This document shows, in pieces, positions 1-62,000 of a DNA stretch of 62,000 nucleotides. The DNA lies in NCBI GenBank assembly GCA_951406725.2, contig OX597825.1, positions 15,086,001-15,148,000 of the forward strand, in the 5' to 3' direction. The notes under the pieces were generated by a model, which did not search any database, was not told the origin of the DNA, and saw only the letters and a list, made by a program, of their open reading frames with translations. Every line of letters starts with the position of its first letter. Position 1 is the first letter of the stretch. This DNA comes from Octopus vulgaris (taxonomy: Eukaryota). Position numbers and translations under genes: made by a program.

Positions 1-1908
1 TATTTTAATAGTAAGAGCAGCAAGGTAGAGTCAAGAACAACATACGGATGTATCAATAGCGCATATAGACATACATATTCTTAATAGTGTAAATACGATT
101 TCCTCTTCTAGTTAGGCATACATCCACAAATATACACAAGGCGTACCCTAGCATGCAGCCCACAGTCAACTGTAGGTTCAGGATCGAACGTAAGATTCGG
201 AGTGTGGTGTAGTATAAATAATAACACACATGGGCTGCGTTTCACTACAGCTGTTTCACACATCCATTTTAATTGATGAACGAATAATTTACATCTTTAA
301 AAAAAAATCGTTTTCTTCAGCTGCATTAAATTTAGACTCCAAAATTTAATGTCACCAATAAAGTCACGATGAATTCATATACGTGTTCTCTTGCGCTTTA
401 CCTTGGATTTATTTCGCTTTGTTCCTGCCTTACACTCCAATTATATATATATATACATAAACAAACAAATGCCGAAAGTGCGCAGATACTTCCACTTCAT
501 ATATGTTGCAACCACGATAAAGAGAGTTTCAAAGACCACGATAAAAAGAGTTGCAAAGACGTCGAGCGCATAGATTGCGATGATATAAACATATTCATTT
601 GAAAAATCCCGACACCTAGAAGAAACCGGTTATGTAATGCTAGCCAGAAAGAATATTTAATATTGTTACACTTGTTTCTGTCGCTTCAATTTCTCATTAA
701 ATAATTGACATAATTCTCTTAACATTTTTTGTCTATTTTTATCCATTTTTGTTTATATAACACGACCTGTACAGAAATATTTAAATATTATACACTCTTT
801 ACATACACATGCATACCTTACATACATTACGCGCATGCATGCACATACACACTCACAGGCGTATATATATATATGTTGTATGAATGTATATATATATACA
901 CACACACAAGAGGAAGGAGGCAGAGGCAGAGAGACGGAAGCGGGGTCAAAAACACTGAGAGACTTTAACGCCGTATGATTTATTGGTTTTAGCCTCTGGA
1001 GATAACATACAGCTGGACCTGACCAACTTGAATAAATCTATGATCACAACATAATTTCATAAAGAGAATAAATCATGAACAATGGAGATTTGTCACTAAA
1101 TATGGAAAGATGATTGCATTCCACCACTTATAATTTATTTTCTCTAATATTTTGCCTGCCACAACTGATAAGATGGCAAGTAAGCTTGGAAACCGCTTTC
1201 TACTTTCATGGACGATCTTAACGTTTCTGACACTTATTACGGCCAGTTATTTATTATGAAAATCTATCACTACACAATTGAGATTGCTCATATTCGTATA
1301 GTAGTGTCATTTTATGAACCTAACTTTTACATGATATTACCAATCATTTTCTTGCTTCGAAGTCCACTGTCTTGAAAAATGAAAGATTTCGCCTTCTCTC
1401 GAAAGCTTCTAATTTCTTATGATATCAACAACATACAATTTTCGATGGTAAGAACAAAGATTCCAGAACATAGAGAGAAATCGTAATGATTGCTTTAGTC
1501 AGATAATAGGACACCTATCGTATTTACAGTAGATGTGGGGTCGTGTCCCAGGGATGGTTTCTGCCCAATAATGTTTTTGAACCCAATATGTACATGCTGT
1601 GAAGTTTAGCCTAGAGATTCACAGTTCCAAAAATAATTCTAAAGACTCCTGCTTTGTGTCAAACGGAAATGCAAACCGATATTCACGATATGCATCTAGG
1701 CAGTGTTGTGTTTAAATGCCACTCATAAATTCGTTGACCAACCTGAGGCTTCATCAAAACATATTAGCCAAAGGCTTTGCGTTGTGGAATCATGCTATAA
1801 AAATATTACTATTCAACTGCGAGATCAAACAGTTATGCCTTGTTTGCTTTGCATGTGAGTCAAGAAAATCAGCCTCAGAAGCAAGCCTGTGAAATGATAA
1901 AGCATTCG

Positions 1909-2254
1909 ATATTAGAGGAAGTTATGAATACCATTTCTTACGTTGGAATGTTAACCGAGATACCATGACTTCATCCGTTAATTATCTCTGAAAGTACAAA
2001 ACAGTATCGTGTACAGAGAAGGACGATGAATAACTTTTAATTAGGATTCTTAACTCGGCCAACTGTAATCCCATGGATTTACTTATGTGCGGGCAGCAGT
2101 TGAGAAAGACACCAACCGCTCTGGCTGCAACACCAGGGCAGAGTTGTTGACCATTTTCAAGGATGCGTTTTCTCAGGGACAAAGGGACATATACGCCAGG
2201 TTCCAGAGCCGGTTCGAGGGCGTGACAGAAGCTGAGAGCTGATATTTTCAATAA
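1909..2254 (+). pseudogene. Decayed Tc1/mariner-superfamily transposase, C-terminal part (maT/rosa-like)
   Basis: Manual + strand translation with a frameshift gives ILEEVM ... NSANCNPMD / YVRAAVEKDTNRSGCNTRAELLTIFKDAF ... RFQSRFEGVTEAES*YFQ*. This matches the SPD-x-NP-x-DY-x-W motif and the typical RLEAV-x-EAEGG-x-FE end. Confidence 0.75.
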
Positions 2255-4299
2255 ACTGCTATCTCAAAGCCATAATTTAGTTGATCATTTTTTAATGTTT
2301 AAAAAACCTTTCTTTTTAGACGGGATACTGTGCTTTGTTTCTCCTTTTTGCTCATTGAGAAATTTAGCCCAAACACGATGTCATAGATAGATAGCTGTGA
2401 ATAGAGTACATTAGACCCTACTACGAACATGAAATGTTCCTTTAAAATAATTTCAATGATCATTTCTGTTTTATCAACGGATTTATATAACGTTTGATGT
2501 CGATTTTGTCATGTATAATATATAACCTATCAAACTTTTCTACACACCGAACGTGTGGTTCTTACATTCGTACCCTTAATTACTAATGACTACATTACAC
2601 TTACAATAATTATTGTCTAGATTAATTTTTAAAACATATTTAAAATTTACGAATGTATAATATGATGTTGCCATTATTCTAGATGTGTTAAATCTATCAC
2701 TCCAGGAATATTTACATTGCTATATTTTGACCGTTTTGTTAAAATATGGAGCACTTACGTGAAAAATAATTGTATTTACACGTCACCAAACACAGCAGTA
2801 TATATAATATATGATGCTCATATGCACATACATACGTATTTCTATCTTACTGTCTGTCTTATGTATAGGTATAAATTTACGTATACATACATACATGCGA
2901 AAGAGAATGTCACCATTGAACGCACATATGAGTTTATATGTGACAACATATTCTTTTATGTATATCTTTATATCAATTATATTTATTGGCGTGCACTCTT
3001 GAAAGCAGATATACCATATGTACATAACAATAAAATTCAATTTTATCTCGACTTCAATTGATATTTTGTACTTGAAATTTCACACCGTTCACAAAAATAA
3101 AAATAAAAAAATTTTATTTGAAATACTTTGAATTTCGATAAGTATATTTCATATATAAATAAAGTGAAATGCACTTCTTTTATATTCAAATTGATCACGT
3201 TACCAACCGTCTCTCGGAAAAGTCTATTCTCTATGGAATACAGGGATTAAGAACATAATATACGGAATTGACCGCACTACGGGTATTTATAATTTCATGT
3301 GAGCTTACGAATAATGCAGTACTTAATGCTATTGTTGTTTATCAAATGATCAGACCTGACCTTTATTACGCTTGCTATAAAATTCTCTCTAGACAAGAAC
3401 ATTATATCAATACACGTGCACGCGCGTATATAGGGTGGCGGAGGGGAAAGTAGCCCGGGTTCTGCAGCAAAGTGTAAATACAGAGATAAATTTGCATATG
3501 CTGGAAAGGCCTTAGCTTCATAGATTTTGAAAATGGTTGCCTCTAGTATCACTACACAGCTGTTCATCTCAAAACATGTTTAGATACACTCGGTTTAAAA
3601 TAGTGGTATCAATTGCGCCGACAGCATGCGTGGTATCGTCCTTCATTCCTATATCATGTGCAAATAGTTCATTCGTAAACTGTTCTCTTCAAACGTTCTC
3701 AGAGGTATAAACTAAACGTTGAAAGGGAAGAAGGACGTGGTAGCCACGAAACTTTTTAATAACTGCGCTCCCCAAGAAAAAAACCCGATGGAACCGCTAC
3801 ATAGAAACAAGAGAAATTTAACAAACCGCTTTGTTCTTTTGCAAGAAATACACTTGTCTTTCATCTTCAGTGATGTGAGCACAAAATTGGTCTAAAATGT
3901 TCTTGCAGACCTCCTTGTTTAGAATTCTCTCAGGATATATCACTCCCATAATGCCTTTCCCTGAAACAGTTCACCGAACATGTATGTGTTTTTTTTTTTC
4001 TTGGAGTGGCTGCTCATACATAAGTTGAGTATTCTCCTCCGCCCAATGCCGTTTGTTTTACGAATTTATGTGGCCAGGATAATAAAACCATGCCTCACCA
4101 AACATTATATACTGGAATCGGTATAATCCACCATTAGCCATGCTATTAAGAAGACGTGTGAAATAATTCACTCGTTATATATATTTTTAGGCAGAATGGT
4201 ATACATATAAGATTCCAATACCTTATGAGTAAAATCTAATATATATATATATTCATATATGTACATTATTACGTCCGTATATATAAATATATACTGACT

Positions 4300-4446
4300 C
4301 TTTCACCACAACTTTCACTCACTTTTTCTTCCTGCATCTTGCAGCTCCCCTGCGATGGACCGACGTCCCGTCTAGGTGGGGAACCTGTACGCCAAGGAAA
4401 CGGAGAAACCGGCCCTTATGAACCAGTCGTTGCTCAAGAAGGAACA
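4300..4446 (+). mobile_element. SINE 3' fragment (shares the CTTTCACCACAACTTTC body with the OR-type SINEs; different tail)
   Basis: The same body motif occurs at ~57349 and, reverse-complemented, in the 44.0, 49.6 and 59.1 kb copies. The tail has CCTGCGATGGACCGACGTCCCGTC and ends GAACAAACAAC. Confidence 0.6.
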
Positions 4447-5594
4447 AACAACTGTTCCTTCGAAAGGATGAACAACAAAAATATAGATCTAGATCTCAGG
4501 TACTTATTTTATTGACCACAGGACAGTATGGCGTACATATATCGGCGGGCCTTGAAATTAGATACTGAAGGGACATAAATCAATACTGAATGTAATGGTT
4601 TTCAACGCTTAAACGATTCTGCCACTTCGTTTGACAATGTCGTTTATACTTACGTTCTATTCACTTCCTAAACCTATATTTGTATAAAAATATGCTTATT
4701 TTTTCATGCATTATTCAATATTATCTATTTTAATTCATAAGCAGAAATTCAGACTATATTTCGTTTGATATTCTCAGATATAACAGATAAGAATTAGATT
4801 TTCGAGACAGATGTGGGTTATTCATATCGACCCATGGTAAAATAAATTAACATTTTAGACGTGAATAATACATATAATACCAAAAGCTGCCTTATGGATT
4901 TTTCACACCAGCCTCTGTGTATTAAAATGTAAAATTATATCTACATTCCTGTCAAATCAACTAACAAATATATTAGATACGTATCTATCCGCATACATAA
5001 CTGTCCTATTTATTGCAAGATGGAACGCGTCCAGAACGTTATCGAAGTCAGCGACTAATGGAGTAAATAATGCGAACATTGAAAATATTTAACATAGATG
5101 TTTCCCGGTAGGCTGGTCATGCATCAGATTGTCCGCTCTCTTGGAACAAATTTCTCGTTGGACGTTTCAAGTAACCGGAAAGAAGTTAACTGAAATTCAA
5201 GTTGATGGAAAGAAAACTGAACAGATGGAAAGAAACGAAAGAAGACTGCTAGATCTCGTTGCGCTTCGATTGTTATAACCTTGTTTTCGGCTTACTTCGG
5301 GTAAAAATAGGCATATAAAAATATCTCTGATCACAGATATAGTCAATGGCTACAACTTCACAAACCCGAGAATTACAAATGATTATGATTCGTATTATAT
5401 CTCGACTTATTCATGTTATATTACTGTTTCGTTTCCTGCATTCTAGATGACATGTTAATAGTCAGGAATAACACAGTTTTAGAATGGTTATTACAGTAAG
5501 AAATAAAATGTATTCTTAGGATATAAAGTACATGGCTTACCATATGGAATGTCTAAATTTGTTTCACCACACATAGATATTTAGGTATATATAT

Positions 5595-6001
5595 ACTCTT
5601 TACTCTCTTTTACTTGTTTCAGTCATTTGACTGCGGCCATGCTGGAGCATCGCCTTTAGTCGAACAAATCGACCCCGGGACTTATTCTTTGTAAGCCCAG
5701 TACTTATTCTATCGGTCTCTTTTGCCGAACCGCTAAGTTACGGGGACATAAACACACCAGCATCGGTTGTCAAGCAATGCTAAAGGGACAAACACAGACA
5801 CACAAACACACACACATTCATATATATATATACATATATACGACAGGCTTCTTTCAGTTTCCGTCTACCAAATCCACTCACAAGGCACTGGTCGGCCCGT
5901 GGCTATAGCAGAAGACACTTGCCCAAGATGCCACGCAGTGGGACTGAATCCGGAACCATGTGGTTGGTTAGCAAGCTACTTAACACACAGCCACTCCTGC
6001 G

Positions 6002-6004
<3 letters not shown>
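5595..6004 (-). mobile_element. tRNA-derived SINE, ~410 bp family A (probably octopus OK family)
   Basis: Reverse complement of the copies at 21724 and 35322. Head AGGCGCAGGAGTGGCTGTGTG..., B box GGTTCCGGATTCAGTCC, internal (TA)/(TG) tract, GTAAAAGAG tail. Confidence 0.85.
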
Positions 6005-6051
<47 letters not shown>

Positions 6052-6969
6052 CGCACATAGTTACCTTCCACTGAGACACACTTAAAGATACAGATATACA
6101 TCCATTCATACTCGTGTGTGTACATGTGCGTATGTGTGTTTGTCTGTGTGTGAATGTGCGTGTGTGAGTGTGTCTGTGTATTTGTGAGAATGCATCGGGT
6201 ATATAATTTTAAGAAGTGTTTGTGTAAGTTCTTGTGGATAGAAATGAAGCTTTGTAGTTTTGTGGAATGAAACAAGTGTAATAAAACTGTTAGACGTTTC
6301 TTAAAGAGGAATTCAAAACCAAAAATTTTTGCCATTATTAATATATGGCATATTCGCCTGCCATTAGTGTACAAGTTATACGCATGATGTTTGTTACATT
6401 TTATGGCATGCTCATTGACTACAAAATTTACACTTAGTAAGGAACGTTATGTTTAAAGGGTTGAAAAAAAATCAGCTATGAAGGTAGCCATGTATCTTGA
6501 GGGGACGTGTAATGCGATACATAATAGCGATTGGTTGAATAACGAGAGAACCAAAACGAATTCTACGTGAATCACTCAAGTGACAGTAAGTTTGGAAGAT
6601 GAGAGATCATATGAAGTACCTCTCAGTGTTAATTTGACTTGAAAAATTGAGCTTCTCGTAAAGAAATATCGCAAAGTTTCCAGAGACTGCTCGTCGTGTA
6701 GCATGCTTCCTAATAACTCTATCCCATGTCTTACTGTGTAAGTTTCCCAGTTATATATATATTCGAGATAAAGTAATAAAGTGAATGCATATTGATAAAA
6801 TACACACACATATATATATGCGGTATCCATAAATGAAACTGAAGGAGATTTTTGAATAGACAGACAAACACATAAAATGTTATTAGGAAACAAAACCACT
6901 CCGACTTGGGCTCCCTTAGTTGCACGTTATGCATCTAGATGGTGTTCATGTATATATTAATAGTAATAG

Positions 6970-7010
<41 letters not shown>

Positions 7011-7014
<4 letters not shown>

Positions 7015-7355
7015 AAAAAAGGTTTGAAAATGCAATTTAAACGATGTTTATTTACTTAACCGGGTTCACTCTTTGGTAAAAGATTGTCAAAAGTAACATT
7101 AAAAGTAACATTGAATAATATGGGTTCAAAAAAGTTTTTTACATAATTGTCACATTGGATATTATGAATTCAAAAATGTTTTTTTATACAAAATTGTCAC
7201 ATTACATGTATAAATATACATAAATATACAATTTTGAACCCATATTATCCAATGTTATTTTTAATGTTACTTTTGACAATCTTTTCCAAAGAGTGAAACC
7301 GGTTAAGTAAATAAACATCGTTTAAATTGCATTTTCAAACCTTTTTCCTTATATA
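7011..7355. repeat. Inverted repeat with ~120-bp arms (7011-7131 / 7232-7355), ~100-bp spacer; decayed Penelope-like/HHR element
   Basis: Arms align by eye with few mismatches (GGTTTGAAAATGCAATTTAAACGATGTTTATTTACTTAACC vs GGTTAAGTAAATAAACATCGTTTAAATTGCATTTTCAAACC). The left flank is (TA)n. Confidence 0.9.
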
Positions 7356-7385
7356 ATCCCAATCGTGCGATACCCCACAACTCAA

Positions 7386-7435
<50 letters not shown>

Positions 7436-7488
7436 ATGGTCCCATCTGTCATTGTAAAGAGAACTTATAAACACTTTACATGGGTGTG

Positions 7489-7532
<44 letters not shown>

Positions 7533-7556
7533 TATATATATACACATGCGCACACT

Positions 7557-7627
<71 letters not shown>

Positions 7628-7887
7628 TGAGGGAGATAAATTAATATTAATTTTAATATCAATTTAAAACCAGTAGTTCAGCATTCAAAAAATCTGAGGA
7701 GTCAGAGAAAATTCAAATATATGTGTATATTGGCAGAGGCTGGCCTGCTAGGTAGCCGGCCATAATGCTAGAAGAAGATCATCAACGATCAAACTACAAG
7801 GGAAATTCTCTAGAGGAAGAATTCAGCGAACACCAGAACCAACTTTGGCGGGCAGGACATATGAAAAATTATATAAATAACAGACTT

Positions 7888-7965
7888 AAATGCATACCTC
7901 GGTTTCGGTCTTAACAAAAGAATTACTTGCATAATTCCAGTGTCCGTGACTTCATCAGTACATTC
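7888..7965 (-). ncRNA. Type I hammerhead ribozyme (unit 1)
   Basis: Minus strand: stem I GAATGTA/TGCATTT (7 bp, 2 G-U), core CTGATGA, long stem II (GTC/GAC, GACA/TGTT, GAATTAT-GCAA-GTAATTC), GAA, stem III ACC-GA-GGT, triplet GTA. Predicted cut between 7895 and 7894. The stem II closing pair is an A-C mismatch. Confidence 0.75.
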
Positions 7966-8433
7966 GGTCCTCGAGATGCAAACCGCAAGACTAACCCCAG
8001 CTCTCAGTGTCAAGACAGACACGTGCTTAGTCTTACTGATTACATCGGGAATAAAATTTCAAATGTCTTGGTTCTGGCGCGCTGAGAGACTCCTGAAGCG
8101 AAGGGCTGCAGTGAATAATTCACTGCGGGTAGTGCTTACAACTAGGGAACATATTTATTTAAATATGTAAAAATTGAGGGAGATAAATTAATATTAATTT
8201 TAATATCAATTTAAAACCAGTAGTCCAGCATTCAAAAAATCTGAGGAGTCAGAGAAAATTCAAATATATGTGTATATTGGCAGAGCTGGCCTGCTAGGTA
8301 GCCGGCCAGAATGCTAGAAGAAGATCATCAACGATCAAACTACAAGGGAAATTCTCTAGAGGAAGAATTAAGCGAACACCAGAACCAGCTTTGGCGGGCA
8401 GGACATATGAAAAATTATATAAATAACAGACTT

Positions 8434-8511
8434 AAATGCATACCTCGGTTTCGGTCTTAACAAAAGAATTACTTGCATAATTCCAGTGTCCGTGACTTCA
8501 TCAGTACATTC
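8434..8511 (-). ncRNA. Type I hammerhead ribozyme (unit 2)
   Basis: Same motif as unit 1. Predicted cut between 8441 and 8440, 546 nt from the first site. Confidence 0.75.
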
Positions 8512-8830
8512 GGTCCTCGAGATGCAAACCGCAAGACTAACCCCAGCTCTCAGTGTCGAGACAGTCACGTGCTTAGTCTTACTGATTACATCGGGAATAA
8601 AATTTCAAATGTCTTGGTTCTGGCGCACTGAGAGACTCCTGAAGCAAAGGGCTGCAGTGAATAATTCACTGCGGGTAGTGCTTACAACTAGGGAACGTAT
8701 TTATTTAAATATTTAAAAATTGAGGGAGATAAATTAATATTAATTTTAATATCAATTTAAAACCAGTAGTCCAGCATTCAAAAAATCTGAGGAGTCAGAG
8801 AAAATTCAAATATATGTGTATGTTGGGAGA

Positions 8831-9147
8831 TATTGGCAGGAGTCTCTCAGCGCGCCAGAACCAAGACATTTGAAATTTTATTCCCGATGTAATCAGTAAG
8901 ACTAAGCACGTGTCTGTCTCGACACAGAGAGCTGGGGTTAGTCTTGCGGTTTGCATCTCGAGGACCGAATGTACCGAGGTATGCATTTAAGTCTGTTATT
9001 TATATAATTTTTCATATGTCCTGCCCGCCAAAGTTGGTTCTGGTGTTCGCTGAATTCTTCCTCTAGAGAATTTCCCTTGTAGTTTGATCGTTGATGATCT
9101 TCTTCTAGCATCCTGGCCAGCTACCTAGCAGGCCAGCCCTGGCAATA
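8831..9147 (+). repeat. Inverted partial copy of the 546-bp unit with a 56-nt deletion of the HHR core
   Basis: Reverse complement of 7728-8095 / 8275-8641. It reads GAATGTAC|CGAGGTATGCATTT at 8967-8988, so TGATGA...GAAAC is missing. Ends TATTGGCAGG ... CCTGGCAATA. Confidence 0.9.
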
Positions 9148-9596
<449 letters not shown>

Positions 9597-9829
9597 TTTA
9601 TACACATAAGTTTTTCACTTTCAAATTTTTGTTCCTGTCGAATCTTATCCATTATTGTTGTGGATCTCTAATGCGCTGAATCTTCACCCTAGGTGTAGAT
9701 TCCTTGTGTATAATTAATATATAGTCTTTTTGACGATTTTTTTTTTCACGTTAGACCACTGGAAATGTAAATTTTGATTGAATATTTTAAATTTAATTAA
9801 ATTCCATTTCCCTTTCTGATATGATTAAG

Positions 9830-9893
<64 letters not shown>

Positions 9894-10194
9894 GCATACA
9901 TAACTATATAGATAGATAGATTAGATGTAATGAGAGAGAGGTGGGAATTGCGTGTGTGGGGGCATTTATGTAAGCACGTCGACATTCCCATGCCTATGCC
10001 AGGGTCTGATCACTAAATATCAGGATTGTTGCCTTAGTAGTGAATCTAAAGCATTCAGAGTAAAGCCGCTTGGCAAAGATTTACTGCACTAACTTTTAAT
10101 GTTTCGAGCTCACATCCGCCGTTTACAATAGTGCTTGGAATGAAACTGTGTAGCGTCTGATCATTTCATTAACCATGTCAGAGAATGTTGTCAT

Positions 10195-10585
10195 CATGAT
10201 ACCTGCTCAGAGGCCTACGCAAATTTGCAGAAAATCTATGGAGAGGAGTGCACGAGCCGCAGCCAAATGTACCAATGTTTCAAACATTTCCAAGATGGCC
10301 GAGAAATGTCGATATTGACAAACATTCTGCACGACACGCAACCAGCAGAACTGTGCGTGTAACCTTGAGGGGAAATCGTCGAATTACTACCCGTGTGTTA
10401 TCAGAGAATATGCAGATTAGTTACGGTTCAGTTCAGTCCATTACCATATCAATATGAGAGGTGTGTCTTCCAAGTTTGTGCCAAAACTGATTTCAGCTGA
10501 CCAGAAAAATACTAGGGTTTAAGTTGCAAAAAACCTCATTGATAGTGTCGAGAATCAGGAAAAAAAACTTTGAAAACATTACGTA
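10195..10585 (+). pseudogene. Mariner transposase N-terminal remnant
   Basis: Frameshifted reading SEAYANLQKIYGEECTSRSQMYQCFKHFQDG / ...RRITTRVLSENMQISYGSVQSI / ...SKFVPKLISADQK. This matches the mariner HTH region and the WVPxxL-type linker. Confidence 0.85.
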
Positions 10586-10823
10586 GGCTTCTGAGTAGCT
10601 ATTACGTAGCATTTGGCAAAATTAGATGTAGATTCTCTACTCAACTTCCTCCCTCATGGTCAATTGGATGATCACACGCTACAGGCGTTCCTTTGAAATA
10701 CTGCTGTGCTTAGCGGAAGAAAGTTAGAACGTTAAAACTCAGGACAAATGTACAGCGGCTCTACCCTGCATGCTTTAGCGTCGTTATTATGTCAACATTC
10801 CGGATACTTATTGATCAGCAATG

Positions 10824-10894
<71 letters not shown>

Positions 10895-11754
10895 GAGGTT
10901 GTAAGAGATGATGGTGTCATTGAGACCCAAGGGTGTCAGGTAATGCTGAATAAGTGCTATAGACAGACCATAGTTAAGTTCCAGATTCGGTAATATTGCG
11001 AATAAAGGGTTCAACGTTGGTTCTATATCAGCGTGTGTATATATGAATTTATATATGATTAATAATATTAATTAATAATGATATTATTAAATAATATTCT
11101 AGAATCAGCTGTAAGACCTTCTATCTATAAATGCTCTAATATCTATACAGCCTTGCTTTTTTTTCATCTCATTACACAAAAAAATTCATATATATATATA
11201 TATATACATATACTTATTACGTATCATCGAACCTTATTATGTTTCATTCCATTGAAACTACATTCATCTGACATAAAGATGGGATGTATATAGATTGAAC
11301 ACCTTTCATCATAGCGCTACTTGATCGGTGGTATCTGGAGGCTGTAATACTTCACGCTCTAAATTGGAACCGCGTCGAAATCTCGGTGTAGTTCTCTTAA
11401 AGTTACGACTCAGAAGTCAATAAAATATGTAACTGTCAAATATTGCTTTCTATATTTTCGACTTATGTCCGTGATACAAATCAATATTAACACGCAAGTT
11501 AAAGTGTCAGATTATATTTATTATTTCGAAGGTTATAGTGAAGAAACAATTTCTTCTATCTGTTATACGACTTTATGTCGCAATTGAAGAATGTTTGAGA
11601 GGAACGATTAATGAACAGTTGGAGAAGCATAAGATTTGCAACACGAACAATATGGAATTCGTTCGATATGCAAGAAATAGTATACAACAGATCTTACCCA
11701 AATCAAATCTGAACACTTCAAATGAATTGAATTGTAGATATAACATAATCAAAG

Positions 11755-11986
11755 GGCGGTGAGCTGGCAGAAACGTTAGCGCGTCGGGTGAAATACTTAG
11801 CGGTATTTCGTCGGCCGTTACGTTCTGAGTTCAAATTCTGCCGAGGTCGACTTTGCCTTTCATCCTTTCGGGGTCAATAAAATTAAGTACCAGTTACGCA
11901 CTGATGTAGATATAATCGACTTAATCTGTTTGTCTGTCCTTGTTTGTCCTCTCTCTGTTTAGCCCCCTGTGGGTAGGAAACAAATA
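11755..11986 (+). mobile_element. SINE family B with probable target-site duplication
   Basis: Homologous to 9326-9555. TAGATATAACATA occurs at 11735-11747 and 11991-12003. Confidence 0.85.
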
Positions 11987-12249
11987 GAAATAGATATAAC
12001 ATAGTGAAGTGAATTGACTCCACAGACATTAACCGAAATGAATCTATGAGACAGGCGTCCAAAGAACACTAGATGCGATCTGGCGTGCTTTTTGTGTCCT
12101 AGGAATATTACCAGTTTCTCGTTCAAAGTCCAATTATATATTATTTTGCAAGTGATGTTGTGCTATGTCGTTGAAAGACACCACATATGTGCAGCGCAAG
12201 ACACAGTCTTCATTGTTATAAATATGGGATACATATGTACTTACTTGTA

Positions 12250-12640
12250 ATTGTGGCGACATTCACCCTGGGCGGGTTGAGTTGGTTTCTTTCACCACCC
12301 TCGAGGCATCTCGAACCATGGCGGTGGAAGAAGTTTCGTGGGAATATGTAGATTTCACAAGCGGTCCCCTACAATCCCGCATGTAAAGATATCCTGTTTG
12401 CCGCAGATTGTCCGCAGACGCAGGTACAGAACGACCGAGGAGCCGCCGGTTGCCGAAACAGACACTCCGAGGATCTTCACCAGAACCCCTTCTGCCGGGT
12501 TGTGGCCCTAATACCACTCGGTGTCAGACCAATCCGCCTTGGGTGGCCCTACCAGGAACCGAAGTTCCCGACGGCATAGCTCTGACACTACTAGTTGCCA
12601 GCGTCCGTACCACGGTGAGGAGGGTATGGACTTTGGGATA
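12250..12640 (-). mobile_element. GC-rich retroelement fragment, possibly an RTE-clade LINE 5' region
   Basis: GC/CpG-rich island in AT-rich DNA. The minus strand has CCTGGTAGGGCCACCCAAGGCGGA, which resembles RTE/BovB 5' regions as I remember them. No coding motif recognised. Confidence 0.4.
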
Positions 12641-13301
12641 CATATGTGAGCGCTCCATCGCAAACGAAAAGATGAAATGAGCCATGTTGTATACTGGGGT
12701 CAATATATTATAATACCTGCGTAAGCTACAAATGTTTACAAGCCAATGGGCATCACACTTAGTATGACAGATAAGTTGAGGATAGAGCCAAGAATTTTAG
12801 AAGAAAATTTACGAAGCACCATTAGTAATCTAATTCATTTGAATGCAACGTAATAAGTATATTTCGCTTTAGATATATATATGAAAAATACTTAACTAAT
12901 GCAGAAGTTCCGAAAAAGAATAACATTTATTCTGAATGATGTGACTTTTCAAGTGCAAAATATCAATTTAAATCTAGTGGAAATTGATTTTCATTTCTAT
13001 TTACCTAAGTTATTTCAGCTTTAAAGAGTACACGTCAATATATAGAGTTGCTATATAGATAAAGATGAAAGGGTAAGCTCACCCGTATAAATTTGAATGT
13101 AAACACAATGATACTCACCTGCACACTTGAATATGTGCATCTCTTAAAAATAAGAACGAACACACAGACACACACACACACACACACACGCGCATAAAAG
13201 ATGCAGCGACGGCTACAAAGTATTATACATACACGGGTATTCATAGTAGATCCATACATAAATATATGCATAAATACATGCATACACAAATACACATACA
13301 T

Positions 13302-13336
<35 letters not shown>

Positions 13337-13338
13337 CA

Positions 13339-13388
<50 letters not shown>

Positions 13389-15081
13389 TGTATATACATG
13401 AAAGCCTATATAATATGTCTACCTATGTATATATATATCTACGATATATGTATAATCTGAAATAATATAGATATTATATACATGCTATACTATTACATAA
13501 ATGTGTGTGTGTGAGTGTATGTGTATGTATGCATCTATATATGTATATAAGTATAATTGAGAGACGACGATATTCAAAAGGGTAAAATATAGTCACAAAA
13601 GAATTATTGTGCTGTGTGACTTGTAAATATGTTGAGAAAGAACACTATTGGTAAATATGCAAATAAATATCGAATTAAAATTTCAGTAGACATCACGTGA
13701 TGTTCCTTATATACACTGGAACCTTCAGCAGACAGAAGGAGAAACTATTAAGCTTATTTTTTATATTGTTGTTAGTTAGACCGTCTTAAATTTCACAGTG
13801 AATGACAAGGTATGATGTCGGTTCTAAAATGACCAAATGAAATGAGACAATGAGTAACCAATTGTATTTTGCTTTCGATCGCTTAAAGAATTTTATATTA
13901 ATCTTGGAAAAATGTTCCTACGTGATTCAAGAAATGGTGATATACCTGAATAATTCTACGAGTTTCAGAATATAACTTTTACATGAACGTTGAATAGCCT
14001 ATTCCATTATATTTGCCATAATACCTTAACAACATCGTAATATACAAATCCAGTTCACCTTATCCATCATTATATACTCCCTGCGATGAGAATATCAGTG
14101 TTCACTTCTCTAAACAAAATAAAAAGTCCAAATTTATTTTCAATCTAGATTTCAGTTCAGATCTGTCAATACCTATTTTTCCCGCCTGATTTACACTAAG
14201 CAGTCTAGTATTTATTTAGGACATACATAACTCACTGACTGAATAAAAAAAAACCCATACAATTTCATGTACTGTGCATAGTTTTTATTTCAACTTATAA
14301 GTCGTATCCTCTCATTCATTGACAAATTATAGTTTATTTAATTTAAATCAATCCATTTGATATTTAATCAAATAAAATTACATGGACAGGTTAATGTTTT
14401 TTCTCTCATTTTATAGATTCAAATTTAATTTAATGATGATGGTTTGATAAATTGGATTATGGATGTATGTGTAGAAGTAAGTGGAAGTAATATAACACAT
14501 TTAATAAAAGTTTAATTATTCCATAATGCACAGAAGGATGCATATGGTTTTTGTTATATTGGAACATATAACGTGATAAGTAGAAGTTTTGAAGAATATT
14601 AATTTTGTGTGGCGTATAGGCGAACATTCTAAATTTCCATACCGTACAATTTGTCGGAGAAATCGTTATGAATTTTCATAAAGCTCAAACGTATATAAAT
14701 AAATTAGAAGGAAGATGAAAAGGTCGATAAGATAGTTAAGAATTGTATGTAGTTAGAGAATGTAACAGCGGAAAAGACCCGATTAGTCATCTGTTTGTTA
14801 CTTCTTACATATACTGCGTGCTACCGATTTAAATATATTGTTTTACGAAGAAAGAATCGTGTGTCATAGAAACTGTTTCTACTAACAACAATTAACAAGA
14901 AACGTTGTTGTCTATATTTAAAATTTCATCTACAATCTATGGTAACCATTATTATCAAAAGTGTTATATTTGCGTTGTACATTTTAATCAATGAAAAACA
15001 AATTCTTCAATACCAAATGTCAACCCTAATCATATTTTGATTAGTATATATGGTTCACTTTGATATCGTTAACTATTTTCA

Positions 15082-15142
<61 letters not shown>

Positions 15143-15819
15143 CATATACATACATATATATATTTCCTAGGCATATACAAAAGGATATACAAAAGATATA
15201 CAAAATTATTCAGTAAAATGTAAATATTCTTATGTTAACATTGAAATATCTGAAAAAGTAAATATATGTAAGTGAAAACGTCTGCTTAAAATATATTTCT
15301 AGGCAATATGTTTCCAAGAGAACAGAAGGCAATGCCTCAAAGAGAGATCTCCAAACACATTAGAAATCGTTTCCAATCGTACATAATGAATAGCAGTCCA
15401 TGAGGCGCTAGGAAACACAAACATATGGATTGATAATTGAATACAGTACAATAGAAACTAAAACCATTACTCTGAGTTTCATACATTTTTATCTCTATAA
15501 AAAACGGTATGATAACAGGGAATATGTAGTTGAAAATATTGACCATCTGCGAGTTTAGGATGCTGTTATCAAAGAGAATGAAATATTTCAACAATGAAGA
15601 ATGTAACTCAACAATAGTTAACCGAAGTGCTTAAATTCTAACTGTAGCTTCTGTAAAAATGATTGCTATATGTACGGTGTGTAAAGAAAGAGTGAGTGTC
15701 CATGGCTGGTACAGCCCCCACCTAGAGCAGTGAGATGATCATTAGAAATCAAATCTAAACGAACAGGGGGTTACGATTGAATTTTCATAAATTCTATTAT
15801 ATAGCAAGGCAGCAAGATA

Positions 15820-16377
15820 TTGAGATGTCCGAAAAGTTCTTGCCGATTTTAAGAGGAAAATAAAAGGTCAATAAATACTTGCCATTACATTTTTAATCAA
15901 CTAATTATGAACCATTTTGAACATCTCCATCTTTCCTTCAACTTGAAAATACCCCCTTCCCAGAATCGAGGTGGTTTCATGGCAAATAATTAATCAAGGT
16001 ATCTTTTTACGTCATACAAGGAATTGAAATTTTTACCATTAAGACTATTCTGCAGAGACCCAAATAAGTGGAAATCCGAAGGAGCAATATCTGGTGAATA
16101 TGGAGGGTGGGGTAACACATCCCAGCCGAGCTGCAGCAATTTTTGTCTGATTCCCAAAGCATCAAGTGCCGAAAACGAACTTTCTTATCTTCCATTTTAA
16201 AGGGTTACAGAATGAACACAGGTTATAGGAACATAAACCTTCTTCCACGAAAAGATAGCTTAAAATGTGCTCTAAATGGAGGTGTGTTTAAATAATATCT
16301 TATGGACTGAACTATGTTCTAAAGTAAGTCGAAATGTAAGCTACTATAAATCGGCACGAACTTTCCGGACAATCCAA
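15820..16377 (-). mobile_element. Internally deleted mariner element (MITE-like, 558 bp) with both TIRs
   Basis: ~30-bp imperfect TIRs TTGAGATGTCCGAAAAGTTCTTGCCGATTT / AAATCGGCACGAACTTTCCGGACAATCCAA, with TA outside the left TIR. The N-terminus MEDKKVRFRHLMLWE is fused to the C-terminal RQKLLQLGWDVLPHPPYSPDIAPSDFHLFGSLQNSLNGKNF. Confidence 0.92.
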
Positions 16378-19300
16378 GAGAAACAAAAACGTAACTAAAC
16401 CAAAAGTGAGATTATTTATGGCTAACAATATTCTCGTATTTGCCACTAATGCTTCTAGAACTGCAGCGAATATTGAAGTTTCTATTTCAAATATTCACAT
16501 TTTCACCTATTGTAGAACTCTTTCTCTAGCTATAGAGTCGCACGGAAATATATTTTATATTTTATAGAATATAAAACTAGAAATTTGAAAGAACCTTTAT
16601 TTCTGAATAAAAAAAATAAATATATAAATGTAAATAGACATTCATGCTCAACTTTTCAAGCAAGACTGTTAGGTTTTATATTCTATTTAATATTATTTCA
16701 TTGAAAACATTCTTTTTATTCCTACGAGTTTAAAGAACATCTCTCTTGAATTCTCACAAGTCTTTATCAATAATGGACAATATCTTTCAAAAGGTAATCT
16801 ATAGATTTCTGATCAATAATTCTAACTTGAGTATCATTTTTGCTTCAAAAATAAACGTAATGTTTTCTGTAATATTATTTTTGTCATCGTTAGTACTTTC
16901 TTAGTTTTCAGAGAAAAACTTTATCCGAAACTACATTGACTGTTTTTTTTTTCTTTTCTTTCAATAATAACACAGGATTCAATACTAACGCATTTTAGTA
17001 ACTTTGAAATAGGTTTCTGCATATTGTTTGCCATTGTTGTTCCTGCTGCTTAACCTTTTTCTAGCCAAGTAAATGTCAGCTGTGTTCATGATTAAAGGAC
17101 TAAAGTATTTTTGAAATTTCATGAAATTCATAACAATTGAATTACAAAAATATATTGCGTTCCTCAACGTTTCTCGTTATTTTGTTTTTAAATTTTCATA
17201 TTCACTAATCTGTAAAGGAGGAGTAATGCCAGTGGCCATTTTCTAAACCCAACCTCTTATAACGAGGAGTTGGTGCACACAGAGACATTTGATGGACGCA
17301 ATGTTTATCTGGAATTGATGGAAGTAGTTATTATTGTTGCTGTTGTTATATTAATAATTTTTTAAAATTATTATTATTAATAGTAGTGACGATGTTATTA
17401 TTAGTATTGTTCTTGTGTTTCTTTGTGTGTCTGCATGACGCCCCTTCAAATTGCTCGTAATATTTGTTTTCACCACTTTATAAAAGCCTACGTTTAATTT
17501 TGTTTTCTTTCCGCACTTTTTTTCAGACCCGACTGGGTACCTGAGGAACTGTTTAGTTCCATGCTGTTCTTGCTCTTCTCGAGTAGAAGCAATGTTTCCT
17601 GAAACCTGAAGATTTTAAATTAAAACATTGGTTTATTAAATTAAATTTCATTATCGTTATTTATGTTGTTCTTAATTTTATTGTTGTTTATATATCGTCA
17701 GCAAGAGGAGTTACAAAAATATTCATAATAGAAGCAGCGACAGATAACTAGATGAGCGAATCAACTGCTCAACCTCAGAAATCATGCAAATGCTTCCTCT
17801 CGCTACCCGCTTTTATCCAATATGGCATTGGCTAGAATAAACGTAGTGAATACGTATGGTCGCGGTTACGACGGATGCATAGGCACCTGCTGAATAATCT
17901 CAGACCCCAAATTGTAAATGTAATGGCCGTCAGTGCATGTAGAAAAACATAGGCATAAGACTTAACATCGTTTTGCGGTGGCTACGAGTAAAACACATCT
18001 TCATGTTGACTGGGATAATGAAATGAAGTAGTGCTGCTCCAAACGAGCCTGAATTTTACCAACTGAATTGATTCAGAGGTGAAATTCGTGATGTTGGACC
18101 ACATTACCGAATAAGGGCGTGTCTTCTAGATAGTAGCCATCTCGGCCCAGCAGAGGAAGGGCAACGAGATGTATTTAGGCCTAAATATTTTACATTTGTA
18201 ATGCAGATTTCCTTCGGTAATCTTACGGCAATATCAACTTAAAACCTCTAGCTCTGAGAGGGGTAGGTAAGCGCTGATGGGAAAGAGGATCCTTAATAAT
18301 TGACACCTTCAAAGTAGCAAATGCAGATCTCATATTAATAATTACATCTCAAGTAAAACTTTTGCTTCAAAAATAAACGCTGTTCTTTGTTTAAGCCGGT
18401 ATACTTCATTTAAATCGCTAGTACCAGGTTGAATGTTTGGAATTTATAGTCACGGTTTTGTCATATTTCAGTAGACGACGGGAGAACTCTCAGATATTTC
18501 GCTGTCTAGCACATATGTAGAATATTTGAGTGATTAACATATTCAACTTTTATAGATTTACCATAACAGAATCACTCAAATATACAAATATTTCGTTTGA
18601 ATATATTGAAATAAAGATCTAACACTGTCGGTGAATTGAAAGAAGAGATTTCAAACTTAAAACGAAAGCAAAACTGCAGAATTATTCGTATAGTAATATT
18701 AATTTTAATTACATATTTGTATTTATGTCGATTGATTAATGATCAAAGATATTAGAGCTTACTACTAAGTGTTATTAAACAAAGAAGTTATCGCCTCCGT
18801 TTTCTTATGGAACAACGCCTGTGAGATATAATATTAGTAGTGAACTATTCACTTCGTAATATTATCTCCGAGGTTTATTTTATTGTTTGTTTCCTTTAGA
18901 CTATCTTGCAGTTAAAATAACATGAATTCTCTATTTGGCGTCGAAGTATTGTATATATTTTCAACAGAAAGTGTCACACAAAATGGTGAGATACGATAGA
19001 ATCAAGAACCGCTTCCACTTCAATTGCCAGAAATATTTTGAATATATAAATGAGTTTGCATTGAGATGCAGATCAAAGCTAACAGAATAATCTGATTCTT
19101 AATGAAAGACTTCGCTGAGTATTTCAAATATGATTACAATTTTCTTGCACATAATATTTAATGCTTCGAAAAGTCAAATTTTTACCCAATACATTTTATG
19201 GTTTCTAATAGATGCGATTACGATTTTCTCATATTCAATTTCCCATTGAACTCTATATGTCATCTTCCGATGAACACATCATCATTGCTAGAAAAGGAGG

Positions 19301-19854
19301 ACTTTGATCATAATACGAATTTTTCTCATTTTCTTATCTCCTCGGAAAATAGACACTTGCCTAAAATATTTTGTTGCATTTTCTACTCTCGTATTTTATA
19401 GTGTTTGACTATTGTATCTCTTGCTTTCGTAGTTTCTCTGCGTTTATTTAATCATTAAATTAAAAGTACGTGTCAGTAAATAAAGTATTTAAACGCTTAT
19501 AATGAAATAAATCATGTTTTAACAAATTAGAAAATGTGGGTCTACAATGTTTTCTACCAGTCCGGTAGTTGAAATAAACCTTAAACGAATGAGAAATTGT
19601 AATGAAATGATATAAACTATGGAATTGTATAATGAATCCTCGGATGTGACATTTCTCCACAATATACAGACGAAGTACAATGAATATAAAAGAAGTGACA
19701 TCTTCAAAAATGCTAAATCAAAAGACAATTTGAGCTTGCTGATCAAGAACACCTTCATATGTTCAAGTATATTTTACTGCAGCAAAACGACATTATTTTG
19801 TTTGCTAAATAGTTTGGCCCTATTGAAATACAAGTACAACTATTTTTTTGCCAT

Positions 19855-19980
19855 CTGAGTTGACTAGAGCAACGGGATATAGCGTGTTTTGCTCAAGGAC
19901 ACAACGCGTCGAAGGAAATTGAACTCAAGACCTTACAATTGCGAGTGGAATGCCCTAACCACTAACCAACGTGCATTCAC
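19855..19980 (-). mobile_element. Degenerate tRNA-SINE head fragment
   Basis: Minus strand TGGTTAG...GAGTTCAATTTCC...GTGTTGTGTCCTTGAGCAA. A similar fragment lies at ~58975-59075. Confidence 0.55.
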
Positions 19981-20039
19981 ACATACTATATACACTAAAG
20001 CGAGTATGGAGACATTGACTGTTATTTCATTTTCATGAA

Positions 20040-20690
20040 TGCAGTGATCTGGTTGAATCGTTAGCACGTCGGCCAAAATGCTTAGAAGTATTTCGTCTGT
20101 CTTTACGTTCTGATTTCAAATTCCGCCGCGGTCGACTATGCTTTCGTCCTTTTCGGGTCGATAAATTTAGTATCAGTTGCGTACTGCGGTTGCTCTAATC
20201 GTACTGCGGTTGCTCTAATTTCGGGTCTTGTTCCTAGAGTAGAAAAGAATATTTTTTCTCTCCAAAAATACATTTATATGCCATAGAAAAAAATTTGAAA
20301 ACTTATAATTTTTTTTTAAAGGAGGCGAGATGGCAGAAATGTTTAACGGTATTTCATCTGTCTTTACGATCTGAGTTCAAATTCCGCCGAGGTCGACTTT
20401 GCCTTTCATCCTTTCAGGGCCGGTATATTAAGTACCAGTTGCGTACTGGGGTCGATCTAATGGTTGGCCCGCTCCCCAAAATTTCGGGCCTTGTGCCTAG
20501 AGTAGAAAAGAATCCATAAAACGCCGGGCAAAATGCTCAGCAGCATTTCAACTTACACTGAGATTGAATTTGCCATTCATCCTTCTGGGTCGATAAAATA
20601 AGTACCTGTTGAGCATTTCCCTCGATGTAATCGACTTATCTTCTCCAATCCCACGCCGAAACTTCTGGCTTTGTACCAAAATTAGAGAGC
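20040..20690 (+). mobile_element. Cluster of three family-B-type SINE copies
   Basis: Three successive GTCGAT(A)AA..AGTACC cores with tRNA-like heads. Tails of the type CCCCAAAATTTCGGGCCTTGTGCCTAGAGTAGAAAAG. 20-bp tandem duplication GTACTGCGGTTGCTCTAAT(C/T) at ~20181-20220. Confidence 0.75.
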
Positions 20691-21387
20691 AATATTTCTT
20701 TTGTTATCGAGTTAACAGCGAACTTTTCCTGTATTTCATATTTACAAATAGTCTGGAATAGATGAAAGTAAGAAAATTGTTAAATAAAAGAGTTCAATAT
20801 TTATAATAGAATACACTAAATGAAAAACCAGCTGCCTATTTTTGAGCAGATGTTCAAATTAGCGTTCAGTTTTCTAAGAATGTCCTAACTACATTATCTA
20901 TTTAAGAAGTGCTTTGCTATATTCGTATCTGAATATATATCATATAATTCTTATTTTCAGCAAATCAAAAATAGAAGTATACAATGAGGATTATTCTCAC
21001 AAACCTTAATTATTAGTACGATAATCACACATTCCATTCCAAGTACATTCAATGAACCGAAATTTACCATAAGCCTGGAGACGCAGATGTAAGGCTGATT
21101 CCAAGTAAAGGAGACCGAACGTATGGCTAGCAATTATTTAAATGAATTCTACAGACGCGGCTGAATAAATATATATTTCTTGTATTTCAGTTTATTGTAC
21201 GATTTAATGCGTAAATATACGTATGTCTATGTCTTTGTTGGAGTGCGCATGGGTGTGTTTAGATAGTACACAGTATATTAATATCCATGTTTTTCCTAGA
21301 AGAATAGCTGATCATGTACTCAAACCAATTCATATATATGAACAGTTACATTAGTACACAATTACATACATATACATAATATCTGCG

Positions 21388-21430
<43 letters not shown>

Positions 21431-21723
21431 TGAAAGATCAATTCCAGTACCACAGGAATGAGACATTCATATTTAAAATGTTAAATTGAATTACTTTCAA
21501 TAATTAATTCTTATATATCAAAATAGTGTTAGAGATAGAACCACCCACAACTTCATCAACTCCAAACGATATTATATTAACCAAGCTATAGAATATTAAA
21601 TATTATACTTATTATTTACATTCATAATCCCAAACTTTTTCCATATTACTGACTACACATGTTTCATGTGTACGTATGGTATTGTTAAGACACAATGTCT
21701 CATTCAAAAATTCATATATATAT

Positions 21724-21879
21724 GGAGTGGTTGTGTGGTAAGTAGCTTGCTAACCAACCTCATGGTTCCGGGTTCAGTCCCACTGCGTGGCACCTTGGGC
21801 AAGTGTCTTCTGTTATAGCCCCGGCCCGACCAATGCCTTGTGAGTGGATTTGGTAGACGGAAACTGAACGAAGCCTGTC

Positions 21880-21921
<42 letters not shown>

Positions 21922-22130
21922 TTGTGTGTCTGTGTTTGTTCCCCTAGCATTGCTTGACAACCGATGCTGGTGTGTTTACGTCCCCGTCACTTAGCGGTTC
22001 GGCAAAAAGAGACCGATAGAATAAGTACTGGGCTTACAAAGAATAAGTCCCGGGGTCGATTTGTTCGACTAAAGGCGGTGCTCCAGCATGGCCGCAGTCA
22101 AATGACTGAAACAAGTAAAAGAGTAAAGAG
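21724..22130 (+). mobile_element. SINE family A
   Basis: Near-identical to 35322-35732 and to the reverse complement of 5595-6004. Confidence 0.88.
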
Positions 22131-22164
22131 TATATATATATATAATATATTTTCTTTTCTACTC

Positions 22165-22300
22165 CAGGTTCCAGGCCCGAAATTAGATCGACACTAGTAG
22201 GCAAGTGGTACTTAATTTACAGACCCTGAAAGGATAAAAAGCACAGTCGACCTCGGCGGAATTTGAACTCAGAACGAAAAGACAGATTAAATATCGCTAA
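22165..22300 (-). mobile_element. Degenerate family-B-type SINE
   Basis: GGTACTTAATTTACAGACCCTGAAAGGATAAAAAGCACAGTCGACCTCGGCGGAATTTGAACTCAGAAC. Confidence 0.7.
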
Positions 22301-22431
22301 GACATCGTGCTTCTTATACAAGATGTGTTGCCTCCGAAATCAACTGAATATGTGAGCGAATAATAGCTAATATATTCGCATGAAACCGTTGATCAAGTCC
22401 TAAAGGTACTTCAATACACACGCAATACTCA

Positions 22432-22471
<40 letters not shown>

Positions 22472-22618
22472 AAAAGCAATAAAGATTCAAGTTAATTTAA
22501 AAGAATTTACTTGAATATGGTACCTAACTTAGATGCACCAAAAAAAACTATACTGATTTAACAATACAGTAATGTGGGGTGATTATAAGCGAGAATGAAG
22601 CAACAAGAATGGATAGGT

Positions 22619-22708
22619 TTTTAGTACAATCGTTTCATACAAGGACAGGTTTATTAAAAGTTGCAAAAATTACAGCATATAAACGTGTCCCGTACTCATC
22701 AGCTAAAA
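22619..22708 (-). ncRNA. Type I hammerhead ribozyme (left arm, mirror copy)
   Basis: Reverse complement of the right-arm motif. Predicted cut between 22625 and 22624. Confidence 0.85.
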
Positions 22709-22779
22709 TACATGTGAGTTCTCTAGACATCCTAGTGGTTGAGCCTCAACCACTAGGATGTCTAGAGAACTCACATGTA

Positions 22780-22870
22780 TTTTAGCTGATGAGTACGGGA
22801 CACGTTTATATGCTGTAATTTTTGCAACTTTTAATAAAACCTGTCCTTGTATGAAACGATTGTACTAAAA
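22780..22870 (+). ncRNA. Type I hammerhead ribozyme (right arm)
   Basis: Stem I TTTTAG (22780-85)/CTAAAA (22865-70), core CTGATGA (22786-92), long stem II GTACGGGACA.../...TGTCCTTGTAT, GAAAC (22853-57), loop GATT, triplet GTA (22862-64). Predicted cut after 22864. Confidence 0.85.
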
Positions 22871-23263
22871 ACCTATCCATTCTTGTTGCTTCATTCTCGC
22901 GTATATATATATACATATATGTGTGTGTATATATGTGCGTATGCATATATATGTTACATACATATATGTGTAAGTACATGTAGAAATGAGTGTGTATGTA
23001 TATTAATGCTTCTTTATGGAAATGTGCTGTATAAATCTACATATGAATAGGGAAGGATGTATATAGACATCCACAAGGAGAAAAGAGCAAAAAGGAAATC
23101 AGTCCATATTTACCATTCATTTACAATAACAATATTTAAATATCGTAAATTTTATCTCAGTTATTTAATTATTGTTATACTACTTCATATCCACTTATTC
23201 TTCATTGAATTTCGTTTTGATTTTAAAAGTATTATTGTTTTTTATCGTTGTTGTGCATAATGA

Positions 23264-23299
<36 letters not shown>

Positions 23300-23928
23300 A
23301 TTATTATTATTATTATTATTATTGTACATAGTGTTATCCCTTTTTTCTTCTCATCGTAAAACGCCTTACAACTTCGTTTATTTTCTTAGTACAGCTGTCA
23401 TTTTAAATAAATTCAAGATCGATACTGGAATCGCAGCATGACTACTATGATAAATAATATGAAAAAACAAAATTGAATACATTAAACAAAAGAAAGACGA
23501 CTTCAAGATCGAACTGCAATAGAAATAAATAGATTTGTAATTCAACTCGGCTACAGATCGAACGGAAAGAAAAATAAATTGTATATAATAGGTCACATGG
23601 AGTAACTTTAGCAGAGTTATATATTGAAGCTTTTCTACATCGAACCATCTCTCCATAGATAAAAACGTTACTACATATGGAGTCTGAAGCATATTTGCTT
23701 AAATACAAGTTGAATTAATTATACGCATTTGTATATAAATATTTATATATGTATAACAGTCTGTATTGATATGTATGTGTGTATATTGACAGGTAAACAG
23801 AAAGAGAAAGAGAAAATGACAGATAGATAGATAGATACATAGAATTTACCTATGCGCGTGTCATACACATACATATACATATATATATGCACTCATGCAT
23901 GCATGCATATGTAAGTGCATGTATGGGT

Positions 23929-24008
<80 letters not shown>

Positions 24009-24031
24009 GTATATATATGTATATGTATATA

Positions 24032-24096
<65 letters not shown>

Positions 24097-24274
24097 ACCG
24101 GAATAAAAACATAAATGTGAAACAAGGTGGAAAAAAGAGTACTCAAATACCAGTACATATCGGTTCCATTCTAGCAAAAACTGTCCGATGAACGGCAACG
24201 GGAAACTCAGAGTAACATGTTTTGTTGAATTTTCTGCTGCTTTAAATAAAGTATATATATATATATATATATAT

Positions 24275-24308
<34 letters not shown>

Positions 24309-25092
24309 ATGCTTGTGTGCCTATTAGGTGCACTTGTTGCTAGTGTATATAACAGGGTTTTTCACTTTATATTACCAAAACTGAGGCCAAGCCTGTGCAA
24401 AACTCAAGGAAACGTTTTCTATATGAGCTTCATATACCAATCTCATGATGCTATTACCACAGGCGTTCCGACTCACACCGGCTGTTGCACATCCTGAGCC
24501 GCAGCAGCTGTTTCTTGGATTGGGATTTCCTAAATTATCCTTGGGATCTGGTCATGCGTTTCGTACTTTCGGATATTGTGCCATCTATAGGGTGGAATTT
24601 AGACAGAGATACGGTTTGTATGTTTGTATGGAATTGTTATGAGAAGCCTCGCACAGTTCTTGTATTGTTTACTCGCCTCATTTCTAGCAGTGGGTTTTCC
24701 ACAGCTAAGCCAAGACCACTGCAAGCCCTTCCATGCTACAGAACTGTATATTCGTATTTTTTTCACTGCTCCTCTGAAATTAATCCAATAGCAGGGATAT
24801 GTACATAGTAGACTTCTAAACTGATGGCTGGCTTCACATTTTTCTTCTCGCTATATCTTGCAAGGCATTGTGATTTTACCAGTGTTTAAGCTATGCCAAG
24901 AAAATATATTTTGCCATCTACAATTCTGACAGAATATGATGCAGTGCTGCAGGATATGAGCGACTGCAATATAGTCAGTATTTGCTCGAGGAAAAGTAAT
25001 AAGAGCGAACGAAGCAACTATAGTAGGAAATTGCAAAAAAAAAAGGGGGAAAAGTTGTTCTCTGAACGTCAGTAATCTATGAAAATACTTAC

Positions 25093-25201
25093 CACAACAG
25101 GCATGTATTTTTCCTATCCACAACAAAAATAAAAATGCAGGGAGCAAAGACAACAACCATTCATCATAATATGAGAAAAACGACAGATGTGATAACATCA
25201 T
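25093..25201 (-). CDS. Speculative first coding exon with a signal-peptide-like segment
   Basis: MMLSHLSFFSYYDEWLLSLLPAFLFLLWIGKIHACC, then G|GTAAGT (phase-1 consensus donor). No downstream exon could be linked; may be chance. Confidence 0.15.
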
Positions 25202-25734
25202 ATGTAAATATATCTTGTAGTAGGCAAAGTAGCCATTTCCAATTTAGTACATTACATTTGCCAGTCGGAAAATCAACATCAACAATGTTCGTGAGACGAA
25301 ACCAGTGCGTTAACTGCTTTATACAAGATGCTTTTCATATATTGTCCCAACTGTTGTTTTATTTTGCTATAGTTTTCCTAATTCTATCACGAGAAGGAAT
25401 TGTTTTTGTGATGTTTGGGATAAGAGATTTACTGAATTACCAAGCATGTTTCTTTCTTGTTTTGTTTTGTTTTGGTTGTTTGTTTTTATCAATATCAGAA
25501 CGTTATTCCATTTATCTATTTAGAGACATGAGACTTGAATAAATCTCTTTGAAGAAATGTATAACTTTATGGCTAATATGATTTGAAAAATAAAAGTCAT
25601 GTTTGCAACTATTATCGAATTGTTTACCACTTTTTCACAAAAGAAGAAAAAAAACATTCCTGACAACAACAGGCATACAAGATATTTATCAACAAGCTGT
25701 TATACGTGAAAGAGAAAAAAGTAGAGATAAACAG

Positions 25735-26485
25735 ATAGACAGACGCATAGTAAGACAGAGAGAGACAGAGAGACATAAAGACAGATGGACAGACGTATAG
25801 AAAGACAGAGAGAGACATAGAGACAGAAAGACAGATAGACAGACGCATAGAAAGACAGAGAGAGACAGAGAGACAGAAAGACAGATGGACAGACGTATAG
25901 AAAGACAGAGAGAGACAGAGAGAAAGAAAGACAGCTAGACAGACGTATAGAAAGACAGAGAGAGACAGAGAGACAGAAAGACAGATAGACAGACGCATAG
26001 AAAGACAGAGAGACAGAAAGACAGATGGACAGACGTATAGAAAGACAGAGAGAGACAGAGAGAAAGAAAGACAGCTAGACAGACGTATAGAAAGACAGAG
26101 AGAGACAGAGAGACAGAAAGACAGATAGACAGACGCATAGAAAGACAGAGACAGACAGAGAGACAGAAAGACAGATAGACAGACGCATAGAAAGACAGAG
26201 AGACAGAAAGACAGATGGACGGACGTATAGAAAGACAGAGACGGAGAGAGAGACAGAAAGACAGATAGACAGACGTATAGAAAGACAGAGAGACAGAAAG
26301 ACAGATATACAGACGTATAGAAAGACAGGGAGATACAGAGAGACAGAAAGACAGATGGACGGACGTATAGAAAGACAGAGAGACAGAAAGATAGATTGAC
26401 AGACGCATAGAAAGACAGAGACAGACAGAAAGACAGAAGGACAGACGTATAGAAAGACAGAGAGAGACAGAGAGACGAGACAGAA
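25735..26485. repeat. Purine-rich minisatellite, ~40-50-bp variant units built from GACA/GAGA/GATA tetramers
   Basis: ACAGACG(C/T)ATAGAAAGACAGAG recurs with variable GAGA spacers. It explains the SVSLSL-type ORFs. Confidence 0.92.
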
Positions 26486-26870
26486 GCACAGATACACAGA
26501 CGATATTAAAAAAATTCTTATTCAAACGATATTTCTTCAATAAAACAGTCATACCGATCTCTTTCAAAGATCAATGTTTGGCTAACTTCGTACATGTGAC
26601 TCATCACAATATGGTTTCAAAGTCATTACATTTCTCAGACATGAATTTACCAAATTGTATCAAGACATATTAGTTTTTACCGAATTTGAAATTTCGTAAA
26701 AAGCAATATTAATAAAAATGGTAAAGTTATTATTTTTCTGCTCTTCATATTTTCAAAAGTAGCTCCTGCATTGCTCATTTCTCCTCACTCTTTATCTCTC
26801 TCTCTTTCTTTCTCTCTTTATCTGCCCCCTCCCTCTCATTCGTTCTTCTCTATATATACATACATATACA

Positions 26871-26935
<65 letters not shown>

Positions 26936-26937
<2 letters not shown>

Positions 26938-27117
26938 TAGAGACAAAACCACTATTAGGCAAATCATACAATGAAAAGCTTAAGCCAATACATAAGATTA
27001 TTTAATTTATATTATTCAAATATATAACAAAATTATTAAAAAATATAATTAATATAACACTACGATCGTTTCATGGCGGTTAATTTCTTTAAATTTTCGA
27101 GTTACAGTCATTCATCA
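26936..27117 (-). mobile_element. Penelope-like fragment between two (TA)n tracts with a 5'-truncated hammerhead
   Basis: The minus strand starts TGATGA-ATGAC...GCCAT-GAAAC-GATC-GTA-GTGTT. C3 of the core and the 5' strand of stem I are replaced by (TA)n. Confidence 0.6.
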
Positions 27118-27169
27118 TATATATATATACACACACGATTTAACTTATACTTATTTGTCCAAATTATTT

Positions 27170-27430
<261 letters not shown>

Positions 27431-28105
27431 TAATATGAGGGGTTTTGTTCTCTGGTGATCTAAACGAATAGGTAAGATGAGTAAGTGCGATAATAGATTA
27501 TCCGTTAGGTTCTATGTTCACAGCTGAAATCCATGGGTTATAAACTGTGAATTTCCCAGTCCAGAACTTTCCTACATACCCACATTGCCTCTGATGACGG
27601 AATACCCAAAGTACGGACATGCTAATCTATCATTTAGGACATTGAAGCAACAGCTGTAAGAATTCAAATTCACCTTATTTAATTATATAGTCTAAATGAC
27701 TTGCGATACCCGTCCTGCCTTGGTTCTTTTTTTTTATTTTTACCGTAATATTATATATATATATATATGCAGAATTTTGGTTAGTTGAAATATGTTTGTG
27801 ACATATTTCAACTGTTAAAGCCAATTACACTGGAGTAACTATGGGGGGAAAAAAATCTTATGATAAAAGTTTGAGAAAACAGTCAATTTGTTCAGTGTTG
27901 CCATGTCTTAGAAACATGAGACATCGATACTTCGAGTTGTTTTACTTTTGTCAATGAGATGTACCTAAGTGCGCTAACATCTCGTATATACCATATAAGA
28001 TATTAATGTATATATACGTATGTGTGTGTCTGTGTTAGTGTGTGTGTGTGCATGCATTTGTGTATAAGTGTGTGTATATATATATATATATATGTCTGTG
28101 TGTGT

Positions 28106-28173
<68 letters not shown>

Positions 28174-29605
28174 CACGTCCTGCTCTTCTTTTGCAAGAAA
28201 TTTACTCATATATTGCACCTTTGAACTCATACAAATTTTCTAGCATAAATCTTTGTTTAGTTGATTTTTTTTTCTTTTCCTATTTAGAAATAGCAAAATT
28301 TATGTTTTGTATATTTTGTATAAAAGGTTCTCTTTTTGTAAACGGTGTAAAATACATTAAGAATTAATTGACTTTAAGAAGAACGATTTTAGATAGCTTC
28401 AGAGTTATTTGTGTTTACTAATGTATTGCTTTTTGGCACTCACGTTTCTCTTCAGTTCAGATGAATATGATCGAAATATCTTTATTAGCAACAAACATTA
28501 TATAACATCATGTCCAGCATACTCCTTCATCAACTTCAATATGACGGCAAATTATTAACGTTTCGAAATCACTGCGACTTTCTATATCGATGCTAATGTT
28601 GGACGCGTATGTAAAAATAATGGAAATAGCCGTTGTTAATGTTTTATTTGCTACCTTCTTGTGTAGGTTGATTCAGTCTAGATTTTGATCAAAGCTGGTG
28701 AGATTCTCCCCATCTCTTTTTACTCGTAAACTATTCCCATCTCCATTAATTGTAACGCACTGTCTGCTTAACGTCATTCACATTCAATATTGCTAGCTCA
28801 TGTAGACTTGTTCATAGCTTACAGCAGTCAATAACTGGGAAAGATGCCACAATGAAACGTCATACTGAGTTACTTATTGTTTGAAATGCATGAACCATGT
28901 CATTTATTTCAGTTGATGCAATCGCTCATATAATGATTATATTTCCATTTGCTCTTTTTTATCGTTTATGTTTTTTAATGCATTTCTTTATGGAGAGAAT
29001 AGAGTACGCAAATAATTGCAAATATGTGGTACTAAGTATTCAAGTAACAATATACTGCATTCAGTAGTAAAAAAAAAACAAAAACAAAACAAATATATTT
29101 ACAAAGAAAGGAAATAGCTACAAAGCTAACGGACATGATTATCTACATATAATCATTAGACAAAATAACATGAGAAATATTTTTCCATGAATATTATTTT
29201 ACATTATTCATACATCTATCTATCTAGATCGGTGTTTTCATTATTACGTAATATTTGTGTATCTCGTGGTTTACATATTAATATATACACTTCCAATACA
29301 TTTTGTATCTATGCTAAATGGTTGTCTAATCTATATCTATCATTGTATACGTTGGCGATGCAATTGTCATTGTTTAGTTTGTTTTTTTTATTAAGCTTTT
29401 ACCAGGAACGAGGTTAAGATTTCGATTAGATTTGGGGAGCAATTCTATAAATCACTTTATCCGATCTAAATAGGAAAAAACCTAAAAACAAATTACAGTG
29501 GTGACGATGGGTGAGTACAAAGGCGCAATATTTGAGCAAATGTTTTGTAAAAAGAGAAAGCAACAGAATATATATATATATATATACAGAGTGAGAGAGC
29601 GAGAG

Positions 29606-29644
<39 letters not shown>

Positions 29645-29884
29645 CATACGTAATACATACATACACAATTGCAGCGTGGGATTTGTTATATGTCATTTAA
29701 AAACACACAAAAACCGTTAGATTCAATTCAACATTTAAATTTAATTTGCGAAAATATTAGTGTCGCTTTGAGACCGCGAGCTGTTCACTTACAAAATTAA
29801 ATAGACATCCTTATAATCATTACAATTTATTCAAATCTGAAATTATACGTTCAAATTATTCATCAATTGTTATAATGTGAATAT

Positions 29885-30660
29885 TTAGTATTTAGTAGAC
29901 ATGTCCCTTGGATTTTGCAATGCAAGGAGACTATTAGGCAGGTTACTGATCAGATGACGAATATTTTCTTGCAGAATTTCTTGCCAAATTTCATGCAGTA
30001 ATCTCAAAATATCTGGCTTCGAAAATGCTTTCTTGTTCTTTTTGTTAATTATCCTGTCCATTATGTCCTAGAGGTGTTCAATGGGGTTCATATCTAGTGA
30101 CAGGCTTGGTCATGGTAGCCTTTTCATGCCATTCTCATCCACCAAATATTGGGTCTTCTTAGCCATGTGACAAGGAGCCCCACCTTCCTTTAATAAACGG
30201 TTTTCATTAATCCTTTCGTCATTGGAGAAGGTTGAAATTAGTCCTTTCTGCTATAAGGTTTACATATTTATCTGAGTTTCTGTTACCCTCACACTGCACC
30301 AGCTCTAGTCAACCATGGCTTCAAATTGCTTCCCAGACCATCACAGAATTGCTGCCGTGCTTCAGTGTTGGCTGCAACCTTTTCAAATCAAATTCTTAAG
30401 CACGGAGTCTCCAGACACACATTCGATCACTGTCTGGAAATACAGCAAATCTGGACTCTCCAGAGACTATGCCAATGTCCCAAAATGTTACTGGCCTCTC
30501 CACTATGTCACTGGCCCAATCTTTTCTCTACTTGATATTGGCTAGTCGAAGAATTGGCTTCTTTCTTGCTGCTCTGCCATAGTAACCAATTTTGTGCAGA
30601 TAACTAACGGCTTTTCTGGGACTGACATCAACTTGTTCTGCTATGTCAGATGCCTTTCAT
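29885..30660 (-). pseudogene. Tc1-type (DD34E) transposase remnant
   Basis: Minus-strand reading YLHKIGYYGRAARKKP...SGESRFAVFPDSDRMCVWR...TLKHGSNSVMVW...GGAPCHMAK...PSLSLDMNPIEHL...STKY*, with stops and frameshifts. Confidence 0.92.
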
Positions 30661-30737
30661 CGAGACCTACAATAGGGCCGCTTTCAGATCCGGACAGTTC
30701 GATGGATCCTTTTGTTTATGTCATGATTAAACAGTTG

Positions 30738-30805
30738 ACTAAATGCGGTGCTCCAGCGTGGCCAGAGTCAAATGGCTAAAACTAATACAAGAATAAAAGA
30801 ATATA
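30738..30805 (+). mobile_element. SINE family A 3' tail fragment
   Basis: GACTAAATGCGGTGCTCCAGCGTGGCCAGAGTCAAATGGCTAAAAC matches the family A tail. Confidence 0.65.
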
Positions 30806-31002
30806 GAACCTGAAACATCAAAATGTCAATTAATAAATAATATAAACCATTACAAGTTAGAATAAATATAAAACAATGTTTTATAGAGCGTCTATTTCCT
30901 TCTGCCATGTCTGTGTATGTATATGTGTGTATATATATATATATATACAAGTCTGTGTCTGTGTGTGCCTGTGTAGATATGTATGTATTGATATATGTAC
31001 GT

Positions 31003-31312
31003 GGGGGCGCAATGGCCTGCGGTTAGGTTGTGAGTTCGAATCCCGGACCTAGCTGCGTATTGTGTTCTTGAGCAAGACGCTATTTCACATTGCTCCGGTT
31101 CACTCAGCTGTAGAAATGATTTGTGACGTCAGAGGTACCAAGTTGTATCGGCCTTTGCCTTTCCTTTGGATACCACTGGTGGCATGGAGAGGGCAGGCTG
31201 GTATACATGGGCGACTGCTTGTCTTCCATAAACAACCTTGCCCGGACTTGTACCTGGGAGGGTAACGTTCTATGTGCAATTCCACGGCCAGTCATGACCG
31301 AAGGGGGTCTCA
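31003..31312 (+). mobile_element. tRNA-derived SINE family C
   Basis: GGGGCGCAATGGCC head, B box GAGTTCGAATCC, TGTGTTCTTGAGCAAGAC and CACATTGCTCCGGTTCACTCAGCTG central block. Confidence 0.7.
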
Positions 31313-31330
31313 GCATATATATATATATAT

Positions 31331-31360
<30 letters not shown>

Positions 31361-31364
<4 letters not shown>

Positions 31365-31608
31365 GACAATAATCCCGAAACTAGTCCGAGCGTATCACTC
31401 AGGCTTGCGAGAAAGGGATAGCCTCCCTTTGCAAATACTTCAAGAGCACTGAAATGGTGTCTAAAGCCAGCTGGAGACGACGATCTCCTGGGGCTATAGA
31501 GCTAGAGTAACACCCCCTCCCCTATGTGGTTAGCCATATTAAGATGGCTTCTATACTTTACATTATCGAGCGATTACTGTTTACATTTCATTCAGAGATT
31601 TAATAATG

Positions 31609-31610
<2 letters not shown>
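31361..31610 (+). mobile_element. Possible Penelope-like fragment between (TA)n tracts, beginning with the 3' half of a hammerhead
   Basis: GGGA-CAATAA-TCCC, GAAAC-TA-GTC (palindromic ACTAGT). Flanked by (TA)n on both sides. The CTGANGA core is absent. Confidence 0.4.
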
Positions 31611-31668
<58 letters not shown>

Positions 31669-32292
31669 TATAGATAGATAGATATATAGATATAGATATA
31701 TAGATATATAGATATATATATATATAGAAGGTTGACGGACTCGTACCAGCAGCAGGCAGCAATATGCTTATACGATCATACAGGAGGACAGGGGATAAGT
31801 ATCGATTGGTATTTCGAAAAGCAGAAAAGAACATTAGATTTACGTATCGTACTCAAAGTAAATGGCTTGTTAAAAGGCAACACTGCTAAAAGTTCCTTGT
31901 TGGCATATTACGAGGGAATCAGCAATCAATAAGTTAGCTCGTTCTCAATGCAATTATCAACATATAAATATTGTTACAAATTGAGGATTAACATTATTTG
32001 CCACCAAGTTTTTTAATGGTGTCGTATAATAATATCTATAGTATATTTTGTCGGTTAATTTTGAGAGTGATGCTTATATTTGATGGAATAAATATCTTTA
32101 GTCTTAAGCATAAAGACGTGCTGCTGTCAACTTTTCGACTATAGGATCTTATGTTAAAGGTTTCAGAAACGTTCTTGTATACTTTTCCTGAGATGCTGTT
32201 ATCATTCCATCCACTTCAAACACACATACATACAAAAATACATTCACATAGATATATATATGTATATATAATATATTATATATATACATATA

Positions 32293-32331
<39 letters not shown>

Positions 32332-33490
32332 TCGCACATGCACATGGTAGTTCACTTCTATGGCAATCTATGGAAGTGGAATCGTTTAAGGGATGCTGGA
32401 AAAGCGTCCAGGAGTAACTGTCTACAATATTTCAGAGAAGTTGAAAAGTTGAAAACACACCATTTCAATGCATTTGCTGGATTCCATTAGTGTCCAAAGT
32501 TAAGCTTTTGAAAGGAGGCAGTTATTGACAGTTATAGTATATCTTAATATGTCACATGAAAATATTTAGACATAAATATAAATCCGCACACTTTTATTAG
32601 GAGTAATGTTAATAGCAGGAAAATATTTGTGAGTGAATGCGTGTCATAGTCTTTGACTGTGTTTGCGTATATGTAGGCGTGTTTAAGTGCGTACATTTTT
32701 AAATGTGTATCTGTAAATATTTCTGTTTGTGTGTTTCTGTACATATTTGCTTGTGTGATACTGTGTATGTGTGCCTGTACGTAAATTTCTATCACACAGA
32801 CATATACTTACACACACATACAAACAAACACATACATATATATTCTTAAGTATATACTATATTTTTTTTATCTCAATTTATATCCAGTTTCGATTGAAGA
32901 TACGGATTTAAACTGAGAGCTTTCGTTGTATTTTAGCTTTAATATTTTAGGCTTCTTAAGATATCTGTGTGTAAAAAATGCCACTTCACTTTGTCCATAT
33001 TTTATCTATGATTGTTACAAAATCCTCTTAGCCATTACACTTCGGTGTCTAAAGTAAATACTTAAATCTTTCTCTAGCAATTTATCTCTTACATAACAGA
33101 TTGCATATAGATTCTATATCTCATTATTAGATTCTATATCTTATAAATAATTTGGTTGTTATCTTTAATAATTTTATCCTTCCATTACAACTGATCTCCT
33201 ATACCCTAAACCATATGGCCAATGGTGCCTCTCGACCGCACTGATTTAAACTGAATGTGATAGATACCTAGAAAGAGAAAAGAGATAAGAGAGGGACATA
33301 TATTGTGACATATAGTGTGAGAGTGAGAGAAACAGAGATGGTCGTAATACAAGTATATACAAAGTGTGATTACATTCAGCAATAATACAAAAGCAATCGT
33401 TGGAGATATGATTCATTGCATGGCTTGATAAGGTTAACCTTTTTAAATCAATTGACGCAAAAGGAAACAAACGTTATATTGTACTAACTA

Positions 33491-34190
33491 GTACTAACTA
33501 TTTTCATTTTTATGTACTTTGTACATCAGATATAAACTGCAGTAATAATAAACATTTGGTCAATAATATGAGCCCCTATTTCGAATAATTTGTTATGCTT
33601 CCCACGTTATTGTGTTTCTGGAGGTTATTCCCTTTAAAGGGGTGAACGTGTGATTCAGTGCTTTAGCCACAAAATATATTTTATAATCAGAGCCGAGATC
33701 AAAGCATCACGACAAAGCAAGGAAGAGATCAGCTGATTGACACTAGTTCGAGTTACTTTATTCTCTTTCTACATCTATAGGAATACTGTGTAACTCTACC
33801 GAAAGAAAGTGAACTCTCGCTCTTCTGGATAGTATATATAGTACTAACTATTTTCATTTTCATGTACTTTGTATATGAGATATAAACCGAAGTAATAATA
33901 AAAATTTGATCCATAATATGAGCCCCTAATTCGAATAATTTATGATGCTTCCCACGTTATTGTTCTTCTGGACGTTATTCCCTTTAATGGAGTGAAAGTG
34001 TGATTCAGTGCTTTGGTCACAAAATATGGATATAACCAGAGCCGTGATCAAAGCGCGACTACAAACTAAGGGAGAGATCAGGTGATTGACACCAGTCCGA
34101 ATTAGTTACTTCTCTGTCTACATCTATAGGTATACTGTGTAACTCTACCGAAAGAAATTGAACCCTCGATTTTCTGGATAGTATATATAT
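33491..34190. repeat. Diverged direct tandem duplication, 350-bp period
   Basis: GTACTAACTATTTTCATTTT starts at 33491 and 33841. Both units end CTGGATAGTATATATA. The units are colinear with many substitutions. Confidence 0.92.
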
Positions 34191-35321
34191 ATATTTATAG
34201 CATATGCAACAATCCCATAACTTATATCTAGGATGCATATTTTGAGAGGTTCGCCAAGGTCAACAATTCTTGTAGGGGAATAAGTAATGAATTTTATTAT
34301 ATTAGATTTTTACTTTTAGTTTAATAGACGTTACTCACATTTTATTTCTCTATTCAGGATATTTCTATTCAATTCGTGCTACTCTATTATTTCTGATTAT
34401 GACTCCATCAGTGAAAAGAAAATTATTTGTATATATATGTGTGTATATATATTTCAATGGAAATTACAAAGAATGTTATTCTTGCATTGCATTTGTATGG
34501 AACTGTTCTTCAATAAATAGCATCCCAACGATAAAGCAACAAATGTTTTTTTTTGTTTTTTTGCTTTTTTGCATTTGCTGTATACTTTATTCATATTTTT
34601 CAAATATATTGCGAGATTTCACTTCTTATCAAAATATGCCTCTTAGTATTGTTGTGGATATTTTCTTTTATATTCTTTACTGCTTTTTTTCATTATTATC
34701 ATTATTATTATTTCCTTTCGCTTCAAATATTTGTATGGGTATTTCAAATTTTCCTCTCAGAATGGCAGAAACTAAATTGTGACTTGAAATAAGTGTTTTT
34801 ATATAATATAAAATTTATCAGAATATGTGTTTCTCAGATCCAGTGAGAGGTAGCTTCAGTGCAGTAGTTCTGTCATGTGACAAAATAAAAAGAAATGTAA
34901 TATTTCAACGTACAAATCAGAGAGTAAATATAGGATGTTAAAAAAGGCTCCGTCAATAATGCACGTAATGGAATGGAAAAAGAAGAGCAATATTTGTCAA
35001 ACTGGTGATGCTATCTAGCTATAATATTATATGTATAATGAAAAGAAAATGTGAGACCAGCACGATTTCTTCTCTAGAAATATGATGAAATATTCATTCC
35101 CATTATACACTCAAACTCGTTTGATTTTTTTTTCTTAAAGGTATCTATGATCTAATATCTATCTGCACCGTAATATTCCTTAGATATTTCCCCTTATCTC
35201 ACTCGCTATTCCTCAAAATTCCTCTCGTATCAGTCTTTGTTTACGCTTGTTCATATATTTTCAGTAAAATTTTACAGTAATAAATTAACCGTTAATTGCA
35301 TTAATTTAATAAACTACACAT

Positions 35322-35732
35322 AGGCGCAGGAGTGGCTGTGTGGTAAGTAGCTTGCTAACCAACCACATGGTTCCGGGTTCAGTCCCACTGCGTGGCATCT
35401 TGGGCAAGTGTGTTCTGCTATAGCCCCGGGCCGACCAATGCCTTGTGAGTGGATTTGGTAGACGGAAACTGAAAGAAGCCTGTCGTATATATGTATATAT
35501 ATATGTATGTGTGTGTGTTTGTGTGTCTGTGTTTGTCCCCCTAACATTGCTTGACAACTGATGCTGGTGTGTTTACGTCCCCGTCACTTAGCGGTTCGGC
35601 AAAAACATACCGATAGAATAAGCACTGGGCTTACAAACAAATAATAAGTCCCGGGGTCGAGTTGCTCGACTAAAGGCGGTGCTCCAGCATGGCCGCAGTC
35701 AAATGACTGAAACAAGTAAAAGAGTAAAGAGT
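35322..35732 (+). mobile_element. SINE family A, full length
   Basis: Complete head to GTAAAAGAGTAAAGAG tail. Confidence 0.9.
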
Positions 35733-35999
35733 ATATCAGACAATATAAACAAAAATGAAACGTAAAATCTAGTGAGTAAATGTCTAAACATTAGGTCAAC
35801 GAGGTAAGAATACCGCCAAATGTATTTTGCATCATGGTTCACTGTCTCGAAGAAAAAACAAATATTGAATATTATAGGTATTGATATTGAATGAGATGAG
35901 AAGACTTTAATCATATGCTTATGATGCAAACACTGGCATATAGCTAAACAATTACTACATCATCGCTGAGTCATGGTTTGGGTTCATTTTATCTTTAAT

Positions 36000-36225
36000 T
36001 GAGAGTGGCTTCAAGTGTTGGCACCAAGCCAGCAGTTTGGGAGGAGGGGTAAGTAGGTTACATCGACACCATTTCTCAACTGGTACTTAACTTCTCGACG
36101 CCGAAAGGAAGAAAGACAAAACCGACCTCAGCAGTATTTGAACTCAGAAAGTAAAGACGGATGAAATGCCGCTAAGTAATGTGCCCGGCGTGCTAACGAT
36201 TCTGCGAGATGTCGCCTTCAGAGTT
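36000..36225 (-). mobile_element. Family-B-type SINE, degenerate
   Basis: GGTACTTAACTTCTCGACGCCGAAAGGAAGAAAG...TTTGAACTCAGAA...CCCGGCGTGCTAACGATTCTGC. Confidence 0.7.
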
Positions 36226-36985
36226 CGAACGCTGAAAATAGGCTAATGGTACAGTCGAATAACATTCCATGTTGTAAAGTATTGCAACGTTTATCAGTCT
36301 ATGAGATCTACCAAATTACAGCTTTATTAACTATGATAGTCAATTATTAATCTATCCCAAGATAACAGCATCATAACGAAGAAAAACAAACTACCAAATC
36401 TTCGTATAATTAATAAATATACCATATTAATAAACATATCACTCGGCTCGTGATGTCACGGCACTGGCATGACTATACTCCCCAGATAACTGTACGACCT
36501 AATCAATCAAGCTCATTTCTCACTAAAATCATGATATTCGGTTTCATTTTACATATTTAAAAATGAATAGTTGTGGCTTCGATGCTTTCGCATGTTCTCT
36601 TATTGCAACTGGTCATTAATCAAATGATATTTGCGGCTCAACGAAGTTTAGTATTATTAATTATTAGAAACTTGATTTTAATTCCAACGTAATATCTAAT
36701 ATTCTATGCTGTTTTCATGAAAATCACGTACTTTATTCTTTGTAATATGCTTGAATACTCTTATAATTTGGCCGTTTCCAACATCCAAACATTTTAAGCA
36801 AAGATAGGTTTAGCCAAAGGAGAATCATAAACGGCTTCCTTACCCAAAATATTGTTTAGGTAACAAAAACAAAATATACGTTATATAGATAGATAGAGAG
36901 ATAGATAGACAGATATATAGATAATACACATATAGATACATTCATATGTATGCATGCATATATACATAGATATACATACATTCTG

Positions 36986-37047
<62 letters not shown>

Positions 37048-37084
37048 ATGTGTGTGTATGTGTGTGTACATATATGTGTATATA

Positions 37085-37131
<47 letters not shown>

Positions 37132-37139
37132 AGTTTATC

Positions 37140-37253
37140 CAAACAAGAAAACACAACAACGCGAGGACATGGAACACATATAGTATTATTGGACGCTCAG
37201 GAAAGAAGGGAAGAATGAGGGTTTAACGTTTCGAGCGGAGCTCTTTGTCTGAC
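37140..37253 (-). mobile_element. Possible Penelope-like fragment with degenerate minimal hammerhead
   Basis: Minus strand CAGACAA-AGAGC-TCC-GCTC-GAAAC-GTT-AAACC (palindromic AACGTT). The core is mutated and stem I is missing. Confidence 0.4.
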
Positions 37254-38532
37254 ACAGACACACACACCTACACACACATATATATATATATAAGTATATG
37301 TATTTACACTTATATATACATTCAATATTATGTTACATCACGCATTGTGTTCCAACAGAACAAGATCTAATGGACTTCTCTCCATGCAGTGTATCACTTC
37401 CAATCAGTTTCGAGTTCCTACTGCATCCTAAACTGTACAAAGTATTCAAACATGGTAATATAAGGTAAAACTGTATTGTGACATCAAAGGGAAATATTAA
37501 TTATGAGATTTAGTGTTGTAGTAAATGAGCTCAATTATGTTACTTTATTGTTATATATGATAAAATTGTTCATGAATATATTCAGTTAGTTAATTAAACT
37601 GAGATTAATTTTTTTTCGCGAGATCACTTGAAAATATGTGATGGCAAAGGTTCTTTCTTAAAATATTACTGCAGATTTTAACACTGAGAGATGAAAAGAA
37701 ACATTAAACATATGGGATTCGAAAAAAAAAAGTATATTAATTCTCATGTGAAAATGTCGGAACATTTAATTACACTCCTCAGCTATTTGGGTAAAGTCAT
37801 GACTTAATCGTGCTGTAGGTTTCCTGATTTCATTAGGAAAGCATGCTGATAAAGACTCCAGATCAATTTATGCTATTTTTATTGTATTGATATTGCGGGT
37901 TGTGTTTCTTTTAATTTCGTTTTCTACGAATTTCTTTCTGTGAACCAAAAATAAAACAAAATGCAGTGAAATGCTACAAAACGTGGCTTTTAAATCTCAA
38001 ATGCAAGAAATACTTATCACAGGAGATTATTTCCTTTTTGTACCTACATATATATTTTTTTCATTGTAGCTCTATATTGACATCAATCAGTCACCCACCA
38101 GCATATTTCACATGCTTTTCTTTTTACTGAACTTGTACAAAAGTGTATACATAACCTTACATGGAGAACTTTCTTTTCTTCTTGAATGTTGGGGTTTTTA
38201 TCTGAGCTTTTACTTGCACGTCATTATCGCTGCATATGTATTTATCAAAAGCATATATGTGCGTGAATGTGTATAGCGTTGTATATAATAAGAAGTACAT
38301 GTTGTGTCTTATATGGTAAAACTCGCATACTTATACATGCAGAAATTCTCGAATATGAGTGCATATATCCTGATGCGTGCATACCTGTAAATGTAAGCAG
38401 TTGGAAGTAATGCAGATTCGGTTAACAAGTCATGTATAGATTTTGCTGTAAAGGTAAACGTTAGCAACAAAAAAACCTGTTCTAAATCATTCTTTCTCAA
38501 ATGTATTTAGAGTGTTTTTTCTTTATTATAAG

Positions 38533-38691
38533 TCCAAGTACCAAATACATATCTATACGCAACGATACTCATGTATGTTGTCGTCGATGCGTAATCCCCG
38601 GCACTACCTTCACCACATCATGGTTTATAAGAACTGCTAAGAATATCAATAATGGTAAAAGTTTAGCCGAAATGTCAAGTAGAAATGTCAG
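38533..38691 (+). CDS. Speculative 159-nt symmetric exon
   Basis: Pyrimidine tract TTTTTTCTTTATTATAAG, donor CAG|GTAAGC, one open frame (PSTKYISIRNDTHVCCRRCVIPGTT...). No homology recognised. Confidence 0.15.
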
Positions 38692-40209
38692 GTAAGCGGC
38701 AGTGTAAGGGATCTCTCAGATGGTTATTATGAAGTGATTACAGAGCTGCTGCTATGGTGAGGTATGCGCTGGGTTAATATACAGAAGATTAACATAGCAT
38801 AAATCTTATAGTAATGTTCGTGTATTTTGAAGTGGAGATGTCATATTGAAACTTTGTCGTTCTACAGTGAATCGTAGTTTTCGAAATACACATATAGAAT
38901 AAATAACAGAGGGATGGATACCTCAGCTATGAAAACAAGCTGCTCTACTTCAGCTTTTAATGCATAGAACAACGACAACAGTACCTGAGATACAATAATC
39001 AATTCATTATTAATTATTGATATTTAAAGCAATCTCCTCCTACTAAAACGGTGTATGTCTTATTCTTTGGCCTCTTAGAAGGAAACGGATATTTAATAGC
39101 AAACCTTAAGAGGTTGTATACAGCAGTTTCCGTCTCATATCAAATAATTTAAATAAAAAAGATATTTCATGTAGACGGTGAGTTAAAATCGTTTGTCCCT
39201 TTTCTTTTACACGGAATATAATATAAAATATTTCTTCTTCTATATGAAACTACAAAATTGATTTGATGAACGACGATGAGCCTTACAAAGCAAAGAAAAT
39301 GGATTCAGCAAAATGTTATCACTTTTTCTCGCATCTTTTACACCTGTCATCTTTTTTTTATTGTATTTCATAATGTGATCTAAAAATGCATAAGCAATGA
39401 TGATTCTTATTTTCCAATTGATAAACTAAAGAACCTGCTCAATATAACATATACATTCTAACTTCTTCTCAACAACCCTCCATTAAAATAAAATGGGTGA
39501 TCATCCACCAACAATTGCAACGGATGTAATAAATATGCGTAACATTAATATTCATTACTAACAACAGCCGCATTCAATCGTACAATTGGGAAGGTTCTTA
39601 TAAGCCACTTGTTACTAAATAGATCGGTAAAACCCCGTGTCTCAAATCATACATTTAGATTATAACATCAGTAAAGATCGATGACATTAGCTTTAAAATC
39701 TAGTCATTTAAAATCTAGTCATCTTAACTTTTGCATTTAGCTTTTTCTTAAATATATACAATATCAGAACCAATTAAGAATAGAAGATAACGATAACAAG
39801 AGATATAAAAAGTTCACATGAACTGTCAACATCATTAATGTAAATATGGCCATAGGCTATTTTCTTGACTCCACAAGCCGGTAACCCGCCAGTGTTTTGT
39901 TAACAAAGATATATATTGTTTTAGAATTATGTGGTAGACTCGAAAGAAAACATGTATTTGAATTAGCCATACAAGGCATTAAGTATCGTTGGAAATGTGT
40001 TTATGTAGAATATTTAATACCTATGATAAAATAAGCAATGATATTCATTATTTATAAATTCTCATAACAAATCCGGGGAATTATGCATTTGCTTATACCG
40101 AACCAAATCATTATCGACTATATTATTTTGTTACCCCATTCCACGTAAGGATAAAATTCAAAATTTAACACATCGTGTATTGAAACCAGAGCATATAGGT
40201 ATATTTATT

Positions 40210-40585
40210 ACTTTGTTTCCCACAGGGGGATAAACACAGAGAGGACAAACAAGGACAGACAAACGGATTAAGTCGATTATAGAACCAAGAACCCGTTGGC
40301 TTGACACCATCAGGAGTGACACCGGAATGGACATGACCAATCTGAAGGAAGCGGCCCAGTATAGAACTGACTGGAAAACACTGATCCAACGAGTGACCGA
40401 GAGTCGACTTCGACTGACCGGATAGAGAGATATCGACCCCAGTATGTAACTGGTACTTATTTCATCGACCCCTGAAGGATGAAAGGCAAAGTCGACCTCG
40501 ACGGAATTTGAGCTCGGAACGTAACGGCAGAAGAAATAATGCTGAGCATATCGCCCGGCGTGCTAAAGCTTTTGCCAGCTGGGCG
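40210..40585 (-). mobile_element. SINE family B interrupted by a LINE insertion
   Basis: The family sequence GTCGATTAT|ATCGACCCCAGT is split at 40281/40430. Confidence 0.85.
40282..40429 (+). mobile_element. 5'-truncated RTE-clade LINE (3' end)
   Basis: Reads RTRWLDTIRSDTGMDMTNLKEAAQYRTDWKTLIQRVTESRLRLTG*, similar to the RTE/BovB C-terminus (RWLD...DR..W...V..SR.RL), followed by a short GA tail. Confidence 0.8.
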
Positions 40586-42130
40586 CCCCCTGACCATATA
40601 GGTGTATTATATAAAAGTGTGTATACAAATGCAACTACAACTTATATTGTTTGGTGAGTTATGGAATATGTCATCGATTGCACAGTAAAACCAACCATTT
40701 GGTTTTTTATACCAACATTATCGTTGTCATTTTCTCATTATATTTTCTTTGTTGTGTGAATGTGTGTATATGCATTTACTGGAGTTGACGGCGTGGTAGG
40801 AATAAAAAAATCGTTTTATAGAAATATTTTTCTCTTGCCTTGATCTTATACTAATGGCCAAAATTTTCTGAGTCACAAGGCAGTATTAAAATCTATGATG
40901 ATGCCATTCATTGTTCTTTGATTGAGATAAAATGAAAATTTGGTTGATATTGTTTATGTGGAAAGTTGCCAACAACAACTAGTATTCTCTTGATGCCAGC
41001 AGTTTAGATCTCTTTAAGAGTGCAATATCGCATGCCTTAAATATATGCATTATTAACAATAACTGCAAAATATATACAGCAAATTATCGCGTTGCGTGAC
41101 AAATTCACAGATTGCTATATTATAAACGGAATTAATATTTGTGTGATTGTACAAGTTTATGTGTGTGTACATATATGCATGTGTGTATGTATATCTACCA
41201 GTATGTATGTATGTATTTATGTATGTATGTATGTATGTATGTATATGTGTATGTACGTATGTATGTATTTATACAGTGATGTGTAATTGTCTAGATATAT
41301 TGATCAATACGTAGATAGACAAATGCGTAGATATAAACTTGTGTAAGGTGATATTATGATTTCCCATTAGGAAGGGATATAAAATACACGGGAAAATAAT
41401 GGTGAAATGAAAAAAAAAGAATAATAATGTTTTCTTTATTAACTTCGAGGTGGTCCCGGTAGTGCCCGCGGATTTCTGGAAACTATTATTAGCTCCAGCA
41501 CGAAAACCTTCCGGAATGTACCACCCAGTTGGTTTTCCCCGACGTACAGCATTGCTCAGAACAATCTAATGGATTTTCCCACCACTAACACTCTATACAG
41601 CGCCATTTTGGGACCTCAGTCAAAAGTATTGAAAGGCTATCAGCACTTGACACAATATCTGAATAGTATTCAGTTGACACAAAACTATTGACTATAAGAA
41701 GTATTTGAAGAAGATTTAGTATAATTTCTTCATAATTTCGCTAAGCAGAATGGCAAAACCTGACTGAGGATATTTACAATCAAAATAATTCCATACATGA
41801 ATGAATCCTTTTTTTTTTAATCAAAAGTAATTACCTTTTGGGGAACGATAGGATATGAAATGGCTTCTATTCATAGAATTCGTTTCAAGGTATGGATAAC
41901 TCAGTCTCATCACTGTCGCCCCATTTTCGGTTAAGTTGTTGCTTTCCTTACTCGCAAATGTGGTTAAATGCATGACAAAATAACTGTGCCATTTAGTTCT
42001 GCGTCTTAACATTTTGTGCTCAGTACGGTTTAGAGTCAACTTAGAATGGTGGCATACTAAACCTCACGGCGTTATACTAAAACTGAACCATTGTACCTCC
42101 AGCAATAAATATAGGTTATTTCGACATTAC

Positions 42131-42724
42131 TTATTACCTCCGCCTTTACTAAGACGAGAAGTGTTCTTTTCAGTCGTGTTTGTTTGTTTGACCGTGGGCA
42201 AGATATCTCAAAAACCGCTAGATGGATTCGGATGAGACTTTCAGAGATGTATGGCATCGTGGCTAGCGCGAAGTGCTACATTTTGGGATCGATCCGGCCC
42301 AGACAAAGATAATGGATTATTTGTTATATTTATTTTACTTAAAATGATTACGATCTTACATTAACTTTCGAGTCTTTCTCAATCATCTCCCTATAGGCTG
42401 TAACTATTTTAAATGGAGAATTTGGTAACTTTGGCTCATATCAATTAAGGATAAAATATTTATTATTACTAAATTTTCGGCTGCCACCTTCAAATTTCAT
42501 GACTACCATTAGGGTCGATTACGCACCGGACAAGGATTCTGGATTATTTCCAAGGGTTTTTTTAATTAATTTTTGAGAGCGGTCGGGTTCATGTTTAGTA
42601 TTCTTGTTTGTAAGAGCAGTCGAGGTCATTTCAGATATTCTAATTTTAAAAATCATCTCTGGCTAACCGTTGAGAGGACGTTGTTGTTACTTTGACGGAG
42701 GTTTGCACTCTGAGTGCGTTTGTT
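42131..42724 (+). mobile_element. Non-autonomous Helentron/DINE-1-like (HINE) element
   Basis: 5' TTATTACCTCCGCC subterminal repeat, (TTTG)n tract, 3' GACGGAGGT followed by hairpin GCACTC-T-GAGTGC and a TTGTT end. Confidence 0.7.
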
Positions 42725-42896
42725 ATATATTGTATTTGTCAAGAAGGTGCATTTGCAACCACGTCGTTTCGTATGCAGTCGTAGTGCGCGATACCATGGG
42801 CAAACGTATTCTACCATTAGTCACGGGACAATCATTGACCTGTAGATGAATTAATGGAGGAAAAGTCTGTCGATTCCCACCGTATTTATATATGTA

Positions 42897-42936
<40 letters not shown>

Positions 42937-43091
42937 TTATATATATATATATATGTATGTATATATATATATATATATGTAAGTATATATATATATGTAT
43001 GTATGTATATATATATATGTATGTATGTATGCATTTATATATATATATATACATATATATGTGTGTATGTATATACATATATATATATGGG

Positions 43092-43157
<66 letters not shown>

Positions 43158-43299
43158 GCGTCTGCGTCTTTCTGTTTGTATTTGACCTTCCATCGCTTGA
43201 CAGTGGATATTGAATTATTTACGACACTTGATAGCGGTTGCCCAGCATAAGGGATTGAGAGAAAATTTGCAACATTTGAAAATAGTAATAATAATAGTA

Positions 43300-43465
<166 letters not shown>

Positions 43466-44023
43466 TAAATAGGGTCGATTTGTTCCACTAAACCCACACC
43501 GTGCTGCAGCATGACAGCAGCCTATGAAGGAAACATGTAAAAACTAAAATGTCAACTAATTTAATTATTTTGGAGCTGATTAAACTTGAATTAGCTCTGA
43601 GGAGCATACTTGCGGACAGACGTTTTTTCTTTGTGATCATTTTGCCGTAATTAAAGTATCTCGGAAGAATATTTAATCAAGTATATCCTATTAGACGTAT
43701 GATTCGGAGGAAATATAGCTGCCTACTTTTGATAATTTTTAGTGTATGTCTACTTAAACGAACTACTAGTAATGTTGCTGCATCTTTAAGTATTCCATTA
43801 ATCCTATTAACATTTAATAATTAGTAAGAAAGTGGAGCTTAGAAGGAAAACTGGTGTTGTCCCCGCAAACTACTACCTGCATACAATTTCATTACACGGT
43901 TGAAAAACTAAAAAATATTTCCAAGTGTTGAACGTACTAAATGACTAACCTGCACGAAAAAAATATGCTTCGCCGTTGCCACAAAGTACGGAAGTATCAA
44001 TTACTATTACAGCTATTTCTACT

Positions 44024-44405
44024 TGGAAGCACTCCGTCGGTTACGACGATGAGGGTTCCGGTTGATCCGAATCAACGGAACAGCCTGCTCGTGAAATTAA
44101 CGTGTAAGTGGCTGAGCACTCCACAGACACGTGCACCCTTTAGTTCTCGGGGATATTCAGCGTGACACAGAGAGTGACAAGGCCGGCCCCTTGAAATACA
44201 GGTACAACAGAAACAGGAAGTAAGAGTGAGAGAAAGTTGTGGTGAAAGAGTACAGCAGGGATCACCACCATCCCCTGCCGGAGCCTGGTGGAGCTTTTAG
44301 GTGTTTTCGCTCAATAAACACTCACAACGCCCGGTCTGGAAATCGAAACTGCGATCCTATGACCGCGAGTCCGCTGCCCTAACCACTGGGCCATTGCGCC
44401 TCCAC
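44024..44405 (-). mobile_element. tRNA-derived SINE family D (~385 bp, probably OR1-type) with TSD
   Basis: Head TGGAGGCGCAATGGCCCAGTGGTTAG, B box GTTTCGATT(T/C)CC. TSD GCTATTTCTACT at 44012-44023 and 44406-44417. Confidence 0.92.
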
Positions 44406-44461
44406 GCTATTTCTACTACACTTATTACAACTATCTATTACTATTACTTCTATTAATATTG

Positions 44462-44889
44462 GAACACATAATAATAGACCGGACATAATGGTGATGGACA
44501 AGATGCACCACACATGTTATATAGTTGATGTTGCATCAACTATAGTCAAGACGGAAGGCGAAAGGACAGATAAATACAACGCTCTTATGTACGAAATAGC
44601 CCGGTTATGGAAAATGAAGACGGTGAAAATAGTGTCAATTATTGTTAAGTCCTTGTGAACAGTATCGAAAGGCATCGAGCGGAATATAAAGGAAATCGGA
44701 AAAGAGTGTCCAGTAGAATGTTACAAAAGGTTTACCTCCTTGGCATTCCCAGAATAATCAGGAAAGTAGAAGATAGCTGGAAAAAAAAACGATTAGCACG
44801 GCGACGTACGCTGCATGTAGTAAACCCGCTACGCATGCAAGACTCCAGGTGATACAACAAAACACGTGATAAAGAGAAATAATAAAAAT
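44462..44889 (+). mobile_element. R4/Dong-type non-LTR retrotransposon, 3' end (restriction-like endonuclease remnant)
   Basis: NRPDIMVMDKMHHTCYIVDVA...DKYNALMYEIARLWKMKTVKIVSIIV...ECPVE../LQKVYLLG, then a 3' UTR ending AAATAATAAAAATAA. Confidence 0.8.
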
Positions 44890-45262
44890 AACAAGAGCAC
44901 TCAGAGAGCACAAATGTCTGCCAATGCGACATCATCGTCCTCTCAACGATTAGCCAGAGATTATTTTTAAAATGAGATTATTTGAAATGACCTCGACTGC
45001 TCTTACAAACAAGAATACTAAACATGAACCCGACCGCTCTCAAAAATTAATTAAAAAACCCTTGGAAATAATCCAGAATCCTTGGCCGGTACTGGATCGA
45101 TCCCAAAGTCTAATCAGTTCGTATCAGTCACGATGCCAAACATCCCTGAAACTTTCATCTGAATTCATCGAAGAGATCTTGAGATATCTTATCCACAGAC
45201 AAACAAACGAAGAAACACGATTAAAAACAATACCTTCACCTTCACTAAGGCGGAGGTAATAA
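44890..45262 (-). mobile_element. Second HINE/DINE-1-like copy, internally deleted
   Basis: Reverse complement of 42131-42724 over long blocks (TCCTCTCAACG.TTAGCCAGAGA, GACCTCGACTGCTCTTACAAACAAGAATACTAAACATGAACCCGACCGCTCTCAAAAATTAATT). Ends GGCGGAGGTAATAA. Confidence 0.8.
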
Positions 45263-45272
45263 TGATGAAAAA

Positions 45273-45274
<2 letters not shown>

Positions 45275-45334
<60 letters not shown>

Positions 45335-45336
45335 AT

Positions 45337-45420
<84 letters not shown>
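45275..45420. repeat. (TAG)n-(CAG)n-(TAG)n microsatellite
   Basis: Directly visible. Confidence 0.95.
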
Positions 45421-45421
<1 letters not shown>

Positions 45422-45636
45422 TTTGATCTTTGCATTAGCAATAGTTTGTACGCTATAAATTTTCGCTTACGATAATCGACAAAAAAATAGTATCTGCTCA
45501 AAATATCTGTTTCGGCGCTTTCATTACGCAGGGTGTTACCGCTGAAAGTCATTTAAAGCGCCAAGGAGTCTATTGTATATTTGCATGTGCTGATCCGGTA
45601 ATAGTTTAGCTGTTGCAAGATTGGAACTAATGTGCT

Positions 45637-45686
<50 letters not shown>

Positions 45687-46152
45687 CTCATATAGACATA
45701 ATACATGTGTGTGTGTATCAGCAGCTGGTATTCAATTTGTAGTTTGTTCAGTTTAAAAAAAAATGTTAAAATTACCAATTATTTTCAAATGCGTCAATCG
45801 TTTTTTAATCGTGAACTCAACTCTATCCAATACTAATGACAGAAAATGCAACAAATCGTATTATGATAACGGCTTTAATGTAAGAAATAGTGGAAATTAT
45901 TGATATTAATGATTTATGCCATTATTTACATTAGTCTTGATATTTGTTTCTGCTTTATTGAGGTTGGGAATATTTTCCAGAAGATTGTTTAGAACGATGA
46001 CATAAAATAAATATGATTCTATTGATTTTCTTTGCTTGTTACTTTACAAAAAAAATCGCATTTATTTATAACAGAAAAGAACATTTTATCGCTTTATCTT
46101 TCTCTGATTTCCTTCCACACATACACACATACACACACACACATACACACAG

Positions 46153-46183
<31 letters not shown>

Positions 46184-46344
46184 AAGACACACACACAAAG
46201 ACACACACACACGCACATACACACAAGAACACATGAACATACACACACACATATATATATATATATACATTTATATATAGAAATATATGTAGGCATGTAT
46301 GTATGCATGCATGCATCCGCATATGTGTATATATATATATATAC

Positions 46345-46456
<112 letters not shown>

Positions 46457-48336
46457 ATATGTATATGTGTGTGTGTGTGTGTGTGTATATATGTATATAT
46501 TATGAGAGAGAGAGAGATGTTATTTTCAATTACCATAAATGTATTGAACAATTCTCATAACCCAATTTGCTAATGTATAGATTTTACATCAGATTATTTA
46601 TTGTTGCCCAAATGTATCTCATTATTTGAAACATTCAAATTCCCCATTTAAACTCAGGGCCAACAGAAATATATGGGCATTTATATCTGAAAGGTTAAAG
46701 TGGTAACAACATGCAAGTAGAAAAAAAAAATCGTTTCCAATTTATTGCTTCTAAATTATGAATGAATCTGTGTTGTTCAGGAAAGATAGCTGCTCAGATA
46801 CTGCTAAGTGATTGTTTGTTCTGGGTTGTTTTTGTTTTTTTCATTTTGAATTAAGTACAAGAATTGGATTTATATAAGTTTTTTCTGATTAGAATAAGAT
46901 ATTTGTCTATTTCCATTCATTCTGTTGTTGTTGTTGAGGTTGTTGTTCTTGTTTCAGTTGTCAATACTGATGTCTCTGTTAATTGAAATAGTATGAAATA
47001 GCATATTTCCTTACAAGAAGGATGCCTTAACGATTTAACGATTGAAAGTATTTTCATCGTTTAAAGGCGACAAAATTCCCTTAAATTGATTTCATATTTT
47101 ACACTGTAAAACTAATTGTTTTCTGTAAATTAAAATGATTTTTTAGATGTGTTTCTTTTTCGTACCTTTCTACTATTCTCTGATAGTTATTCAAACAGGT
47201 TAGTGTGTATTGGCATAAGTTAACACGAACACTATGCTAGGTTCCAAGGAAGTATTTCATATTCATATAAAATACTTCTAATTGAAGGAAGTATTTCATA
47301 TTCATATACCACTGAATTTCTGTAATGACATCATCTTAAGGAATGTACAGTATAAAACCCAATACGAAGTGCTACATAACCAATGAATATATACAAACTA
47401 GTTCCACGTGCATTAAATACTTTAATGACTTAGGGATAAGATGAATTGCTGATAATTTAGTACAACCACTCAAATTGGTATTCATGTTCGATAATTTATA
47501 ATCCAGTAGTTTACGTCTATCGGTATGTTTTAGAAGAATATGCCGACTAAACTGTAGAATCGACATAGCAATCTGGTTTATTTTACCATTTGAATATCAC
47601 TGAATGCTTAACAGTGTCCAAGAACATGACATAACTTTTAATAACCCAATCTACATTGATGTGAGGAGATGCCTGTTTGTAGTGGAACGTGTTAATTATT
47701 TATTTCACTTATAGTACTAAACATAACTTCTCCTATAGCTATATCGCGTGAGAGAATATCATTTAAGGACACATTGCTCTATCGACAGATTAATACTTCG
47801 CAACTAGTCATTGGTGATTCGAGAAAGATAAGCATTAATGTTGAGCATTTGAAACATTATTCCATGTACAATAACTTATCTGCTTATAATCATTTCTAAA
47901 ATTAAATGAGAAATTTAACGCCCATCCACTTATTTCGTGTAAACTGGCGCCTAGAAACAAGTTATATAATTTCATCATAGACAGTCTAAACGATATTCAT
48001 ATTTCCAAAGGTTTCTTATGGGAGACGTTGGATAGAATTAAGGTCCCTTTGTATAAATGATCATATTTTCTATTTGAAATCAGATCCAATAGCTAACGAT
48101 TGCTGCTAGTAATTTGTGTATTTTCTGAGACTAATAGGCGAGGTTTAAATGTTCAATAATTGTTTCTGGAGTTCATTGAATGCAGTAACTCATACTTGAT
48201 ATGCCTCGGAATAAATACTGAAAAATATTTCTCGTTTCTAACGGCTATGATTCCCCATCGTCCCTGAAGAGCATTGAGAAGAAGACTGTTAAATTCTACT
48301 AATTTTAATTATCTGGATACATGCTTACATAAATGT

Positions 48337-48525
48337 GATGCGCGGGCGTGTCTGTGTGGTAAGACGCTTGCTTCAAAACCACATGGTTCCGGGTTCAGTT
48401 CCACTGTATGACAACCTGGGCAAGTGTATTCTACTATAACCTCGAGCCGACCAAATCCTTATGGGTGGATTTAGTAGAAGGAAGCTGAAAGAGGCCCATC
48501 GTATATATATATGTATGTGCGTGTT

Positions 48526-48563
<38 letters not shown>

Positions 48564-48788
48564 TGTGTATCTGTGTGTGTTTGTTTCTTTGTGTCTGTGT
48601 TTGTCCTCCATCATCGCTTGACAACCGATGTTGGTGTGCTTAAGTCCCCGAAACTTAGCGACTCGGCAAAAAGGACCGATCGAATAAGTGCTAGGCGTGC
48701 AAAGAAAAAGTCCTGGTGTCGATTTCTTCGACTAAATGCTGTGCTCCAGCATGGTCACAGTTACATGACTGAAACGCGTAAAAGAGTA
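48337..48788 (+). mobile_element. SINE family A, older diverged copy
   Basis: Colinear with 35322-35732, with many substitutions. Confidence 0.85.
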
Positions 48789-49561
48789 TGAATATAAATA
48801 TGCTACAAATAGATACATGCTGACTATAAAAGATTCGAGATTTATAAAACACGAAGGCATTCTGAATTCAAATTTTACGACAATTATGTGAAATCTCGTT
48901 TCAAATGACTAAAAGTGTGAATGGTATTTGGATGTGCAATATCGTGCGTCTATTAATGTTTTCAAGACATTCGTAATGAAATTTCTGTCAGGCTCAGTGA
49001 AATTTAACAAAATGTACTTCTTAATGCCTCACCGTCCCAAAACGAAAATGATTTTAATAAAGAAACAAAGACCAAATTTTAATTCTCATCCCTAAGCGTT
49101 AACTTGTTCTTTGTGAGTGGATACGATGACAAAATGTTTTTTTTGTTGTTGTTTGTTTTATTGGAACTCATCAGAAAAATGCCATCAATGCGAAATCGTA
49201 TAATGTTTTCAAATACAGAAAAAAAATGTTACTAAAAATTTTACTGAAATCTAATTAACACAATGAAAACAAAATTGAGCTGAAGGAGATACATCGAATT
49301 AAAAGCATGGATTGATATTGATCATTTATGCAAGCATTCATCCGTACGCCTCATTCGTAGTGAAGTTGATTCGTATTACTCTCAGATGGTGGAAGAGAAC
49401 GAAAGTCAGCATCTTTCCCTAACGATTTACAAAAAAGGAACTCGATGTGAATTATGTGATAATTTGATGAACAAATGTGTTTGTCGTGCTTATCCAAAGA
49501 TAGGATATTTATAGCAAGAATCGTTGGTAATTGCACAGGATATTTATTTTAATACATTGTG

Positions 49562-49946
49562 TGGAAGCACTCCGTCGGTTACGACGATGAGGGTTCCGGT
49601 TGATCCGAATCAACGGAACAGCCTGCTCGTGAAATTAACGTGTAAGTGGCTGAGCACTCCACAGACACGTGCACCCTTAACGTAGTTCTCGGGGATATTC
49701 AGCGTGACACAGAGAGTGACAAGGCCGGCCCCTTGAAATACAGGTACAACAGAAACAGGAAGTAAGAGTGAGAGAAAGTTGTGGTGAAAGAGTACAGCAG
49801 GGATCACCACCATCCCCTGCCGGAGCCTCGTGGAGCTTTTAGGTGTTTCGCTCAATAAACACTCAGAACGCCCGGTCTGGGAATCGAAACCGCGATCCTA
49901 TGACCGCGAGTCCGCTGCCCTAACCACTGGGCCATTGCGCCTCCAC
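49562..49946 (-). mobile_element. SINE family D with TSD
   Basis: Near-identical to 44024-44405. TSD TTTAATACATT at 49548-49558 and 49947-49957. Confidence 0.92.
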
Positions 49947-51456
49947 TTTAATACATTATTACTTATATGAAATTAACAGCCTATTTACGTCGGAATCGCT
50001 TACAAATTTCGGCAGCTTAATCATTTTAATTCCTACAATACGAGAAATAATTCAATCCATTTCGATATTTTATGCGTATAACTTAGCTGATCTCTGCGTG
50101 CCAAATTAATCTGAATGGACGCTATTTGTATTATGTTATAATTACCTCAAATTCATTACAGCAAAACACATTCTCTTTATTGATGTATATTTAACCAATC
50201 GAAAAAAGTGATCTTTATGTGGTCGTACGACTGGTAAGCTATTGCAGCTAAATCTTCTCCAAACTTCGCCCGACTAAGATGAAGACCAAGATGGTATATT
50301 GTATCGTAATTGCTGGAATATGTCCTATCATTGATCAAATCGGGCAGCGCCGGCTGTTTACGAAACAACAATGCATAACTTTCTATTGACAAATATCCGT
50401 ATGTATCGATGTAAGTATGTGTTTGTATGAATTTTCGTGTGTATGTATATGTGTATAGGTATGTACGTATGTATGTATTGTTTGGTTTCAAAATAGACAG
50501 TGATTCATCCAATAATTTGCTTAAATAGCTGTAATGTTACAGAAAGCTTGAGAGCCAACAAATTGCCGCTTAAATCTACAGATTATTCAGTTTCCATCCG
50601 GCTTAATAGTTTGCTGAAGCAGAGGGTTGCCTACCAGAGAACGGAGTTGGAACATATCTGCATCTTTTCATGAACCTGTTCCAAAGTAATTGCCTGATGG
50701 TCATGATTGAATGCAAACAATTTTTTAATGTTCCCGCTAACAACATCTTGGTTTTCAGGAAAATACACCATATGATTATCTCCATTAAAATAGCACAAAA
50801 ATATCTCGGCTTCTAGACATCAAACGTAGTTCACCAAAAATCACTTAATACTAGGGTACCTATAAAGGACTGTTTGAACAACGATGAATTTGAGAACGGT
50901 CATAAACCATGTTTAACCAGAGGATTGGGGGCTATTTTTTTCGTGATATGGTTGAACCTTTCTGTTATTTAGATGGGCTTTAATGGATAAATCCCTTCGA
51001 AAACGAGAAGCTTCTTAAAATGGACAATCACCTACTGTTCCCCTTCCTATTCCGAATATGCGTCCACGTTAATCAATGGCAGTAAAGGTATTCTGTAAAT
51101 GGGCATAGAACAATTAGCAATCCTCTTTGTCAGCGTATCTACAATAGACGTGGAAGCAACAAAAGCACTACAGCAACAAAGTGGTATTGATTAAAAGAGA
51201 AATAATCTTAACAGGGAAATCAAAATTGCTGTGGGGCAGATAAAATAAGGGATAAACAAAATGGAGTTGGTGTAGCATCTGAGGTATTTCAGTAAGGTGG
51301 GTGTATTTCGTAGATTTTTTTTTAATACTACGTTTACTAACGTGATCTTTCTGTATTGAATAATCTTCGTTGAGATTTGAAATCATTTCGCTGCTACTTT
51401 TTATAGCTCGAGTGAAAACGTAAACGTTTTATCAAGTTCTGGTCACTAGTGTGTGA

Positions 51457-51502
<46 letters not shown>

Positions 51503-52029
51503 GAGAGTATGACAAACCCGCCGCCATATGAGTTTGAACAATATTTCAAAATTAATGAACCCATAGATTGTTTTTATTATAACGATTTAAAATATCTTCA
51601 ACCAAACTCACAAAACATGATATATTGCATATGTTTGTCGTTCTCAACAACAGTTGAGACAAGTTTATGATTATTTTCAGATGTGTGTTTTACATAGATA
51701 TTTATTAATGAGTCTAAATCTCATCTTTGTTGATGATAAATCTGTATTTCCAATCGTTGGTCTTATGCCAAGTGAAACGGAATCTATATTTCCTAACATC
51801 GAATTGAAATGTTCTTCCAACTAGAATAGAAAATGCGAGGTGGCGTTAAATTTCATTTGAATATGTTTGAAGATTTGTTGAAGCCCTTTACACAAATATT
51901 GGAAATATTGACGAAGTATAACATTTAAAACTGAAACATTAGCAAATATTGATAATATTTGATAACTATGCAGAGTTAAGTACAACATACTGTCAGCTAT
52001 GGAGTTACTGAACTATATTTGATCAACTG

Positions 52030-52400
52030 CCCGAATAATAATAATGATAATAATACTAATAGTAATAGCAAGAAGAAGAAAGAACAACAATGATAATATC
52101 AATATTAAGAAGGAAGAGGAGGAGGAGGAGGAGAAAGAACGAGAACGATAATATCAATTTCAATAATGATGATAATGATGATAAGAAGAAGAAGAAGAGA
52201 AAGAAGAAGAAGTAGAAGAAGGACAAGAAGAAAAAATAACAACAATGATAATATCAATATTATTATTAACGATGATGATGATGATGATAATAATAATAAT
52301 AAGAATAATAATAAGAAGAAGAAGAAGAAGAAGAAGAAGAACAACAACAACAACAGCAACAATAACAACAACAACAACAGCAACAACAATAATAATATTC
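52030..52400. repeat. Mosaic trinucleotide microsatellite (TAA/GAA/GAT/CAA)
   Basis: Directly visible. It explains the poly-L/I/K/N ORFs. Confidence 0.95.
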
Positions 52401-53650
52401 ATGGTGACACTGATATGAAGATGGAGTTTGAACTTTCAAATTTGGTGATGAGAAGAGGAAAGCTTGTTAGGACAGAAGACGTACATATGTATTCCAAGTG
52501 GTAAAATGATGAATGCAGTTGAACCTGAATCTAGAATACTTGAGGCAGACAGGATTAAGCACAATGATATTAAAGAAAAAGAGAAAGAAAGAATGCCTGC
52601 GGTGAGTGAGAAAAATATTGTCTTCAAATCTGAATGCTAGAAACATAATTTCGGCACTAAATTTGAGTTTTGTCGCAAAAGTTCTGTACGGCGCTGAGAT
52701 TCTGAAGGGGGCACAGGATGAGCTAAAGAGTTGGACAGAATGACATGAAAGTTCCCCACGTTGCAATGAGCCCGGCGTTCACGTACAAACTCTGATCGAC
52801 TATATAATGAAGAGATCAAATAGCGGATGGGGACTGTGGTACACTGAGTACGTAGTCTTACTATGATACCTATCCCAAAATTAAAAATACCTTACTAGAG
52901 TCATTTAGCATTGAAAGCAAGAAGTACGAAAAGAACACGAAGAATCATTACGCAGTAACGTACTATACACAGTTTATGTAACCACAAGTGAAGGAAAACA
53001 TAGGTGGAATTGGCTGAAGAAAGGAAAGCTGAAGAAAGAAACTGACGGCACCATAATAGCAGCGCAAAACCAAGCTTTGGCCACAAGTTGTTAGAGGGTC
53101 AGGTTAGGGATGAGCAAGTTTCTCCATTGTGCTGCATGTGTAATAGATAGGACGAAGCCATTGCTCTTATTCAAACGAATGCTGCAGATTTGCTCAAAAT
53201 CATTACAGGTTTTGGCGACACATTGAGGGTGCGAAAGTGCTACGTTGGAAATTGTGTGTAAAAGTGGGATCTAGGGAAGGTAAGACGTAGTATGAGCACA
53301 TACGACAGAGTATAACGGGGTCAGAGGCTGCAAAATACTGTAGGATTTCTGAATCAAAACAGATCAGGTGCTAGAGAATAACAAATCAGACCTAGAAGTT
53401 GTGGACAACATGCGCAACAAGTGCAATATAGTTGATGTTGCGTACCTATTTGCCCCACGGACTGTCAAAAAGGAAGGTGAAATACAGATATATACTATCC
53501 TCGTAAGTGCGAAATAATCCAGCAATGGAAAATGAAATCAGTTGAGATAATAATAAATATTGTTATGTCTTTGAGGACAGCATCAGAAGGAATCAAGATG
53601 AATATAAAGCAAATTAGAATAGAGTGCCCAGTAGAATTGTTACTGACACA
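52400..53650 (+). mobile_element. R4/Dong-type non-LTR retrotransposon remnant (end of RT, CCHC region, RLE)
   Basis: Interrupted readings DMKMEF..LVMRRGKLV, ILEADRIKH, SNLNARNIISALN, DRLY, ETDGTIIAAQNQALAT, SPLCCMC, IKTDQVLENNKSDL.VVD...CNIVDVA, ECPVELL. Confidence 0.85.
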
Positions 53651-54959
53651 AGTTATATGAGACATTTCTTTGATACTTTGTGAAGGGTAGGTTCGATTAC
53701 TGTTTTCACATGCTGATCATTATAGGCGGATGGACGTCCTATACCTTCTTGATATACAAGGATCTTATCTTAACCAGCTTATACTAGTTATGGCATAATA
53801 CTCACTCCTATCGCTTTTATTCCCTTCCTATAAGTTAAAACATCATTTGTACGCAATCGAAATAAGCAATTAATTTACATATTCCTCATATATCTACATA
53901 CTGCCTGATGGAAACTTTCTCTTTATTGAAGTAATGTCTGAGAAAATTCTTAACTTTCAGTTATATATAAAACAAAAAGCTTGCCAATAACTGAATAATC
54001 TAAATTCGCTTATATTAGCCAATTTTAACAATTTTGTGATCTATCATATAATACGATACCACGAAACTACCTCTGAGAAAATCAAACTATTTATATTTGA
54101 TATATTCCAACTAAAGACGTATTTTTCTACTGGAGAGCATAATATGCTAAAATTGATAACATCCATCAAAATGTTTAAAGATTAATAGGAAATGAATTTA
54201 GAGAATTTAGACAATTACTTAAAACGTTCTTGTGATGTATCATTAGACTTCTGATCTTCAGTTATTTCTGATTCCATAAATTAATTCAGTATGGTTATAG
54301 CATCTTTAATTATGAAGGAGGATAGTATAATAAATACGGAACATACAGATTTGAATTGGTAACTTTTATATTACAGAAAAATATTTCTTAAGATGTCTTG
54401 TTTCAACAAATAAAAATCCGTTGAAAAAAATAGACATATGCAAGCAAGAGCTAAAGAATTATTTTAAGCATCATACATCTTCATAGATTGAACAACAATC
54501 AGGCATTCGCTATTTTTTCTCTATTCTCTTAGGTTATCTCTCTGGCAATAGTTTTATATTATACGCTGAACTAGGTTACAATCTTTTTTACGTATTCGTA
54601 CGTAAATGCGTGCATATTTATGCAAACATCTGTATGTGTAGTATCATTTATCTAGTTGCGTGCGTCAGTGATATAACTATATGATCAACAGTGTCTAGAA
54701 AGATATTATGTAAAAAGATGTACAACGCAGAAACATGTACAAACAATCTACTCAATGGTAGTTTATGTGTAGTGTTATACAAATGAATTAGATTCTAAAT
54801 GTTTAATTAAGGTTTTGCTTTTGATAGTAATTAGTATGTCAAATAAGCAAACAAGCTTTATAATAAATAGATATCTCAGTGCCCATATGAGCAGCAGTTT
54901 GAAATGCAGATTTTTTTAGTTGTGTAAATATATATACACACATATATATATACACACAA

Positions 54960-55030
<71 letters not shown>

Positions 55031-55109
55031 TACATACATACATACATACATACACACATACATACATATATATATACATGCATGCATACATACATACTTA
55101 CATACATAC

Positions 55110-55164
<55 letters not shown>

Positions 55165-55441
55165 AGAGAACGGCATGTATATGTGTATGGGTGTGTGTAT
55201 AAATTGACATGTATGCATATATGTATGAAAAATAAGTATATGTGTACATACAGATAAATAAGTGTATATATGAATAAAGGGATATGTAATGTACAAATAT
55301 ATCTAGATGTACGCATGTAATATACATATATATAATATATATATATGAATACACACATATATATATATATATAGTATAGGCATAGATATATATGTATATA
55401 TATAGATATTTATGTATGCATATATATAAATTCACACACAC

Positions 55442-55472
<31 letters not shown>

Positions 55473-56079
55473 TATATATATATATACGTTCTTGTATGTG
55501 GGGGTGTGAATCTTATATTGCCTCATGCATTTATTTCAACTCAGTTTTCAAATTAAAATTCGTACAAAACACAAGCATTTGCTGTTATATATAGGATAGT
55601 TAAATGCATACGAACGACTTCATCAATATTTGTTCAAGAGTTCAAAGCCTCATTGCTTTATTAAAGAGGTTTCTCCTACACATACATCAACCTGAATATA
55701 AATAAATGTATTGGTTTGATGGTTATCACTCTAATATACTTTGTACAAGCTGCATTTTTTTTTACATCGCAACACAGTTGTGGTTTTGTTTACATGCAAA
55801 ACTACGACACGCTGTGATTATGTATATTCTGGGCTAATATTTATATTGTTGACACAAATATATTTTATCTTTTACTACGCTCTATGCAGCTTGGGGTTTT
55901 TTGAGAACGCAGTGTTTTTAATAAACTGTTTCGATACGTTCATATAAAATATTAATTCTGTAGCACTTAATGACTACAAGTATTGGTTTTTATATTAGAC
56001 TAATCATGCTATAACGATATTTAGTTACCAATGGTTGATTAGTTCTTGAAGATGCTGATAAAAACCACTTATAACATCA

Positions 56080-56477
56080 CTAGCAGTATCGCCCGGCGTT
56101 GCTCGGGTTTGTAAGGGAAATAACTATAAAGCATTTTTAGAGAGTTATAGCCGCCGAAAAATAGCAAAAAATGCATTAAAAATGGAAAAAATATGATGGT
56201 AAATTTTTGTTTAAATCGTTGACTCATCGTAGACATTTTTAGAGAGTTACGTCCCTTATATTTAAAAATAATATGCATTAAAATGGAAAAAAGTGATGGT
56301 AAATTATTTTTAAAATCGTAGACTCATTGTAGACGCGCGCTAATACCCAGAAGGGCTCGATATGAATCACGACTATAAGATACCCGGTTTTGGTTAAACT
56401 GCACCGCAAAATGTGGGAGTAGTTAGGAATCTAAATCGGAGTAGACAGGCACACAACCTTACTTTTATATATAAAGA
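56080..56477 (-). mobile_element. Non-autonomous Helitron (398 bp)
   Basis: Minus strand: A|TCTTTATATATAAAA ... hairpin CCCGAGCAACGCCGGG ... CTAG|T, i.e. inserted between A and T. Internal ~105-bp tandem duplication. Confidence 0.85.
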
Positions 56478-57111
56478 TATCAACTCCTCTTTTCATCCAG
56501 CTTCCATTGATCATATAACGTAATTGTCTTTGATTTGTAGGTTTGAAGTAGGAGCAGACAAATCTCAGCCTATTTAATTTGACTAGTCATTGTAGAGTGA
56601 AGAAAACCGACAAACAGTTGAAAAGCTGCATTCCGTTTTCCGAACTTTGGTATCAGTGGCAAATGGACTCCTTTTCACTGAATCTAATTAAGTTTATAAA
56701 TTTCTATTCGGAAAACTGTTGCTTTACGAATGCATGTGGCGTTAAATTAAGGCGTTATTGAGGCATTGATGATTCGGGAAATCAGCCGGAAACCATAACA
56801 GCAATTTACAAATATGACTTCGAACGTATTCCTGACAAGGCATTTCACAATATGGCTTTTATAAACAATACATTTTATATTCTTCAGACATACACAAAAT
56901 ACAAGATTATTTTTTTTTATCTTCCCTCAGTTATCATAAATACAATAGTATAAATAATTTCTGTTGAAATACGCCAAGTAGAGAAAAATACGTGTCTTTA
57001 GGTCCATGCGCTATATATGCATACGTGTGTGTGATTATGCGTGTGTGTGTGTGTGTGTCTCTCTCTCTCTCTCTGTGAGTGTGTTTGCGTGTGAGTGTAT
57101 ATATGTATATA

Positions 57112-57150
<39 letters not shown>

Positions 57151-57162
57151 CAAGTGTGTATC

Positions 57163-57206
<44 letters not shown>

Positions 57207-57501
57207 GGAGGCGCAATGGCCCAGTGGTAAGGGCAGCGGACTCGCGGTTGTAGGATCGCGGTTTCGATTCCCAGACCAGGCTTTGTATGTGTTTATTGAA
57301 CGAAAACACCTAAGCTCCACGACGCTCCGGAAGTGGGTGGTGTACTCTTTCACCACAACTTTCTCTAATTCTTTCTTCTGTTGGCCTGCTCGCTTAGCCA
57401 GCGGGGTGGCGTCATTTGAAGGCTAAAACAATGCAAAGCACATTGTGACCAGCGATGTGTAGCAACATCTGATAGCCTGGTCAGTCACGGTGATCACGGT
57501 G

Positions 57502-57503
<2 letters not shown>
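57207..57503 (+). mobile_element. tRNA-derived SINE, family-D head with a different 3' half (probably OR2-type)
   Basis: Head nearly identical to family D up to CTTTCACCACAACTTTCTCT, then an unrelated tail ending TCACGGTGATCACGGTGATA. Confidence 0.85.
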
Positions 57504-57535
<32 letters not shown>

Positions 57536-57540
57536 CGTAG

Positions 57541-57735
57541 ATTTCTCTTAGCAATTTGAAACGTATTCCTTTGAGTAATAACTCAATAAGGAGACAAATT
57601 GATGAAATGGCAGATAATGTGGAACAAATGTCGTACAGCATATCAAAATCACGAAAAGATTTGACTTCGATTTCTAACACGGCCTGCTACCATGTAACAG
57701 CTATTTGCGATAAAGGACCCGCCGTTATGGCAAAT
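57541..57735 (+). pseudogene. hAT (Charlie/Buster-type) transposase scrap
   Basis: LKRIPLSNNSIRRQIDEMADNVEQ matches the IPLSN-x-T-x-RRI-x-x-MA motif. Downstream ICDKGPAVM weakly resembles CTDGAPAM. Confidence 0.7.
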
Positions 57736-58059
57736 AGCTACCAATGCGGGTGCACTTGTAAAAATTTACACAAACACATACTAATACATTAATATAGCAA
57801 AAAATAATAAAAAACATGTCTTTATAAGATATTTATCTTTATTTAGAAACCTACAATGAACAGGTCACCCAGGAAACAATGTAACACTGGATACAGCCTT
57901 ATACAGGGTACAACCTTAAAGTTGACACCGTTCGGTGCAACGAAAGTTTATTATTGGCTAAAAATAGATAGTTTTTTGATTTTGAAATTTTTCGTCAAAT
58001 AACTTCCTCCACATTGTGCCACTCATCTGAAGTACATATGTATTTCAACAATTTTTTAT

Positions 58060-58472
58060 TTCTTTATTGCTCACAAGGGGACTAACATAGAGGGGGCAAA
58101 CAAGGACAGACAAACGGATTAAGTCGATTACATCGACCCCAGTGCGTAATTGGTACTTAATTTATCGACCCCGAAAGGATGAAAGGCAAAGTCGACCTCG
58201 GCGGAATTTGAATTCAGAAAGTAATGGAAGACGAAATACCTATTTCTTCACTACCCACAAGGGGCTAATCACAGAGAGAACAAACATGGACAGACAAACG
58301 GATTAAGTCGATTATATCGATCCCAGTGCGTAACTTGTACTTGTTTAATCGACCTCGAAAGGATGAAAGGCAATGTCAACCTCGGCGGAATTTGAACTCA
58401 GAACGTAACGACAGACGAACTACCGCTAAAGCATTTCACCCGGCGTGCTAACGATTCTGCCAGCTCGCCACC
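58060..58472 (-). mobile_element. Two adjacent family-B SINEs (first lacks its head)
   Basis: ACAGACAAACGGATTAAGTCGATT...GAAAGGATGAAAGGCAA occurs twice. The head reverse complement GCCAGCTCGCC is at ~58459-58469. Confidence 0.85.
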
Positions 58473-59125
58473 TTTCAGCAATTTCTATGAAATACACTCC
58501 TTGAGCATAAACAAAAATCCTCTTCCCGGTTGACAATAACGTATATGTCAGATTGTTGCATAAGTTCTAACCGTTTTGATAAAAGAAACCGGAAAGGTTT
58601 CAAATGATTTCATCAGCATCTGCTTCTCCCAAAAAGCATTCTTTCGATAAAAACACGTTGATCTCATAAGTGTAACGTGGTGGAAATATACGTAATTACC
58701 AAACTTTTATTCATAAGACCATTTAGTATTTCCCTTTTTTTTGTTTTTTTCTTTGTTTTTTTTTTTGCATTTCAGTTAATACATTTGTACCCCAAATTGC
58801 GCACAAGCGCATATGTAAAATGACGTTCATTATTATTATTTTTTTATCATTCTTTCCTGATATCAAAATAAGAAGTATATTGAAAAATTAAATATAAAAA
58901 TTGAGCGGGGAGTTGTGATACTAAGGGTCAAAAATGGGCGTTTGGCCAAAATGGGTGGAGAACCTTTGGACTAGAATAACATGAAATAAAGTGTCTCGCT
59001 GAAGAACAAAACGTGCCACCGGGAAACGAACTCACCACCCTACGATCATTAGCCGAACACCATATCCACTAAGCCAGGAACCTTCTACTGCAATAACGAT
59101 AATATTGATAATGCTGCTGATGGGA

Positions 59126-59511
59126 TGGAAGCACACCGTCGGTTACGACGATGAGGGTTCCGGTTGATCAGAATCAACGGAACAGCATGCTCGTGAAATT
59201 AACGTGTAAGTGGCTGAGCACTCCACAGACACGTGTACCCTTAACGTAGTTCTCGGGGATATTCAGCGTGACACAGAGAGTGACAAGGCCGGACCTTTGA
59301 AATACAGGTACAACAGAAACAGGAAGTAAGAGTGAGAGAAAGGTGTGGTGAAAGAGTACAGCAGGGATGACCACCATCCCTTGCCGGAGCCTCGTGGAGC
59401 TTTTAGGTGTTTTCGCTCAATAAACACTCACAACGCCCGGTCTGGGAATCGAAACCGCGATCGTATGACAGCGAGTCCGCAGCCCTAACCACTGGGCCAT
59501 TGCGCCTCCAC
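59126..59511 (-). mobile_element. SINE family D with TSD
   Basis: Near-identical to the other two copies. TSD TAATGCTGCTGATG at 59109-59122 and 59512-59525. Confidence 0.92.
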
Positions 59512-59794
59512 TAATGCTGCTGATGATAGTGAGGGTATCCAGAGTGTTGAATGGGTTTGATGTATGGATGTTTATTGATCGTAATAAAGGTAAGAGCTGT
59601 TTAAATCATAACAGAGGTTGGTAATGTTGCAGCAGTTGACATCGATTCTATTGGATGAGGATAATGAAGATTTAGAGAGAGGGAGAGTCTTGAGGCGAAG
59701 TTTATGACAAACGATGTCGATAGGTACCGTGGGGAGGACGAGAAGAATGTTAAATAACGAATGGTTGTGAGGATAATCATGACGCCAATAGAGG

Positions 59795-60600
59795 AGTGGT
59801 AGTAGTAGTAGTGGTGGTGGTGGTGGTGGTGGTGGTAGTAGTAGTAGTAGTAGTGGTGGTGGTGGTGGTGGTAGTAGTAAGATGAGGAGAAGGGGAGGAG
59901 GAGAGGGGAGAGGAGGGCGCGGACGAAGACCACAACGAGAAGGAGGAAGACGTGGAGGACGAGGAGGACGTGGTGGGCGAGGAGGACGTCAACGATGAGG
60001 TGGGGCAGGAGGAGAACGTGGACGACGTGGAGGACGACGAGGAGGAGGAGGGCGAGGAGGAAGACGAGGAGGAAGTGGAGGAGGAGGAGAAGGAGCGGGA
60101 GAAGGGGGGAAGAAGACATGGAGGCGTAGGAGGACGACGACGACGAGAACATGGAGGAAGGAGGAGGAGGAGGAGGAGGAGGAGGAGGACAAAGTGGAGG
60201 TGGAGCATGAGGAGAACGTGGACGACGTGGAGGACGACGAGGAGGAGAAGGACGTAGAGGAGGACGAGGACGAGGAGGAAGACGAGGAGGAGAAGGACGA
60301 GGAGGAAGACGAGGAGGACGAGGACAACGAAGTGGACGAGGAGGATCACGCGGGGGAGGTTGAGGAGGAGGACGAGGAGGAGGTTGAGGAGGAGGCTGAA
60401 GTGTTAGAGGAGGACAAGGAGGAAGGGGTACAGTAGTGGCAATGGAGTGGTTTGTGAATAATAGCCTCCGAAGGTAGTAAACTTATGTTAGCAATGATGA
60501 TGATCACCATCATAATGATGATAATGATGATGGCAACGACGAAGACGTCGACGACAATGACGACGGTACAGGTCATGATGATGGCGTACATAATGAGGAT
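59795..60600. repeat. G/A-rich low-complexity trinucleotide tract (TAG/TGG, GAG/GAC, GAT/GAC)
   Basis: GAG/GAC-based repeats with an internal duplicated block GAGGAGAACGTGGACGACGTGGAGGACGACGAGGAGGAG. The acidic frame is broken by frameshifts and a TAG. Confidence 0.85.
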
Positions 60601-60922
60601 AAAGGGGGAAGTGGAGACTGAAGAGGGGTTGAAGAGGATGATACTGGTGATCGAACTGACGCCATGAAGCGTTCATCAAAAATTGTGGAGAAGAGGAATG
60701 CTCTTTTATGGAAATAAATTCAGTGGTTGTGTTATTTATGTAATTTTCCAGAACAGTCCACGAATATCTCCGGTGCATGACCGACATTCTGCCAAGAATA
60801 GAGAAAAGTTCACACATAATATCACCTAAATATTTGCTTTCACAGCAATATTTACGTATATTTACTATGATCATGCATATATGCACCCAGACACATATGT
60901 AAATATATATATATAGATGTAC

Positions 60923-60958
<36 letters not shown>

Positions 60959-60965
60959 GTATGAA

Positions 60966-61115
<150 letters not shown>

Positions 61116-61185
61116 TATACATATATATATATATATACATTTACATATACATATATACATACATATATATACTTATATGGACACC

Positions 61186-61219
<34 letters not shown>

Positions 61220-62000
61220 GGTAAGTACGTGTGCACATACGTAGGTACATAGACATGTATAAAAATACTTTCCCTAATATTTTCTTACATCCTCTGATCA
61301 TAGATGTAAATATGCATATACATATATGATATGACCACACACACGTGTGTAACTACAGATGCACATATTCCATACGTTGATGTTCTGCATATGTGTGTAT
61401 GTGTGTGTGTGAGTCTACGTGTTTTGCTGTGTGTATAACTGTGTGTGTCTGTTTTGTATGTTCGTGTATGTTTGTGTTTGTGTCTGTCTATTTGTGTATT
61501 TGTGTGTGTATGTGTGTCTGCGTGCGTATGTGTATGTGTGTGTGTGTAAATGTATTTTTCCATATGAAATAATGTTCTATAATTTTTGCTTTATTACTCC
61601 AGAAAGATTATGTTGCTCATTCAGTGGTGACAGGTTTTACTTCGGAATTTATATTATTGGTAGATATATCAGAGGTCTTCTTGTAAAAGACTTCAAAGTC
61701 AACTTGTAAAGAACTCATCTAATTGAGGCCATAAATGTTTCGTAAAGGAAGTCGCTGGAATGATTGATAAAAGAATGGCTTAGCTTGTACATTTACAAAC
61801 CAAGCCGAAACAATACTAGATGCAGCCATTGTATGGATATTCTGTCCACTTTTATCACATGACCTTTTAACCTTGTGCCATATTTTGTCTGCTTAACGAA
61901 ATATAAGTGGCAGCAGTGTGAGAATCGAATGTGTGAAGAGAGTTATTTTAGGGAAGTACATGTGAGGGGAAATATTCGAGCTATTGAGACAAATAATGTA

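What the first reader, a model, noticed from the sequence alone, without database searches (positions are those of the whole stretch)
22589..22900. 312-bp near-perfect palindrome with a complete hammerhead ribozyme on each strand
Seen: arms of 155/156 bp differ by one A, around a 1-nt spacer, so the structure is very young or homogenised. Each outward-reading arm has all HHR elements: 6-bp stem I, CTGATGA, long stem II, GAAAC-GATT-GTA. ACGAUUGU is fully self-complementary with two G-U pairs, the dimer-type stem III known from Penelope-like HHRs. Each arm extends 36 nt (right) or about that (left) beyond the cut site into TA context. Inference: it arose by snap-back second-strand priming of a truncated cDNA. 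A transcript from either direction would face competition between a 155-bp dsRNA hairpin (ribozyme off; Dicer/ADAR substrate) and self-cleavage. The DNA can also extrude a cruciform.
Basis: partly seen in the sequence, partly recalled or inferred. Interest (0 to 1): 0.85.

Follow-up and report, generated by a model that had tools for sequence, protein, structure and literature searches.

The report
Inverted stub of Penelope-like retrotransposon
The 312-bp palindrome is real but ordinary: two short, oppositely oriented copies of the 3' end of a very active Penelope-like retrotransposon (Hydra clade), inserted in a TA microsatellite of an octopus-type genome, each carrying the element's own hammerhead ribozyme.

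Summary
Window 22589-22743 and 22745-22900 are inverted copies that differ by one A. Each carries a full type-I hammerhead (HHR) reading outward, with cut sites after 22864 (+) and 22625 (-).

It is not a stand-alone structure. The arm is the last 156 nt of a ~4.7-kb retrotransposon whose ORF joins a telomerase-like reverse transcriptase to a C-terminal GIY-YIG nuclease. The ORF has the Hydra-clade Penelope-like (PLE) motifs: RWK, DKT, CxCX5C, no CCHH. The genome holds about 1000 copies of this HHR. About 72% of those sampled sit in head-to-head pairs 58 bp to 5.4 kb apart, inserted in (TA)n.

The real insertion is 22470-22900 (431 bp). The central junction is unique in the genome, so this was one insertion event.

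The HHR fold is supported by compensatory changes across sister families. Cleavage itself is untested.

All 17 inspected pairs and all 29 scanned pairs have one tail-less end and one tailed end. This, and a 2-nt microhomology at the centre, favour two cDNAs primed from both target strands over snap-back.

Inverted copies, tail, (TA)n targeting and HHRs are all published PLE traits. Verdict: new member of a known kind, of modest interest.

The parts
22434..22469 (.). Left part of the target (TA)n microsatellite
   Evidence: All related insertions are flanked by (TA)n.
22470..22588 (-). PLE 'tail': the 119 nt that follow the element's 3' end (T1) in tandem/pLTR copies, that is, the start of the 5' UTR. 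It ends at the second start site T2 (..CTTTTTG|TATATA).
   Evidence: 98% identical to the unit's first 122 nt. The same piece follows ..CATTCTCGC in L005, L012, L013, L016 and L026. It reads through into the ORF in the full-length copy.
22589..22743 (-). Left arm: the last 155 nt of the PLE (3' UTR/pLTR end), antisense on the + strand, with one A missing in the helix II A-run
22619..22708 (-). Hammerhead ribozyme of the left arm: helix I 22708-22703 / 22624-22619, CUGAUGA 22702-22696, cleavage 3' of 22625
   Evidence: Fold supported by covariation in sister families.
22742..22744 (.). Head-to-head junction. The left arm ends at ..GGTTGAG (22743). The right arm begins at AGCCTCAACC (22742). The overlap is 2 nt (AG).
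   Evidence: The 37-nt junction sequence occurs only once in the 2.8-Gb genome.
22745..22900 (+). Right arm: the last 156 nt of the PLE, sense on the + strand, ending at start site T1 (..CATTCTCGC)
   Evidence: 100% identical to 40 scored genomic copies out of 1150 first-look candidates.
22780..22870 (+). Hammerhead ribozyme of the right arm: helix I 22780-22785 / 22865-22870, CUGAUGA 22786-22792, helix II 22793-22852 (60 nt), GAAA 22853-22856, helix III/loop 22856-22863, cleavage 3' of A22864
22901..22940 (.). An extra G, then the right part of the target (TA)n/(TG)n microsatellite
   Evidence: The same CTCGC|G|TATATA junction occurs in 86 of the first 100 T1 ends.

Best explanation
Window 22470-22900 is one 431-bp insertion of a Hydra-clade Penelope-like retrotransposon into a (TA)n microsatellite.

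Shown: it consists of two 5'-truncated copies of the element's 3' end joined head to head. One copy ends at the element's 3' terminus T1. The other ends 119 nt further on, at T2 (the 'tail'). Each copy carries the family's pLTR hammerhead 36 nt upstream of T1, so the two ribozymes read outward.

Inferred: the element's dimeric RT/GIY-YIG protein nicked both strands of the (TA)n target. The two 3'-OH ends annealed to the two TA-like patches of one element RNA: UUAUAA just after T1 and AAUAUU just after T2. Both were extended as cDNAs for about 156 nt. They stopped within 3 nt of each other. Their 3' ends then paired through 2 nt (AG/CT), and each copied the other. That gives a near-perfect palindrome with exactly one tail.

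The ribozymes are passengers here. A transcript through the palindrome holds one sense HHR, preceded by its perfect antisense. Self-cleavage should therefore be suppressed. The dimer-type helix III has no second sense copy in cis.
For: - Copy number. The arm is a high-copy repeat: 40 scored copies at 99-100%. The 36-nt HHR 5' half occurs 996 times.
- Arrangement. Of the first 100 HHR copies, 72 form 36 outward-reading pairs spaced 58-5382 bp apart. None are tail-to-tail and 2 are tandem. The window's spacing is 107 bp.
- Longer pairs. They extend inward into the same element, up to a 5.2-kb palindrome. Full-length head-to-head copies carry a 981-codon open frame.
- ORF motifs. The ORF shows RWK, DKT, the RT motifs (FDINSYY, MGSSDS, YRDD), CxCX5C, GIY-YIG with the invariant Y, Y-G, R, E and N, and CxxC/CxH. 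These are the Hydra-clade features in PMC8557442 sec. 11.
- Homologues. They score 1e-123 to 1e-74. A homologue model (pLDDT 90) matches telomerase RTs first, at E 1e-9.
- One tail per pair. This holds in 17 of 17 inspected loci. On contigs C1-C4, 29 of 29 outward-facing end pairs are T1/T2 and none is homotypic.
- Junctions. Other pairs show 0-7 nt microhomology or short filler. The window's junction is unique in the genome.
- Published behaviour. PLE insertions often carry an inverted 5'-truncated copy and a tail at one end only, and Hydra elements insert in (TA)n (PMC8557442). A purified PLE protein nicks and extends both strands and starts reverse transcription at two internal sites that delimit the tail (PMC11167929).
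- HHR structure. 89% of cells are paired, against 39-54% when the partners are slid. Nine pairs change on both sides, against 1-3 in the controls. The core is invariant. RNAalifold finds helices I and II on its own.
Against: - The two-primer, one-RNA step is inference. No tool here sees intermediates.
- Some near-symmetric pairs elsewhere (L036, L010, L003, L020) have small asymmetric loops or nested mini-palindromes that look like self-priming. Snap-back may therefore operate in part of the family.
- An extra G at most T1 junctions is unexplained.
- Ribozyme activity is untested. G10.1-U11.1 replaces the conserved G-C. Rfam models give no hit. There is no excess of 5' ends at the cleavage site among genomic copies.
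- Pfam does not recognise the octopus ORF. RVT_1 and GIY-YIG are seen weakly in 1 and 2 of 20 relatives.
Confidence: 0.8

Rival explanations
1. Snap-back. A single truncated cDNA folded back on its own 3' end, primed itself and copied itself. The resulting hairpin was then joined to the other side of the target.
For: The arms are almost identical. Several other pairs have short asymmetric loops with 2-3 nt terminal complementarity, or nested mini-palindromes, as self-priming would give: L036 (7-nt loop, GUA/UAC), L010, L003, L020.
Against: In the window the loop would be 1-3 nt at most, too tight for an intramolecular hairpin. L031 has no spacer at all. Snap-back predicts either two tails or a tail always on the longer, first-made arm. 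Instead every pair has exactly one tail (17/17 and 29/29), and it sits on the shorter arm about as often as on the longer one. A PLE protein is known to extend both strands (PMC11167929).
Confidence: 0.15
2. A DNA-level foldback element or MITE: the arms are terminal inverted repeats of a cut-and-paste transposon, and the window holds an internally deleted copy.
For: Copies occur as inverted pairs with variable internal length. That is what first suggested it.
Against: The arms have no fixed inner boundary and grade into a 2.6-kb inverted duplication of an RT/GIY-YIG ORF. There is no transposase. The two ends are not equivalent (T1 against T2). The junction is unique, so the palindrome itself has not been amplified.
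Confidence: 0.01
3. Assembly or library artefact (fold-back chimeric read).
For: Palindromes are a known artefact class, and PLE arrays are hard to assemble (PMC8557442).
Against: The locus lies inside a multi-megabase contig with different unique flanks. The structure is asymmetric, with a tail on one side only, which a mirror chimera would not produce. The same architecture recurs at dozens of loci with different arm lengths and is described for PLEs in other species.
Confidence: 0.02
4. Post-insertion origin: a single truncated copy was later duplicated in inverted orientation by replication template switching or hairpin-capped break repair, or the arms were homogenised by gene conversion.
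For: Palindromes can arise this way, and the arms are nearly identical.
Against: The right arm is identical to the family consensus, so no homogenisation is needed. The one-T1, one-T2 rule and the direct abutment of both outer ends on (TA)n tie the inversion to integration.
Confidence: 0.02

Closest known systems
Hydra clade of Penelope-like elements (Craig et al. 2021, PMC8557442)
   Same: [quoted passage not shown] RWK and DKT motifs, CxCX5C linker, no CCHH, CxxC/CxH around the conserved E and N. Insertion into (TA)n. Canonical type-I HHR. pLTR/tandem and inverted 5'-truncated copies, with a tail at one end. Reported from Mollusca.
   Different: The unit is about 4.7 kb, against <3 kb. The ORF has an Asn-rich insert of about 240 aa. 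The tail is 119 nt, against 30-40 bp. HHR helix II is 55-60 nt. This family's 10.1-11.1 pair is G-U.
Poseidon PAc of Anolis carolinensis, in-vitro TPRT (Frangieh et al. 2024, PMC11167929)
   Same: Two reverse-transcription start sites delimit the tail. Both target strands are nicked and extended. The target is AT-rich. An HHR lies near the pLTR/ORF junction. There is no trace of HHR-cleaved ends in vivo.
   Different: In PAc the start sites show no homology to the nicked DNA. Here both start sites are followed by a 6-nt TA-like patch that could pair with the (TA)n primer. PAc belongs to a different clade (Penelope/Poseidon).
PLE-associated minimal/dimeric hammerheads (Cervera & de la Pena 2014, PMC4209133)
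   Same: Type-I HHR in the pLTR. Helix I of 6 bp. Helix III of 2 bp with a small self-complementary loop, implying action as a dimer. That paper already noted 'dual HHRs ~100-700 bp apart on opposite strands' in Schistosoma.
   Different: Helix II is a 60-nt imperfect hairpin instead of 4-8 bp. G10.1-C11.1, stressed there as highly conserved, is G-U here (A-U or G-C in sister families).
L1 twin priming (Ostertag & Kazazian 2001; from my own knowledge, not checked here)
   Same: The second nicked strand also primes on the element RNA, giving an inverted 5' segment.
   Different: In L1 the two cDNAs copy different parts of one RNA, giving an inversion and not a palindrome. Here both copy the same 3' region from two start sites 119 nt apart.
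Animal non-LTR retrozymes (bioRxiv 10.64898/2026.07.22.740005)
   Same: Short non-coding derivatives of the PLE pLTR that carry HHRs.
   Different: Retrozymes are head-to-tail tandem repeats that give circular RNAs. This is a single inverted pair with a unique junction and no sign of amplification.

Membership tests
Penelope-like elements (PLE) | Reverse transcriptase whose closest relatives are telomerase RTs | tested here: met
   RT motifs A, B' and C are in the ORF. The model of homologue P0005 (37% identical, pLDDT 90.1) has TERT structures as its top 8 PDB matches, E 1e-9. The profile against PDB by sequence gives only a retron RT, E 0.011. The test used a homologue, not the octopus ORF itself.
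Penelope-like elements (PLE) | GIY-YIG endonuclease fused to the RT | tested here: met
   C-terminal VIYKC..YYYLGCT..R..H..E..N, with all of these invariant in 20 relatives. Pfam GIY-YIG is hit in 2 of 20 relatives at E 9e-4. The octopus ORF itself gives no Pfam hit.
Penelope-like elements (PLE) | pLTRs from partial tandems, inverted 5'-truncated copies, and a tail at one end | tested here: met
   Tandem plus inverted arrangement at C2:37.615-37.630 Mb. 17 of 17 inverted pairs have one tail. 29 of 29 end pairs are T1/T2.
Hydra clade of PLEs | RWK present, DKG changed to DKT, CxCX5C linker, no CCHH in the EN, CxxC/CxH flanking E and N, C-terminal EN, no CxC/IFD | tested here: met
   RIRWK (W38), ADKT (D124, K125), CKCRIKSKC, CQLC..E..N..CVH, compared with PMC8557442 sec. 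11. No phylogeny with reference Hydra sequences was built. IFD absence was not examined.
Hydra clade of PLEs | Insertion into (TA)n | tested here: met
   Window flanks. 225 exact T1|KTATATA and 341 exact T2|TATATA junctions in the genome.
Hammerhead ribozyme, type I | Conserved core C3-A9, G12-A14, A15.1-U16.1, H17 | tested here: met
   CUGAUGA, GAAA, A-U and GUA| are present in both arms and invariant in 9 sequences from diverged families.
Hammerhead ribozyme, type I | Helices I, II and III supported by covariation | tested here: met
   Helix I has 3 of 6 pairs with double changes. Helix II has 6 of 23 (5 of 17 in the proximal and middle part, 1 of 6 in the distal hairpin). 89% of cells are paired, against <=54% when slid. 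0 of 500 shuffles reach the observed values. RNAalifold recovers helices I and II. Helix III (2 bp) hardly varies.
Hammerhead ribozyme, type I | G10.1-C11.1 pair | tested here: not met
   G-U in this family, A-U in two sister sequences, and G-C only in the two most diverged ones. The pairing is kept but its identity is not. The effect on catalysis is unknown.
Hammerhead ribozyme, type I | Match to curated Rfam hammerhead models | tested here: not met
   No hit at gathering score or at E<=10. The models also miss the compact HHR of L043, so the test has little power for these minimal motifs.
Hammerhead ribozyme, type I | Site-specific self-cleavage | not testable with these tools
   Needs in-vitro transcription and cleavage. 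Genomic proxies are negative: no 5' ends pile up at the cleavage site.
MITE / foldback DNA transposon | Fixed-length TIRs, equivalent ends, amplified unit, transposase-bearing parent | tested here: not met
   Variable arm lengths, non-equivalent T1/T2 ends, a unique junction, and a parent that encodes RT/GIY-YIG.

The most novel reading that the evidence does not exclude
The strict one-T1, one-T2 composition of every inverted pair, together with a TA-like patch right after each start site, may be a genomic footprint of an obligatorily coupled reaction. In it, a dimeric PLE ribonucleoprotein anneals both nicked (TA)n strands to two sites of a single RNA and makes two cDNAs that finish on each other. 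That would make the inverted pair the default product of this clade's integration, not an accident. The conserved 55-60-nt insert in HHR helix II, next to these sites, could then be the protein-binding element that positions the reaction.
Probability: 0.3. Interest if true: 0.55.

Novelty: new member of a known kind. Interest (0 to 1): 0.3.

Why it matters
For the scan, a striking ribozyme-bearing palindrome turns out to be routine debris of a known retrotransposon class. Hundreds of similar loci in this genome can be annotated the same way. They should not be read as miRNA-like hairpins, even though Rfam miRNA models score them at E 1e-12.

For PLE biology, this family is unusually clean natural material. 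It is very young and has about 1000 near-identical copies, with precise T1 and T2 ends. The invariable T1/T2 pairing fits the in-vitro finding of two start sites and extension of both strands. It could help explain how PLE inverted repeats form. The covarying long-helix-II hammerhead extends the known range of PLE ribozymes.

Tried and rejected
- Rfam at gathering score on the whole window, and at E<=10 on 22300-23200. This gave only spurious miRNA-hairpin matches caused by the palindrome and the TA repeats, and no hammerhead. The same holds for two related loci.
- MITE / TIR transposon idea, raised by the -/+ pairs. Dropped.
- Pfam on the octopus ORF gave nothing. Pfam on relatives gave only weak RVT_1 and GIY-YIG. 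The profile against PDB sequences gave only a retron RT at E 0.011. A structure search was needed.
- Test for HHR-cleaved RNA as template. A palindromic junction at the cleavage site with 0-6 nt filler occurs 0 times. A/T-flanked 5' ends exactly at the site occur 3 times genome-wide. So there is no support.
Two protein searches of the genome failed on the server.
- A possible 5'-truncation hot spot near unit position ~4513 (window, L011, L036) could not be tested for that reason.
- A unit-length genomic copy of the element was used only as a BLAST ruler inside scripts. It was not printed, edited or turned into a consensus.

Full report
**1. Observation**

The sequence is as described. Positions 22589-22743 and 22745-22900 are reverse complements around C22744. 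A global alignment shows 155 of 156 matches. The only difference is one A missing from the left arm in an A-run.

A hammerhead descriptor of my own found exactly two hits in the 62-kb window. It requires helix I of at least 4 bp, CUGANGA, a helix II closed by at least 3 bp, GAAA, a short helix III and UH. The hits are 22786-22864 on the + strand and 22702-22625 on the - strand. First-order Markov shuffles of the window gave 0.06 hits on average, and none with the observed helix lengths.

On the right arm the layout is:
- helix I: UUUUAG / CUAAAA
- core: CUGAUGA
- helix II: a 60-nt imperfect hairpin
- GAAA
- helix III: A-U and C-G closing GAUU
- cleavage after GUA

The 95-nt ribozyme region folds into helices I and II as its minimum-energy structure. 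The full hammerhead fold lies 1.9 kcal/mol above that minimum (-11.3 against -13.2).

Rfam reports no hammerhead at gathering score or at E<=10. It returns only spurious miRNA-hairpin matches caused by the palindrome. Rfam also misses the compact hammerhead of a relative, so this negative carries little weight.

**2. What the arm belongs to**

The 156-nt right arm is a high-copy repeat in the window's 2.8-Gb assembly. There were 1150 first-look candidates. Of the 41 scored, 40 were 100% identical. They come as -/+ pairs at variable spacing.

Larger loci show that the arms simply extend inward. L031 holds a 5.2-kb palindrome. C2:37.615-37.630 Mb holds two full-length copies head to head, each with an upstream partial tandem copy, a pLTR.

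The full copy has a 981-codon open frame (954 aa from the first Met). In order, it contains:
- RIRWK and ADKT
- RT motifs FDINSYY, MGSSDSAEV and YRDD
- NFLD and SNHP
- an Asn-rich low-complexity stretch of about 240 aa
- CKCRIKSKC
- a GIY-YIG module (VIYKC .. YYYLGCT .. R .. H .. CQLC .. E .. N .. CVH)

Pfam sees nothing in this ORF. About 30 proteins of roughly 700 aa match it at 1e-123 to 1e-74. The residues listed above are invariant among 20 of them.

An AlphaFold model of one relative (P0005, pLDDT 90.1) has telomerase catalytic subunits as its eight best PDB matches (E about 1e-9). Retron, DRT, group II intron, LINE-1 and R2 reverse transcriptases follow.

This motif set matches the published description of the Hydra clade of Penelope-like elements point by point. 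That description also includes C-terminal EN, (TA)n insertion and canonical hammerheads (PMC8557442 sec. 11).

One database hit is annotated from Octopus sinensis, and the assembly holds its exons at 95-96% identity. The host is therefore an octopus or a close relative.

**3. True extent and anatomy of the window's copy**

In tandem copies the element's 3' end..CATTCTCGC (T1), is followed by TTATAATCACCCC... The same sequence, reverse-complemented, lies directly left of the palindrome at 22470-22588. It stops at ..CTTTTTG (T2), against the (TA)n.

The insertion is therefore 22470-22900 (431 bp). It comprises a 119-nt tail, the 155-nt left arm and the 156-nt right arm, with TA microsatellite on both sides.

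Comparison with longer copies shows that the right arm starts at 22742 (AGCCTCAACC) and the left arm ends at 22743 (..GGTTGAG). The centre is a 2-nt overlap between two arms whose lengths differ by 3 nt. The 37-nt junction occurs once in the genome. This is one insertion event, not an amplified palindromic element.

**4. How typical it is**

The 36-nt 5' half of this hammerhead occurs 996 times with at most one mismatch. Of the first 100 occurrences:
- 72 form 36 pairs with the ribozymes reading outward, spaced 58-5382 bp apart (the window's spacing is 107)
- none is tail-to-tail
- two are tandem

In 17 inverted pairs inspected base by base, arm lengths range from a few tens of nt to full length. 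Junctions show 0-7 nt of microhomology or 1-100 nt of filler. Every pair has exactly one tail.

Genome-wide there are 225 exact T1|(G/T)TATATA junctions and 341 exact T2|TATATA junctions. On contigs C1-C4, all 29 outward-facing end pairs within 15 kb are T1/T2 and none is T1/T1 or T2/T2. Some of these overlap the 17 inspected loci. The tail is on the longer arm in about half of the asymmetric pairs and on the shorter arm in the other half.

**5. Is the hammerhead real?**

Sister families in the same genome share about 65-75% protein identity in the N-terminal region of the ORF. They carry the same motif at the same place, about 36 nt before T1.

In a 9-sequence alignment the core nucleotides are invariant. 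Across the helices:
- Helix I changes from UUUUAG/CUAAAA to UUUUGG/CUGAAA, UCGG/CCGA and UUGG/CCAA.
- The 10.1-11.1 pair is G-U in five sequences, A-U in two and G-C in two.
- Overall, 89% of cells are paired, against 39-54% when the partners are slid by 1-3 columns.
- Nine pairs change on both sides, against 1-3 in the slid controls.
- No shuffle out of 500 reaches the observed values.

RNAalifold recovers helices I and II without being told. Helix III reads ACAAUUGU, a perfect palindrome, in most sister families and ACGAUUGU here. This fits the dimer-type helix III of metazoan PLE hammerheads (PMC4209133).

A relative from another species (L043) has a compact version, with a 7-bp helix II and ACUAAUUAGU, about 120 nt after its stop codon.

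The structure is therefore under selection in the family. Catalysis is untested, and the G-U at 10.1-11.1 departs from a pair described as highly conserved.

I looked for a genomic trace of cleaved RNA being used as template and found none. No head-to-head junction lies at the cleavage site. Only three A/T-flanked 5' ends sit exactly there. This agrees with the report that hammerhead cleavage is dispensable for PLE insertion in vitro and leaves no read ends in vivo (PMC11167929).

**6. Mechanism**

Shown:
- integration into (TA)n
- two alternative outer termini 119 nt apart
- head-to-head joining at variable points with short microhomology
- exactly one terminus of each kind per pair

Known from the literature:
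- PLE insertions often carry an inverted 5'-truncated copy, and a tail at one end only (PMC8557442).
- A purified PLE protein, predicted to be a dimer, nicks and extends both target strands.
- That protein starts reverse transcription at two internal RNA sites that delimit the tail (PMC11167929).

Inferred: here each start site is followed by a 6-nt TA-like patch, UUAUAA after T1 and AAUAUU after T2. I propose that the two nicked (TA)n 3' ends anneal to these two patches of one RNA and are both extended. The two cDNAs then end on each other. In the window this happened after about 156 nt, through AG/CT pairing of their 3' ends.

This accounts for four things:
- the one-tail rule
- the lack of any link between the tail and arm length
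- the frequent near-equal arm lengths (a trailing enzyme catching up with the leading one, or both running off the same RNA end)
- the near-identity of the arms

I put about 0.5 on this specific mechanism. I put 0.8 on the broader statement that the structure is an integration-coupled, head-to-head PLE stub.

It fits this copy poorly, because the loop would be at most 1-3 nt, and it does not explain the T1/T2 rule.

**7. Consequences for the ribozymes here**

A transcript crossing the palindrome in either direction contains the antisense arm first and then one sense hammerhead. The 155-bp duplex (-273.5 kcal/mol) should outcompete the ribozyme fold. The dimer-type helix III has no second sense copy in cis.

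The two ribozymes are best seen as passengers. Whether the hairpin feeds small-RNA or editing pathways cannot be addressed with these tools.

**8. Comparison and novelty**

Every element of the finding has precedent:
- hammerheads in PLE pLTRs
- dual hammerheads 100-700 bp apart on opposite strands (PMC4209133)
- inverted 5'-truncated copies, the tail and (TA)n targeting (PMC8557442)
- two start sites and two-strand extension (PMC11167929)

What differs in this family:
- a 119-nt tail, against 30-40 bp
- start sites with potential homology to the target
- a 55-60-nt covarying helix II
- a G-U at 10.1-11.1
- an Asn-rich ORF insert
- the apparently absolute T1/T2 pairing

I rate the finding a new member of a known kind, with modest interest (0.3). 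The more novel reading is a coupled two-site, two-strand priming reaction. I give that about 0.3 probability.

Noticed in passing
window 9326-9470, 11755-11900, 20046-20181, 20336-20443, 22203-22302, 36078-36203, 40446-40587, 58143-58239, 58327-58472; also L032 1636-1780, L039 2652-2795: A tRNA-like SINE-type repeat (GGCGAGCTGGTAGAAACGTTAGCACGCC...GGTTCAAATTCCGCCGAGGTCGAC) occurs at least 9 times in the window. It often lies next to (TA)n: (AT)76 at 9173-9325 abuts one copy. It also lies beside PLE insertions elsewhere. It may supply many of the (TA)n targets the PLE uses.
   Followed up: partly
G000 T1 junctions; window 22901: 86 of the first 100 exact T1 junctions carry an extra G (CTCGC|G|TATATA) that is not in the element after T1. 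It is identical to the last base of the tail at T2. It could be a non-templated addition or a jump over the tail. Unexplained.
   Followed up: partly
P0027; G000 C30:19240708-19261312 (L045, L047): A protein annotated as an ankyrin repeat protein in Octopus sinensis begins with about 275 aa of a Hydra-clade PLE ORF, fused to ankyrin and RING domains. The assembly holds the matching exons at 95-96% identity with open frames. It is either an exonised or co-opted PLE fragment, or an annotation chimera.
   Followed up: no
G000 C29:29567425-29689631 (L048-L053): A degraded PLE N-terminal fragment (83-84% to P0027, with stop codons) recurs at about 9-kb spacing. This suggests a tandem segmental array that captured a PLE piece.
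   Followed up: no
L032 about 3889-4700 (minus strand); ORF residues about 560-800: The octopus family's ORF has an Asn-rich low-complexity insert of about 240 aa between the RT and the GIY-YIG linker. It is absent from relatives of about 700 aa.
   Followed up: no
window 22683-22805 and TA repeats 22897-22990: Rfam miRNA models (MIR7993, mir-H4, mir-643, mir-297 and others) score the palindrome and the TA/TG repeats at E down to 1e-12, though below gathering score. This shows how PLE stubs and microsatellites can inflate miRNA counts in cephalopod annotations.
   Followed up: no
window 25731-26502; 58057-58424; 59600-60480: An AG-rich minisatellite (periods 50, 90 and 140). A 184-bp x2 tandem made of two SINE copies. 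A GAG/CTC trinucleotide tract that is open in several frames on both strands.
   Followed up: no
L044 202-1036 and 1070-1540: In another species' contig that carries a related PLE ORF, three tRNA matches lie at 382-bp spacing, and two perfect hairpins built around (TA)n lie upstream of the ORF.
   Followed up: no
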